The position numbers and the translations under genes are program-made. Positions 1 through 64,000 of a DNA stretch of 64,000 bases are shown here, piece after piece. Position 1 is the stretch's first letter, and every line of letters starts with the position of its first letter. The notes under the pieces are model-generated. The model searched no databases. It was not told where the DNA came from and was given only the letters and a program-made list of their open reading frames with translations. Source of the DNA: Eledone cirrhosa (lineage: Eukaryota); assembly GCA_964016885.1 (NCBI GenBank), contig OZ024744.1, positions 78,244,001 to 78,308,000 on the forward strand. The letters are read 5' to 3'.

Positions 1-1206
1 TGTGATTCCCACAGTCGAAGTTTTCTCTCAAAAGCAGTAATTTGACCAAACATCTCAAATACAATCTTGTTCTTTCCTTGAAGCTCAAGATTCAAAGTGT
101 TCATGTGGGTCGTGATGTCCACTAAAAAACTTGACAACCCACTGTGGATCCTGAAAGTAAGAATTATCTTTGTCTTTGCTCTCTAAAAATTTAAAAATCT
201 CTTCTCTCAATGCATATATACTTGTTCTATCATTTTTCCGCGGCTAAGCCATCAAACATTTGAAAATATGTAAGGTCGCCATACTCTGCTTCAATTTGTT
301 TTGAAACAGGCGGTGATTTAGTCTTCTTGACAGTATAAAATTCACTGTTTTCACGACCACTGCCATGATGTCCTTAAAATTCAGTGACTTTGCACATAAT
401 GCTTCTTGATGAATAATGCAATGAAGTTTGATTAATTTTTGATCAATACCGATGTGGTTTTGGAGCAATGCAACAAACCCCTTTTTCTCTCCGACCATTG
501 CTGGTGGTCCATCTGTGATTACTCCAGAAAGCTTTCATAAATCCAGATTCATTTCGGTAATCCATTTTATTATGCTTTCCAAAATATCTGCTCCAGTGCT
601 AGTGTCCTTCATAAGAATCAATTGTACAAATTCTTCCACAATATCAAATGTTGGTGTTACACCCCTCACAAACACTGCAAGTTGACAAGTATCCTTCATA
701 TCTGTGGTTTCATCGATAACAATGGAATTATACTCCAGATTATTTAAAATGCCCTTCAAGCCACTTCTGACATTTGCTGCCAGCTCTTCAATTTGCCTTG
801 TTACTGTTCTTGCTGATAAGCTGATCGCAGAAAATAATTCCCTTTTATCTGGACAAACAACATCTGCTACCTTCAACAATAATTCTTTTTTCATCCTTTC
901 TGCAATTAGTTTTGACACCTCGTAGCTAGCACGAGTGTTTCAGTCACTTTCTTCAACTTTTCTAGTGAAAAAGGATGATTGCTTTGTTACATTATTTCTC
1001 AGCCATGCAACTTCGTTTACTCGTGCTTTTCCAGTAAAACTGTTGTAATGATTATGACGAGTTTCATAGTGCCGTTTCAAGGCAATGGTTTTTTGATAAA
1101 TTAAGCAAACACATTTTCCGAAGTGCTCAATGAAAAAATAGCTAAGTGTCCAGCCATCGTTAAAAGTTCGGCACTCCAAATCCACTTTTCTTTTCTTAGC
1201 TTCCAT
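1..1206 (-). pseudogene. GTF2IRD2/SPIN-like hAT transposase, frameshifted
   Basis: Successive ORF pieces carry MEAKKRKVD..ECRTF..W..YFF, DETTD.KDT.QLAVFVRG (catalytic D), MVGEKKG and HCIIHQEALC (CxxH), split over three ORFs. Confidence 0.9.
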
Positions 1207-2062
1207 GGGCTTGTTTTTGTTCAAACAAAAAAGATTTATGGAAAGGAAAAAGAACAAAAAGTATAATAATCAGAATGAAGAAATAAGAAACAATGAAAAC
1301 AAATGTAAATGCAAATACAGTAATACGATAAAATATGATAATTGTGAATAAATTATATAAAACCAGGTTTCTAACGACGTTGTTAGATCAGGGTTGCCAT
1401 TTGTTTTTTTAAACCACTTTTGGCCTAATTCTAATAATAATAATTCACACAATTTATCACAAATAATTAAATAACCGTTATTATCGAATAAAGATACCTA
1501 CTGTATAGTTATTATACCACTAGACAACAAACTCAAATGAAAATACTCTGGAGAGGAGGGAACGAAGTAATTTTTCCAAGGACAACTTTACCTTGTACGG
1601 GGGGCACAGGTAAGGTCAGGCAAACGAAGACGACAATAATTCACGAGTGATTTTATTGAATGACAAAATGGGTATAAAAGCGAGTCATGTGAAACGTAAG
1701 GTAGTATACCTTCCAGTCGCTGACGAAAATTCATACTTCCAGTCAACATTTCTGTTTGCTGACTGGAACAAAAACACATACATGAAATCACAGGAAATAA
1801 TAATACAGGTGATATAATGCTTGGCGGAGAGTCCAGAAAAAGATGGATAAGAGGAAATAATAATAAATGGAAAATATAATAAGGTTTAAAGGTATCTGTA
1901 AATATATACGGTATGAGCAGCGATTTGTGATGGGTATCAGGTCGGCACAACCTTGAAGTGAACTACTGTATCTGTATTCGATACTAATTAGATAATTAGT
2001 GTCCAGTGTAAGATGGCAGGCCGGACAAAAATCACTCGAGGGCCGGGGTTTGCCGACCCTTG
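1..2062 (-). mobile_element. hAT DNA transposon (Charlie/SPIN/Buster group), decayed; other end lies outside the window
   Basis: The minus-strand terminus reads CAAGGGTCGGCAAAC from 2062, similar to the Charlie-type TIR CAGGGGTCGGCAAAC. It is followed by the 8-mer GTCTATAC (2063-2070), close to the NTCTAGAN target consensus. The element contains a transposase pseudogene. Confidence 0.85.
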
Positions 2063-2459
2063 GTCTATACAAATCCACTCTGATTGACTTCAAACGTCAT
2101 CATCATCATCGTTTTACATCCGTTCTTCCACGCTAGCATGGGTTAGACGGGTTGTCGTGTTGTGGGTGTGGGCAGTGTCCAGTAGGCTGACTTTGTCTTG
2201 CTCATACAGGAACTGATTCTGGCTTGAGTTCTACAGCTGGATGCCCTTCCTAACACCAACCTCATTTACAGTGAGTGCTGGGTGCTTTTTTCCGTGGTGC
2301 CTACACGTCCACTTTACAGTGTGGGCAGGGTGCTTTTTTTGCTGTGGCACCTCCACGACCAGTTTGCAGTGGGAGGGTGATTTATATATTCCTTGCGGTA
2401 TAAAGATATTAACTGCAACATTTATTTTTTCAATTTTCTGTCGTTAAAGGGCTGTTAGG
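2063..2459 (+). mobile_element. Fragment of the non-autonomous Helitron family seen at 18081-19229, interrupted by an RTE 3' end
   Basis: 2063-2095 and 2381-2459 are the reverse complement of about 19060-19180 (ttgaagtcaatcagag...tgtatagac; aattgaaaaataaa..tgcagttaatatcttta). Confidence 0.75.
2096..2380 (-). mobile_element. RTE LINE 3' UTR fragment with (GAT)n tail
   Basis: A (cat)n run followed by gttttacatccgttcttccacgctagcatgggttagacggg, near-identical to the 3' end of the RTE copy at 10798-12573. Confidence 0.85.
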
Positions 2460-2634
2460 CAGTGGCGTAACTAACGCCCCCCCCCCCCGGCTCTCCTGTC
2501 GGTCTAGGTGGGCCCGCTAGGCTATAATTCTAAACACATAACTTAACAACGTAAAGAAAACGCTTAATCTCTAATAAGACTAGAAGTTAAGACCAATCTC
2601 TTGTTTATTTAAAAAATATAATATTTCGGATAAA

Positions 2635-2881
2635 ATGGCAACTGCATCTAAAAAAAAGTGTAGACAATATTCCGTCGAATAAAAACGTTAAATTTGTTTT
2701 ACTTGCTTTCCCCACATCTTATTTAGTTGAGTCAGGTTTCAGTCAGGTGATGCATCTGCTTTCAAAAAGTCAAAATCGACTTGATATAGAAAGAAGAGGT
2801 GATTTACGACTCTCTCTAACGGCTTTCACACCAAACATTGACAAATTAGTAGCCTTGCATCAATCACAGAGATCTCATTAA
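2635..2881 (+). pseudogene. Internally deleted Buster/Charlie (SCAND3/ZBED5-like) hAT transposase: N-terminus joined to C-terminus
   Basis: My translation gives MATASKKKCRQYSVE* from 2635, then KFVLLAFPTSYLVESGFSQVMHLLSKSQNRLDIERRGDLRLSLTAFTPNIDKLVALHQSQRSH* ending at 2881 (hATC dimerisation-domain end). Confidence 0.75.
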
Positions 2882-3634
2882 AAACCGATTATTATATTCT
2901 TTGATTTTAAATATAAATAAATGATTTGATATCTAAATTCTATATTATTCTATTTGTTTGAAATGTTGTAATACATGCTTATGTTATTCTCGATACTCAG
3001 GTTTTTAACCTAATATTTAATTAAAAGTATAATTATGCATGAGTATATACACACAAATATCTATATCTATATATTGTGTGTATATATAGAAAAAATATAT
3101 ATAATATTTTTATTTATGTTGTTATTTTTTATCATTAGTCACATTTTAGAACAATTTGGTATTTGCGACATTTCCTGGACTTTTGCTCTATGTTTTGTTT
3201 TTCATCGATTATTTGACGTATTTTACATTCTTCGGTGTTGAATATCAAATAAAGCAAATTGCATTATTCCAAGTGTGTCAATATAGTGTTCATTGTGGGT
3301 ATGGGTGTGGTGTGTAGTGGCCGGAGGCTGGGCGTGCTTGACCGGAAGCATGCTCGACCAGCAGATGTGACGTCAGCTTGAGAGGCCCCTTTCTCTTCTA
3401 CGGCGGTCATTGGACTGAGACAGATGTGCGATTTGAGGTTACGATCGGCGAGCTGGATTGTACACAAGTGGAAGAGACTTTGCCAGGACCAGAGAAATGC
3501 AGTAAGTGAAGTGGCTTTCTAATCACAAGCTATTTCGGCACTTAAAGACTTGTAGAAAAAAAAAAAGAAAAAGGAAGAATTTTTTTTAAAGACAAAGCCA
3601 CTGGAAAACAGTGTCAATATAGTGCTCATTAACA

Positions 3635-5830
3635 ATGCTGCCTAAAAAAACTTACAAAACTGGAGCAACAAAGAGGAGAGAAGCTAGACAAGCTGCCACG
3701 GAAGAATCTGCAAAGAAATGTCATCTAATCACAAGTTTTCTGAAAAGTCAACAGTCTTCGTCAACAAGTAGTGAGAGATCCCAAAGCAACGTAACTGCCG
3801 GAATTTCCGGCGAGTCGGTCTGGTCAGATGAACTGGAGAAACAGAAAGCACTGGAGAGACACGAGAACCTGACGTTGAAGATGCCTCAGGTCCATCGACT
3901 ATCTGAACAACCGTCGTAGTCACTGAAGATGTAGTTCCAACTGGGGATCCGAACTCAATAGAGGGGAAAATGGCTGTATCGGAATCTGAAAATGAAAATG
4001 ATTCAGAGGAAACTACATTGGCAAAACAAATCCCAGTGTATGAGCCAGTAGAATGCATGTTGAATTTACAAGATAAGTATCCAAGCGACCCGAAACATTT
4101 CGAGGGCAGACCATTGACGACACCTCTAATTCGCACCCTCATGGCCGTTGGTCCTTGTCAGCCAGGATTGAAAGATAATTTTGCTGATTTCCCTCTCGAC
4201 TCGAACCACAGAAAATTCAACATCAGTTGGTACAAGAGAAAGTGTGCTGGAATCCATAAAGTTGACCAACACTAGTTAGTATACTCTCCTGAATCCAACA
4301 GACTATATTGCTTTTGTTGGCTGTTTGCTGATAAAAATGCTGAATCTTACTCAAAGACTTGGGGTAATCCAGAGTGTGGATGGCAAACTTCAAAAAGGGA
4401 ATCGAAAAAATTGCCAAGCATGAGAAAAGTGCCATTCACATCAATGCACAAAAGCAATACTTCATGACAAAATATCGTTTGGACGCAGATAAAACAGTGA
4501 TCGATAACCTCATCCATGAAGAGAAGAATCGAATTGAACGAAATCGCCAGATATTGAAGCGAGTGCTTGATTGTACGTTATTTCTCGCAAAACAAGGCCT
4601 GGCCTTCAGAGGTCACAGGGAATATGTTGGACTTGGCGCCAAATCAGAAAATGAAGGAAACTATTGAATTGTTGAAATTGATGGCCAAGTATGATACGAT
4701 CTTGGAAAGCCATTTATTCTCGCCTGGGCGCACTAAAAGACAGCCTATGTACTTAAGTCCAAAATTACAAGACAAATTCATAGAATGCCTGGCAAACGAA
4801 TGTACTCAACAAATAATCACAGAAGTGAAAGCGGCAAAATACTATTCAGTCATCGTCGATTCCACAATAGACATTTCGCATCAGGATCAATGCTCTGTGT
4901 CACTGCAATACGTATCGAAAAGTGGCCATGCACAGGAGCATTTCCTGTCATTTTGTGAACTAGAATCAGCAGCCACTGAATCATTTTATGATACGCTTGT
5001 GAAAGTTCTTTTCCAGGATCTATCCTTGGATGCTCAATATATTAGGGGACAAGCTTACGACGGAGCGTCGAATATGTCCGGCCATATTTCTGGGCTTCAG
5101 GCTAGAGTTAAAGAGGGATGCTCTTCAAAAGCTGTTTATGTCCATTGTTGCGCTCATAACCTGAACCTGGTGTTAATCGATGCTAGCCAATCATCAGTGG
5201 ATGGTAAATTATTTTTTGGTATATTGGAGAGCCTGTATGTTTTCTTAACATCAAGCTTGCCAAGGCTGAAAATCCTCGAAGAAGAACAAGAAAAACTATT
5301 GACTTCAACGGTATTAACATTAAAAAAGACTCTCAGATACGCACTGGTTTAGTCACATTCAGGCTGTAGAGGCTACCATTAACAACTTACCGGCAGTAAT
5401 AAGTGCACTAGAGAGGATAATAAGTGGAGATGTTCACAACACTGCTCCAAAAGTATTAGCCGAGGCCAGAGGTTTGCTACTAAATGTGGGCAAGTTTGAA
5501 TTCATTTTCATGTTGAAGTTTTTTTAGAATTTACTTAAAAAGCACAATATTTGTAGAAGGAGGCTATCGACTTATATTCCGCGGACATCATGATTAAAAT
5601 GTAGTAAAAGAAATTGAATATTTTGACCGAACATTATCAGACGCTAAAAATCTTGCCGAGCAATGTCAAGTTTTAACCAGAGTTTACAACAGAAAAACGA
5701 AAAAGAAAAAAAAAGCGTTTTCATGACGAAAATGTACATAGAGCGAGAACTGGCTGAAAATATTGACTTCAGCATCGTGATTGAAACATTTTCTAAAGTA
5801 AAACATTGCAAATTAGAACTGTAGAACAAG
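3635..5830 (+). pseudogene. ZMYM1-like (TTF zinc finger/DUF4371) hAT transposase, frameshifted
   Basis: Motifs GPCQP, HEKS..H, LAKQGLAFRGH.E, YYSVIVDSTIDISH.DQ, GQAYDGASNMSG..GLQ and YVHCCAHNLNL are spread across several ORFs. Confidence 0.9.
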
Positions 5831-6040
5831 TGATGTGCTCGAATGTGAAAGTAAAGTTTTAGATGGACGATTTGTTGTACTTACGAATTTTTGTTGGTCA
5901 ATAATCGATTGCAAAACTAGTTTTATTGGATGTTTTTTTTTTTTCTGAAGATAGACCACCGTCTTCGCAGTTAATAAAGTTTTCACAGAACATGCTAACT
6001 CTGTAATCTATGATGCTGTCTACTCTATTATAAATTATTA

Positions 6041-6707
6041 TCTATTCTATATGCGTGTATGAACATATTTCCTTGCAGCCGAAATGGAAATGAGCGAAAT
6101 ACTGCGAAAGCGGCAAGAAAAAAAACAAGGCGGGCAAATTAATCGTCAGTGGAATCTGCTATTCGACGGTCGCAAGATGCTGAACATACTGCTGCCAGAA
6201 GAGCACTTGAAACAGACAACCAACGAACCATTCGCCGAACCGTGTCAGCTTTGTGATGTCTGTCAACAAATCCCAGGGTTAGACCCTAGCTGTTGCTGGT
6301 CTTCTTGAGAAAGAGTCATGTTTTTCACACGGGCAACTATACGTTCGCTACTGAAGAGTGGGAAGCAAGACAAATCTCTTTGCATGGAAGAACAAGGAAC
6401 ATTGTGTACAAAGAGGTGCTACAATCATTGTTTAGGTAGACGAGGCAGAAGGGGATATACATGATTGGCTGAAGAAGGACTGTGTTAGTAGTACGACCAA
6501 CAGACACAAAAACAACAACAAAAAAGAGAGGGAACGCAATTACATGCTTTTGAAAAATATTAATGGAAAATTATTTGCCTAAGCACAAAATGTAGACACC
6601 ATCCCCAGGCAGATGTATTCCGTACTTCTCTGTACTGTTTCAGAAAGGAGGGATAAACATTCCAATCTATGTTTAGAAGCCCAAGCAACGCCGGGCCATT
6701 CTGCTAG
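6041..6707 (+). mobile_element. Non-autonomous Helitron (3' end clear, 5' end uncertain)
   Basis: The 3' subterminal hairpin GCCCAAGCAACGCCGGGC is followed by CTAG|T at 6704-6708, the same end type as at 34846. Confidence 0.6.
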
Positions 6708-6720
6708 TATATATATATAT

Positions 6721-7519
6721 ATAGAACTAAGGGAGAAATTAGGAATAAGAGGAATCAGATGTTGTTTACTTGAGAGAAGACTACGTTGGTACGGTCACGA
6801 GATGCGAATGAAAGACAACAGCTGTATAAAAAAGTGCAGGGCGATAAAAATAGACTTTAGTCACGGAGTAGGCAGACCCAGAAAAACCTGGGATGACTTG
6901 ATAAATTCCGACCTCACACAGTTACACCTTTCCAAGACAATGTCACTGGACCGAGATCTTTGGCGCTACACAGTTATACAGAAGATCCGCCTTGCCTAAG
7001 TACAAAGCGAAACCTACAATCAGTAGACACCTCTAACAAAATACACCCCTGTCCCACTACCCCCACCCCATCCACACCACCCCCTTAAATGTGAAGTTAT
7101 GTTGGTACCACAACATCCAGTCCGAAACAAATGAGGTCGTGTAGGTGTCACGACAAAAAAACACAGTCCACGCTGTAATGTGGCCGTGTAGGTAACATGG
7201 TAAAAACCTCCCAGTACACACTGTAAACGTGGTTGGTGTTGGGAAGGGCACCCAGCCGTAGAAAACCCGCCAGACGTGTAGGTGTCACAACAATAAAACA
7301 CACAGTCCACGCTGTAATGTGGCCGTGTAGGTAACACGGTAAAAACCTCCCAGTCCACACTGTAAACGTGGTTGGTGTTGGAAAGGGCATCCAGCCGTAG
7401 AAAACCCGCCAGACAGTCCTGAGCAAGACAACCAATCTTGCCTCAAGTGGGACAATTCCCGTCCAGACCCATGCTAGCGTGGAAAATGGACGTTAAACGA
7501 TGATGATGATGATGATGAT
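6721..7519 (+). mobile_element. 5'-truncated RTE LINE with tandem duplication in the 3' UTR
   Basis: ELREKLGIRGI...[10 protein letters not shown]...GRPRKTW C-terminus, a roughly 140-bp UTR block repeated (about 7139-7275 and 7277-7412), and a (GAT)n tail. Confidence 0.9.
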
Positions 7520-7782
7520 ATAGTATAAAATAAAATAGAAAATACTTCAGACTTTATAAGCTATTGATACTCTTCAAATTTATAAGTACTGTGCTTTTTT
7601 TCCTTTTCTTTCCTTTTCTTCCTTTTTTTATCAATTCTTTTTTGCATAAGTAAAATATTTTTAAGCTCTTTCTTTAGACAAGAGAAATTGAGGCAGTTGT
7701 TCAGCTTATACCTCTGTGAGAAACAATAATCAGGGAGAAAATTCTAGAGGATTTGGGCATGATAGATAATAGATTGGTTTAG

Positions 7783-8000
7783 CCCTTTAGTATTTGCATT
7801 ACTCTGTATATACTATTATATTTTCACGGTAAAGGCTTTATCTTAAATAATTATCTGACATGTCAAATCTATGAGATTTTGATATTATTTATTTTGAGAA
7901 CAATACCTTAACATCAGTATGAGTGGTCGGTTATGGCCAGTTTGAACAGAAAGAGTTGAGAGAATTCTGGCCAGATATGGCCGGTTTAAATGTTAAAGGG
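7783..8000. mobile_element. piggyBac-like MITE
   Basis: CCCTTTAG...TAAAGGG termini with TTA(G)/TTAA flanks. Copies at 52791 and 62783. Confidence 0.75.
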
Positions 8001-8114
8001 TTAAGCAAAGTGTTTGGAGCTGGTTTTAGAGAGCAAATCGATATATTCTTACAGTGGAACTGTTTCATGCTGACTATAGGAAGAAAATGCAATAGGGACA
8101 ATAACGGCTTCTGA

Positions 8115-8325
8115 TTTAGGCACAAGGCCAACGATGGAGGGGGGGGGGTAAAAGTCGATTAAATCGACCCCGGTGCATTACTGGTACTTTATTTTATCAA
8201 CCTCGTAAGGATGAAAAGCAAAGCTAACCTCGCCGGGATTTGAACTCAGAACTTAAAGGGCCATAACTCTATGCCGCTAAGTATGTTGTCCGACAATTTA
8301 CCGATTCTGCCAAATCCACTGCCTA
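8115..8325 (-). mobile_element. SINE (tRNA-like head, ...tgagttcaaatcc..gcgagg..ctttgc.tttcatcc..gggtcgataaaataaagtaccag family)
   Basis: B-box-like GTTCAAATCC. Dispersed copies at about 23005, 30495 and 53125. Confidence 0.75.
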
Positions 8326-8964
8326 GCGATAATGATTAGAGGTAAATAAACCAGGTAGAATTGAGTAGAGGTGGTACACAAATTGTTAGTTTCAAGAAAG
8401 AAGAATCATTGTAATAAGAAGAGAAAAGAGAAAGGAAGGTATACATAATGTTAGTGTACTAATGGTTGTTGTAATAGTGAGTAACAGCTGTTCTTTCTTA
8501 GCTAAGTGAGCAGTACTTTAATGTGGAGTGGAGTGGGTGTTTGCTTTGAATGGGACCAACAGCTGTTCAGAAGAGAGTGGGAGTGGAGTGCAATTTCTGA
8601 CTCTTCAGAGAAATCTTAGCTAGTTATTGAGGAGGTATTGTGTTGGCTATGTTACAGATATCTGGTCATAATGAGAGATCAGAGATTGTGTCACTGACTG
8701 GTCAGTTTTAAAGCTTGCCAAAGATTTTAGCTGTAGGTCACTCATGAGTAGAGAACATATATTTTGTAGTGTGATTGTGTTGACTATATTTTAAAGAAAC
8801 GAACAGTTGTCATGCTACAGTTGATGGTGTATGCTCTCAAGGTTTTTGTTCTGGAATTTAGCGTATGTTTTATGTAAAGACTCAGGTCATATGTGTATGA
8901 AAGTTTAATGAGCAATGAAAGGGGGCAACATTCTGTATTTATATGTGTGTGTGTCTGTGTTTTA

Positions 8965-9387
8965 AAATAAATATGCACCCCCCCCCCCCTCCCATAGATC
9001 TCCCATGAGGACAGGCTGAAGTATACATCCAGCGAAGCCCCCAGCCCACACTGTAAAGTGGTTGTGTAGGTTTCATGACAAAAAGCACCCAGTCCACGCT
9101 GTAAAATGGTTGTGTAGATGTCATTACAAAAAGCACCCAGCCCACACTGTAAAGTGATCGTGTAGGCGCCACGGTAAAAAGCACCCAGAACTCACTGTAA
9201 ATGAGGTTGGCGTTATGAAGGGCATCCAGCTGTAGAAACGAAGCCAAAATCAGTTCTATATGAGCAAGACATGGTCACCTGACCTAGCATTGCCCACAGC
9301 AGGACAACTGATCTAAGCCATGCTAGATCACCATCACCATTTTACAAAAATGGATGTAAAATGGTGATGGTGATGATGATGATGATA
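8965..9387 (+). mobile_element. RTE LINE 3' UTR fragment
   Basis: Repeated cacactgtaaagtgg sub-repeats, gaagggcatccagctgtagaaa and a (GAT)n tail. Confidence 0.8.
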
Positions 9388-10459
9388 TATATATATATAC
9401 ACAAAGACCATTAAAATATATAAAGAAAATGTAAAAGAACTGATCAAGTCCTGGGGAAGATCAGAATTGATAGAATATAATAAATCAGGAAAGACTGATT
9501 TATTATAAAACTAAACACATCTTATAAGACTGAGCTAAGAAAATGAAACTCTTAATCCAAGAGTTGGGAGATGGGTGGATCCAAGAGGTTAACAATTTTG
9601 TTGAGATATTTTCAAGCCAAATAGCTGAAGGATTTGGCAATATCAAGAGTTTATTGTTCGTGAATTTCTCTTTCACTTGAAAATTTCAACCATTTGGCAG
9701 ACATTGTAACTCCTCCGATAGATGAGCGGTGTTTTGGTAACATGATAAAATTAATTTTCTTGGATAATATCGTGAAAAAAAACAAACAATACAAAACAAT
9801 TAAAAAAAAAATAGAAATAAATGCAAATACCAGCCTTAGAGACTAACTAAGCTGACACTCTGTCTTCTGAATTAGGTCAATAATAACATGACACTATACT
9901 CAAAAAATTAATATACACCGTAGATTAATTTCAAATAGTATCAGTTTTTTCTGTGTTCTGTAAAATCAAAGACTGGTGTAAAACGACTTTATAAAAGCTA
10001 ATGTAATATTGTTAAACATTCAACTGATACTTTGATCTATAGTTTAAGCTAATTCTAGACTTTTGTGGGACATCACTCTCTCTCTCTCTCTCTTTAGGTG
10101 TGTATATGTACGTGTGTGTGTATGTGCGCGTGTAGTTTTCGTGTGATTAAACCAACCAACAAATAAACATTTTTTTTTAATATTATATATAGATATAGAT
10201 ATAGATAAATTAATGATTTTATTTATTATACATTATTAACAATTTGAGTGTAGGCAGGTCTCTCTGGAAATATGGTTGGGAGCAGTGAGGGTTTTACATG
10301 GGTTGAGTGGAGCAGTGGACTAAAAAAGTTTGAGAACCTCTGTAATATAACTTAGCAAAACAAATCTTAAGTAGTTCTGGCACTACAGAAGTTGTACTAA
10401 TGAATTCTGTGAAGGGAAAGAAGGAGACGATTGTATATAACCGACACTACTATTTTTGA

Positions 10460-10720
10460 GACAATAAAAATGAGAGGTGATTGGTTGGTAGAGTCAACTT
10501 TTGAGGAATTAAATAATATTATATGCTACATGAGAATGCTGAGGATGGCTCTGAACAGTAATCAGTATACACTGAGGGTGAAGATCTCAGAGCTGGTCAG
10601 CTCAAAAGTAACACAGACGAAACTGAGGTTAGCTGGATATGTTCACCAACATTCAGAGTTGACGCTGCACTCAGTGATCCTGTGGGAGCCCCCAGAAGAG
10701 GGAGGCCAAGGTGGGAGGGT
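10460..10720 (+). pseudogene. Old LINE (RTE-like) ORF C-terminal remnant
   Basis: YMRMLRMALN...KLRLAGYVHQH.E....VILWEP resembles the C-terminal RLAGH..R..W.P region of RTE-like LINEs. Confidence 0.45.
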
Positions 10721-10797
10721 GGAAGGGATAGCACTGGATGGTATTGCCCTCTTCTTTTATTTTTCAATGGTGCACCTGCACAGTTAGAAAATAGACT

Positions 10798-12573
10798 TCA
10801 TCATCATCATCATCATCATCACCGTTTTACGTCCGTTCTTCCATGCTAGCATGGGTTAGACGGGTTGTCCTGTTGTGGGCAGTGTCTGGTCAGCTGACCA
10901 TGCCTTGCTCATACAGGAACTGATTTTGGCTTGATTTCTACAGCTGGATGCCCTTCCTAACACCAACCTCATTTACAGTGAGTGCTGGGTGCTTTTCCGT
11001 GGTGCCTATACGTCCACTTTACAGTGTGGGCTGGGTGCTTTTTTGCTGTGGTACCTCCACGACCACCTTGCAGTGGGGGGTGTGGGGGCATATTGTCTAT
11101 ATGCTTCAGCTTGTACCCATGGGAGGTCGGGTACTCTGTATTACTGCGTGACGCTAGAGGTCACGGTCATGTGTCATTGCCTTTGGGAGGTGTAATTGGG
11201 TAAGGTCGGCTTCTATCACCTCATCCCAGGTCATCTTGGGTCTCTCCACTCCGCGGTTTCCATCGACTTCTAGTGCTCTGCACCTTTTTATGCAGCTGTC
11301 ATCCTTCATACGCATCACATGTCCATACCAACGCAACTGCCTCTCCTGCACACAGCATTTGATTCCTCTTATGATCAGTCTCTCTCTCAATTCATTTATG
11401 CTTTGTCGTTCACGTATATTACTGTTACACATCCATCGGAGCATGCAGGCTTCGTTTCTCTCTAATCTACGTAAGTCTTCCACCTTCAGCGCCCAGGTCT
11501 CACTACCATGCAACATTGCTGTTCGGATACACGCATCATACAGTCTGCCTTTCATTTTGAGGGAGAAGCCTTTTGCAGCTAGCAGTGGTAGTAGTTCCCT
11601 AAACTTCTTCCATCCCGTTCTTACCCTAGTTATTGTACTTTCTGAACACCCACCTCCGCTGCTAATTCGGTCACCTAGGTAGCAGAAGCTGTCTACTGTT
11701 TCTACAGAGCCCTCCCAGAGATTGGTGGTACTTGTTTCCTGTGGCTGTTTGCTGCTTGCTGTCTCAGCACAGCTGCTGCATGTGAAGCCTACATTCTTAA
11801 TTAAGCTTCCTGAGATCCCACTACATCTCTTGTGTACCCATTGTTTGCATTTGGGGCAGAGAATGGAGTTCCTACCTACACCTTTCCTACATACTGAGCA
11901 AGGCCATTTCCCTGAGGGAATCTGGGTTCTGTTTTCTCGTCTACTTACAAGGACCTTAGTCTTTGTCATGTTGACTTTGAGACCCTTTCTTTCTAGTCCC
12001 TGCTTCCAAGTTTGGAATTTATTCTCTAGTTCTACCATAGATTCAGCTATGAGTGCGAGGTCATCAGCATACAGGAGTTCCCATGGGCATCCGGTCTTAA
12101 ACTCCTCCGTTATTGCCTGCAGGACTATGATGAACAGGAGGGGGCTAAGAACAGAGCCCTGGTGGACCCCAACCTGTACGCTAAATTCCTCGCTATACTC
12201 ATTGCTAATCCTAATTTTGCTGACTGCTCCCCTATACATGGCTTGTACAGCTTTCACAAGCCATTCATCTACTCCTAGTTTTCTAAGAGCCCACCAGATT
12301 ACAGCACGTAGAACTCTGTCAAAGGCTTTCTCAAGGTCGACAAATGCCAAGTAGAGTGGCTTACTTTTAGCTAGGTACTTTTCCTGTAATTGCCTCACAA
12401 GGAAGAGGGCATCAGTGGTGCCTCTTCCTGGTACAAACCCAAATTGCATCTCGTCTATTTTCACCCGGTCCCTAATCAACTGTGCTATAACTCTTTCTGT
12501 TACTTTCATGACCTGGTCCATCAACTTTATACCTCTATAGTTTCCTCTATCTAGTGCATCGCCTTTACCTTTC
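10798..12573 (-). mobile_element. 5'-truncated RTE LINE (RT plus PHD-like finger), ORF still open
   Basis: ORF 11154-12629 carries KGKGD..DRGNYRGI, QFGF.PGRGTTDA, AFVDLEKAFD, GVHQGSVLSPLLF, LYADD, a C4HC3 finger and [10 protein letters not shown]. The 3' UTR and (CAT)n tail end at about 10798. Confidence 0.95.
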
Positions 12574-12610
12574 ATATATATATATTTTTTTAAACATCCT
12601 GAAATAAATT

Positions 12611-12662
12611 CCTTGCTGAAGAGTGCCAACCAGAGTCCCCAGGTATTGAAGCTTGGTAAAGG
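12611..12662 (+). ncRNA. Degenerate type I hammerhead ribozyme motif
   Basis: CCTTg CTGAAGA GTGCC..GGTAT t GAAG C ttg GTA AAGG. Stems I and II are present, but GAAA has become GAAG. Confidence 0.4.
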
Positions 12663-12907
12663 ATCTGGATTATGGTAGATAATCCTAGAGAAGCAAATTT
12701 AGTAGCACTAAATGAGGATAATAATAGGAATAATACTATGAAAATTACTTACCTTAATGGTCCAAAATTACCTGAGAACATATGACAGCCCCAAGTGACA
12801 ATGAATTGCTTGGCTGAAGAAGGGAGTGTGCTCAAAATATTTTGTTGGTTACTATAGCCAAAACAAGGAGTAAATATAATAGCTTTTCTAATGCAACCCT
12901 TTATTTA

Positions 12908-13290
12908 ACTCTTAATATCCTGTAATGATTTAGCAGAAAATATCTAAAAACAGTTTTGTGAATTCAAATGTTTACAGTATCTTTATTAATGGACAGTGTC
13001 GTGAGAATTTGAAGTATTATCTCTTAACATCCTGTAATTATTTAGCAGAAAATATAAAAAAATATGTTTGTGAATTCAAATGTTTATAGTATCTTTACTA
13101 TTGGACAAAGCTTTGCAAAAATTTGAAGCATTATCACTTGGTATTCTGTAATGATTTAGCAGAAAATAAAAAAAAACAGGTTTGTTGATTCAAATGTTTA
13201 TCGTATCTTTACTGCTGGACAGATTGTTGTGTGAATTTGTAGTATTATCTCTTAACAACCTGTAATGATTTAGCAGAAAATATCAAAAAA
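12908..13290. repeat. Tandem repeat, about 113-bp unit, about 3.4 copies
   Basis: ctgtaatgatttagcagaaaata...ttcaaatgttta.agtatcttta recurs at about 12920, 13032, 13146 and 13260. Confidence 0.85.
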
Positions 13291-13687
13291 GCAGATTTGT
13301 TAATAATTCAGAATTTGGGGGGGGGGGGGGGGGGGGGGGGGGATATTGACTTAAGCCAGAACCCACTTGATAAATATGTATATGTGTGTATATGTATATA
13401 CACACATACTCAAACATATACACACGCATGTATAAAAAAAGAGACAGAAAAAGCAAAAACGATAGAGGTGAATGAGGTAATGAGAGACGGACAGGTGGGA
13501 AAGTAACTAAATAAATAAATAAATAAATTTTAATGTTTTCCACACTTTAATCTGTTCTCAGAGAAAAGCTCAGTTTTTCATTATATTTTGTTAATTTACA
13601 TGGTTTGTTAATTAGGTCATTGGTTAATAAGGATTATCACTGCTAATAAATAATCAAAGCATACACACACACACACACACACATATG

Positions 13688-13719
<32 letters not shown>

Positions 13720-13957
13720 GAGATATAGATATATAGATATATATACATATATATACAAGTGTATATGTATCATCATTTTACGTCCGCTTTTTCCTGCTTG
13801 CAAGGGTGAGAAAAAAACGATAAAGGCCTCTAATTAACTACTCCCCACTTTTTATATAATTAGGATTTCTGCCCTTAACCACCTACTAATCCTACTTCGT
13901 TTTATCTTATTGCTTCGATAAATATGTAACAACATATCATCTCATCGTGAGGAATTA

Positions 13958-14151
13958 CCGTATTTCCTGGCATGGAAGACACTGTTATTTTTTTTTTTTT
14001 TTTTTTTTTGTTCAAAAAATACGTCTGGAGGCCACTGGTTACTTTAGTCATAAGCCTAATTATTATTATATATATATTTTTTCAAAATTTAGCAACTGAA
14101 AATGGGGTTATGTTCTTGATGTCAGAGTGTCTTTGGCGTCGGAAACTATGG
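13958..14151. mobile_element. Tc1/pogo-like MITE
   Basis: TA|CCGTATTTCCTGGCATGGAAGAC ... GTCTTTGGCGTCGGAAACTATGG|TA: imperfect TIRs with TA flanks. Confidence 0.6.
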
Positions 14152-14582
14152 TACTTGCCTAGCAGGTAGCGGTTATGTCCCTACTTATTTCTAGTCTCAA
14201 AATACTTGATCCATCACACCATCTTCCTGAGCAACAATCTTTCTGAGGAAGACTGCATGATGGATCAGGCTGAGATCTTGATATTTGATATTTCATTTAA
14301 TTCTACTGCCCCAGTTTCAGCATTCAGTAATTGAAAGAAGGGAGGTAGGTATAAAAGCCAAACTCGATGGTCTTAGTATTAGCGTCTCCGAATAGAGAGA
14401 TCGCAGCTCCGATACTATGGGCATGTGGTTAGAATGTCTGAGGAAAGTGTCGTTGGACTGACTTTAGCGGCAAAACTAACTGGCAGGAGACCCAGGGGGT
14501 AGACACTGAGCAAGATGGTTGGATATAACATCCATGAGCTCTTTGAAGATTCTGCCCCTATGACCCTCTCAGGAATAAGTGT

Positions 14583-14610
14583 GAGGAGGAGGAGGAGGAG
14601 GAGGATGATG

Positions 14611-14665
<55 letters not shown>

Positions 14666-14815
14666 GGAGGAGGAGGAGGAGGAGGAGGAGGATGATGATG
14701 ATGATGATGATGAGGAGGAGGAGGAGGAGGAGGAGGAGGAGGAGGAGAAGAAGAAGAAGAAGAAGAAGAAGAAGAAGAAGAAGAAGAAGAAGAAGAAGAC
14801 GAAGAAGAAGAAGAT
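14583..14815. repeat. Compound trinucleotide microsatellite (GAG)n(GAT)n(GAA)n
   Basis: Directly visible in the sequence. Confidence 0.95.
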
Positions 14816-15173
14816 AATTTTATACAACTGTCATTGCCTGTAAAAATCTGAATTAGTTTTATCCAGTAGATAAATAATACTATATCATCACCATTATCAT
14901 CATCATCATCATCATCATTACCGTTTTTTAGAGCAACTTCTTCACACTGGAATGGGTTGGAACATGTTTAATTTAAAAAATTTGAACAACAATACACTGA
15001 CAGAATCATACAATGAATGGTTCATAGACTTTGTGACCTCTGACATTGTTAGTACTCATCAATCTAAAGCCGTTTCATTTCATTCATTTCTTCAGAAGCA
15101 TTAGGCATTTCTTAAACTCTTGACCTCAATGCTTGTGAAACAGTCTACACTGGATTGGGACCAAATGTATGTA

Positions 15174-15787
15174 CTCTAATGCAGGCATGTCAAACATGTG
15201 GTACAAGAACATCTGTGGCTCACACAAAGGTTTTTACAGCATGAGCATGTTTTATCTTTATAAAATGAAAAAAAATAGCTGTAATGTGCGCAATTAGTTG
15301 TCGTGTGCAGCCCCCAGACAACACATATGTGACCCATGTGGCCCTCCCGGGGGGGGGGGGGGGGGGAGAACCTCAGTTTGACATGCCTGCTCTAGTGTTC
15401 GAATAATCATCCCCCACTCCCGCTTATTAATTTTATAGATCACCTCCCAATACCCAGCTTATTAAATTTTGCTAATCTATCTCCAGCGGAATTTTATTTT
15501 AAGTGGTAGCATTCCTGTGACAATTCATTTTCTATATACATTAAAAAAACATTATACAAAAAAAAAGAAAAGTACATTACTAGAAATCCCATATGTTGTA
15601 AAATAAAATAGGATGGGGGGGGGGGGCGGTCTCAATATGTAAACTAAACGACTAATTCTGGTTTTTTAAAAGAATCAACAGAGACATCACCAAAAATTTT
15701 ACTGCCCCCCACCCTCCGTTTATTCAAACGCTCCGCTTATTCCAACACCCCACTTATTATCTCCCCCTATTATTTGAGACCCGAGAG
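15174..15787. mobile_element. TA-flanked MITE (Tc1/mariner-like) with a hAT MITE inserted in its left TIR
   Basis: TA|CTCTA[insertion]GTGTTCGAATAAT ... ATTATTTGAGACCCGAGAG|TA imperfect TIRs. Confidence 0.55.
15182..15389. mobile_element. hAT (Charlie-type) MITE
   Basis: TIRs CAGGCATGTCAAAC / GTTTGACATGCCTG with an 8-bp TSD CTCTAATG / CTCTAGTG. Confidence 0.9.
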
Positions 15788-16009
15788 TATATACTTCACT
15801 TTGATATTCATTGCTGTTGTCGTTATATACTATAGTTAACATACACTCAGTCTATATATCATTCATGGTGTTTCTCTCGAATATCCTGTGGAGTTCACTC
15901 TGATGGAGGAAATCAACTCATTTCTCACATCATTGAGTGTATAGTGACTACCTGAGACAGTTTGACTTGTGTTGCAACTACAATTTCAATGTAAAAATTG
16001 AAATTGTAT

Positions 16010-16330
16010 ATGGCTTAGTGGTTAGAGCATCAAACTTACAATCGTGAGGTTGTGAGACTGGGCTTTGCATTGTGTTCTTGAGCAAGACACTTTATTTCAC
16101 GTTGCTTCAGTTTACTCAACTGTAGAAATAAGTTGCGATGTCACTGGTGCCAAGCTGTATTGGCCATTGCCTTTCCCTTGGACAACATCCGTGGTATGGA
16201 GAAGGGAGACTGGTATGAATGGGCGACTGCTGGTCTTCCACAAACAACCTTAACTAGACTTGTGCCTTGGAGGTGAATTTTCTAGGTACAAATCCCATGG
16301 TCATTTGTGACCAAAGGGGGTCTTTACCCA
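16010..16330 (+). mobile_element. tRNA-derived SINE
   Basis: A-box TGGCTTAGTGG and the conserved tgtgttcttgagcaagacactt block. Copies at 48030-48330 (-) and 61455-61725 (+). Confidence 0.8.
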
Positions 16331-16344
16331 TTTCCATTTATCCT

Positions 16345-16530
16345 TCATCATCACCGTTTTACGTCTATTTTTCCATGCTTGCATGGGTCAGATGGGTCAT
16401 CCATGTCAAGAAACAATTCTGGCTAGGATTGGCCATGCTGTACTTCGCTCCAACAGGACTGTAAATTTGGCCAGTGTTTTTTTACAGCTGGATGCCCTTC
16501 CTAACACCAACCACAATTACAGTGTGGGAC
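16345..16530 (-). mobile_element. RTE-type 3' end fragment
   Basis: catcatcaccgttttacgtc...gcatggg...ctggatgcccttcctaacaccaacc. Confidence 0.7.
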
Positions 16531-16547
16531 AAATATATATATATATA

Positions 16548-17305
16548 ACTAGGGTAAGACCGGGAGTTCAGGGAGCTACTGCCACTGCTAGCTGCAGAAG
16601 GCTTTTCCCTCAAAATGAAAGGCAGACTGTATGATGCGTGTATACGAACAGCAATGTTACATGGTAGTGAGACCTGGGCGTTGAAGGTGGAAGACTTACG
16701 TAGATTAGAGAGAAACGAAGCCTGCATGCTCCGATGGATGTGTAACAGTAATATACGTGAACGACAAAGCATAAATGAATTGAGAGAGAGACTGAGCGTT
16801 GGTATGGACATGTGATGTGCATGAAGGATGACAGCTGCATAAAAAGGTGCAGAACACTAGAAGTCAATGGAAACCGCGGAGTGGGGAGACCCAAGAAGAC
16901 CTGGGATGAGGTGATAAAAGCCGACCTTTCCCAATTACACCTCTGGCGTCACGCAGTAATACAGAGTACTCGACCTCCCATGGGTACAAGCCGAAGCTGA
17001 AGCATATAGACAATATGCTCCCACACCCTCCCACTGCAAAGTGGTCGTGGAGGTGCCACAGCAAAAAAGCACCCAGCCCACACTGTAAAGTGGACGTGTA
17101 GGCGCCACAAAAAAAAAGCACCCACCACTCACTGTAAATGAGGTTGGTGTTAGGAAGGGCATCCAGCTGTAGAAAGCAACCCAAAATCAGTTCCTGTATG
17201 AGCAAGGCAAGGTCAGCCGACCAGACACTGCCCACAACAGGACAACCCGTCTAACCCATGCTAGCATGGAAGAACGGACGTAAAACGGGGATGATGATGA
17301 TGATG
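16548..17305 (+). mobile_element. 5'-truncated RTE LINE with internal deletions
   Basis: MKGRLYDACIRTAMLHGSETW..., matching the 11154-12629 ORF, followed by the 3' UTR and (GAT)n tail. Confidence 0.9.
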
Positions 17306-17308
17306 CTG

Positions 17309-17955
17309 ATACAATATAGAGAGGAAAATCACAGGAGAGTGTGTTTTCATTTACAGGGTATTAAAGTGCCCAGAAAAACTCTTTCCTTTGAGCTAATTGA
17401 ATTACGGATTATACGTGAGTCCTTTACTCCGTTAGTTTACTTGATATTTGCTCCTTGCGTCTTCTCTCTGCAGTAGAGCACCATAAATTGAATATTATAG
17501 GCTGCCATCTCTAGCGGCTTGTTCTGTTCATATCACCAGTCACTGCCTCATGCACGGATTTCCCTCTATTCACACGTGCTACAGGTCAGTTACTATAGTT
17601 ATCTTTAGTAGCGGGGGACAATATCAGCTTGAACACTTGCTGATGATCCAAGAGCTGAGTTTGAAACCACTAATAACGGTCAAACAATCTCTTAGTGAGT
17701 TTGTACAAGTGAGATTTAGTTATGAGGTAGGTTTTTCATTTTAATTTATCCTTTTAATTATTATGTTTCTCCTATACCTCTCTTAGATCATATTCTCTTC
17801 ACGCTGGTGGTTAAAATCCTGTAAATGAAAACACACTCTCCTGTGTATTTCCTCTCTATATTGTATTTTAAAGTGCCCAGGAAAACTCTTTCCTTTGTGC
17901 TGATTGAATTACAGGATTATATGCAAGTCCTTTACTCCGTTAGTTTACTTGATAT
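17309..17955 (+). mobile_element. Non-coding Penelope-like pLTR-type module with inverted and direct terminal duplications and a degenerate hammerhead
   Basis: 17310-17358 is the reverse complement of 17818-17867, and 17360-17446 is directly repeated at about 17868-17954. CTGATGA..GAAACC(actaataac)GGTC lies at 17640-17681. Confidence 0.55.
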
Positions 17956-18080
17956 ATATATATAAGGCCCCTGAAGGCTGAGCTCTGGCTGTTTTGACAG
18001 TATCAAGTGTCTCTGGTGGGTTATGGTCTAGTTGGTTTTTACCACACCCTATCTAATATATATATATACATATATATATA

Positions 18081-19229
18081 CTAGCAGTGTATCCCTGTGT
18101 TGCACGGGTAAGAAGATTGGTAATAGCTCCTCCAATGAGAAACGTTTAAAACTGTTAAAAACTCACGAAAATATACAGGAAACTTGTTTTATTTGGAGAA
18201 AATTGAGAATTTGAAAGTACAGTTTAGCTGTCTACGTGCATTGTTCATAGAAATATTGTTGAGCCCCTTCTTCTCATACTCCTCTGTTTTGGCCTTTTGG
18301 AGTAAATGTGAAAGAGAAAGTCACAGGTTAAGTTGGCAGAAGGTTCCAGTGTCATAGCAGTAAGGCGTAGGCTACTTACCTCAAAAGTTCATTCACACTC
18401 TTTCCACTAAGTTACTCTTTCTCTCTATCCCTGTCGGTGCAGTCCCTTGCGAATTTCTCGCATAGGCCTGGTGTAGATTTGCACCCAATCCATCTACCTG
18501 ATGCACATGTCCGCTTTGTACGGCTTTTTGAGGAAGGAGTGACCAGCAGTACGTTGTTCAGTATTATTATGAAAAGGTGTAGCAGAGAATCCCGCGTGAA
18601 CTAACAGCTCGGGAGGAAACTGCTTACCTCGAAGATTCATTCGCCATCGTTCTTGTCAACACTCCGTTTAGTTGGTATTTGTTGGTCTACAGTTAGATGA
18701 ATGTCACACAAAGGGTTAATGTTTATTGGCAAGAAGTGCAACTGGGCTGGCTTGCCTCGCTTATATTATATTTTAAAATAACAGATTAAAGTTTAAGCAA
18801 ATAATCACTGCTTTCACCCTTAACAGGATCTTCTGAAACTAAAAACATCAATCTGTGAATGCAGAAGTAAATATTTCGAAAAACGTTGCAACCGAAGGAA
18901 AACAGGAAGACGATACTTTGGTTCGTGAAGACTTTCCCTGGCAATGAACGGAAAATAGCGAACATAATACGTCATCAATGTTCGTCAGAATGTTGTAATG
19001 CAGACAGACATACAGACAGATATAATAAGGGCTCCTCGGAGATCGATAACCGGCATCTAACACCCCTATAACAACAGAAAATTGAAAAATAAAAGCTGCA
19101 GTTAATATCTTTAGACCGCAAGGAATATATAAATGCAAGTTTGAAGTCAATCAGAGTAGAAATGTGGATTTGTATAGACTTTGCAAAAATGAGGACACAC
19201 AGACAACTACAGTTTTATATATATAGAGA
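18081..19229 (-). mobile_element. Non-autonomous Helitron
   Basis: The minus strand starts A|TCTCTATATATATAAAAC..gtctgtgtgtcc and ends with the hairpin CCCGTGCAACACAGGG plus CTAG|T inside a TA run. Confidence 0.8.
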
Positions 19230-19854
19230 TAAGAGACGTCAACATGAATGGACTTGTTATTTTTATCTAAAGACATTTTTCCAATTCTAACCCACCCATC
19301 CCTTCAATCTATCTTATTTCTCATTCTTTATTCTTAAAACGTTAAGACTCTCTTCCTGATATTTCAAGCGTTAACCTAATATATTTGTTCCATGTACTGT
19401 ACTGATTGTGTTGTTATTTCTGTTTACCTTTTACATATATATGTTAGTTAAATATGTAACAACAGTTACAGGCGGCACACTGTTTGAAGCACTCAATGCT
19501 GTTACAAGGTCCGTTTTATTTGGGTTGTATTACGGCTGTAGTGTGCAGAATGTAAATAGATTTAAAAGAATCCAAGTCAGTGTTGCAGCATATGTACAAA
19601 CTTTATTTCCATATTACAATTGTTTCGATATCAATCAGTTCAGGATACAATCAATGTGATGCCCCCAACCCCACTCTTTTTCAACATCTCATCAGATATG
19701 CGAGCTTACCTCTTCCCATGTGTCTTACCTCTTCCACCCAAGTACATTGATCAATTTTCTCTTAATTATTTTTATCTTACTTTATTCATTTTATTACTAC
19801 TACCAAAATCAAAGTGCTAGATACTGAACTTCGCCCTCCCTGGTGTCATAGGGT

Positions 19855-20432
19855 TTTGGTTGTTGCTGTTGTTATTGGTGGTGGTGTTGGTGGTGGTGGT
19901 GGCGGTGGTGGAGGTGGTGGTGGCAGCGGTGGTGGGTGTTGGTAGTGGTGGTGGTGGTGGTGACGGTGGTGGTGGTGGCGGTGGTGGTGGGTGTTGGTAG
20001 TGGTGGTGTGGGCAGTGCCAGTGCGGAGGTGGCGGCGACGGTGGCGGCGGTGGAGGTGGCGGCGACGGTGGTGGCAGTGGAGGTGGTGGAGGTGGTGGTG
20101 GTGGTGGTGGTGGTGGTGGTGGGTGTTGGTAGTGGTGGCGGTGGCGGTGGCGGCGGGGGTGGGTGTTGGTAGTGGTGGCAGCGGCGGTGGTGGTGGTGGG
20201 TGTTGGTAGTGGTGGCGGCGGCGGCGGCGGCGGTGGTGTTGGTAGTTTGTGGTGTGGGCAGTGCCAGTGCGGAGGTGGCAGCGGCGGTGGTGGTGGTGTA
20301 GGTGGTGGTGGGTGTTGGTAGTGGTGGAAGCGGCGGTGGCGGCGGCGGCGGCGGTGGCGGCGGCGGCGGTGGTAGTGGTGGTGTGGGCAGTGCCAGTGCG
20401 GAGGTGGCAGCGGCGGTGGTGGTGGTGGTGTT
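19855..20432. repeat. (GGT/GGC)n low-complexity tract with three copies of gtgtgggcagtgccagtgcggaggtggc
   Basis: Directly visible. It explains the poly-P/H/T ORFs in the ORF track. Confidence 0.85.
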
Positions 20433-20759
20433 GAAAGACTTCCATCACACAAAGAATAACAACTGGACAACTAAAACCATTAGCTGAAGCCACACACTAA
20501 ATATCCATTGTAAATACCGCTCTTAATGAGGACTGTTGTTATTATTGGCGTTGATGCTGATATACACTTCTCTTCCTCTTACTAAAACAGACCCCTTAGA
20601 CCTTGTCTTCAGTGTCATCTCTCCTATCCTTTCACACCTATCCATTAATGTTTTCCTTTATTTCCTTTATTTAATTTTATTACCACTATCACCATCATCA
20701 CAATTATCATCATATATATATGTGAGTGTGTGTGTGTATACCCCGCCCCCCAGTTCAAT

Positions 20760-20798
<39 letters not shown>

Positions 20799-20856
20799 GT
20801 AAGGTACTCAATACATAGCAGAGTATAAATATTTAATATAGAAATGGCTTCTACAG

Positions 20857-20906
20857 GGCTTTCCTGGTGATTTCCTTCGAAAAACAGTTCTGGTCCTGTA
20901 GAAGCC
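20857..20906 (+). ncRNA. Hammerhead-like motif (family shared with 29286 and the 54.2-kb pair), degenerate core CTGGTGA
   Basis: GGCTTTC CTGGTGA ... gaAAAACAG ttctggtc CTGTA GAAGCC, within a hairpin formed by agaaatggcttctacagg / cctgtagaagccatttct. Confidence 0.5.
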
Positions 20907-21029
20907 ATTTCTTTGCGACCGATAGAGAGTATTAGCAACTGGAAAGACTAATGGAAACATTGTTTCCTCGGTCCGATTTGACGAAAGTCGATCGACTTAT
21001 ATTTATGTACCTTGTTTTGAAAGTGGTTG

Positions 21030-21305
21030 TTTTGATGTCCCCACAAAAAGTGCTCAGTCCAGACTGTAAAGTGCCTGTTTTGGTGCTGTGACAAAAGCAC
21101 CCAGCCCACACTGTAAAGTGGTCGTGTTGGTGTCATGACATAAAGCACCCAGTACACACTGTAAATGTGGTTGCTGCCATTAGGAAGGGCATCCAGCTTT
21201 AGAAACCAAACCAGACAGTCTGTATGAGCAAGACACAGTCACCTGATCTGACTTGTCTCACAATGGGACAACTCCTCTAACCCATGCTAGCGTGGAAAAA
21301 TGGAT
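21030..21305 (+). mobile_element. RTE 3' UTR fragment
   Basis: cacactgtaaagtgg repeats, aggaagggcatccagc and cccatgctagcgtggaaaaatgga. Confidence 0.8.
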
Positions 21306-21351
<46 letters not shown>

Positions 21352-21354
<3 letters not shown>

Positions 21355-22072
21355 TCATCATCATCGTTTAACGTCTATCTTCCACGTTAGCATGGGTTTA
21401 GACGGGAATTGTCCCACTTGAGGCAAGATTGGTTGTCTTGCTCGTATAGGACTGTCTGGCAGGTTTTCTACGGTCCTTCCTAACACCAAATACATTTACA
21501 GTGTGGACTGGGAGGTTTTTACCGTGTTACCTACACGGTCACATTACAGAGTGGACTGTGTGTTTTTTTGTCGTGACACCTACACAACCTCATTTATTTT
21601 GGACTGGATGTTGTGGTACCAACATAACTTTACAGAGAAAGGGTGGTGTTGGTGGGAGTGGGAAGGTGGAGTAGGGGTAGTGGGATGGGGGTGTATTTTT
21701 GGTTAAGAGGTGCCTACTGACTGTAGATTTGGCTTTGTACATAGGCAATGCGGGTCTTCTGTATTACTGCGTGGCGCCAAAGATCTCGGTCCAGTGACAT
21801 TGTCTTGGAGAGTGTAAGTGTGCGAGGTCGGAATTTTCAAATCGTCTCAGGTTTTTCTGGGTCTACCTACTCCGTAACTTCCATCAATTTTGATCGCCCT
21901 GCACTTTTTTATACAGCTGTCGTCTCTCATGCGCATCACATGACCATACCAATGTAGTCTTCTCTTAAGTAAACAGCATCTGATCCCTCTTATTCCTAAT
22001 TTCTTACTTAGTTCATTTATGCTTTGCCGTTCGCATATATCACTATTACACATCTAACAGAGCATGCATGCT
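21352..22072 (-). mobile_element. 5'-truncated RTE LINE
   Basis: Minus [36 protein letters not shown] and a (CAT)n tail at 21352. Confidence 0.9.
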
Positions 22073-22074
22073 TC

Positions 22075-23003
22075 GGGAGGAGGTGACGAGCAAAGTGGCT
22101 TCTCTCACCCAGAAATGGGCCGAGAGGAAGCTATCCCTGAAAGGTCGAGCGGGGGTGGTGAACGCCTGACCGTCGTGCCTTGTGCTAAGCCTCGCCTGAC
22201 TGCACTGGAGCATTTTCTCCTTCTCTTTCGGGAGAACTTTCGGGCCAGGGCCCATGGACAACTTCCAGAAATCCCTGGCCTGGCAGTGCTACAGAGGAGT
22301 CTTGCCAGTTCGGGATAAACTCTACAGGCATGGAAGTGCCGTCAGCGGATCTGTCTGAGATGCGCGCAGGGCGATGAAACCGTCCTGCACACACTTGTCC
22401 AGTGTCCGAGCATTGCTGACTTGTGGGTTTATGCCGAACACCTGCTGTCATGTGTAGAACGGATCGGGCTATCAGCTGAATCCATCGTGAGAATTTCCCA
22501 CCGCCTTTCTTTGGCCGAGAAGGGCAGGCAGTTTATATCTATCTGTATGGTGGACACGTCTGAAAGGGTTGAAGATGGGTACTTTCCTCTTTGGTGACGC
22601 CCTCATTAACTTTTTCAGGTTTCACCTGAAAAGGAAAATCAGAGTGGAGAGGGAAGTGCTGCCTTCCAGCCAGTTTGTTGAAAGGTGGGGGAGAGAGGTA
22701 AGAATGGCCCGTGTGAATGGGCCTAACCTGAGCGTGTGCCTGTAGCATCGTAGGAGGAAAACTGGAAGAGGGCATTTTCCCTAGCGGTCAGGGTAACCGT
22801 GGCTTTTCTTATGGGCTTTCTACACGAGCAACCCTCGGAAGTCTCCTCCCTATTGGGGAATTTTTTCATTGTTTCCTTTTTTGTAACATACTCTGTTTTT
22901 GTTTTTTTTTACATGCAGAAATGCCCATTTGTACCGTCCTGTATTGTCCTGTGTTGTCCTTAATGTTATACTTTGTGTCAACTTTTGTGGTTAATAAAGA
23001 AAG
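22075..23003 (+). mobile_element. L1/Tx1-clade LINE 3' fragment
   Basis: My translation gives FQKSLAWQCYRGVLPVRDKL then CLRCAQGDETVLHTLVQCPSIADLW (zf-RVT CCHC motif). The 3' UTR is T-rich and ends AATAAAGAAAG. Confidence 0.75.
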
Positions 23004-23004
23004 C

Positions 23005-23195
23005 ATTGGTGGATTGGCAGTATCGGTAGAGGGTCGGACGCCATGCTTTCTAGCATAGTTACGTCCCTTTACGATCTGAGTTCAAATCCCGCCGAGGTTG
23101 ACTTTGCCTCTCATCATTACGGGGTCGATAAAATAAAGTACCAGTAATGCACTGGGTAATTGCTGGCCTTGTGCCTAACGTAGAAACAATTAATT
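23005..23195 (+). mobile_element. SINE (same family as 8115-8325)
   Basis: tgagttcaaatcccgccgaggttgactttgcc...ggggtcgataaaataaagtaccag. Confidence 0.8.
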
Positions 23196-23282
23196 AATGC
23201 AGTTAATTGTGTACATAGTACAGAGTGAATCAATGATGACTTTGGTTGGAGACTGATGGTGTCATTAAATAGGTCTTGGTTA

Positions 23283-23815
23283 AAACGGTGATCAGGATGT
23301 TTCATTGAGAATCGATGACGGTACCAGCGAGATTTAAAGGTACCGTCATCGATTCTCAATTAAACGTCCTGATCACCGTTTTGTGACCACGTTCGCCAAC
23401 AAGACCTGGCAACTCCGTGAACGCAACCAACAGTTCACCTTGAAATGGAATATACTTTCCAGCGCAAGTGCATATCGGAGTGGATTGAAGTACTGTAGGT
23501 TATGTAACCTTGAACTCTTTTACATATTAAAATCCAAAAATACATTACTAAATGATAGAATCGAACGATCATTATACTGCAACCACAAACTAAAAGCTAA
23601 ATTCTCTCACTATAAAATAACTTAACATTCGAACCCGTAACTATAACATTGCTTTCTAGCTAACCACTTTCTCTTCCCCCACACTACAAGACAATACCTT
23701 GCTTATCACTATAAATGAGAACTTAGTGCAATTCGTAGATTACTACTATGAACCCAATGTTCACCCACCCCTTAGCTTTCGTCTGTCCCCTCTCTATCTC
23801 TCCCTCTCTATCAAT

Positions 23816-23870
<55 letters not shown>

Positions 23871-24120
23871 CCTCTCCCCTTCTTTTCTCTCTTCCTTTTC
23901 TACTCTATCTTCACCAATAACCTCACTTAAGGGTATTTACATTGTACATTTTAACCATTCTGCTCTGATGATACAGTGGTCACAGCATTTGATATTTGAG
24001 TATTGCAAATAGTTATAAATTTGCACATAGCATAACTAGGCTGTATAACCACCGTGAAAACATTTGTAAGCACACAGAATAAATTATCTTTTTATAATGT
24101 CTACCTGTTATTATTCATTC
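23283..24120 (+). mobile_element. 5'-truncated Naiad-like Penelope element (GIY-YIG C-terminus plus 3' UTR with hammerhead) with 5' inversion
   Basis: Plus strand: YRHRFSIKRPDHRFVTTFANKTWQL..KWNIL..AY..KYCRLCNLE..LLN.R.E..C.H. The inverted arm 23283-23325 encodes TFKSRWYRHRFS on the minus strand. Confidence 0.75.
23961..24072 (+). ncRNA. Type I hammerhead with a long (about 80 nt) stem II extension
   Basis: TGCT CTGATGA t ACAGTGGT...ACCACCGT GAAA ACA tt TGTA AGCA. Confidence 0.65.
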
Positions 24121-24442
24121 TTTATATATATATATATACAATTTCAAGTTATTAATAATGTAGTGATAATATATCATCACGTTAGAGATGAACAGCGTAC
24201 GTGTAGGTTTGCTCAACGAGTATAAATTATATTCCGGAGAAAATGTAGAAAAGATGAATATAAAATGAAAGTGCTTTTATAAAGGAATTTATTAGGTATT
24301 GACATATGTTTCTGTAACAGACGGAATACCTATGTATCGCTGCTTGCGTAATCATATAATGTTAGCAAGTATTTGATAGCAAATGTATAATCAGTTGTCA
24401 CTTCTTCAGAGATATTGGATAAATTGGAAAAAAATCAGAAAA

Positions 24443-25265
24443 ATTAATAGATGGGTTGTTGTGAACTTTGGGGACATGGTAGTGAACATAAATAGATGAG
24501 TCTTGTGAACACTGTGACATAACAATGAACATTAATAGATGGGTTGTTGTGAACTTTGGGGACATGGTAGTGAACATAAATAGATGAGTCTTGTGAACAC
24601 TCTGCCATAGCAATGAACATTAATACATAGGTCTTGGTGAACACTGTGACATAGCAATGAACATTAATACATAGGTCTTGGTGAACACTCTGTCATAGCA
24701 ATGAACATTAATACATAGGTCTTGGTGAACACTCTGCCATAGCAATGAACATTAATACATAGGTCTTGGTGAACACTCTGCCATAGCAATGAACATTAAT
24801 ACATAGGTCTTGGTGAACACTGTGACATAGCAATGAACATTAATACATAGGTCTTGGTGAACACTGTGACATAGCAATGAACATTAATACATAGGTCTTG
24901 GTGAACACTGTGACATAGCAATGAACATTAATACATAGGTCTTGGTGAACACTCTGCCATAGCAATGAACATTAATACATAGGTCTTGGTGAACACTCTG
25001 CCATAGCAATGAACATTAATACATAGGTCTTGGTGAACACTGTGACATAGCAATGAACATTAATACATAGGTCTTGGTGAACACTCTGCCATAGCAATGA
25101 ACATTAATACATAGGTCTTGGTGAACACTCTGCCATAGCAATGAACATTAATAGATGGGCCTTGGTGATGACTGAAACATAGCAGTGAACATTAATAGAT
25201 GGATCTTGGTGAACATTGGGACATGGTAGTGAACAGTAATATATAGGTATTTGTGAACACTGACA
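24443..25265. repeat. 44-bp minisatellite (about 18 units; homogeneous core 24608-25150)
   Basis: Unit tagcaatgaacattaatacataggtcttggtgaacact(ctgcca/gtgaca). Diverged outer units form an 88-bp higher-order dimer. Confidence 0.95.
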
Positions 25266-25530
25266 TTATAGTGAAAACTCAACTAGTAGATATTCAGGAA
25301 TGGACTGAATAGCTTAGCAATTACACCAAACTTAATTCAAAAACATTATCACAGTAAAGAAATTTGTACATAAAACATTATGGTAGTTAAGGAATGAGTT
25401 CATTATCATGTCATTTGTGATTGGTACAACTGGAATGATATGCAATCATGATTGTATATATATATATATATACATACATATATATATATATATACATATA
25501 TGCATACATATATATATATATATATTTTTC

Positions 25531-25573
<43 letters not shown>

Positions 25574-25599
25574 TAAATATATATAAATAAATATACATG

Positions 25600-25828
25600 C
25601 CAGACAGTCCACGCTGTAATGTGGCCGTGTAGGCAACACGGTAAAAACCTCCCAGCCCCACACTGTAAATGTGGTTGGTGTTAGGAAGGGCATCCAGCTG
25701 TAGAAAACCCGCCAGACAGTCCTATGCGAGCAAGACAACCACTCTTGCCTCAAGTGGGAAAACCCCCGTCTAAACCCATGCAAGCGTGGAACAGGGACGT
25801 TAAACGATGATGATGATGATGATGATGA
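25600..25828 (+). mobile_element. RTE 3' UTR fragment
   Basis: Matches 7305-7519 and ends in a (GAT)n tail. Confidence 0.85.
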
Positions 25829-27168
25829 TATATATGTATATATGTATATATATATACATATATTGGTAAAAGGAAAAGAAAATGGTGACTAATTTTTCCC
25901 AGTGAAAAGTAGTTTAATTAGGAATAAGTAAAAATTAGTAATAAGTATTGGTTAGTATTCAGTTTTAGTTTTAAGTTTTTACTGGTTGCACATTTCTAAT
26001 GCTTTTCAAAAATAATTTTGAGATAGAGCGCCCGTGATGTTTGCTCTAATCTGATTAGTTTTGGAAATTCTACCTGTTTTATGTGAAAAAAGTGGCTCCA
26101 GAGGTATTAAAATAAGTTTCGCGCCAATTCGTGTTGCAAAAATTCTTGTGGTCAAAACAATTTTGATTGGTCGGGAGAGGTCACGTGAATGTTAAAAATT
26201 CATTTTGCGCCAAATGTAGGTTTGTCAAAGACTGTCCTTTTCCGCCTGATTGAGAAGTCACTGAAAAATGAGTCTTTTAAGACAAATATGTGTGTGCGTG
26301 TGTAGTAAAGAGGTTCATTGTTGTGATAATGGTCAGTAGGGATGTGTGTGTGAATTGCAGTCATGTTGAAAGGTCAACAGTTCAGGTGTCTATTAAGACA
26401 AATATGTGTGTGTGTGCGTGTGTATGTGTGTGTGTGTGTGTGTGTGTGTAGCAGAGTAATTCATGGGAGAGGGATCAGCCAGTAGGAATGTGTCTGTACG
26501 TGTGTGGGGATATTTTAACATGTTGAAAGATATTTTTCAGCTCTTGTCTTATACGGAGAAGTATGTGTGTGTGTGTGTGTGTGTATATGTCTCTTTGTAT
26601 GTTAGTGTACGCGTGTGTATGTGTGTGTGTATATATGTGTGTGTGTGTGGGTGGACCAGTATTTTTGTGATACTGGTAAAAATGGTGTACATTATTCGAT
26701 ATTTTCAGTAAAAACGATTCTCTCAATAGAACATCAAAAACCTTAATAATAAAAGGTGTGAAATGATATATAGTATTGTCATAACACCAAGGTGTGTGTG
26801 AGTGTCCAGATTGTACGTACTGAAAGGGGAATCCATTAGGCCTTGCCGTATTGGAATACTTGTGTACAAATATGTATGTGCCCATCAGTGTGCAATGCAT
26901 GTGTGCGTTTATGTATGTGTGTGTGTCGGCACCGTTATATCTATAGACATCAAAAGGTATGCAAATTTGTGTATATTTGTGTTGCACCATAGAACATGTG
27001 TGTTTACGTATGTCATTGTGTTTATATGTGGATAGAGATGTGTGTAGGATGTATGCCGATGTAGGTATGTATGTTGACGTGTGTATGTTGTGGGTATATA
27101 CATATATACATATATATATATAATTGAAATATATATATATATATGTATGTATATATAATTGAAAAATA

Positions 27169-27199
<31 letters not shown>

Positions 27200-27203
<4 letters not shown>

Positions 27204-27428
27204 GAACGAGTAGGACCCCGACGGCTGAGCTCAAGCCGTTTCGACGGCTAATTCTGGACTAAAAAAAAAAAAATTTTTCTTTTCTTTTAGTCCAGAATTA
27301 GCCGTCGAAACGGCTTGAGCTCAGCCGTCGGGGGCCTACTCGTTCCTATTCCCCACTCTACTATCCTAAGTATTGAGTACTTTGGTGTGCGTTATGGTCC
27401 ACCTGGTTCCTTACCACATTTCCTTCGT

Positions 27429-27430
<2 letters not shown>
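27200..27430. mobile_element. Short dispersed repeat with a roughly 150-bp fold-back palindrome (27200-27349)
   Basis: ataggaacgagtagg..gctgagctcaagccgtttcgacggctaattctggact and its reverse complement. The tail 27350-27430 recurs inverted at about 35245-35316 and 53593-53700. Confidence 0.75.
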
Positions 27431-27459
<29 letters not shown>

Positions 27460-27518
27460 CAACGCTCTGATACCATCAACACTATAAACACAGAGCAAGC
27501 ATATCTAAGAACTGACTA

Positions 27519-27574
27519 ACTGCCTGATGAGGTCATAGCCATTCAATGGCTATCATCGAAATATATATAGCAGT
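27519..27574 (+). ncRNA. Type I hammerhead ribozyme
   Basis: ACTGC CTGATGA GGTcATAGCCAT tca ATGGCTATcATC GAAA TATATA TA GCAGT, with a 5-bp stem I and palindromic stem III. Confidence 0.75.
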
Positions 27575-27642
27575 AAATAAAGGATTATGAGTTCATGCAA
27601 TTGACTTATGTTTCGTCACTAAATGTATGTATATATATATAC

Positions 27643-27680
<38 letters not shown>

Positions 27681-27688
<8 letters not shown>

Positions 27689-28061
27689 ATACTTTGGGAG
27701 GGTCATGTTGCCAATAAGAAACACACGCACCAGTTGCTTTCACTTCAATTTATTATAATAAATTTATAAATTTAGGAATTTATAAATTTCCGGTTGGTTG
27801 GTTCCACAACCAGATGGTTGTTTATATATTGTCAAAGTTCTTTCGTCACACATTCTATGACCTCTTCAGTGACTGGGGATTCTTTTCTTTGTTTTTGTGC
27901 CTCTCCTTTGTTCTGTCCTATGCCATTTTGTTGGAACCAACCAACCAACCGGAAATTTATAAATTCCTAAATTTATAAATTTATTATAATAAATTGAAGT
28001 GAAAGCAACTGGTGCGTGTGTTTCTTATTGGCAACATGACTCTCCCAAAGTATAACAATAT
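27681..28061. mobile_element. Inverted-repeat module (about 125-bp arms) enclosing a hammerhead
   Basis: 27681-27805 is the reverse complement of about 27933-28061, and the module is flanked by TA runs. Confidence 0.8.
27831..27873 (-). ncRNA. Type I hammerhead ribozyme
   Basis: Minus strand: GTCA CTGAAGA g GTCA tagaatgtg TGAC GAAA G aa C TT TGAC. Confidence 0.7.
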
Positions 28062-28198
28062 CGGTTTCAACACACGTTTTGAGATAAAGAATCTTGCTAA
28101 ACAAATTCAGAAACGAAATATATATATATATGTGTACACATATATATGAATATATATGTATGTATATATATATATACATTTGTGTATATATATATGTG

Positions 28199-28229
<31 letters not shown>

Positions 28230-28266
28230 GTGTGTGTGTATATATATATATATATATTGTTGTGCT

Positions 28267-28670
28267 CATGGAGAGAAATGAAGCAAGCATGCTCCGTTGG
28301 ATGTGCAATGTCAATGTGCATGAACGGCCAAGCATAGATGAGTTGAGAGAGAAACTGTGTATAAGAGGGATAAGTTGTAGTGTGTGAGAGAGAAGGCTGA
28401 GATGGTATGGTCATGTGATGCGCATGGAGGATGACCGCTGGGTAAAGAAGTGCCAAGAAATCTGAATAGAAGGAAGACGCAGTAGAGGAAGATCACAAAA
28501 ATCATGGACGGAGGTGGTGAGAGCTGACCTCAGATCGCTGAAGCTCACAGAGGAGATGACGAAGGACCGTGACAAGTGGAGAGATGCTGTGCTGAATAGG
28601 ACCCGTCCCACCCTTGCAAGGAGGGAAAAGCAGACGTAAAATGATGATGATGATGATGATGATGATGGTG
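28267..28670 (+). mobile_element. 5'-truncated RTE LINE (short-3'UTR subfamily as at 40190-43450)
   Basis: [13 protein letters not shown]..., ending cccacccttgcaaggagggaaaagcagacgtaaaa(tga)n. Confidence 0.9.
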
Positions 28671-28691
28671 ATATATATATAGATATCTATA

Positions 28692-29272
28692 TCATCATCA
28701 TCACCGTTTTACGTCCGTTCTTCCACGCTAGCATGGGTTAGACGGGTTGTCCTGTTGTGGGCAGTGTCTGGTCGGCTGACCATGCCTTGCTCATACAGGA
28801 ACTGATCTGGCTTGATTTCTACAGCTGGATGCCCTTCCTAACACCAACCTCATTTACAGTGAGTGCTGGGTGCTTTTTCGTGGCACCTACACGTCCACTT
28901 TACAGTGTGGGCTGGGTGCTTTTTTGCCGTGGCACCTCCACGACCACCTTGCGGTGGGGGGGGGGCATATTGTCTATATGCTTCAGCATGTACCCATGGG
29001 AGGTCGGGTACCCTGTATTACTGCGTGACGCCAGAAGTCACGGTCGTGTGTCATTGACTTTGAGAGGTGTAGTTGGGTAAGTTCGGCTTTTATCACCTCA
29101 TCCCAGGTCCTCTTGGGTCTCCCCACTCCGCGGTTTCCATCAACTTCTAGTGCTCTGCACCTTTTTATGCAGCTGTCATCCTTCATACGCATCACATGTC
29201 CATACCAGCGTAACCGCCTCTCCTGCACACAGCATTTGATTCCTCTTATGCTCAGTCTCTCTCTCAATTCCT
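28692..29272 (-). mobile_element. 5'-truncated RTE LINE
   Basis: [29 protein letters not shown]...GRPKRTW, with 3' UTR and tail. Confidence 0.9.
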
Positions 29273-29285
29273 TTATATATATATG

Positions 29286-29337
29286 GGTTTTCCTGGTGAT
29301 TTCTCCTGAATGAAACAGTTCTAGTCCTGTAGAAGCC
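29286..29337 (+). ncRNA. Hammerhead-like motif, core CTGGTGA
   Basis: GGTTTTC CTGGTGA tttctcctgaat GAAA CAG ttctagtc CTG TA GAAGCC. Confidence 0.55.
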
Positions 29338-29529
29338 ATTTCTATGTTAAATATTTATACTCTGCTATGTATTGATTACCTTATTTATTGTGATTACCTC
29401 TGTTTGAACCCGGGATAAACATATATATATATATATACACACACACATATATATACATATATATACACACACACACACATTTATATATATATATATATAT
29501 GACCATGACCTCTGGTGTCATGTCACATG

Positions 29530-29899
29530 AGACCGTGACCTCTGGCTTCACGCAGTAATACAGAGTACCCGATCTCCCACGGGTACAAGCCGAAGCTGAA
29601 GCATATAGACAATATGCCCCCACACCCTCCCACTGCAAAGTGGTCGTGGAGGTATCATGACAAAAAAGCACCCAGCCCACACTGTAAAGTGGACGTGTAG
29701 GCGCCACGGAAAAAAGCACCCAGCACTCACTGTAAATGAGGTTGGTGTTAGGAAGGGCATCCAGCTGTAGAAATCAAGCCAGAATCAGTTCCCGTATGAG
29801 CAAGACAAGGTCAGCCGACCAGACACTGCTCACAACAAGACAGCCCGTCTAACCCATGCTAGCGTGGAAGAACGGACATAAACGGTGATTATGATGATG

Positions 29900-29900
<1 letters not shown>
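29530..29900 (+). mobile_element. RTE 3' end
   Basis: Reverse complement of the 28692-29050 UTR, ending in a (GAT)n tail. Confidence 0.85.
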
Positions 29901-29949
<49 letters not shown>

Positions 29950-30124
29950 CTTTCCTTTGCATTTGATAGATTGTGTTTATATTTGTGATTATATTTTCAT
30001 TCCAAAAATGAAACATTTAAAATGTTTACTAAATGAAACAATTAGTGCTTTCAAATGTAAACAATATATCAAAATGTATTTTATAGACCTTAAATACAAA
30101 TGAAGTTTATATATATATACACAC

Positions 30125-30180
<56 letters not shown>

Positions 30181-30184
<4 letters not shown>

Positions 30185-30400
30185 GTAAAAGGTAAATAGA
30201 AATAACAACACAATCGGTTCAGTATATGGAAGGAATATATTAGGTTAACACTTGAAATAGCAGGAAGAGGGCCTTAACGTTTCAGACGCTAGTCCTTCAT
30301 CAGAAGAAAGAATGAGGAATAAGATAGCTTGAAGGGACAGACAGGGTGGAATTGGAAAAAATGTCTTTAGATAAAAATAACAGGTCCATTCATGTTGCCA
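30181..30400 (-). mobile_element. Solo pLTR of the Neptune-like element at 35830-39330
   Basis: Near-identical to 35830-36036 and inserted between (GT)n runs. Confidence 0.85.
30272..30307 (-). ncRNA. Minimal type I hammerhead (palindromic stem III)
   Basis: Minus strand: TCTT CTGATGA aGGAC tagc GTCt GAAACGTT AAGG. Confidence 0.75.
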
Positions 30401-30437
<37 letters not shown>

Positions 30438-30494
30438 TACTGCAGCTGTAAATCACCAAGTTCTAATCAGCTTTTTTTTCAAATGAAATAACAT

Positions 30495-30640
30495 TTTAAC
30501 TTACGGCCCTTTATGATTTGAGTTCAAATCCCACCGAGATTAACTTTGCCTTTCATCTCATCCTTGCGGGGTCGATAAAATAAAGTACCAGTAATGTAGT
30601 GGGGTAATTGCTGGCCTTGTGCCTAAAGTAGAAACAATTA
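30495..30640 (+). mobile_element. SINE (same family as 8115-8325), 5'-truncated
   Basis: tgagttcaaatcccaccgag...gtcgataaaataaagtaccag. Confidence 0.75.
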
Positions 30641-31049
30641 TTATTATTGTTGTGTTGTTGGTTTATTTTATTTTATTTTTATTTTTTTCAGATTCTGAAT
30701 ATTTAATGTTTAAAATATAAAAGTCCAAAGAGCAAAGACCATTAGAAAAAAGGAAAAAGTATATTTTAGAGGTAGTGGGGATAGGGATGGGGGGGGGGGG
30801 GGGGATCATGCTAAATGTGACGTGGGTGGCCAATATCATTAATTTTGAACATTTTTGTTAACTATAAACATCCTTGTTAATCTGGCACACTATTATGCAT
30901 GTTCTTCAAGATGTCCCATGCCACATTTTTGTTCCAATAAAGGAAAAAAAGAAACTCTTTCTTTTGTTTTTATGCCACATTATGTTAGATGGTTGGAAAA
31001 TATACCATCAAGAGTTATTACATATATGTGTGTATATACATGCGTATAT

Positions 31050-31244
31050 CAGACCTATTGACCTCTAAAAACCCAAAGGGGGAGTACCATGAAGAAAAGT
31101 GCCCTAAAACGGGGAGAAATGAGTCAAAATGGAGAGATTTTACATAATGAAAGCTATACCCATTTTCACAAGAGAAGACATCTTTCACCCACCCCAAAGT
31201 GGGTGGGAGATCTTCCCGTCCTCTGGAGAGAGTCGACAGGTCTG
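31050..31244. mobile_element. hAT-like MITE
   Basis: TIRs CAGACCTATTGAC / GTCGACAGGTCTG. A second copy lies at 31480. Confidence 0.75.
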
Positions 31245-31245
31245 G

Positions 31246-31457
31246 TATCATCATCATCATCATCATCATCGTTTAACGTCCATCTTCCACGCTTGCATGG
31301 GTTTGGACGGGAATTTTCCCACTTGTGGCAAGATTGGTTGTCTTGCTCGTATAGGAATGTCTGGCGGGTTTTCTATGGCTGGATGCCGTTCCTAACACCA
31401 ACCACATTTACAGTGTGGACTGGGAGGTTTTTACCGTGTTACCTACACGACCTCATT
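31246..31457 (-). mobile_element. RTE 3' UTR fragment
   Basis: (cat)n followed by cgtttaacgtccatcttccacgcttgcatggg. Confidence 0.85.
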
Positions 31458-31479
31458 TATATATGTATATATTATATAT

Positions 31480-31649
31480 CAGACCTGCCAACCTCTAAAA
31501 ACCCAAAAGGGGAGTACCATGAAAAAAAGTACCCCAAAACGGGGAGAAATGAGGCAAAATGGGGAAATTTTACATAAAGAAGACATCTCTTACCCACCCC
31601 AAAATGGGTGGGTGATCTCCCCATTGGATGGGGAGAGTTGACAAGTTTG
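31480..31649. mobile_element. hAT-like MITE (second copy)
   Basis: CAGACCTGCCAAC ... GTTGACAAGTTTG, with the body matching 31050-31244. Confidence 0.75.
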
Positions 31650-32299
31650 ATATATGTATATTTTATTGTTCATCAACATATTTCTTTTATACACAGAGCC
31701 TTGTTAATTAAGCTTTATAGCAAGCTTCCCCCCCCCCCCCCCCCACCCAGGGGGGGGGGGGATAATTGCATAATGCTCATATTGGCTCATTCACTGAAAG
31801 AAAGGCCAAAAAGAAAACTCTTGATATACTTTTAAGCAAGGTGTTGTAACCAACCAACAGGTAGTATAAAAAAACAAAAAATAATAATAATAAAAATACA
31901 ATGGAAATATTGTTTTCTTGGTCTAATCTAATGATAGGGTTTTTTTCCTTTTTTTATGTATTTTACAAGGCATGAATACTACAAGATAATAACAACAATA
32001 ATAACAAGAAGAATGATGATGATGATGTTGATAATGATATATATATTTTTAAGTAATTTAAAATTAAATTATTGCATAAAATATTTCATTGAACAGTTTT
32101 GTCATTTTGTTAATGTGTCATACGCATAGTTGTTGAATATAACTTGACATTTAAAGCTGACAAACTACTTTATTTGAATTCACAATTAAGATATATTTCT
32201 ATTTGAAGAGGGTGTTGAATCTAAGCCAGCCAGTCAATATTCTTCTGAGCTCATTTTTTTACATGTATACGTGTGTGTGTGTGTGTGCATGTGTGCGCA

Positions 32300-32615
32300 T
32301 GTGTAATGTTAATGTGCATGAATAACGGAGCATAAATGAGTTGAGAGATAAACTGGGTATCAGAGAAAACAGATATAGTGTGTGCAAGATAATGCTAGAA
32401 TGGACATGTGATGCACATGGAAAATGACAGCTCTATAAAAAAGTGTAAGACACTCAAGGTAGATGTGAGCTGAGAAAGAGGAAAACCAAAGAAAACATGG
32501 GACAACATGGTGAAGACCAATCTTGAAAAGCTAAACCTCACAAAAGAAATTAAAAAGGACAGTAATGTTTGGTAAAAGTGCATAAAAAGACCTGCCCTCC
32601 CATGCAAATATGGTA
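32300..32615 (+). mobile_element. Degenerate RTE 3' fragment
   Basis: agcataaatgagttgagag..tggacatgtgatgcacatgg..gaggaaaaccaaagaaaacatggg. Confidence 0.65.
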
Positions 32616-33457
32616 AAACAAACCCTAAAATAGTAGGGCTAGTGGTGATGTGGTGAAGACTTACCTCACAAAGTTGGACCTCACAGAGATGACACAGGAT
32701 GGAGTTGACTGGTGATTTGCTGTACTGCAACAGACTCATGAAAGTAGGATGAGACCTTCATTGACATATAGATTCCCAGTCCCACTGCTAATTCTTTTAA
32801 CACCACTCTCCACCCTGGTCTTGTCTCCCTTAACATCCTCTGCACCCTTGCTATCTAGATATCTTGATGCACACCTTGATCCTTTACCCACCTATCACTT
32901 GCTATCTAAATTCAATGCTGCCCTTACAAAAAGGAATATTTTGGCTACTGATTTTATGCGCCTATTCCCAGCCCCTATGAGTTGCCAGATCTCTTGAAGG
33001 CCACTAACTCTCATTTTCTCCCCTTCCTTTCCTGAGTGATGATTCTCTGACCAAGCAATATGTAGCTGTCACTGATTTTACAGTGTCACTCCATTCATAC
33101 ACACATCTACCTCCTTCCCATCACTGCTCCTCTATGTCAGGCTAAGAGCCATGTGATCACCATAGTGTCAATGACATGTTGGAATGCACTCAGTGCACTC
33201 AACAGCAAGTGATAATATCTGTGCTACAACGAAAGAAACAATGCTGAACTGGAATGTCATGAGCAAGGTGTGGCCATTTGACACTGCTAGACTCAGAACA
33301 TGACAATTAGTCAAATATATTGGCAAAAGAAGTGAATGTGAAATGATAATGATGATGATATATGTATATATAATAGGTGGTAGCATGGTTGTGTTTTTAA
33401 GCAGTTTACATATATAATGTAAATGTATGTATATATATGTGTGTGTGTGTATATATA

Positions 33458-34845
33458 TCTATATATCTAAAACAGAGAATGTCTGTATGTCTGACTCCCT
33501 AAAACTCGAGAACAACCCAACCGATTGTTTTCAAACTTTACACATGTAATACTTATGGTCGTGTGAGTGTTTCGAATTTTCAATGCCTTAGGGACCGCAT
33601 TAGGTGATTTAGCGATCTCTCTCTATAATTCTTAATCTTTCTTTTTAGATACATACATAAATATAACGTCACACCCTTATAATATCTGTCTGTATGTCTG
33701 GCTGTCTGCATTACGACATTATGACGCTATATGTGTGTGTGTGTGTGTGTATGTATATATAGTGTGTGTATATATCTACTATATAAATTGGAAGTGGTCG
33801 GACGTTGTATATTTAAGTAAGTAGTTGTAGTCGTATAAACGTCAAAACAGCTTGGTGGAATGCAGCGAAAATTTACACAGTTATGCAGAATGACCCGATG
33901 AGGCGTTGAGTCGACTATCAAGCTACAAGCTGCCATGGTTACGGAGAAAACCGATGAAACAGGAATTTCCCATTCAAATTGAACTGAGATTAATCTGTGA
34001 ACGCAGAAGTAAAAATTTCGAGAAACGTTGCAACCGAACGAAAACAGGAAGACGATATTTTGGTTCGTAAAGACGTTCCCTGGTAATGAACGGGAAAAAA
34101 AGCGAGGATAATACGTTGTTATGTGGAACGAGAAGAACAATTTCATGCAAAGACAAGACCAAGTTTATGGTATAAATGGAGTCGTTAAACTAATATTGTA
34201 TTTAAAATAACAGAATGATTTCCAGCGGAGTTTAAGAATGATGTAAATAAAATTGAAAACGAAAATGACAGAGGTTATTAAAATAGTAAAAGTAAATAGT
34301 GAAGATTTAGGCCAGTACATACATATGCCCCGACGGACATACACATACATACGCACACACAAATACATACCCCCCCCACACACACACACACACGCACACG
34401 AGCGCGCGCGTGTATAAACCTTATGCATTTCTACAGTATTTTCACCAAACTTAAGACATAGGTTACTTATGTACTTCGGATGGTCATGGACACTTTCATT
34501 TTTCCAGATATTGATTATAGGGCCTCCCGGCAGATAACCCCCTTTAACCACTTCCTTGGAGTCGACTGAAGAACTGCAGTGCAATGAAACAAAACGTCAT
34601 AAGTTCTGGAGTTCGCAACCGATTTTCACAAAACTTGACACATGGGCTACGTTTGTCCTACAGGTGAATGTGAACTCTCAGAATTGGCACATATTGAGTT
34701 GGGGACCCCTGGGGGCAGGAACCCTCTTTTGGAAAAAGCCGATGATTTTGTAAAAGTATAATTTTCGAAGTAGCACTGAAGTATTGACATAAATGGTATA
34801 CACAACTGCTATTTAATACCCGAGCAACGCCGGGTACCTCTACTA

Positions 34846-34846
<1 letters not shown>
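33458..34846 (+). mobile_element. Non-autonomous Helitron
   Basis: Starts A|TCTATATATCTAAAACAG..gtctgtatgtctg and ends with the hairpin CCCGAGCAACGCCGGG plus CTAG|T, in TA context. Confidence 0.85.
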
Positions 34847-34897
<51 letters not shown>

Positions 34898-35197
34898 TGT
34901 AACGTTTTTCGAAATATTTACTTCTGCGTTCACAGATTGATTTTTTTTACTTTCAGAAGAGCTCGTTAAGGGTGAAAGCAGCGATTCTTTGCTTAAACTT
35001 TAATCTGTTATTTTTATATATATATATATATAATTATATATTCGTGTACAGATATTTTTGCATACACAATAACAAAATATAAACAAACGTATTTATTTCA
35101 CGAGGCTCGATGAGGATAAATATATATCAAATATATAAGAACGCTAGAGCAAATCCCGAGCAACTCCCGGCCGCCATTCTACTATATATATATATAT

Positions 35198-35247
<50 letters not shown>

Positions 35248-35315
35248 CGAAGGAGTTGTGGTAAGGAACCAGATGGACCAAACGCACCAGAGTACTCAAT
35301 ACTTAGCGTAGTAGA

Positions 35316-35348
<33 letters not shown>

Positions 35349-35745
35349 TTCATTATTTGTATATATATATATATATATATATATATTTCCGATCTGCTTG
35401 TTTATTGCATTATTTCTGAAGACGGCGTATATATGAGTTAGGTATGTATATTTAATCTTGATAATTTGTATAATTTTGTATAATTTTGTACATAGATCTG
35501 TTAAATGTGCATACCAATTATAACACATATATACCCTAGAAACGATCGTTAAATAGTGAACTTTTTTTGTTTAATATAAGGAATTGTTTGTTCATTATTT
35601 GTTTAATATTTTATCTTGACTCTGTATACCGTTTATCTTTCACCGAAAGTGGATTTTCATTACATCTCTTCTTTCCATGATATCCGGAATACATTGAGTT
35701 CTTCATACGGATTGGACACTACCGTAAACTCTTGGTAGATTTATC

Positions 35746-35835
<90 letters not shown>

Positions 35836-35910
35836 AGGTAAACAAAAATAACAACACAATTGGTACAGTATATGGAAGGTAGGTTAACGCTTGATATAGC
35901 AGGAAGAGGG

Positions 35911-35947
35911 TCTTAACGTTTCGGACGCTAGTCCTTCATCAGAAAGA
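35911..35947 (-). ncRNA. Minimal type I hammerhead in the PLE 3' pLTR
   Basis: Minus strand: TCTTT CTGATGA aGGAC tagc GTCC GAAACGTT AAGA. Confidence 0.8.
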
Positions 35948-36443
35948 ATGAGAAATAAAATAGATTGAGGGGACGGGTGGGATGGAATTTGAAAAAAATG
36001 TCTTTAGATAAAAATAACAGGTCCATTCATGTTGACATCTCTTGCAAAACTGTTGGTGCTGGCGTTTTGTGTATGATTTGTATTTTAAAAAAGTAGATGA
36101 TGGAGCACGTCTACCTGAAATGGAAAAAAAAAAACATGTTGTAAAAAGAGCTATACTTGTGCACGTGTGTAAGCAAATGTTTGTGTGTGTGTGTGTGTGT
36201 TATAGGTTTCTACGAAGCTAAGAAGAAATGTGTGTGTATATGTGAGTAAAAGAGTGTGTGTGCATGTCAGTAGGAAGCTATGAGCAAAAGTATGTTAATA
36301 TAAGGGTGTATATGTGTGTATACAGAGCAGTGAAGGGAAAAGTGGAGTGAGCATATATAGTTGGCATGTATTAGTAGTAAGAGAAGCTGCTAATGATCAA
36401 GAGAAAGCGATAGGAATCTAGGGGTGTGATAATGGACGGGGTA

Positions 36444-39217
36444 TTAGAGAAATTGGGGAGGTGAGTTGAGTCCAAGAGGGGAATAGGACCCAAGACGGTG
36501 AATCAGACTTTGTTCAGTCCTGGTGCGCAAGGCCTGTGATCCATGATGTAAAAGGACACCCAGGACTGAAACATGTAGGGAAGAATGACCAGGAGAACAG
36601 AAATGACGGGCGACAGGAGTATCCAAACCGAGTCGTATGTCCCTCAAATGCTCGGCAAAACGATCCGCCATACGGCGTCCCGTTTGTCCGATATATAAAG
36701 ACCCACAAAGGGACCACCAGAGGGCATAGACAATGTGGATGGATGGGAAGGTGAAGAAATGGCGGATACGGAAAGACCCGTTAGGGCCTGTAAGAGTGGT
36801 GAGGGTGGAAATAAACGGACTGTGTTGAAGCGGGAACAGGAACAAGGATGAGAGCTGGGTGGAGTCTTGAGAGAGGACAAAAAGGAACTGCGAACCAGGA
36901 GGTCACAGAGATTGCGGGCGCACTTAAAAGCAGTAATGGGTGGGTTTGGAAAAAAGCGAGAAGTGACGGAATCAGAAGAGAGGATACAGAGGATATGTCG
37001 CCGGACAGGTAGGGTGATGGGGTGGTAGGTGAGAGGGAAAGGAACACGGGTGTTGGGAGGGCGGGGTAGAGGTGACAGGGCTGTGGTGCAGTCTGTTTCA
37101 CGGGCGCGGGTGAGAACAGCTTGGATCAAGGTGGGGGAGGATATCCATGCTGGAGGAAGCAGGAAGCCATGCAAAGGAAATGGGTTTTGAAATCGTCGTC
37201 CTGGCTTCAGAGTCGACGTAGACGGAGGAATTGGGAATAGGGTATGGAGTGTTTGGTGTGGGTTGGATGGGAGGAGGTGAAGTCGAGGTAAGATTGAGAG
37301 TCTGTTGGTTTAATGAAGATGGAAGTAGAGAGGGTGTGGTGAGAGTGATTAATAGATAGAGAGATATCTAGAAAAGCGACAGAAGAATCGGAGACGGAGT
37401 CGGTGAAATTGAGAGCAGGATGGAAAGATAGGACAAAAGAAAGAAAACAGTTGAGCTGTTCTCGTTATAGAGAGGTGGTGCTCATACAGTCGTCGATATA
37501 ACGACCGTATAGCTCAGGAGTCAGTCCAGCGTACTGGGAGAAGATCTGGGCTTCGACGTAGCCAACAAACAAGTTGGCATAGTTTGGACCCATTCTGGTT
37601 CCCATCGCTACCCAGAGATCTGCTGGTAAAATTCACCCGCAAAAAGAAAATCCATTGAGGGTGAGAACAAGCTCAGCCAGACGGAGAAGAGTGGTAGTGC
37701 TGGGGTAAGGGGTAGGGCGTAAATCTAAAAAATGCTGGAGAGTGCGGACGCCGTCATCATGAGTGATGACGGAATAGAGAGAAGTGATGTCCAGGGTAAA
37801 GAGAAGGTGGGAGGGACCAGGAGGGAAGGAGAAAGAGTTGAAGAGTCTAAGGGCATGGTTTGTATCGTGGATGTGGGAGGGGAAATTGATGACCAACGGG
37901 GCGAGGATGGTGTCTAAATATTCAGAAATTATCTCGGTGGGGCAGTTGAACGCAGAAACGATAGAACGGCCGGGATTATTTTGTTTGTGTATTTTGGGGA
38001 GGAAGTGGATGGTGGGTGTGCGAGGGGTGCGTACAATAAGGTTGGTGGCTGTGGGGGTTAGGTGAGAAGAGGAGATGAGCTCGTGGATGGTGGAGGACAC
38101 AAGTTGTTGGTAGCCAGGAGTGGGGTCGGAGGATAAAGGGCGGTAAAAAGGGTATTGTGAAGCTGGCGCAGAGCCTCAGCCCTATCGAGGTCAGCGCTCC
38201 AAACTACCACAACGCCACCTTTGTCAGCGGGTTTGATAAAAATGTTGTCATGACGCTGAAGGTTGCAAAGAGCGGAGAGCTTAGTCCGCGTGATGTTAGA
38301 GCGACGAGAATGCTGGTGGGAACGGAACCGATTCACAGTACGCCGGCAAGTATCGACAAAGGAGTCGAGGTGCTGAACTGGCCAGAGCTCGGCGTCCAAT
38401 GTGATTGCCGGTGACTGAGACGAGTGAAGTCATCCGTCTGTGTCGATGATGGCGTGTCGGGAAAAAAAGCTTTCAGCTTTAATCGACGGAAGAACCCTTC
38501 AATCACGGCACGTGTGTGGAACTCATTGCAGGTAGACGTGGTTGGTATAAAACGCAAACCACGGGCGAGGAGGAAGCACTCAGCTTCAGAGAGTGGTAGG
38601 TCCTGGGGTATGGTGACTACAGTGCAGGGACGTGAAAAAGTAAAAGAGGCGGAGGGGTCAAGGTGGTTGGGCAAAGCGTGTGCAGATTCAGTGGTAGCTG
38701 ACGGGATAGAGGGGTTAGAGTTGGAGGTGATATGAGTATGGGTGGTGACGGCAGGCGGGGAGCGGAGAGAGTCGAGTTTATGATTTTTTACGGAAGTGAG
38801 GAAATTGAAAAGGAGGCAATTGAGGTAAAGGATGAATTGGATAAGGGATTGGGCGAGGAAAGGGTGGCAAGTGGAGGAGAGATGGAGGTAGGCCTTGGGG
38901 AGATTTCGGTCAAGAGAACGGATTTGGGCGAGAGTTGATCGAATGGTCGCCCGCATGAGCTGGCGAGAGGAGCGGGTAAGGATGGGCAAAGTGGTGGGAG
39001 CAGAGTAAGAGGGGGGTGAAACTTGAGGCGGAAACCATGGGGAATGAGGTGGTGGTGGAGACAGTGACCCTAAAATGTGATGTGTCTGTTGTATCATGTT
39101 TTGGTGAAGATGAGGTTGGAGAGATGCAGGGAGGATTGGATGTATATAGGGTGAGAGGTTGGAGGAAGCGCTTAGAGTAGAATGGAGCTGGCGGAGAAAA
39201 GATTTGAGATTGGGCAT
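36444..39217 (-). pseudogene. PLE reverse transcriptase/GIY-YIG endonuclease ORF, disrupted
   Basis: Five overlapping minus-strand ORF pieces carry collinear PLE motifs. Confidence 0.9.
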
Positions 39218-39966
39218 ATTGAAAGTACTAGGGTGGGAGTGAAAAATAGATGGCTGAGAAGAAGAAGGTGGTGTAAGAAGATTGTAGTAGAGGAAAAGTG
39301 GTAGAGAGTCATGGAATATTTAAATGCAAATATATATATATTTACAAATTTCTACCCTGCCACCACCATCACCATCGCCAGATACAAACATTCAATTTAT
39401 TTCAATAGAAAGTCTGAACTTTGACACCTGAGCACATCAGCCATACTCTCATTGAACCAGAACGATTTCTCCTCTTCCCATTATCTTTTGTTTGGCACAA
39501 AACTCTCTATGAAGAACCACCTATATTATATGGCCAATCATGTGACTGTGAAAATGGAAATAAATCACACTTATAAAAAAACACCAATTTCAACCACATT
39601 TTTAAAGGCAAATACAAGAAGAAGTTTGTAGCACCAACTGGCACAAAATTTATTCAACCAAATTATTTTTTTTTAAAAACCCAGCAGTTCAAGCCACTCT
39701 TTCCCATAAAACAGAAATAACTTTCAAACACCAACCAGAGCAAGTAAAGCCACAAACCCTCCATCTCATTTTACTTTTGAAAAGCATAAGAACTGTGAAA
39801 CCGGTGACGGAAACAAATAAATATTATTAAAAAGACTCCAGTTGCATTTTCGATTTCTTTTCCTTATATTTTCACTCATGTAGGACATCTCGTTTTTTTT
39901 TATTTAAAAAAAACACCTCATTTTCTTATATATATATATTTATATATATATATATATATATGTATG

Positions 39967-40000
<34 letters not shown>

Positions 40001-40189
40001 TGTATGTATGTATGTATGTATGTATGTATGTATGTGTGTGTGAGTGGTGTGTGTGTTTGTATGCATGAGTGTTGGTGTGTGAGTGGCGTGTGTGTTTGTA
40101 GTGTGTATGCATGAGTGTTGGTGAGTGTGTGTGTGTGTGTGTGCGTATCGTGTCAATAAGTGAGGTTTTTTTTTTTTTTTATGACCATG

Positions 40190-43100
40190 CTGTAAAATGG
40201 AGGGGTAGGGAGGGCCTTTGAGTCTAGTAAGACATCCTCTCTAGTGCTGGTGGCACAAATAAAAGCACCCAGTCCATGCTGTAAAGTGGCACTGGTGTTA
40301 GGAAGGGCATCCAACCAGTGTATCAATGCCAAAACGATTATTAGCACAGCAACAAGTATATAGGAACAACAAAATATGAAGACGTCACATCTTAGAGTTG
40401 CAACACTTAATGTTGGCACTCTCAGAGGTAGATCTGCTGAAATAGCGGAGAGGCTGGAGAGAAGGCATGTGGATGTGTGCTGCGTGCAAGAGGTGAGATG
40501 GAGAGGTGCCTCTGAGAGATTAGTCGTAGGCAAACATCTTAGCTATAAGCTTTTCTGGGTAGGTAAGGATGATGGGTTAGGGGGAGTAGGCATTTTCCTG
40601 GCTGAGAGATGGATCAATAAGGCAATAGAGGTAGTTTGAGTTAGTAATCGAATAATTAAGCTTAGATTAGTTGTAGGTAGGAGACTACTGACAATCATCT
40701 CTGCCTATGCCCCCCAAGCTGGCCTAGGCAAAGAAGAGAAAGACTGCTTTTACGAGCAACTTTTACAAACAACCGCAATGACAGAGGACGGAGACATCTT
40801 TATGCTAGCAGGGGACTTCAATGGTCATGTTGGACAGCTCCAGGATGGTTACACTGGGGTACATGGTGGGCATGGTTGCGGCTCAAGAAATGAAGAAGGA
40901 ATGAGACTTCTTGAATTTTGTGATACAAGTACATTGACTATTTGCAACACTAACTTCCAGACACCTGCCAACCACCTAATAACCTACAAATCTGGCAAGC
41001 ACATAAGGCAGATTGACTTCGTACTAGTTAGGCAGCTGGACAGGCAGATAGTGTCTAATAATACCAAGGCATACCCTGGGAAAGAATGTACCCCACAGCA
41101 TAGGTTAGTCGTTAGTGATATCTCAGTAAGCAAGAGATGGAATGAGACATACAGGAAGGTGTGGAGAAGAAAGGTCTGGAAGCTAAAATACCTTTCACTA
41201 AAATACAAATTTAGGAAAGCCCTTCAAGATGTATATGACGAAAAAGAAGACGATTTAGAGACGTATGACATAGATAATAACTGGAAGTTCTTACGTGACA
41301 ACTTACTGCAGGCTACTGATGAAACTTGTGGCTGGAGCAGAGCTCCAACCAGACAGAGAGTGACCTGGTGGTGGAACAACACAGTAGATAAGGCCATTAG
41401 AGACAAAAGACTAGCATGGAAGGCTTGGAAAAAGGGTGGGAGTAGGGAAGGATATACAGCTGCTAAGAGAGAAGCTAGACGTCAGGTGTACTTAGCACGC
41501 AGGGAGGCTGAGAGTAGGAGGTTTGCCAATGTTCTGCGATGGGAAGATCAGAGGCGTGCAGTGTTCCACATTGCAAGGCAGTGTGTCAATGCAAATCAGG
41601 ATGTTGTTGGAGATAAATGTGTCCGGGATGATGCCGGTGTACTTAGTGTCACGAATGATCAGAAAAAGGAGGCCTGGAAATGTCATTATGAGAGACTGAT
41701 GAATGTGGAGAACGAATGGGAGAGAGAGAAATTACCTTTGGTGGATCCGACAGAGGGACCAGCTATTGAGATTGACGAATATAGGGTCCAAGAGGCGATT
41801 AAGGAAATGAAAAATGGTAAGGCTGCTGGACCATCAGGGATAGTTGCTGAGATGCTGAAGGCATCAGGGGACGTTGGCACTAAACTGGTTGCACGCATCA
41901 TCAATCAGGCTATATATGGTGGTGTGATACCCAAAGACTGGTGCAGCAGTATTCTCATAAATTGCTACAAAGGTAAAGGGGATGCTCTGAAGAGGAGCAA
42001 TTATAGGGGTATAAAACTGATGTATCAGGTTATGAAAGTGGCAGAAAGGATTTTAGCACAACTAATTAGAGAAAGGGTCGATGAGATGCAGTTTGGTTTT
42101 GTGCCTGGGAAGAGTACAACAGATGCCCTCTTCTTGGTGAGACAAATGCAAGAGAAGTTCTTAGAGAAGAATAAGCCACTATACTTAGCCTTTGTTGACC
42201 TAGAGAAGGCCTTTGATAGGGTACCCCGATCTGTCATCTGGTGTCCCTAAGGAAACTAGGTGTTGAGGAATGGCTTGTGAGGACAGTGCAAACTTTGTAC
42301 AGAGGTACTCTCAGTAAAGTCAGGGTATGAATGGAGTTTAGTGAGGAATTCCAGATACAAGTAGGAGTACTTCAAGGTTTGGTTCTCAGCCCGCTCTTGT
42401 TCATTATAGTCCTCCAAGCCATAATAGAGGAGTTTAAGTCCATGGGAATTGCTCTATGCTGATGATCTGGTTCTTATAGCAGAATCAGTAGAGGAGCTAG
42501 AGAATAAATTCTGGCTATGGAAACAGCAGTTGGAAGCAAGAGGACTGAGAATGAACCTAGCTAAGACAAAAGTGCTGATGAGTAGAAAAGAGGACAAAAC
42601 TCTGATTCCATCAGGGAAATGGCCATGTTCGATAGGCAGAAAAGCAACTGGCATAAATTCTATAAAATGCACACAATGCCGATCCTGGGTACACAAGAGA
42701 TGTAGCGGGATAGCAGGCAAACTAACAGGTAGGGAGAAATACGTATGCAGTAGATGTACAGGGAAATTAGACAGTAGAAGTCGCATTGATAGACACATTT
42801 TTCAAATGCAGGCGGGTGCTATAGAAGTGGTGGATAGCTTCCGGTACCTAGGAGATCAGATTAGCATGGGAGGGGGCTGTTCTGAAGCCACAGTATCTAG
42901 AATAAGGACGGGTTGGAAGAAGTTTAGGGTATTGCTTCCTCTGCTGACGAAGAAGGGTTTCTCCCTGCGTACGAAAGGCCGGTTATATAATGCCTGTGTG
43001 AGGAGCACGATACTGCATGGTAGTGAGACATGGACAGCAACTGCAGAGGATATGCGATGGCTGGAGAGAAATGAGGCAAGCATGCTCCGTTGGATGTGCA

Positions 43101-43450
43101 GTGAACGACCCAGCATGAATGTGTTGAGAGAGAAACTGTGTCTGAGAGGGATAGGATGTAGTGTGCGAGATAGGAGACTGAGGTGGTATGGAGATGTGAT
43201 GTGCATGGAGGATGGCCGATGGGTGAAGAAGTGCCAGGAAATGCCAGTTGAAGGAAGACGTGGTAGAGGTAGACCACAAAAAACATGGGCGGAGGTGGTG
43301 ACAACAGACCTCAGATCGCTGAAGTTCGCGGTGGAGATGACGAAGGACTGTGACAAGTGGAGAGATGCTGTGCTGAATAAGGTCCGTCCCACCCTTGCAA
43401 GCAGGGAAGAGTGGATGTAAAATGATGATGATGATGATGATGATGATGAT
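40190..43450 (+). mobile_element. Near full-length RTE LINE (APE endonuclease, RT, PHD-like finger), disrupted
   Basis: LRVATLNVGTL..VQEVRW, GDFNGHVG, IDFVL, QHRLVV, then GPSG, NYRGIKL, QFGF, DLEKAFD, LYADD and LRWYG. It has an in-frame stop at 40639, frameshifts near 42240-42450, and a (GAT)n tail. Confidence 0.95.
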
Positions 43451-43520
43451 ATATATATATATATATATATATGCCACTCTAAATGCTGTAATGAATGTTG
43501 ACCCACAATATTTGCATATG

Positions 43521-43830
43521 TATCGGTATGTCTCTTGGCTGAAAAGGAGGTCATATAACTGTCCATTCATTAATAAATTGCTCCGAAGAATCCAAACCTC
43601 GGTTTGGAGGAAACAGCTGTAAGCACAATAATGTTTTGAACAGTTCTTTGATTTTTATATTTCATATAACTGCTCTGTAAATCATCTGATGTTTTTACAT
43701 TGAGTTACTTAACTTACTGGTAATAAGGTAGTAATACATTACTGCCTACCACTATTTAGGGTTTGTATAAAAATATATATAACTGCAAAAGGTTTTTGTA
43801 TTTTCATAACCATAAATAGTACAATTAATA
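43521..43830 (+). mobile_element. Non-coding hammerhead module (same family as the 55-kb palindrome)
   Basis: Matches the reverse complement of about 54845-55146, and lies between TA runs. Confidence 0.8.
43579..43625 (+). ncRNA. Type I hammerhead with variant core CCGAAGA
   Basis: TGCT CCGAAGA a TCCAAAC ctcg GTTTGGA g GAAA CAGCTG TA AGCA. Confidence 0.7.
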
Positions 43831-43831
43831 C

Positions 43832-43865
<34 letters not shown>

Positions 43866-44399
43866 TATATAGATATATATATATGTATATATATATGTAT
43901 ATATATGTATATATATGTATATATATGTATATGAGATGAAGCTTATCGAATAGAATGGACATAGTCTCAGTCGTTTCCTCACTCAATAATCAATTAATTT
44001 TGTATTATTAAAATTCAAACCCAACAGCTAAGAGTGCACACATGTTAAACAGCGAAGACGATTTCATGTGGGGAAGATAATTGAGAAACCCGGACTGTTG
44101 CATCAGTTTCTGCAGTTCCTTTCTGCTGGCAATGCTCCGAGTGGAACAACCATGTGCAGAATATTAGGTAATGTTTGTATACATTACATAATTTAGTGTG
44201 GAACTGTGTTGTCAGAAGGAGTTTGTCTCCCTGTAATGGAAAGACCCATGTGGCATACTAGTACCTCCAGGCACTGGTTACAAGTGAATGTAGTGGTTTT
44301 CAACTTCTGGCGTTGCGTGATGTCATATCAAAGAGAAGATAAGCCAGGCCTGACCTTTTACATATATGTGGCCGTTGCACCAAAGCCATAAGTAGCAAA

Positions 44400-45420
44400 C
44401 GACCATAGGAAACAAGTGCTATCAAATCCTGGTAAAAGCAATAGACAGCTTGTGCTACCTGGGTGATCAAATTAGGAGTGGAGGTGTGTGTTTGGAAAGT
44501 ACTGCAGCCAGAGTGAGAATGGGATGGAAGGAATTCAGGAAGCTTCTACCACTGCTAGCTAAAAAAGGCTTTTCCCTCAATATGAAAGGCAGACTGTGTG
44601 GTGCGTGCTTATGAACAGCAATGTTGCATGGTAGTGAGACCAGGGCGCTGTGTGCAGAGGACTTGCGAAGATTGGAAATAAATTAAGCTTGCATGCTTTG
44701 TTGGATGTGTAATAGCAATATATGTGAACAACAAAGCATAAACGAACTGAGAGAGAAACTAGGTCATAAGAGGAATCAGATGCAGTGTGCAGGAGAGAAG
44801 ACTGTGTTGGTATGGACGTGTGATGCTTATGAAGGAAGACAGTTGTATAAAAATGTGCAGAATGTTCAAAGTTGATCAAAGCCTTGGAGTGGGGACTTGG
44901 GGTGAAGTGATAAAAGTTGACCTTGCACAATTTGAACTCCTAAAAGGCAAAGACACTTGACCAAAATTTCTGGCTTTATGCAGTAATACAGAAGACCCAC
45001 CTTCCCATGAGCATACGCTGAAGCATACATCTAGTATGCGGCACCTTCTCCTCCACCCCTTATATATATTTCCCACGTCCCAATACTTCGCCTCTATACC
45101 CTCCTCCCCCACAAAAGTCCCCAGCCCACACTGTAAAATGGCAACACGACAAAAAGCATCCAACCCTCACTGAAAAGTGTTCATGAGTGAGTCATGAGGC
45201 AAGATGACAAAAAGTGCCCAGTTCACACAGTAAAGTAATCATGTAGGTGTTATGTCATAAAGCACCCAGCCTCACACTGTGCAGTAATACAGAAGACCCA
45301 CCTTCCCATGAGCATAGACTGAAGCATACATCTAGTATGCACCACCTTCTCCTCCATCCCCCGCTTCTATACACCTCCCATGAGCACAGGCTGAAGCATA
45401 CGTCTAGTCCTAACACTCCA
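44400..45420 (+). mobile_element. Degenerate RTE LINE 3' portion
   Basis: gcaatgttgcatggtagtgagacc..ttggtatggacgtgtgatg and UTR sub-repeats, with a local duplication (44978-45060 / 45279-45360). Confidence 0.7.
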
Positions 45421-45489
45421 GCCCCTCAAACTACACCCCTGTACCCACCTCCTCAATCCCCACACTCTCCCCAATAAAGTAGTAATATT

Positions 45490-46930
45490 CTTGTTGTTAA
45501 GATGGTGTTGTTGTTAGGATGGTGTTGTAGCGTTGTTGTTAAGATGTTCTTGTTGTGTTGTAGTTAAGATGGTGTTGTAGTGTTGTTGTTAAGATGGTGT
45601 TGTGTTGTTCTTAAGATGGTGTTGTAGTGTTGTTGTTAAGATGGTGTTGTAGTGTTGTTGTTAAGATGGTGTTGTGTTGTTCTTAAGATGGTGTTGTAGT
45701 GTTGTTGTTAAGATGGTGTTGTAGTGTTGTTGTTAAGATGGTGTTGTGTTGTTCTTAAGATGGTGTTGTAGTGTTGTTGTTAAGATGGTGCTGTAGTTAG
45801 GATGGTGTTGTAGTGTTGTTGTTAAGATGTTGTTGTAGTGTTGTTAAAATGGTGTTGTTGTGTTGTAGTTAGGATGGTGTTGTAGTGTTGTTGTTAAGAT
45901 GTTGTTGTTGTGTTGTAGTTAAGATGTTGTTGTGTTGTAGTTAGGATGGTGTTGTAGTGTTGTAGTTAGGATGGTGTTGTAGTGTTGTTGTTAAGATGTT
46001 GTTGTTGTGTTGTAGTTAAGATGTTGTTGTTGTGTTGTAGTTAAGATGGTGTTGTAGTGTTGTTGTTAATATGGTGTTGTGTTGTTCTTAAGATGCTGTT
46101 GTAGTGTTGTTAATATGGTGTTGTGTTGTTCTTAAGATGCTGTTGTAGTGTTGTTAAGAGGGTGTTGTAGTGTTGTTAAGATGGTGTTGTAGTGTTGTTA
46201 AAATGGTGTTGTTGTGTTGTAGTTAGGATGGTGTTGTAGTGTTGTTGTTAAGATGGTGTTGTAGTGTTATTAAGATGGTGTTGTAGTTAGGATGGTGTTG
46301 CAGTGTTGTTGTTAGTATGGTGTTGTGGTGTTGTTGTTAAGATAGTGTTGCAGTGTTGTTGTTAGTATGGTGTTGTAGTGTTGTTGTTAAGATAGTGTTG
46401 CAGTGTTGTTGTTAGTATGGTGTTGTAGTGTTGTTCTTAAGATAGTGTTGTAGTGTTGTTCTTAAGATGGTGTTGTAGTGTTGTTGTTAAGATAGTGTTG
46501 CAGTGTTGTTGTTAGTATGGTGTTGTAGTGTTGTTGTTAAGATAGTGTTGTAGTGTTGTTCTTAAGATGGTGTTGCAATTAGGATGGTGTTGTAGTGTTG
46601 TTGTTAAGATGGTGTTGCTGTTAAGATGGTGTTGTTGTTAGGATGGTGTTGTAGTGTTGTTGTTAAGATGGTGTTGTAGTGTTGTGGTTAAGATGGTGTT
46701 GTTGTTAGGATGGTGTTGTAGTGTTGTTGTTAAGATTGTGTTGTAGTGTTGTTGTTAAGATGATGTTGTTAGTATGGTGTTGTAGTGTTGTTGTTAGTAT
46801 GGTGTTGTAGTGTTGTTGTTAGTATGGTGTTGTAGTGTTGTTGTTAAGATGGTGTTGTTGTTAGTATGGTGTTGTAGTGTTGTTAAGATTGTGTTGAAGT
46901 GTTATTGTTAGGACAACATTGTTATAGTGT
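45490..46930. repeat. Minisatellite of gttgttaagatggtgttgtagt-type units (about 17-25 bp), strongly G/T-skewed
   Basis: Directly visible over about 1.4 kb. Confidence 0.95.
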
Positions 46931-48029
46931 TGTTTGGTGTTATTGATATGTCAATAAACTGTGTATCGTTGCAATTATACGTGGTTTTTCATGTTGTGAG
47001 TCGGATAGTTATATTATGATGTATTTGTTTAAGCAATTTGTTGGTTGTCATTGTTGTTTTTGTTGCTATTTTGGTTTGTAGCTTGGCAGACATGCTATCA
47101 TTTTGGCGAGCTGTTTTAAAATGAATGTATAAATAATAAACTTAAGGATATACACAATTGATCTTGGCATCCTGTAGCATAATTTTTGAGCTTATAGTTT
47201 GGTAAATCACGTTTCCGAGTTAAAATCCTAACTTTTATGTCATCTACTTTGTTGCTTAGAGATACAGGATTTGATGTTTGGCTCTTTCATATGCCTAATT
47301 GTTGACATGTTAGTGGTTATTTTTGTTGTCATTATTATAGTGACATCACTGTTGTTGTTGTTGTTGTTGTTGTTGTTTTTGTTGTTGTTGTTGTGATATC
47401 GCAACTGTATCGACACAAAAAGTTAAACCAAAAATATATCCCTAGCTACTTCCAACTACAATCTTTTGGAATTCAATGCTTCCTTCCTCCCTCGTATTTT
47501 CCGCCCCTACTGACATCAATCTACCGGAGTTAAGCTGAAGTATTAACTGCAAGAGTCTTACAAGTTTATAAAAACCTCGAAAATCTATGGACATCATCCC
47601 TCATCTTTAGACTAATTGATATTATTTTAAAAGAATAAATATGTTAACATTCTTTCCTTTTCATTTTAAAGATTTATATTTATTATCTTAATAATTCCAA
47701 AGCATGATTTTAGGCTTCATTTGACCTTCCAAATGTTTCAAATTTTCCTTTTGAGATAAAATTTCATTCAGTGGTAATTTATAAGTTAATCTCCTTGACC
47801 TAAAAACTAAATGTGTTTAACTTGTAACATGTTATAGGATGCTGAAATATGTAAATATTTAATGTGAATAATTTTATAAGGGCTTTTGAATCCAAGAATA
47901 GCAATGAAGAAAGCAAGATTATATCCTTCAATTTAAAGGAAAAGGATTTGAAGACAAAATAGATACTTATAAATGGGTCCATTCAAATTATTACTTTCCA
48001 GGTTTTTTTGTGTCCTTGGGAATGGAATT

Positions 48030-48330
48030 TTAAAGACCCCTTTTGATCTCAAACGACCATGGGATTTGCACCTAGAAAGATGCCCTCTGAGGGACAAGTC
48101 TGTGCAAGGTTGTTTGACCAGCAGTCACCCATACATACCAGTCTCCTCTCTCCATGCCACTGATGTTGTCCAAGGGAAAAGCAATGGCCAATTCAGCTTG
48201 GCACCAGTGACATCGCAACTCCTTTCTAGTGTCTTACTCAAGAACTCAGTGCAAAGCCTGGTTCAAGAATCAAACTCACAACCTCATGATTGTAAGCCTG
48301 ACGCTCTAATCACTAAGCCATGCACCTTCC
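48030..48330 (-). mobile_element. tRNA-derived SINE (family of 16010-16330)
   Basis: The minus strand begins tggcttagtgattagagcgtc, and the body matches 16010-16330. Confidence 0.8.
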
Positions 48331-48589
48331 TGGAAGACAAGGTAGATACTTACAAATGGATCCATTCAAATCATTACATTCCAGTTTTTTATGTCCTTGA
48401 GAATGGAATGAACATGAACATTTCTCATTTCCTTCTCTGAAATTTTAAATCTTAGCTGATCAGGCCAACAGGGTCCCTGCACAAGCCAATGTTGATAAAT
48501 TATACATTGTTATCACAGCAATATTTTGTGAGTAAGACCAAGACACTTAACATTCAATGAACCAGTTCATCTAGATGTAAGTCGAAGCC

Positions 48590-48860
48590 TAAAGTCTGTC
48601 TCAAGCCCGGGGGCTCACCAGGTTGGTGCTTATCCATGGCATTAAGTGACTGAGAGTACGATACTCCCCCCTGGACAGGACGCCAGATCATTGCAGGGTT
48701 AAACTCCAAGCTATAGCTGGTACTCATTTTCAGTTGAGTATACTAGAACAACATGAAATGAAGTGTTTTGCTCAAGAACACAACACACAAGCCAGACAAG
48801 GAACTGAACTCACAACGTTATGGTCATAAGTTCAACACCCTAACCACTAGGCCACGTGCT
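48590..48860 (-). mobile_element. tRNA-derived SINE
   Basis: Minus strand gtggcctagtggttagggtg..gtgagttcagttcc..tgtgttcttgagcaaaacactt. Confidence 0.75.
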
Positions 48861-49155
48861 TCTAGATGTAAACAGATATCATGATTAGGTACTATTTAAC
48901 TGATAATTGATTTATTAGCTTGCAGTGTTAAACCCAGATCATAGCCATATGAATAGTTATATCAGCACCTATATACTTTCTCAATTTATCTTCTATTCCT
49001 TCTCAATATATTTTGAAAATGTGCCTGGCTTTGAATATTCCATTCATTGCATCCCTTTTGCAATACCACTGCTTTATAAATTATTTCTTTTTAAAAACAT
49101 TTTGGATATGTACTTAGCCAAATTCTTAAGCACTGAGAATATTTATATATATATA

Positions 49156-49565
49156 TCATCCTCATCATCATCATCATCATCATCACCGTTTTACGTCCAT
49201 TCTTCCATGCTAGCATGGGTTAGATGAGCTGTCCTGTTGTGGGCAAGGCTAGGTCAGGTGTCCATGTCTTGCTCATACAGAACTGATTTTGGCTTGCTTT
49301 CTACAGCTGGATGCCCTTCCTAACACCAACCTCTTTTACAGTGAGTACTGGGTGCTTTTTACCATGGCGCCTAAACGACCACTTTACAGTGTGGACTTGG
49401 TGCTTTTTGTCGTGACACCTACCCGACCATTTTACAGTGTGGACTGGATGATTTTTTGTCATGACACCTACATAATCACCATTTAATAACAGTGGGAGAG
49501 GGGTGTATACTATCTATATGCTTCAGCTTTGGCTTGTACTCGTGGGAAGTCAGGTCTTCTGTATT
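49156..49565 (-). mobile_element. RTE 3' UTR fragment
   Basis: (cat)n tail, with the UTR matching 8965-9387. Confidence 0.85.
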
Positions 49566-49578
49566 ATATATATATATA

Positions 49579-49617
<39 letters not shown>

Positions 49618-49980
49618 ATAGTAATAATAATAAATTTGAAGACTAAAATCCAAAGAGGGCTCGATAAGGATAAATATATATCAAATATATAAGAACCGTA
49701 GAGCAAATGTGTGTGTGTGTGTGTGTGTGTGCGTGTGCGTGTGCGTGTGTGTGTGTGTATGGTAATATTGGGGTTTTCCAATATAGATCCATTGTAGTTT
49801 CTGTTGTAGTTTCTGTGCAGACAGTTAGGCTATGGCTGCAAAAAAGTAGAATTAAAATTATGTTTTAAGAATAACTTAGTTATTCTCTCTCCATTTATAT
49901 AGAGAACATTAAGAAGCCAGAGAGAGTATGAATGTAGGTGGGAAGCCTGGAATTCACACTTATAGATTATATATATATAT

Positions 49981-51300
49981 ATATGCAGACGACCTAACAC
50001 TCATAGCTGAATCAATGGCCGAACTAGAGAAGAAATTCCAAACATGGAAGCACGGCCTAGAATTAAAAGGCCTTAAAATTAACCTGGCTAAGACTAAAGT
50101 TCTAGTTTGTAAGAAAGAAAATAAGGCGGTGGTCCCTTCCGGGAAGTGGCCATGCTCAGTGTGTAGGAAAGGCGTAGGTAGAAACTCCATTTTATGTCCC
50201 AAATGCAAAGTATGGGTGCATAAAAGATGTAGTGGGATCACAGGTAAGCTAACTAAGAACATAGATTTTACATGTGGCCGGTGCTCTGGTGCAATAAGTA
50301 GCAGCAAGTGCCCATAAAATACTAGTTCTTTCAATTGCACAGAGGGTTCTATAGAAATAGTGGACAGCTTCCGTTACCTGGGTGACAAAATCAGCAGTGG
50401 GGGAGGGTGCTCTGAAAGTACAGTAGCTAGAGTCAGAACTGGATGGAAAAAGTTCAGAGAGCTTATACCACTATTAGCCGCTAAAGGGTTCTCCCTAAAA
50501 ATGAAAGGCAGGTTGTATGATGCCTGCATATGAACAGCAATGTTGCATGGCAGTGAGACCTGGGCATTGTGTGCAGAGGATATACGTAGACTAGAGAGGA
50601 ACGAAGCTTGCATGCTCCGCTGGATGTGTAATAGTAATATACGTGAACGGCAAAGCATAAACGAACTAAGGAAAAAATTAGAAATAAGAGGGATCAGATG
50701 TTGTTTACTCAAGAGAAGGCTACGTTGGTATGGTCACGTGATGCGCATGAAAGACGATAGCTTTATAACAAAGTGCAGGGCAATAAAGATAGACGGTAGC
50801 CACGGAGTAGGCAGACCCAGAAAAACCTGGGACGAGCTGATAAATTCCGACCTCACACACTTACACCTCTCCAAGACAATGTCACTGGACCGAGACCTAT
50901 GGCGGTACTCAGTAATAGAGAAGACCCGCCTTACCTAAATACAAAGTAAAACCTACTACAGTCAGTAGGCATCTCTAACAAAACACACCCACCCCTTTCA
51001 ATGTAAAGTTATGTTGGTGCCACAACATCCAGGCCGAAACAAATGAGATCGTGTAGGTGTCACGACAAAAAACACACAGTCCACGCTGTAATGTGGCCGT
51101 GTAGGCAACACGGTAAAAACCTCCCAGCCCCACACTGTAAATGTGGTTGGTGTTAGGAAGGGTATCCAGCTGTAGAAAACCCGCCAGAAAGTCCTATGCG
51201 AGCAATGACAACCACTCTTGCCTCAAGTGGGAAAACTCCCGTCCAAACCCATGCAAGCATGGAACATGGACGTTAAACGATGATGATTATGATGATGATG
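49981..51300 (+). mobile_element. 5'-truncated RTE LINE (from YADD onward)
   Basis: [42 protein letters not shown], followed by the UTR and (GAT)n tail. Confidence 0.95.
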
Positions 51301-51304
51301 AATC

Positions 51305-51600
51305 TACAAGTGTGAATTCCAGGCACACATACATCGAGGCTACATCCACAACTTTCAAGGCCCGTTACTACAACTACAAGAGTACCTTCAATGATAGGAA
51401 CAAGTGATCGTGCACCAGACTGGCAGGTTTTGTATGGAGACTCAAGAACTCGCAAACCGGGTTCAGGTTATACTGGAGTTTGGTCAAACATGCAACACCT
51501 CAATCTCCAGCCCAGAGCAAGTACCGGTTTTGTATTGCCAAAGCCGTGAAGATCACCAAATTAAAAAGACCAAGTGAACCTGAATTCCAAAATATTGCTG
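51305..51600 (+). pseudogene. Naiad-like PLE GIY-YIG remnant
   Basis: HTYIEATSTTFKARYYNYKSTFN.. then TRLAGFVWRLK, collinear with YISSTSNTFKTRFNSH..TSLAHHIWDLK in the 57-kb ORF. Confidence 0.6.
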
Positions 51601-52399
51601 AGAAACACAATATTCTCAGCCCTATCATTCAGGCATACCAGCCCAACAAATGCTAACTACCAATAACGGACTACCCCAAGCAAGTAATATTGTTTCAATC
51701 CATTTCACTTCATATATATGCTTTATTCCTATATTCACCTTATTCATCAACCCCAAACGATCCCTTTACATGTATCTCACTTAACTCCAGCTTCATCATC
51801 AACATATCATCATCATCAACATCATCGACTAACATCCATCTTCCACGCTAGCATGGGTTACATGGGTCCCATTTAGAGGCAAGTTGGGTCCCGGTGACCG
51901 TGTCTCGCTTATATAGGGGTGTTTCTGGCTGGTTTTCTACAGCTGGATGACATTCCTAACGCCAACTACTTTATTCACATCATTCTATTTCACCTTATTT
52001 CATTTCATTTTATTCCTTTCCATTTCATTTCTCCTAATTCAAAACAGCTCCATTCCTAAAACACCAAAATTTAAATACTAATTCTCCCGCTAATCATCTT
52101 CAACCTCACCATCTCCACCGTCATCATCTCACTCGTCTTAACCACCTTCTCCCTCTTCATCTTCTACTATACTATCACCATCATCATCATCATCCCAATC
52201 ATATTCACCATAAACAACACAACCACCAACTTCTTCTTCTTCTCCCCCTCCCCCTCCTCCTCCTCCTCTTTTATGTGCTTACCATTATTCTTCATAGAAA
52301 TATGGCATTACCTGTCATTCTTGTCCGTATTATACATATCTTAGTGTAGTAAATGTAAATATATTGTCTTATTTTGGTAAATGTAATGTACAGTATCTT

Positions 52400-52745
52400 A
52401 AATGATAAACATATGTATGCCATACATATGAAATAAATATAAGTATGACATGTCTTATGCAATAAGTATGATATGTCTCATGTAGTAAATGTAAGCTTGT
52501 CATGTTGTATGTGATAAATATATACAGGAGAGGTTTTAATACTGAATGTTAGTACACTGCCTTGTAATAAATGTATGACATGTCTTAGGTAATAAATATA
52601 TCTATGACATGTCTCATCGTAATAAATGTATGTATAATGTTTCATTTAATAAATGTGAGCATGACATATTTTATGTAATAAATGTATGACATGTCTTATG
52701 TAATAAATGTAAGTATGACATGTCTTATGTAATAAATATATGTGT
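52400..52745. repeat. Diverged minisatellite, about 26-30-bp unit atgacatgtcttatgtaataaatgta
   Basis: Directly visible. Confidence 0.8.
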
Positions 52746-52790
52746 ATGTGTAAGTTTGAGGGTTACACCAATGCATCTCATCCTGTTTAA

Positions 52791-52990
52791 CCCTTTAGCA
52801 TTTAAACCATCTGGCCAGAATTCTCTCATCTCTTTCTGTTCAAACTGACCATAACCGACCACTCATACTGGCATTAAGGTATTGTTCTCAACATAAATAT
52901 CAAAATCTCATAGATTCAATGTTATGTGAGATAAAGTCTTTACCAGGAAAATACAATAGTAAATATAGAGTAATGTAAATGCTAAATGAT
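52791..52990. mobile_element. piggyBac-like MITE
   Basis: TTAA|CCCTTTAGCATTTAAACC. It is the reverse complement of 62783-62992. Confidence 0.7.
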
Positions 52991-53124
52991 TTTGTTGGGC
53001 TATTTCCAGAATGTTCTAGTATTTATCCTGATGTTTTTGAATGCTTAGATTCGCTATGGAGAGATTACACAATTAACAATCTTATTGTTTACAATCCTTA
53101 GTGACATTAAAATTATTTTGTCAG

Positions 53125-53300
53125 GTTTCTAACAAGGCCAGCAATTATCGCAGTAGATTACTGGTACTTTATTTTATCGACCCCGTAAGGATGAAAGGCA
53201 AAGTTAACTTCGGTGGGATTTGAACTCACACCATAAAGGGGCATAACTCTATGCTACAAAGCATGGCGTTCGACCTTCTACTGATACTGCCAACCCCCCA
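53125..53300 (-). mobile_element. SINE (same family as 8115-8325)
   Basis: ctggtactttattttatcgacccc..ggatttgaactca. Confidence 0.75.
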
Positions 53301-53560
53301 CCCTAAAATAGTAATAATAAGAAAAAAAATAGTGCAGCAATGAGGAACTGATGTTGTTCAGAATTCTGGAACTCTCTGTTATGTGTAATCAGTCAAGTCA
53401 ATGAATGACTGACTGCACTAAATGAGTCATAGAAAAATTTGATAAATTGACAGAGATATATATCTCTCTGAGGTTGAAATCAGTGTCACATAGTCATTCA
53501 GTTGTCACATACATATATATGTGCATATGTTCCATTCATAAGGATTTATAGTAAGATTGA

Positions 53561-53594
<34 letters not shown>

Positions 53595-53706
53595 CAAAGA
53601 AAGTGTGGTAAGGAACCAGGTGGGCCATAATGCACCAGAGTACTCGATATTTAGGGTAGTAGAGTGGGTAATAGGAAAAGAGTCAGGACCACGACGGCTG
53701 CTCTTT

Positions 53707-53769
<63 letters not shown>

Positions 53770-53772
<3 letters not shown>

Positions 53773-53985
53773 CAATATATTAATAAATAGAAACTATATT
53801 TATAAAACCATAATTATTTTATTATATATATTTCAAGGGCAACCTAGGTAGATTATGGTGCGCTTTCATCAGATAATTTTATCTGATGAAAGCATCCCAT
53901 AATCTACCTTGGTTGCCCTTGAAATATATATAATAAAATAATTATGGTTTTATAAATATAGTTTCCATTTATTAATATATTGTAT
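53770..53985. ncRNA. Fold-back palindrome with two divergent hammerheads
   Basis: Centre ..TCATCAGataa tt ttatCTGATGA.. at about 53877. Each arm reads TTAT CTGATGA AAG..CTT GAAA TATATA TA ATAA. Confidence 0.75.
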
Positions 53986-54180
53986 ATTTACTCCACTAAT
54001 CTGTTGAGTGCTTTATATCAGTTATAAAAAATGTTTAAGCTTGTTGAATCCCAACAAATTAAATATAACCTCTGCATATATATATATATTTATATATATA
54101 AGTTCTGGGTTCAATTGGGGGTAACCAGAGTAAGTAAGGTACTCAACACATTAGTGGAGTGTATACAATAAAATTAATAT

Positions 54181-54290
54181 AGAAATGGCTTCTACAGGGT
54201 TAAAACTGTTTCATTCGAAGGAAATCATCAGGAAAGCCCTGATGATTTCCTTTGAATGAAACAGTTCTAGTCATGTAGAAGCTAAATTTC
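54181..54290. ncRNA. Fold-back palindrome with two divergent hammerheads (family of 20857/29286)
   Basis: TCATCAG (54225-54231), gaaagcc, then CTGATGA (54239-54245). Both arms continue tttcctt.gaat GAAACAG...TGTA GAAGC. Confidence 0.7.
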
Positions 54291-54306
54291 TCTCTATATA
54301 TATGTG

Positions 54307-54374
<68 letters not shown>

Positions 54375-54520
54375 AATTAAAATACTAGAGTGTGTTGGAG
54401 TTAAACACCCTCTTCATATTATAGAAATGACAGTAAAGATATAGCTCAATGTAATTAAACAGAGCCGAAGAATTATGAAAATAAACCAAAGAAGCCTTCA
54501 ATACATCAAAAGTCTTTATT

Positions 54521-54560
54521 AGCCAACAATGTTTCGTCCTATTAAGGACTCATCAGGGCA
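54521..54560 (-). ncRNA. Type I hammerhead in the Naiad-like 3' pLTR
   Basis: Minus strand: TGCC CTGATGA GTCCT taat AGGAC GAAA C att GTT GGC. Confidence 0.85.
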
Positions 54561-55001
54561 AGTAAAGCTATAATAAGCACTATCAGCCAATACAAGCCAA
54601 AAACTCAGAAGAATATGGAGTATACATACATTAAAGCATAGGAAAATTATCAAAGAAGTGAATAACATTTTGAACCATATTACAAATATAGTACAATGCA
54701 AAAACTAAAACTAAACACAAGTGGTGATATAAAGCGAGAATTACAGTACGATATATAATATAATATATAATATAATATAATATAATTGATAATGATAATA
54801 ATAATAATATTAAAAGGCCCAATATACATATATATATATATAGTATTAGTTATACTATCTATGGTTATGTAAATACAAAACCTTAAGCAGTTATAAGTAT
54901 TTTACATACACCCTAAATAGTGGTAGGCAGTAATGTATTACTACTTTATTACCAGTAAGTTAAGTAGCTCAATGTAAAAACATCAGATGATTTACAGAGC
55001 A

Positions 55002-55287
55002 ATATGAGATATAAGAATCAAAGAACTGTTCAAAACATTATTGTGCTTACAGCTGTTTCCTCCAAACCGAGGTTTGGATTCTTCGGAGCAATTTATTAAT
55101 GCATGGACAGTTATATGACCTCCTTTTCAGCCGAGAGACATACCGGTATGTCTCTCGGCTGAAAAGGAGGTCATATAACTGTCCATGCATTAATAAATTG
55201 CTCCGAAGAATCCAAACCTCGGTTTGGAGGAAACAGCTGTAAGCACAATAATGTTTTGAACAGTTCTTTGATTCTTATATCTCATAT
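55002..55287. ncRNA. 286-bp palindrome with two divergent variant-core hammerheads (55044-55090 minus, 55199-55245 plus)
   Basis: The 143-bp arms meet at TACC|GGTA (55144/55145) with no loop, and I see no mismatch between them. Confidence 0.85.
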
Positions 55288-56711
55288 ATATATATATATA
55301 TATATACATATGTACACATATATCTATATATATCAATACACATATCCATCAATACAAACACAAACTAACACTTATTAAGAGTTTAAATATAAATATAATA
55401 CATATATTATTTACAGTATAAAATGATAAAGAAATGAATAAAAATAAACATATAATATATAATATACTATATAATTATATAATTTATAATTTATAATCTT
55501 GCACAAACAATATAAATATTACAATAACACTATAATAACAATATTATAATATATTGGCATATAACTTAACAAATCATATAAAGTTACACACAGGGTGAGA
55601 AAAAAAAATATCATACAGAACTAAATTGTGTTGAAAAAATTGTGCTGGAAAAATATCTATACCATTGTAAGAAAACAGACGGAGGTTGAGTATTTATACA
55701 ATTGGTATAAAATAAATATTATCTAAACATTATAAAAATTATAAAAATATAAACATATTACAGAATTTACAAAATTTAACATAAGGGTACATCGAATAAT
55801 CGGTAAATATTTAAGATCTATAATACGATTACATAAAATGATATGATATAACAACTTCAATATCAAATAACAAACATAGTATAGTATACATAATTACATG
55901 GTTGGTAGACAGACATATGTGAAAAAGTGAACAAGAACCAGACAGAAACTACGCACGGTAGTGCAAAAAATATAAATAAAATCAACCGGAGATCGAAAAA
56001 CAAAAACAAAAACATTTACTTAGGTGTCACAAGCAGTTAAGTAAAAAAATTAGGAATCAAACCCGGATAAATGACTAGAAAACCTTATTAAATTAATTTA
56101 ATATTGAAAGTATTTAAAATACATAATAAGTCAATACAAAATTAGCTATGGTTTAAGTAATCAAAATCTCTAAAGTTTAAGATATCTCAATAAAAATATC
56201 CAGAATAGAATGAAATATTCTACTTTCAGTTGAATAACGTTATCTAATAAACGGACCTTAAATAGAGCTATGGTAGGCCAATGGGGACAGAAAAAAGAAA
56301 GGTATGGAGGATACGAAGGAGCATAAAATCATAATCAATATACTGTATAATACAATAGAAAGGAGCATAAAAGGGAATTGAATATAATTATAGTATAGTT
56401 GAAGGGGCGAATGACAAGTGTGTGTGTGTGTGGGGGGGGGGGGTTAATTATCTAAATGAGAATCCAAATAAAATAAAATAAAATAAAATAAAATAAAATA
56501 AAATAAAATAAAATAAAATAAAATATATAATCAGATATAAACTCATAAGGTGTTAATAGTGAAAATATAATATTTAAGAAGATAGATATGGTATGGTAGC
56601 CAAAAGACTATGAAAGCTAGATCGAAAAGCTGTTAAAAACCAATAATAATAATGATAATGATGGTGGTAAACAAAATGAACCTAAACAAAAAAGATAAGG
56701 GAATATAGCAG

Positions 56712-59399
56712 CTAATGGATACAATTTACACAACCAGAACTTTTAGGTTTAAAATAAAAGTAAGAATTAGAAATGGCGTGGGGGCAGGAAGAAAATATTT
56801 CAGACTTTCTATTAAGTAAGAGTTCCCTAGAGAAAATTATAGAGTGGGTCTCAAGGATACAGAGATTTCAGAATTTAGCGTGTGTTGATAGGTTATTAGA
56901 GCGTGCTACTATTCGCCAATTAAGGCTATATGGTATATTAGCCCCCTTAAGATCCCAGATATGGTGTGCTAAAGAAGTAGAATTCTTAAACTTAACATGT
57001 TTAAAATTAGAGATATGAGAATTAAACCTAGTCTTAAAAGTGTTAGATGTTGAGCTTATATATGTGCTATTAGAGGAATTAGTTTTAACTACACAAGCAT
57101 AAACAATATTCCTAGAGAGGCAGTTACCGTTTAAAGGGCAGTTAACACTCACTCTACAGTTACACTTCCGGGTGCTATTGATCGGCTGAAGTAGTGATGC
57201 ATCACTCGTAGGGTTACTCTGAGATAAGGTCTGCTCAGGTGGCAAGGCATTTATGGATCTATCCAGACTAGTAGTACGCAGAGAGGAGTAGCCGTCCCTA
57301 ATTTTCCTATTGTTAGTGCTAGCTAAATGAGAACTAATATTAGGGGTGGTAGAGAATGATAGTTTAATTACATTTTTATTAAAAATACCATGGTATTTAT
57401 TAGTAGGAGGGAAATTTTTCTTTAAGATAGAAAAGAAAGACCTAGGGATGTTAGTTAATACTTCCTGATCATATGGCGGGTTAAAATAAGTATTTAGTCT
57501 CCTTCTATTTCTATCCTTACCAACTCTACCGTTATCTAATATCACCTTATTAAGATTTGGGTTACTACAAGGACTAGTTAAAACCACATTATTAGAATCA
57601 GCCGAAACCCCATTGAGTCTCCTTCTGTTTCTACCTTTAGTATATCTGCTGCTATCTGGAATCATATCAAAAGGATTAGGGCTAATAATAGGATCAGTAG
57701 AAACAACACTATTAGAATTAGATTTAGCAAAAGCATTACCACTGAGTGAGCGCTCAGAGCGCCCAACTTGATCCCTAGAACTATTAGATTCCCTATTACG
57801 AATCTGGTGGCTTAATGTATGGATGGGTTCGGATACACCTATGTGATTTCTACGATTCTTATGCTTTCTACTCCCATTCATGGCCATATTATGGGATATT
57901 ATGTTATTATTATTATATGTAAGCGGAGACTTTCTAAGGTTACTATTATTATAATGTAATTTACCAGAGTAACCGGAGTTAGCTAGGGCATTATTATAGT
58001 ACTCTGTATGTGCATTAAATATTCCTATGTCCTTAGAGAGTGTGGAAATTCTATTAGATACACCATTAATTATAGAGCTTATCATAGATTTGGGGTGGTT
58101 AGAATTGGGACTAACATAAGAGAGTATTTCATTAGGCTTATGGAAGAGTTTAAAACTATTAGTGACCAAGTCCAAAGTCACATCTAAAAAGTTGACCGCT
58201 CTATCATTTCTATCCATCGTGATCGAAAGGTTAAAGCTTTTAAAAGATTTATAAAGTTTCTTCCTATTATGCTCGATGTTATTGGTGCTGGAGTTAATCA
58301 CAAACAATGCATCGTCACGATAAAGTCTGCCTTTAAGGTGCAGAAAGGTAACATACAGTTCATTTAGGAGGAACAGCCCAATAAGATCAGTTACCTGGGC
58401 CGAATCACTCGAACCCATTGTAACGTCGAAATTATTGGGCGTGTTTTTACGAGTCCAAAATGTATCCTCGAAATTGATGATAGTTCTACGGGCTGATAGT
58501 ATAATATCTACCTGCGATCGTGTAAGGCTAGACACTCTCATGGCCATAATTAAGGCTTTATTAAGGAGGATAGGTGAAATCGATGTGTAATAGGCATCAA
58601 TATCAAACTGGATAAACCTACTAGATTCAAGTTTATTAATACCAGAGAATCAATCTATAACCTCCTGAGTGTTCCCCCATAGATTAAAATTAACCTTCTC
58701 CCTAACGGCTGGTATAATAAGGTCAAGGATTTTCTTACTAATTATAGCTATATCAGACTTAGAAGGACAGATGAGTCTAACAGAGGGATTACTAATGAAG
58801 TCTACCTTATGACCCTTAAGAGTGAATCTCGGTTCCCTAGGGTAATATGGCTGGGTATACTTATCAAGGCCAAGGTCCGAGACTATCTTAAGACCCTCAT
58901 TATTGATATGATCCAAATTATCTTGCGTAGTCTTTTTATAATTTCTATGCAGCTCCTTATAAATAAAATTACGGTAAGCACTGTAATCCATAGAGTATAG
59001 ATTCTTAGTCTTATCAGCCGGGACAAGAATAGACTTATTCGCTCTAAAATCCTTAACAATATTTTTAAGTCTAGACTGGAACCTGTCAAACTTATTATAA
59101 TTTCCATGTCTATTATATGGCCTATACTTAATATTTTTGACAAGGGAAAGTAAATCATTTTCAAAATTATCTATTAGAACATTATGTGGTGGGCTCTTAT
59201 AAGTTTTGAAGCCAAAGTTATTGAAAGGAGTTCTATGCCTGGGGTCAGTCCTATTCCTATTAATATCAAAGTGGAAAGCACGCCATCTAATCCTTTTTAC
59301 GAAGGAGTTAACACTAGCAATTAAGAGTTTTTCATAAGTATTTCTAGAGGGGATGGGAATGTTCTTCAGAGATAAAGGCAGGTAGCTCTTTGTTAGCAT
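56712..59399 (-). pseudogene. Naiad-like PLE RT-GIY-YIG polyprotein (about 895 codons, one frame, two in-frame TGA)
   Basis: SLKNIPIP..KRIRWRA, PADKT.N.Y, RLICPSKS, FIQFDIDAYYTSI, FDVTMGS.D.A, YRDD, VNFLDVTLDL, FNPPY, CNCR...CPLNGNC, IVY..YIS..TFKTRF.H, *NLC..E..LLN.K.E..CPH. The two listed ORFs are in the same frame. Confidence 0.9.
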
Positions 59400-59651
59400 A
59401 CTGTCAGATATATATAAAGGCCAAAATACCAGTATATAGGAGGAAGCTCAACCAATCGGGAGCCGTAACAAGAATTAAAATACTAGAGTGTGTTGGAGTT
59501 AAACACCCTCTTCATATTATAGAAATGACAGTAAAATGTTATTCACTTCCTTAGCAATTTTTACTTGATAATTTTCCTATGCTTTAATGTATGTATACTC
59601 CATATTCTTCTGAGTTTTTGGCTTGTATTGGCCGATAGTTATAGCTTTACT

Positions 59652-59691
59652 TGCCCTGATGAGTCCTTAATAGGACGAAACATTGTTGGCT
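59652..59691 (+). ncRNA. Type I hammerhead in the inverted 5' pLTR segment
   Basis: TGCC CTGATGA GTCCT taat AGGAC GAAA C att GTT GGC. Confidence 0.85.
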
Positions 59692-59932
59692 AATAAAGAC
59701 TTTTGATGTATTGAAGGTTTCTTTGGTTTATTTTCATAATATATATATATATAATATATAGAGAAGAAAACATGAAAGAGTATGTTTTCAATTACAGAGG
59801 GTAGAAAGCCACTAGAGAGAAAAACAAAATCTACGAAAAATATGGGAAATACATTATAATTAAAGAGATAAATTAAAATGCATAAACCCACCTTTATAAT
59901 GTTGTTTCATTTGATATATATATATGCGCGTG

Positions 59933-59996
<64 letters not shown>

Positions 59997-60039
59997 CATA
60001 TACTTTGTTTCGTCCGCGGATGGCTAACATAACCCTCCG

Positions 60040-60319
60040 CGCCATCCAGGCCGAAACAAATGAGATCGTGTAGGTGTCACGACAAAAAAACACACAGTCC
60101 ACGCTGTAATGTGGCCGTGTAGGCAACACGGTAAAAACCTCCCAGACCCACACTGTAAATGTGGTTGGTGTTAGGAAGGGCATCCAACTGTAGAAAACCT
60201 GCCAGACAGTCCTATGCGAGCAAGACAATCACTCTTGCCTCAAGTGGGACTACCCCCGTCCAAACCCATGCAAGCGTGGAACACGGACGTTAAACGTTGA
60301 TGATGATGATGATGATGAT
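60040..60319 (+). mobile_element. RTE 3' UTR fragment
   Basis: Matches 51025-51300 and ends in a (GAT)n tail. Confidence 0.85.
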
Positions 60320-60882
60320 ACATAATTCTGAATGGGTATTTCCATATAGAGTTTCATAAATATAAAAGAGAGAGAAAGAGTGAGAGAGAGTTTATGCGTG
60401 TGTCTTTGTGCTGTGTGTGTCTTTGTGCTGTGTGTGTGTGTCTTTGTGCTGTGTGTGTATCTTTGTGCTGTGTGTGTACACCAAAGAAGCTGAATTATAT
60501 TAAAACCAAAATTACAGCTACAGTTGCTAACAGAAAAATTATTTTAAAGAATGGTTAAATGCATATTTCTAAATCAAGTTGTGATATCTATGATTTCCAT
60601 ATAATTCAATAGATTTTCATTACTGCATAATATTTGTAACATTGATATAATAAAATTATAAGATATAAACATCTATATTATTCTGCTTGTAATATTCTGT
60701 TTGAGGGTTATGCCTTAAATATCTATAACTACGAGACAAACTTGATGACATGTTTGAAATATTTAACATACTAAAAAAAGTTCAAGTGTTATGCTTTTAA
60801 CAACATTAACTTTAGAAAAAAAATCAATGACCTAATCTAAATATCTAACATATGAAACAAGTTTGTGTGTTATGCAATAAAC

Positions 60883-61190
60883 CAATGGTTCCCAACCTTT
60901 TTGGTCCACTTTTTATGGCCCATTTTGAACCCAGAGTTTTTCTGTATCCCATGAAATTATTATAGTGTAAAAAATTAGTTCCACTTTACATAGACTATAT
61001 CACAATACTTTCACAATAATTAATTTCATTAATTTAAGGACTAGTAATCAATAAAAGTTCTATGGACCATTCAATAAGATGTGGCCCATATATTAGTCCG
61101 GTAGTCCAGTAAAAATTGTAAAATTTCTGTGGTTCAACTTAAATTTGCCATGGCCTATTTTAGCCATGTGGCATAGGTTGGGAAATACTG
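60883..61190. mobile_element. hAT (Charlie-type) MITE
   Basis: TIRs CAATGGTTCCCAACCT / AGGTTGGGAAATACTG with an 8-bp TSD CAATAAAC / CTATAAAC. Confidence 0.8.
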
Positions 61191-61454
61191 CTATAAACAA
61201 CCTTAACTATGGAACAAAATCAAAGACAATCGGAATATTTAACATAATATAACACTATTTTAAAAGATCTATACATTTAGGTGTTAAAATAAAATTAAAA
61301 AAAGATTTATAGAACATGGAATTTCCATGGCTACCCTTAGTAATATATTAAGGATTTTACTGATTAAGATTTATTACATGGAAAGTGTAGCATAGTGTAT
61401 GTAGTAAGGTGTGTCATATTATCATCTAGAAGAGTATGATATAGTGTACTATAG

Positions 61455-61725
61455 TGGAATCACAATTGTAAGGTTGTGGTTCAATTTCCTAACCAGATGG
61501 TGTGTTGCGTCCTTGAGCAAGAAACTTTATTTCACATTGCTCCAGTTCACTCAACTGGAGAAAATGAGTTGTAACATCACTGGTGCCAAGTTGTATTGGA
61601 ATTTGCCTTTCCCTTCGACAATATCATATACAGTATATATATAATATATATATATATGGAGAGGGGAGACTGGTATGCATGGGTGACTGCCGGTCGTCCA
61701 CAAAAACACCTTGTGCCTTGGAGAA
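61455..61725 (+). mobile_element. tRNA-derived SINE (family of 16010-16330) interrupted by a TA-rich tract
   Basis: tccttgagcaagaaactttatttcac..cactggtgccaag..ggggagactggtatgcatggg. Confidence 0.75.
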
Positions 61726-61839
61726 GAACATGACCGAAGCAGGGTTTTACGCTTTTCTTTTTAGTATTATAATATAATATAGTATATTTCACTATAGAAT
61801 ATTACAGTGTATCATGGTAATGCAATAGAGTTTAGCGTA

Positions 61840-62200
61840 CTCTAGGCAAGAAATTGTGACCGATGCTGGACCAGTTCTGCCTCATGCTGGACTTCCTAGT
61901 ATGCATATTCTACTCAGGCAGTGAGGACTGTGTTGGTTGAGCCATGTCCTCTATACTGAAAATGATTGTATCCCAAGAGATATCTTCTATGGAGAGCTAG
62001 TGTCTGGGAGGAGATACAATGGCCATCCCAAGCTGTGCTGCTGGGATGTCTACATGAGAGACATGGAATATGCTTAGTATAATATGGAATACTGGGAGAG
62101 CCTTGCAGATGACTGGGTGAGATGAAGGGATATCTTGAACTGCTACTTGTAGATAGGAGAAGAGATTCTAATGGATGCTAAGTGAAAAAGTGGGCCTACA
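61840..62200 (+). pseudogene. Old RTE-BovB-like ORF C-terminal remnant
   Basis: My translation gives LLRQ*GLCWLSHV..ENDCIPRDIFYGEL.SG.R..GHPKL..DV..RDM. Confidence 0.6.
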
Positions 62201-62782
62201 GACAGGAGTACAGCAGTATCAACAGACTATTGGAGTTTAAATGTGTGTATGTATTGATGTGGAAGTTATAAGGTGTTGAAACAAGGATAAACACATAAAA
62301 AACATATCAATACTTCATTTACATTGTAAACATGTATCACTTCATTACATTAGTATGATTTCTTCACTTCTAATTGTAATTTCAATGGTTCATGTTATAG
62401 AATATTCATACACAATACACATAGTTGAGTGTGTGCAATCAGTTTCTTTTTTCAAAGATGATAGGGCACTCAGTGCATAATTTGCCATCTGAATTTCTCT
62501 GTATCTATATACTAGTAAGGAGCTAAGCTTGACTGATTCTGAACAATGAAGTGGTCTCTCCTTAGCCAATACAGCTGTTGTTTACTTCAAGCAAAACATG
62601 TTATTTTCCATCATAGTTCAGTGGCTGACATCATAAGCCTCTATCTTATCTTTGAGTGTAACAATAGAACAATAAAATAAAGGTTCTGGTTTTATTACAG
62701 CCATAACAGTACCAATGACCAATAAACACATATAGATGTGACATCTACAACAGAGACTGTCACTCCAACATTGGTCTTTTAA

Positions 62783-62992
62783 CCCTTTAACATTGACATT
62801 ACTCTATATTTACTATTGTATTTCACAGTAAAGGCTTTATCTTACATAATTATTTTACATAATATTGAATCTATGAGATTTTGATATTATTTATTTTGAG
62901 AGCAACCCCTTAACATCAGTATGAGTGGCTGGCTTGAACAGAAAGAGATGAGAGAATTCTGGCTGGATACAGTTGGTTTAAATGCTAAAGGG
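62783..62992. mobile_element. piggyBac-like MITE
   Basis: TTAA|CCCTTTAACATT ... AATGCTAAAGGG|TTAA. Confidence 0.8.
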
Positions 62993-63074
62993 TTAATCCA
63001 TAGCAGAACTAAACACAAACTAAATATAAGATGATAAAGATTCAAATAGTTAATATGGAAGAGCTATATACAAG

Positions 63075-63390
63075 TCCATGGAAAGCTGGTAGTAAGCCCA
63101 GGCCAGATGTAAAATTTAGGTCTCCAAAACTGATAATAAGCTCAAGCCAGATATGGAATGTAGGATACCAAAGCTAGTAATGTGCATGGGCTAAATGTGG
63201 CGTCTCTCCTCCCTCAAAGCTGTTAATAGGCCAAAATTAGATGTAGAATTTAAGTCTCCAAAAACTGTCAATGAGCCCAGGCCGTGTAAAATATAGGAAG
63301 CACATAAAGCTGGTAATAAGTACAGGCCAGATGTAAAATATCTCCCTCCTCCAAGCTGGTAATAGGTGCAGGCCAAATGTAAAATGTAGT
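63075..63390. repeat. Diverged tandem repeat (aagctggtaataag..caggccagatgtaaaat)
   Basis: The motif recurs about 6 times at roughly 45-60-bp spacing. Confidence 0.65.
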
Positions 63391-64000
63391 CCCCATTTCA
63401 AACAGCTCATTGAATATTTTAGTCACCAGTATGTGACCTGTGGTAAAAGTCTTGGATTTACTATCATAATGTTGAGGGTTCAATTCCTGGCCCATTGCTC
63501 CTGAGGGTTAACTTTGTGATGGACTGGTATCTGGTCCAGTGGGGTGTCTTGTGCTCTCAGTCACTTCATGTCACAGAAACCAAGATAAGTACCAGTCTGA
63601 TAAACCCCTGAGTTAAAGACAGATAACAAGTACTAAATACATATTATTTGTTTATGGGTTACAAGTGTACACATATATATGTAGTGTGTATGATGTAATG
63701 ATGTACTTATGAGTAACAGAACACAATAAAAAAAAAAAGCAATATAACTACTAATGCATTGAGTAACTTTTTTGAAAGTAGTCCCCACTCAATTCTTCAA
63801 CTAGAAGAATCCTGTAATGTAGATTTAACCGTTTTGATACTAGATCATCTAAATCCACCATGGATTTATGATACAATGCTCATTTTAAAATGTATGTCCT
63901 TCTATCATAATTTCATTTTATAAGTAATGTTATATTCAAAATTAATTGAAACTATATATTGTAATGTCATCGTGTAGGAATTACAACAAAAAGCACCCAG

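Follow-up and report, generated by a model that had tools for sequence, protein, structure and literature searches.

The three palindromes P1, P2 and P3 in a 64,000-nucleotide stretch of the Eledone cirrhosa genome (hereafter the window) are best read as 3' ends of Penelope-like elements (PLEs) that carry a hammerhead and were inserted head to head, each within one (TA)n tract and likely through twin priming on both target strands; we put the probability of this reading at roughly 0.7. As judged from their sequences, P1 and P3 are 5'-truncated 3' ends of autonomous PLEs of the Hydra clade, and P2, a short copy, represents a third hammerhead family that likely belongs to the same clade. The cluster is real, known in kind and abundant, and represents ordinary transposon debris; PLE copies inverted head to head, and paired hammerheads on opposite strands, are already known from the literature. 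Its value is mechanistic. One arm of such an insertion is terminal, the other ends at an internal site and the two sometimes have no overlap, a junction rule which separates twin priming from self-priming, names two priming sites and makes the mechanism of PLE inversion testable. Young, high-copy families with long tails supply a clean genomic form of this rule.

The coordinates of the described features are collected in Table 1. Three palindromes, each with two motifs pointing outwards from the symmetry centre, had been proposed in the first-pass annotation, and both the inverted repeats and the cores were confirmed. The hammerhead-like cores, two per palindrome, were located by a descriptor scan and constrained folding, the decayed P2 core at 54239 by constrained folding only. 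The palindromes are also non-coding and placed beside (TA)n, as had been stated: all three adjoin (TA)n, and none is overlapped by an ORF of at least 120 aa in the window ORF list. Each is the overlap part of a longer, one-sided insertion, reaching 54075 (+) for P1, about 54100 (-) for P2 and 54822 (-) for P3, and the other arm of each insertion continues up to a (TA)n run. The tail-less arm of P1 terminates at the internal site of family 1, the same end being found in 19 of 21 inverted partners; the P2 tail-complete arm starts on the 5' side of the helix I base and meets its partner through a 3-nt microhomology; the P3 junction has zero spacer and falls at a CG dinucleotide. P3 is nested in a TA run of a family-0 3' UTR, and other family-0 copies cross this site without an insert. 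The whole region 53567-59740 is a chain of five insertions (F4 tail, P1, P2, family 0 and P3) with TA runs between them, in which the family-0 member is a full-length element on the minus strand with a long 3' UTR, bracketed by two Rfam-scored hammerheads. A selenocysteine reading of the two TGA stops in its ORF was rejected, since they align with W and C of an intact relative and were taken as decay.

Table 1. Features of the palindrome cluster and related motifs (window positions, unless loci are named)
Feature	Position	Strand	Remarks
P1 inverted repeat	53770-53876/53879-53985		arms 107 nt, 95% identical
P2 inverted repeat	54188-54282		84% overall; mismatched pairs 7/47, 2 of these being the loop
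P3 inverted repeat	55002-55144/55145-55287		arms 143 nt, 100% identical, no spacer
Hammerhead-like cores	P1 53872/53883; P2 54231/54239; P3 55086/55203	-/+ in each	
F4 (fourth hammerhead-type family) 3' tail fragment	53567..53700	-	TA-flanked; 87.5% to 27322-27455
(TA)n target tract	53710..53769	.	sequence
P1 tail-less arm, family 1	53770..53876	-	core 53872, predicted cut after 53823
P1 tail-complete arm, family 1 3' end	53879..54075	+	core 53883, predicted cut after 53932
(TA)n-like spacer	54076..54100	.	common to 3' ends of P1 and P2
P2 tail-complete arm, short family-2 copy	54100..54239	-	core 54231, predicted cut after 54193
P2 tail-less arm	54238..54290	+	decayed hammerhead, core 54239
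(TA)n tract	54293..54371	.	sequence
Family-0 3' pLTR, full-length Hydra PLE	54372..54670	-	hammerhead core 54556
P3 tail-complete arm, family 3 3' end	54822..55144	-	core 55086 (U4C), predicted cut after 55048
P3 tail-less arm	55145..55287	+	core 55203, predicted cut after 55241
Family-0 RT + GIY-YIG ORF, decayed	56745..59447	-	2 in-frame stops, ~58650 and ~56868
Family-0 partial 5' pLTR (tail)	59470..59535	-	100% identical to 54372-54437
Family-0 inverted tail-less arm	59537..59740	+	hammerhead core 59656
Rfam-scored family-0 hammerheads	54502-54572; 59640-59710	-; +	HH9
U4C family-3 hammerheads	55203; 43583		
Recurrent short motif	53970-54015, 54135-54179, 27355-27400, 54950-54985, 54437-54460		
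Family-2 promoter-like boxes	loci L219-L248		upstream of hammerhead

The first-pass annotation took the palindromes to be non-autonomous modules, which does not hold for P1 and P3, as these are truncated ends of ORF-bearing elements. Family 3 has a 4.2-kb unit with an intact 832-aa frame (locus L032), whose 3' end is matched by the P3 arm. In family 1, the endonuclease lies 0.9-1.2 kb upstream of the UTR probe, in the same sense, in 6 of 20 loci; a near-whole ORF is present in locus L271, and an RT with a C-terminal GIY-YIG domain is seen in L271/L254. The family-0 ORF shows 59% and 42% identity to that of family 3. RWR and DKT (in place of DKG) occur in families 0 and 3, while the CxCx5C linker, and CxxC and CxH around a conserved E and N, are found in families 3 and 1; family 0 keeps the linker, and its CxxC carries a stop. 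Families 3 and 1 thus show the Hydra pattern, without CCHH, and both further marks of the clade, a hammerhead in the pLTR and insertion into (TA)n, are present. On these motifs, families 0, 1 and 3 appear to encode Hydra-type proteins. Among four tested proteins from 305 homologues found (120 of them listed), two matched RVT_1 or GIY-YIG; a Pfam scan of the window ORF and the L032 protein gave nothing significant, the L032 protein matching neither of these two models, and a PDB search returned 0 matches. Asparagine-rich insertions are present between RT and endonuclease (L032:3069-5564; window 57000-57950) and resemble those of Adineta Penelopes (PMC3846280).

For family 2, no ORF was found in the 1.5 kb upstream of 30 long copies. 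An endonuclease match in locus L108 was set aside as its parent, being located beyond TA tracts and other repeats, and the notion that this family has no longer form was dropped, since long copies exist. Family-2 copies often end in (CA)n or (TA)n. The family is assigned to PLEs because of its shared tail motif, target and geometry; P1 and P2 have a tail motif in common (83% over 47 nt). This similarity and the Hydra-type proteins of families 0, 1 and 3 contradict the earlier description of three unrelated families, while the PLE origin proposed with it, and the link to the inverted 5' segment, are supported.

The Hydra clade has been characterized by hammerheads, (TA)n targets and the RWK, DKT, CxCx5C and CxxC/CxH features (Craig et al. 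2021, PMC8557442), and inverted 5' copies and tails are given there as standard PLE features, with the origin of PLE tandem and inverted structures named as an open problem. Compared with that account, the elements described here are alike in the C-terminal GIY-YIG domain, RWK/RWR, DKT, CxCx5C, and CxxC and CxH around E/N, as well as in pLTR hammerheads, (TA)n targets and partial tandems with an inverted 5' copy and a tail. They differ in size, the units being about 4.2-4.7 kb with long 3' UTRs against generally <3 kb, in tails of 60-185 nt as opposed to 30-40 bp for PLEs, and in copy numbers that reach thousands per family.

The junction rule is clearest in family 3. All 22 head-to-head insertions with both outer ends visible (13 + 9; L027, with one end beyond the locus, is left out) have one terminal and one internal arm, the 3' terminus falling at reference 4200-4205 and the internal, TA-like site at 4006-4021. 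When the tandem cases L031, L032 and L178 are left out (n=19), the start of the tail-less arm lies 5' to that of the complete arm in 9 insertions, the arms are without any common sequence in 7, and the two are symmetric within 10 nt in 5. In family 0, visible partners end at 54472-54482 in 10/10 cases, with two more cut by the locus edge; four of these ten tail-less arms reach further 5', and none is symmetric. An inverted partner is present in 21 of 28 unique family-1 loci, 19 of them tail-less; the other two insertions (L036, L039) have two tail-complete arms and stand against the end rule. This family also shows a 5' hot spot about 80 nt upstream of the core. In family 2, a junction was found in 22 of the 30 best-scoring and 17 of the 29 unique pattern-picked loci, mostly at positions 1 and 9 in either order, with some arms non-overlapping; the common form joins positions 1 and 9 via a 3-nt microhomology and has a 5-nt loop.

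Across families, the internal site is TA-like, located 60-185 nt upstream of the 3' terminus and fixed per family, while the junctions differ per insertion. Both outer ends of the insertions join (TA)n, within which TSDs are unreadable; the arms meet directly or with 0-9 nt of microhomology, and TA between them is usually absent. Many copies have no inverted partner inside a 3-kb locus. Adjacent motifs no more than 10 kb apart, taken from the first 100 listed for family 3, form 16 divergent, 0 convergent and 6 tandem pairs, and the divergent ones are spaced 108-6220 nt apart, with 3 of 16 under 300 nt. Given this range and the scatter of family-0 junctions over more than 1 kb, the earlier suggestion that integration folds back near the ribozyme fails as a general rule; it stands for family 2, in which the 5' end of short copies lies at helix I. 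In families 0 and 3, divergent pairs are no commoner than generic PLE 5' inversion would give, an outcome that had been set against the first reading when it was made.

According to the twin-priming model, the element endonuclease would introduce a nick into each strand of (TA)n, which is self-complementary; of the two 3'-OH ends, one would prime reverse transcription at the terminal site of the RNA and the other at the internal site, and the two cDNAs would extend towards the RNA 5' end. Their ends would then be joined by microhomology, or one would fold back and anneal to the other; if both stopped near the same place, a near-perfect palindrome would arise. The presence of a hammerhead in both arms follows from its position immediately upstream of the internal site. 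Twin priming is known from LINE-1, where the second target strand primes internally and the inverted 5' part is joined by microhomology; there, the two parts are non-overlapping and the internal site is variable, in contrast to the fixed site and the often overlapping arms, and hence palindromes, seen here.

The clustering of family-2 junctions at helix I is probably due to the RNA beginning at this point, as promoter-like boxes precede it in long copies: by eye, a CCAAT box was recognized about 95 nt upstream of the helix I base in 21 of 30 and a TATA-like box 30 nt upstream of it in 24 of 30. An extra G, also scored by eye, is carried by 35 of 63 TA-joined short copies of this family, where in-register long copies have a pyrimidine. 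Such a G is as would be expected for a capped RNA start; reverse transcriptases can copy the cap. Ribozyme cleavage was considered as a cause of the junctions and rejected, as only locus L009 starts near the cut site.

The proposed steps have biochemical parallels. A Poseidon PLE protein, predicted to be a dimer, cleaves and extends both strands of AT-rich DNA in vitro, starts reverse transcription at two sites bounding the genomic tail and uses uncleaved RNA (PMC11167929). The PAc Poseidon system (Frangieh 2024, PMC11167929) resembles ours in the two RT start sites around the tail, AT-rich cleavage, cleavage and extension of both strands and uncleaved RNA. It belongs to another clade, its tail lies inside the ORF start, and head-to-head insertions are not derived in the part of that publication available. 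No twin-priming model for PLEs was found in the literature, as judged on titles and abstract openings, with older PLE-structure papers outside the scope. A broader proposal, to which we give slightly less than even odds, makes twin priming on both strands obligatory for the integration of Hydra-clade PLEs and starts it from two fixed sites on the RNA. This would explain in one step the PLE 'tail', which has long lacked an explanation, and head-to-head repeats; in this genome it would have given rise to hammerhead motifs on the order of 10^5 and to back-to-back ribozyme hairpins in the tens of thousands, a leading source of potential dsRNA for editing and small-RNA pathways.

The strongest alternative is single-strand TPRT followed by self-priming, in which the 3' end of the cDNA folds back, copies itself and joins the target by microhomology at the internal TA-like site. 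It is close to the proposal of Arkhipova (2013, PMC3846280) for Adineta vaga Penelopes, where head-to-head palindromic junctions and a tail on one inverted pLTR were described; inverted pLTRs, junction palindromes and a tail on one inverted pLTR are shared with our elements. Near-symmetric junctions (family-2 positions 1/9; the five family-3 cases within 10 nt), P1, P2 and P3 included, can also be accounted for by simple fold-back. However, self-priming, perhaps on antisense RNA as considered there, is unable to give arms without common sequence, which need two primed cDNAs, and for this reason (7/19 in family 3) fold-back of one cDNA is contradicted as the sole route. Nor can it give a tail-less arm that reaches further 5' (9/19 in family 3; 4/10 in family 0), and zero-spacer centres such as that of P3 leave no loop. 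As a complete account it is thus unlikely, and it probably operates as a sub-step of the twin-priming model.

Two successive, independent insertions of opposite orientation at the same TA site are a very improbable explanation. The families do accumulate in TA tracts, and another family lies within 3 kb in 11/27, 9/27 and 8/23 loci of three families, a count of 0 of 29 for family-2 loci being disregarded as a probable artefact of the overlap filter; nevertheless, 30 of 120 arbitrary 3-kb tiles already contain one of six families, and this background weakened the idea of strong clustering. Moreover, the arms are joined as described above, usually without intervening TA, and the partners are of the same family, exclusively head-to-head (16 vs 0) and of complementary end types.

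Extremely improbable, in our view, is a reading of the palindromes as ambisense ribozyme RNAs under selection, whether viroid-like rods or self-silencing switches, that propagate as palindromic units. Hammerhead viroids and ambisense viroid-like RNAs carry a hammerhead per polarity in a rod-like fold, with distinct ribozymes that fold during synthesis on circular RNAs. P1-P3 likewise have a hammerhead motif in each polarity and a rod-like fold, centres of the P2 type number 2,583, and family-3 subfamilies have conserved both the U4C core and a palindromic loop in helix III. Unlike in viroids, a single motif is duplicated here and its antisense copy is made first: with both motifs facing outwards, any transcript runs through the antisense arm before reaching the sense one. 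Folding predictions put the penalty for adopting the hammerhead at 3-11 kcal/mol for a single arm and at 47-83 kcal/mol once the palindrome is considered, whole or nascent, so that read-through RNA is predicted to form a hairpin blocking both ribozymes. The earlier idea of a viroid-like RNA with ribozymes working in both polarities is therefore disfavoured by modelling, and also by the independent decay of the arms. In 21 family-2 insertions, divergence is 8.6% between the two arms of an insertion and 9.6% among insertions, and private variants (86) outnumber shared ones (7), which argues for a separate origin of each insertion and subsequent neutral decay. In addition, junctions and arm ends vary per insertion, and tandem monomers are absent at the P1-P3 locus. 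The palindromes are likely dead by-products, functionless as ribozyme pairs; if read-through RNA exists, their hairpins would be abundant dsRNA and possible incidental ADAR or small-RNA substrates. Among the sequencing runs searched, no RNA library was listed as carrying the stretch.

An assembly or library fold-back artefact has almost no probability: although the P3 arms are 100% identical and no contig or read was found across the P3 centre or the exact P1-P3 loci, on which contigs and RAD-seq reads, derived from many copies, are uninformative, the arms of P1 differ, as do those of P2, the P3 inverted arm ends at the same site as in 21 other family-3 insertions, and family 3 is young (18/40 matches full-length and 100% identical). 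Independent data speak for the class of structure, as joints between family-2 copies on opposite strands occur in raw DNA reads of two other samples, with 17 and 11 starts, and an X1 contig crosses a P2-type centre; the exact loci are not spanned.

The hammerheads themselves are non-canonical. Identified earlier as type I, they have this topology in five of six motifs, but none of the six was scored by Rfam up to E=10; the only Rfam-scored hammerheads are the neighbouring family-0 pair (HH9, 29.1 bits vs a gathering threshold of 52), and the miRNA-model matches in the same scan represent (TA)n and hairpin noise. P1 has a helix III of 2 bp and the triplet AUA, P2 a U opposite U at the helix II base and, in the right-arm motif, lost stem pairs, and P3 the core CCGAAGA (U4C). 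The latter is found in 99 of 100 listed family-3 cores, out of 4,322 exact matches, and is retained by subfamilies of family 3 that have diverged by about 20%, while their helix III loops vary yet stay self-complementary. Because of this retention of core and loop, the ribozyme appears to be constrained in the parent elements, and the self-complementary loop would fit dimeric cleavage. The U4C variant occurs in a viroid with lowered in vitro activity (PMC3088659), and PLE hammerhead monomers have been reported as inactive or weak (PMC4209133). The PLE minimal hammerheads of the latter source are similar in the long helix II, short helix I, extra base after A9 and palindromic helix III, P3 being a close fit. 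Departures from them are the fixed U4C core of family 3, the 4-bp helix III with an 8-nt loop of family 2, and families 1 and 2 being without G10.1-C11.1. For ribozyme specialists, the interest lies in a U4C core fixed in a family with so many exact matches and intact ORFs, and in the very high density of hammerheads.

Dual hammerheads 100-700 bp apart on opposite strands were described in Schistosoma (Cervera and De la Pena 2014, PMC4209133). Non-LTR retrozymes are presented as pLTR derivatives with tandem units and at least two same-strand hammerheads (bioRxiv 10.64898/2026.07.22.740005). Derivation from pLTRs, the type I hammerhead topology and PLE dependence are shared with our families, and solo monomers exist; P1-P3 differ in being single head-to-head insertions without tandem same-strand motifs. 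Each palindrome has one hammerhead motif per strand, and the same-strand pair with tandem units that defines a retrozyme is absent. A short tandem unit in locus L178 (C1:41418990-41422009), composed of a family-3 pLTR and the first 175 nt of the ORF and lying head-to-head, is a candidate non-autonomous, retrozyme-like derivative.

A first look yielded at least 1,932 family-1, 2,998 family-2 and 2,370 family-0 candidates, and exact patterns 1,031 family-2 heads, the 4,322 family-3 cores and the P2-type centres mentioned above, with 0 in each reversed control. Loci taken from DNA searches represent the top 30-40 copies by score rather than a random sample, and the sets picked by pattern (L094-L123 and L149-L178) comprise the earliest matches along contig C1. 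A background sample of 40 stretches of 10 kb (400 kb), taken at round-number positions on large contigs, contained 43 palindromes, 14 of which overlap the window's families, and 34 hammerhead motifs (0 in the reversed sequence), with 5 divergent and 1 convergent hammerhead pair within 700 nt. A rough extrapolation gives some 250,000 hammerhead motifs in the genome and some tens of thousands of divergent pairs. The three-family cluster is denser than average and of the same kind as loci L205 and L208, the latter containing two palindromes as well as two copies of family 2 in a span of 760 nt; it stands above random sequence, as the reversed control shows, but is ordinary for this genome.

Of the single-arm copies listed earlier in the window, those at 29286 and 43579 were confirmed, while 20857 proved to be a head-to-head junction (20791-20858 antisense and 20854-20912 sense). 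The window consists mostly of repeats. A fourth palindrome, belonging to F4, occupies 27200-27455; its junction lies inside helix II, each arm having the 3' hammerhead half only, and F4 is very common in the arbitrarily placed genome stretches. A fifth hammerhead family, TA-flanked and with its core at 27524 (+), is present at 27460-27600 and has further copies in loci L208 and L212. Another palindrome of 100 nt, unassigned to a family, lies at 23282-23382. The short motif between the internal site and the 3' end recurs in all families and may be where the element protein binds. At 36444-39319 (-) lie fragments of another type of PLE ORF with GIY-YIG (Pfam E 0.035), which, by their motifs, are presumably Poseidon-like. 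From their translations, we take 535-939, 3907-5352, 11154-12698 and 40640-43420 to be hAT-like transposase fragments and RTE-type LINE ORFs. Finally, a tRNA-headed SINE (Rfam tRNA, 26.8 bits) was recognized at 53132-53300, with copies at 8177, 23007 and 30501.
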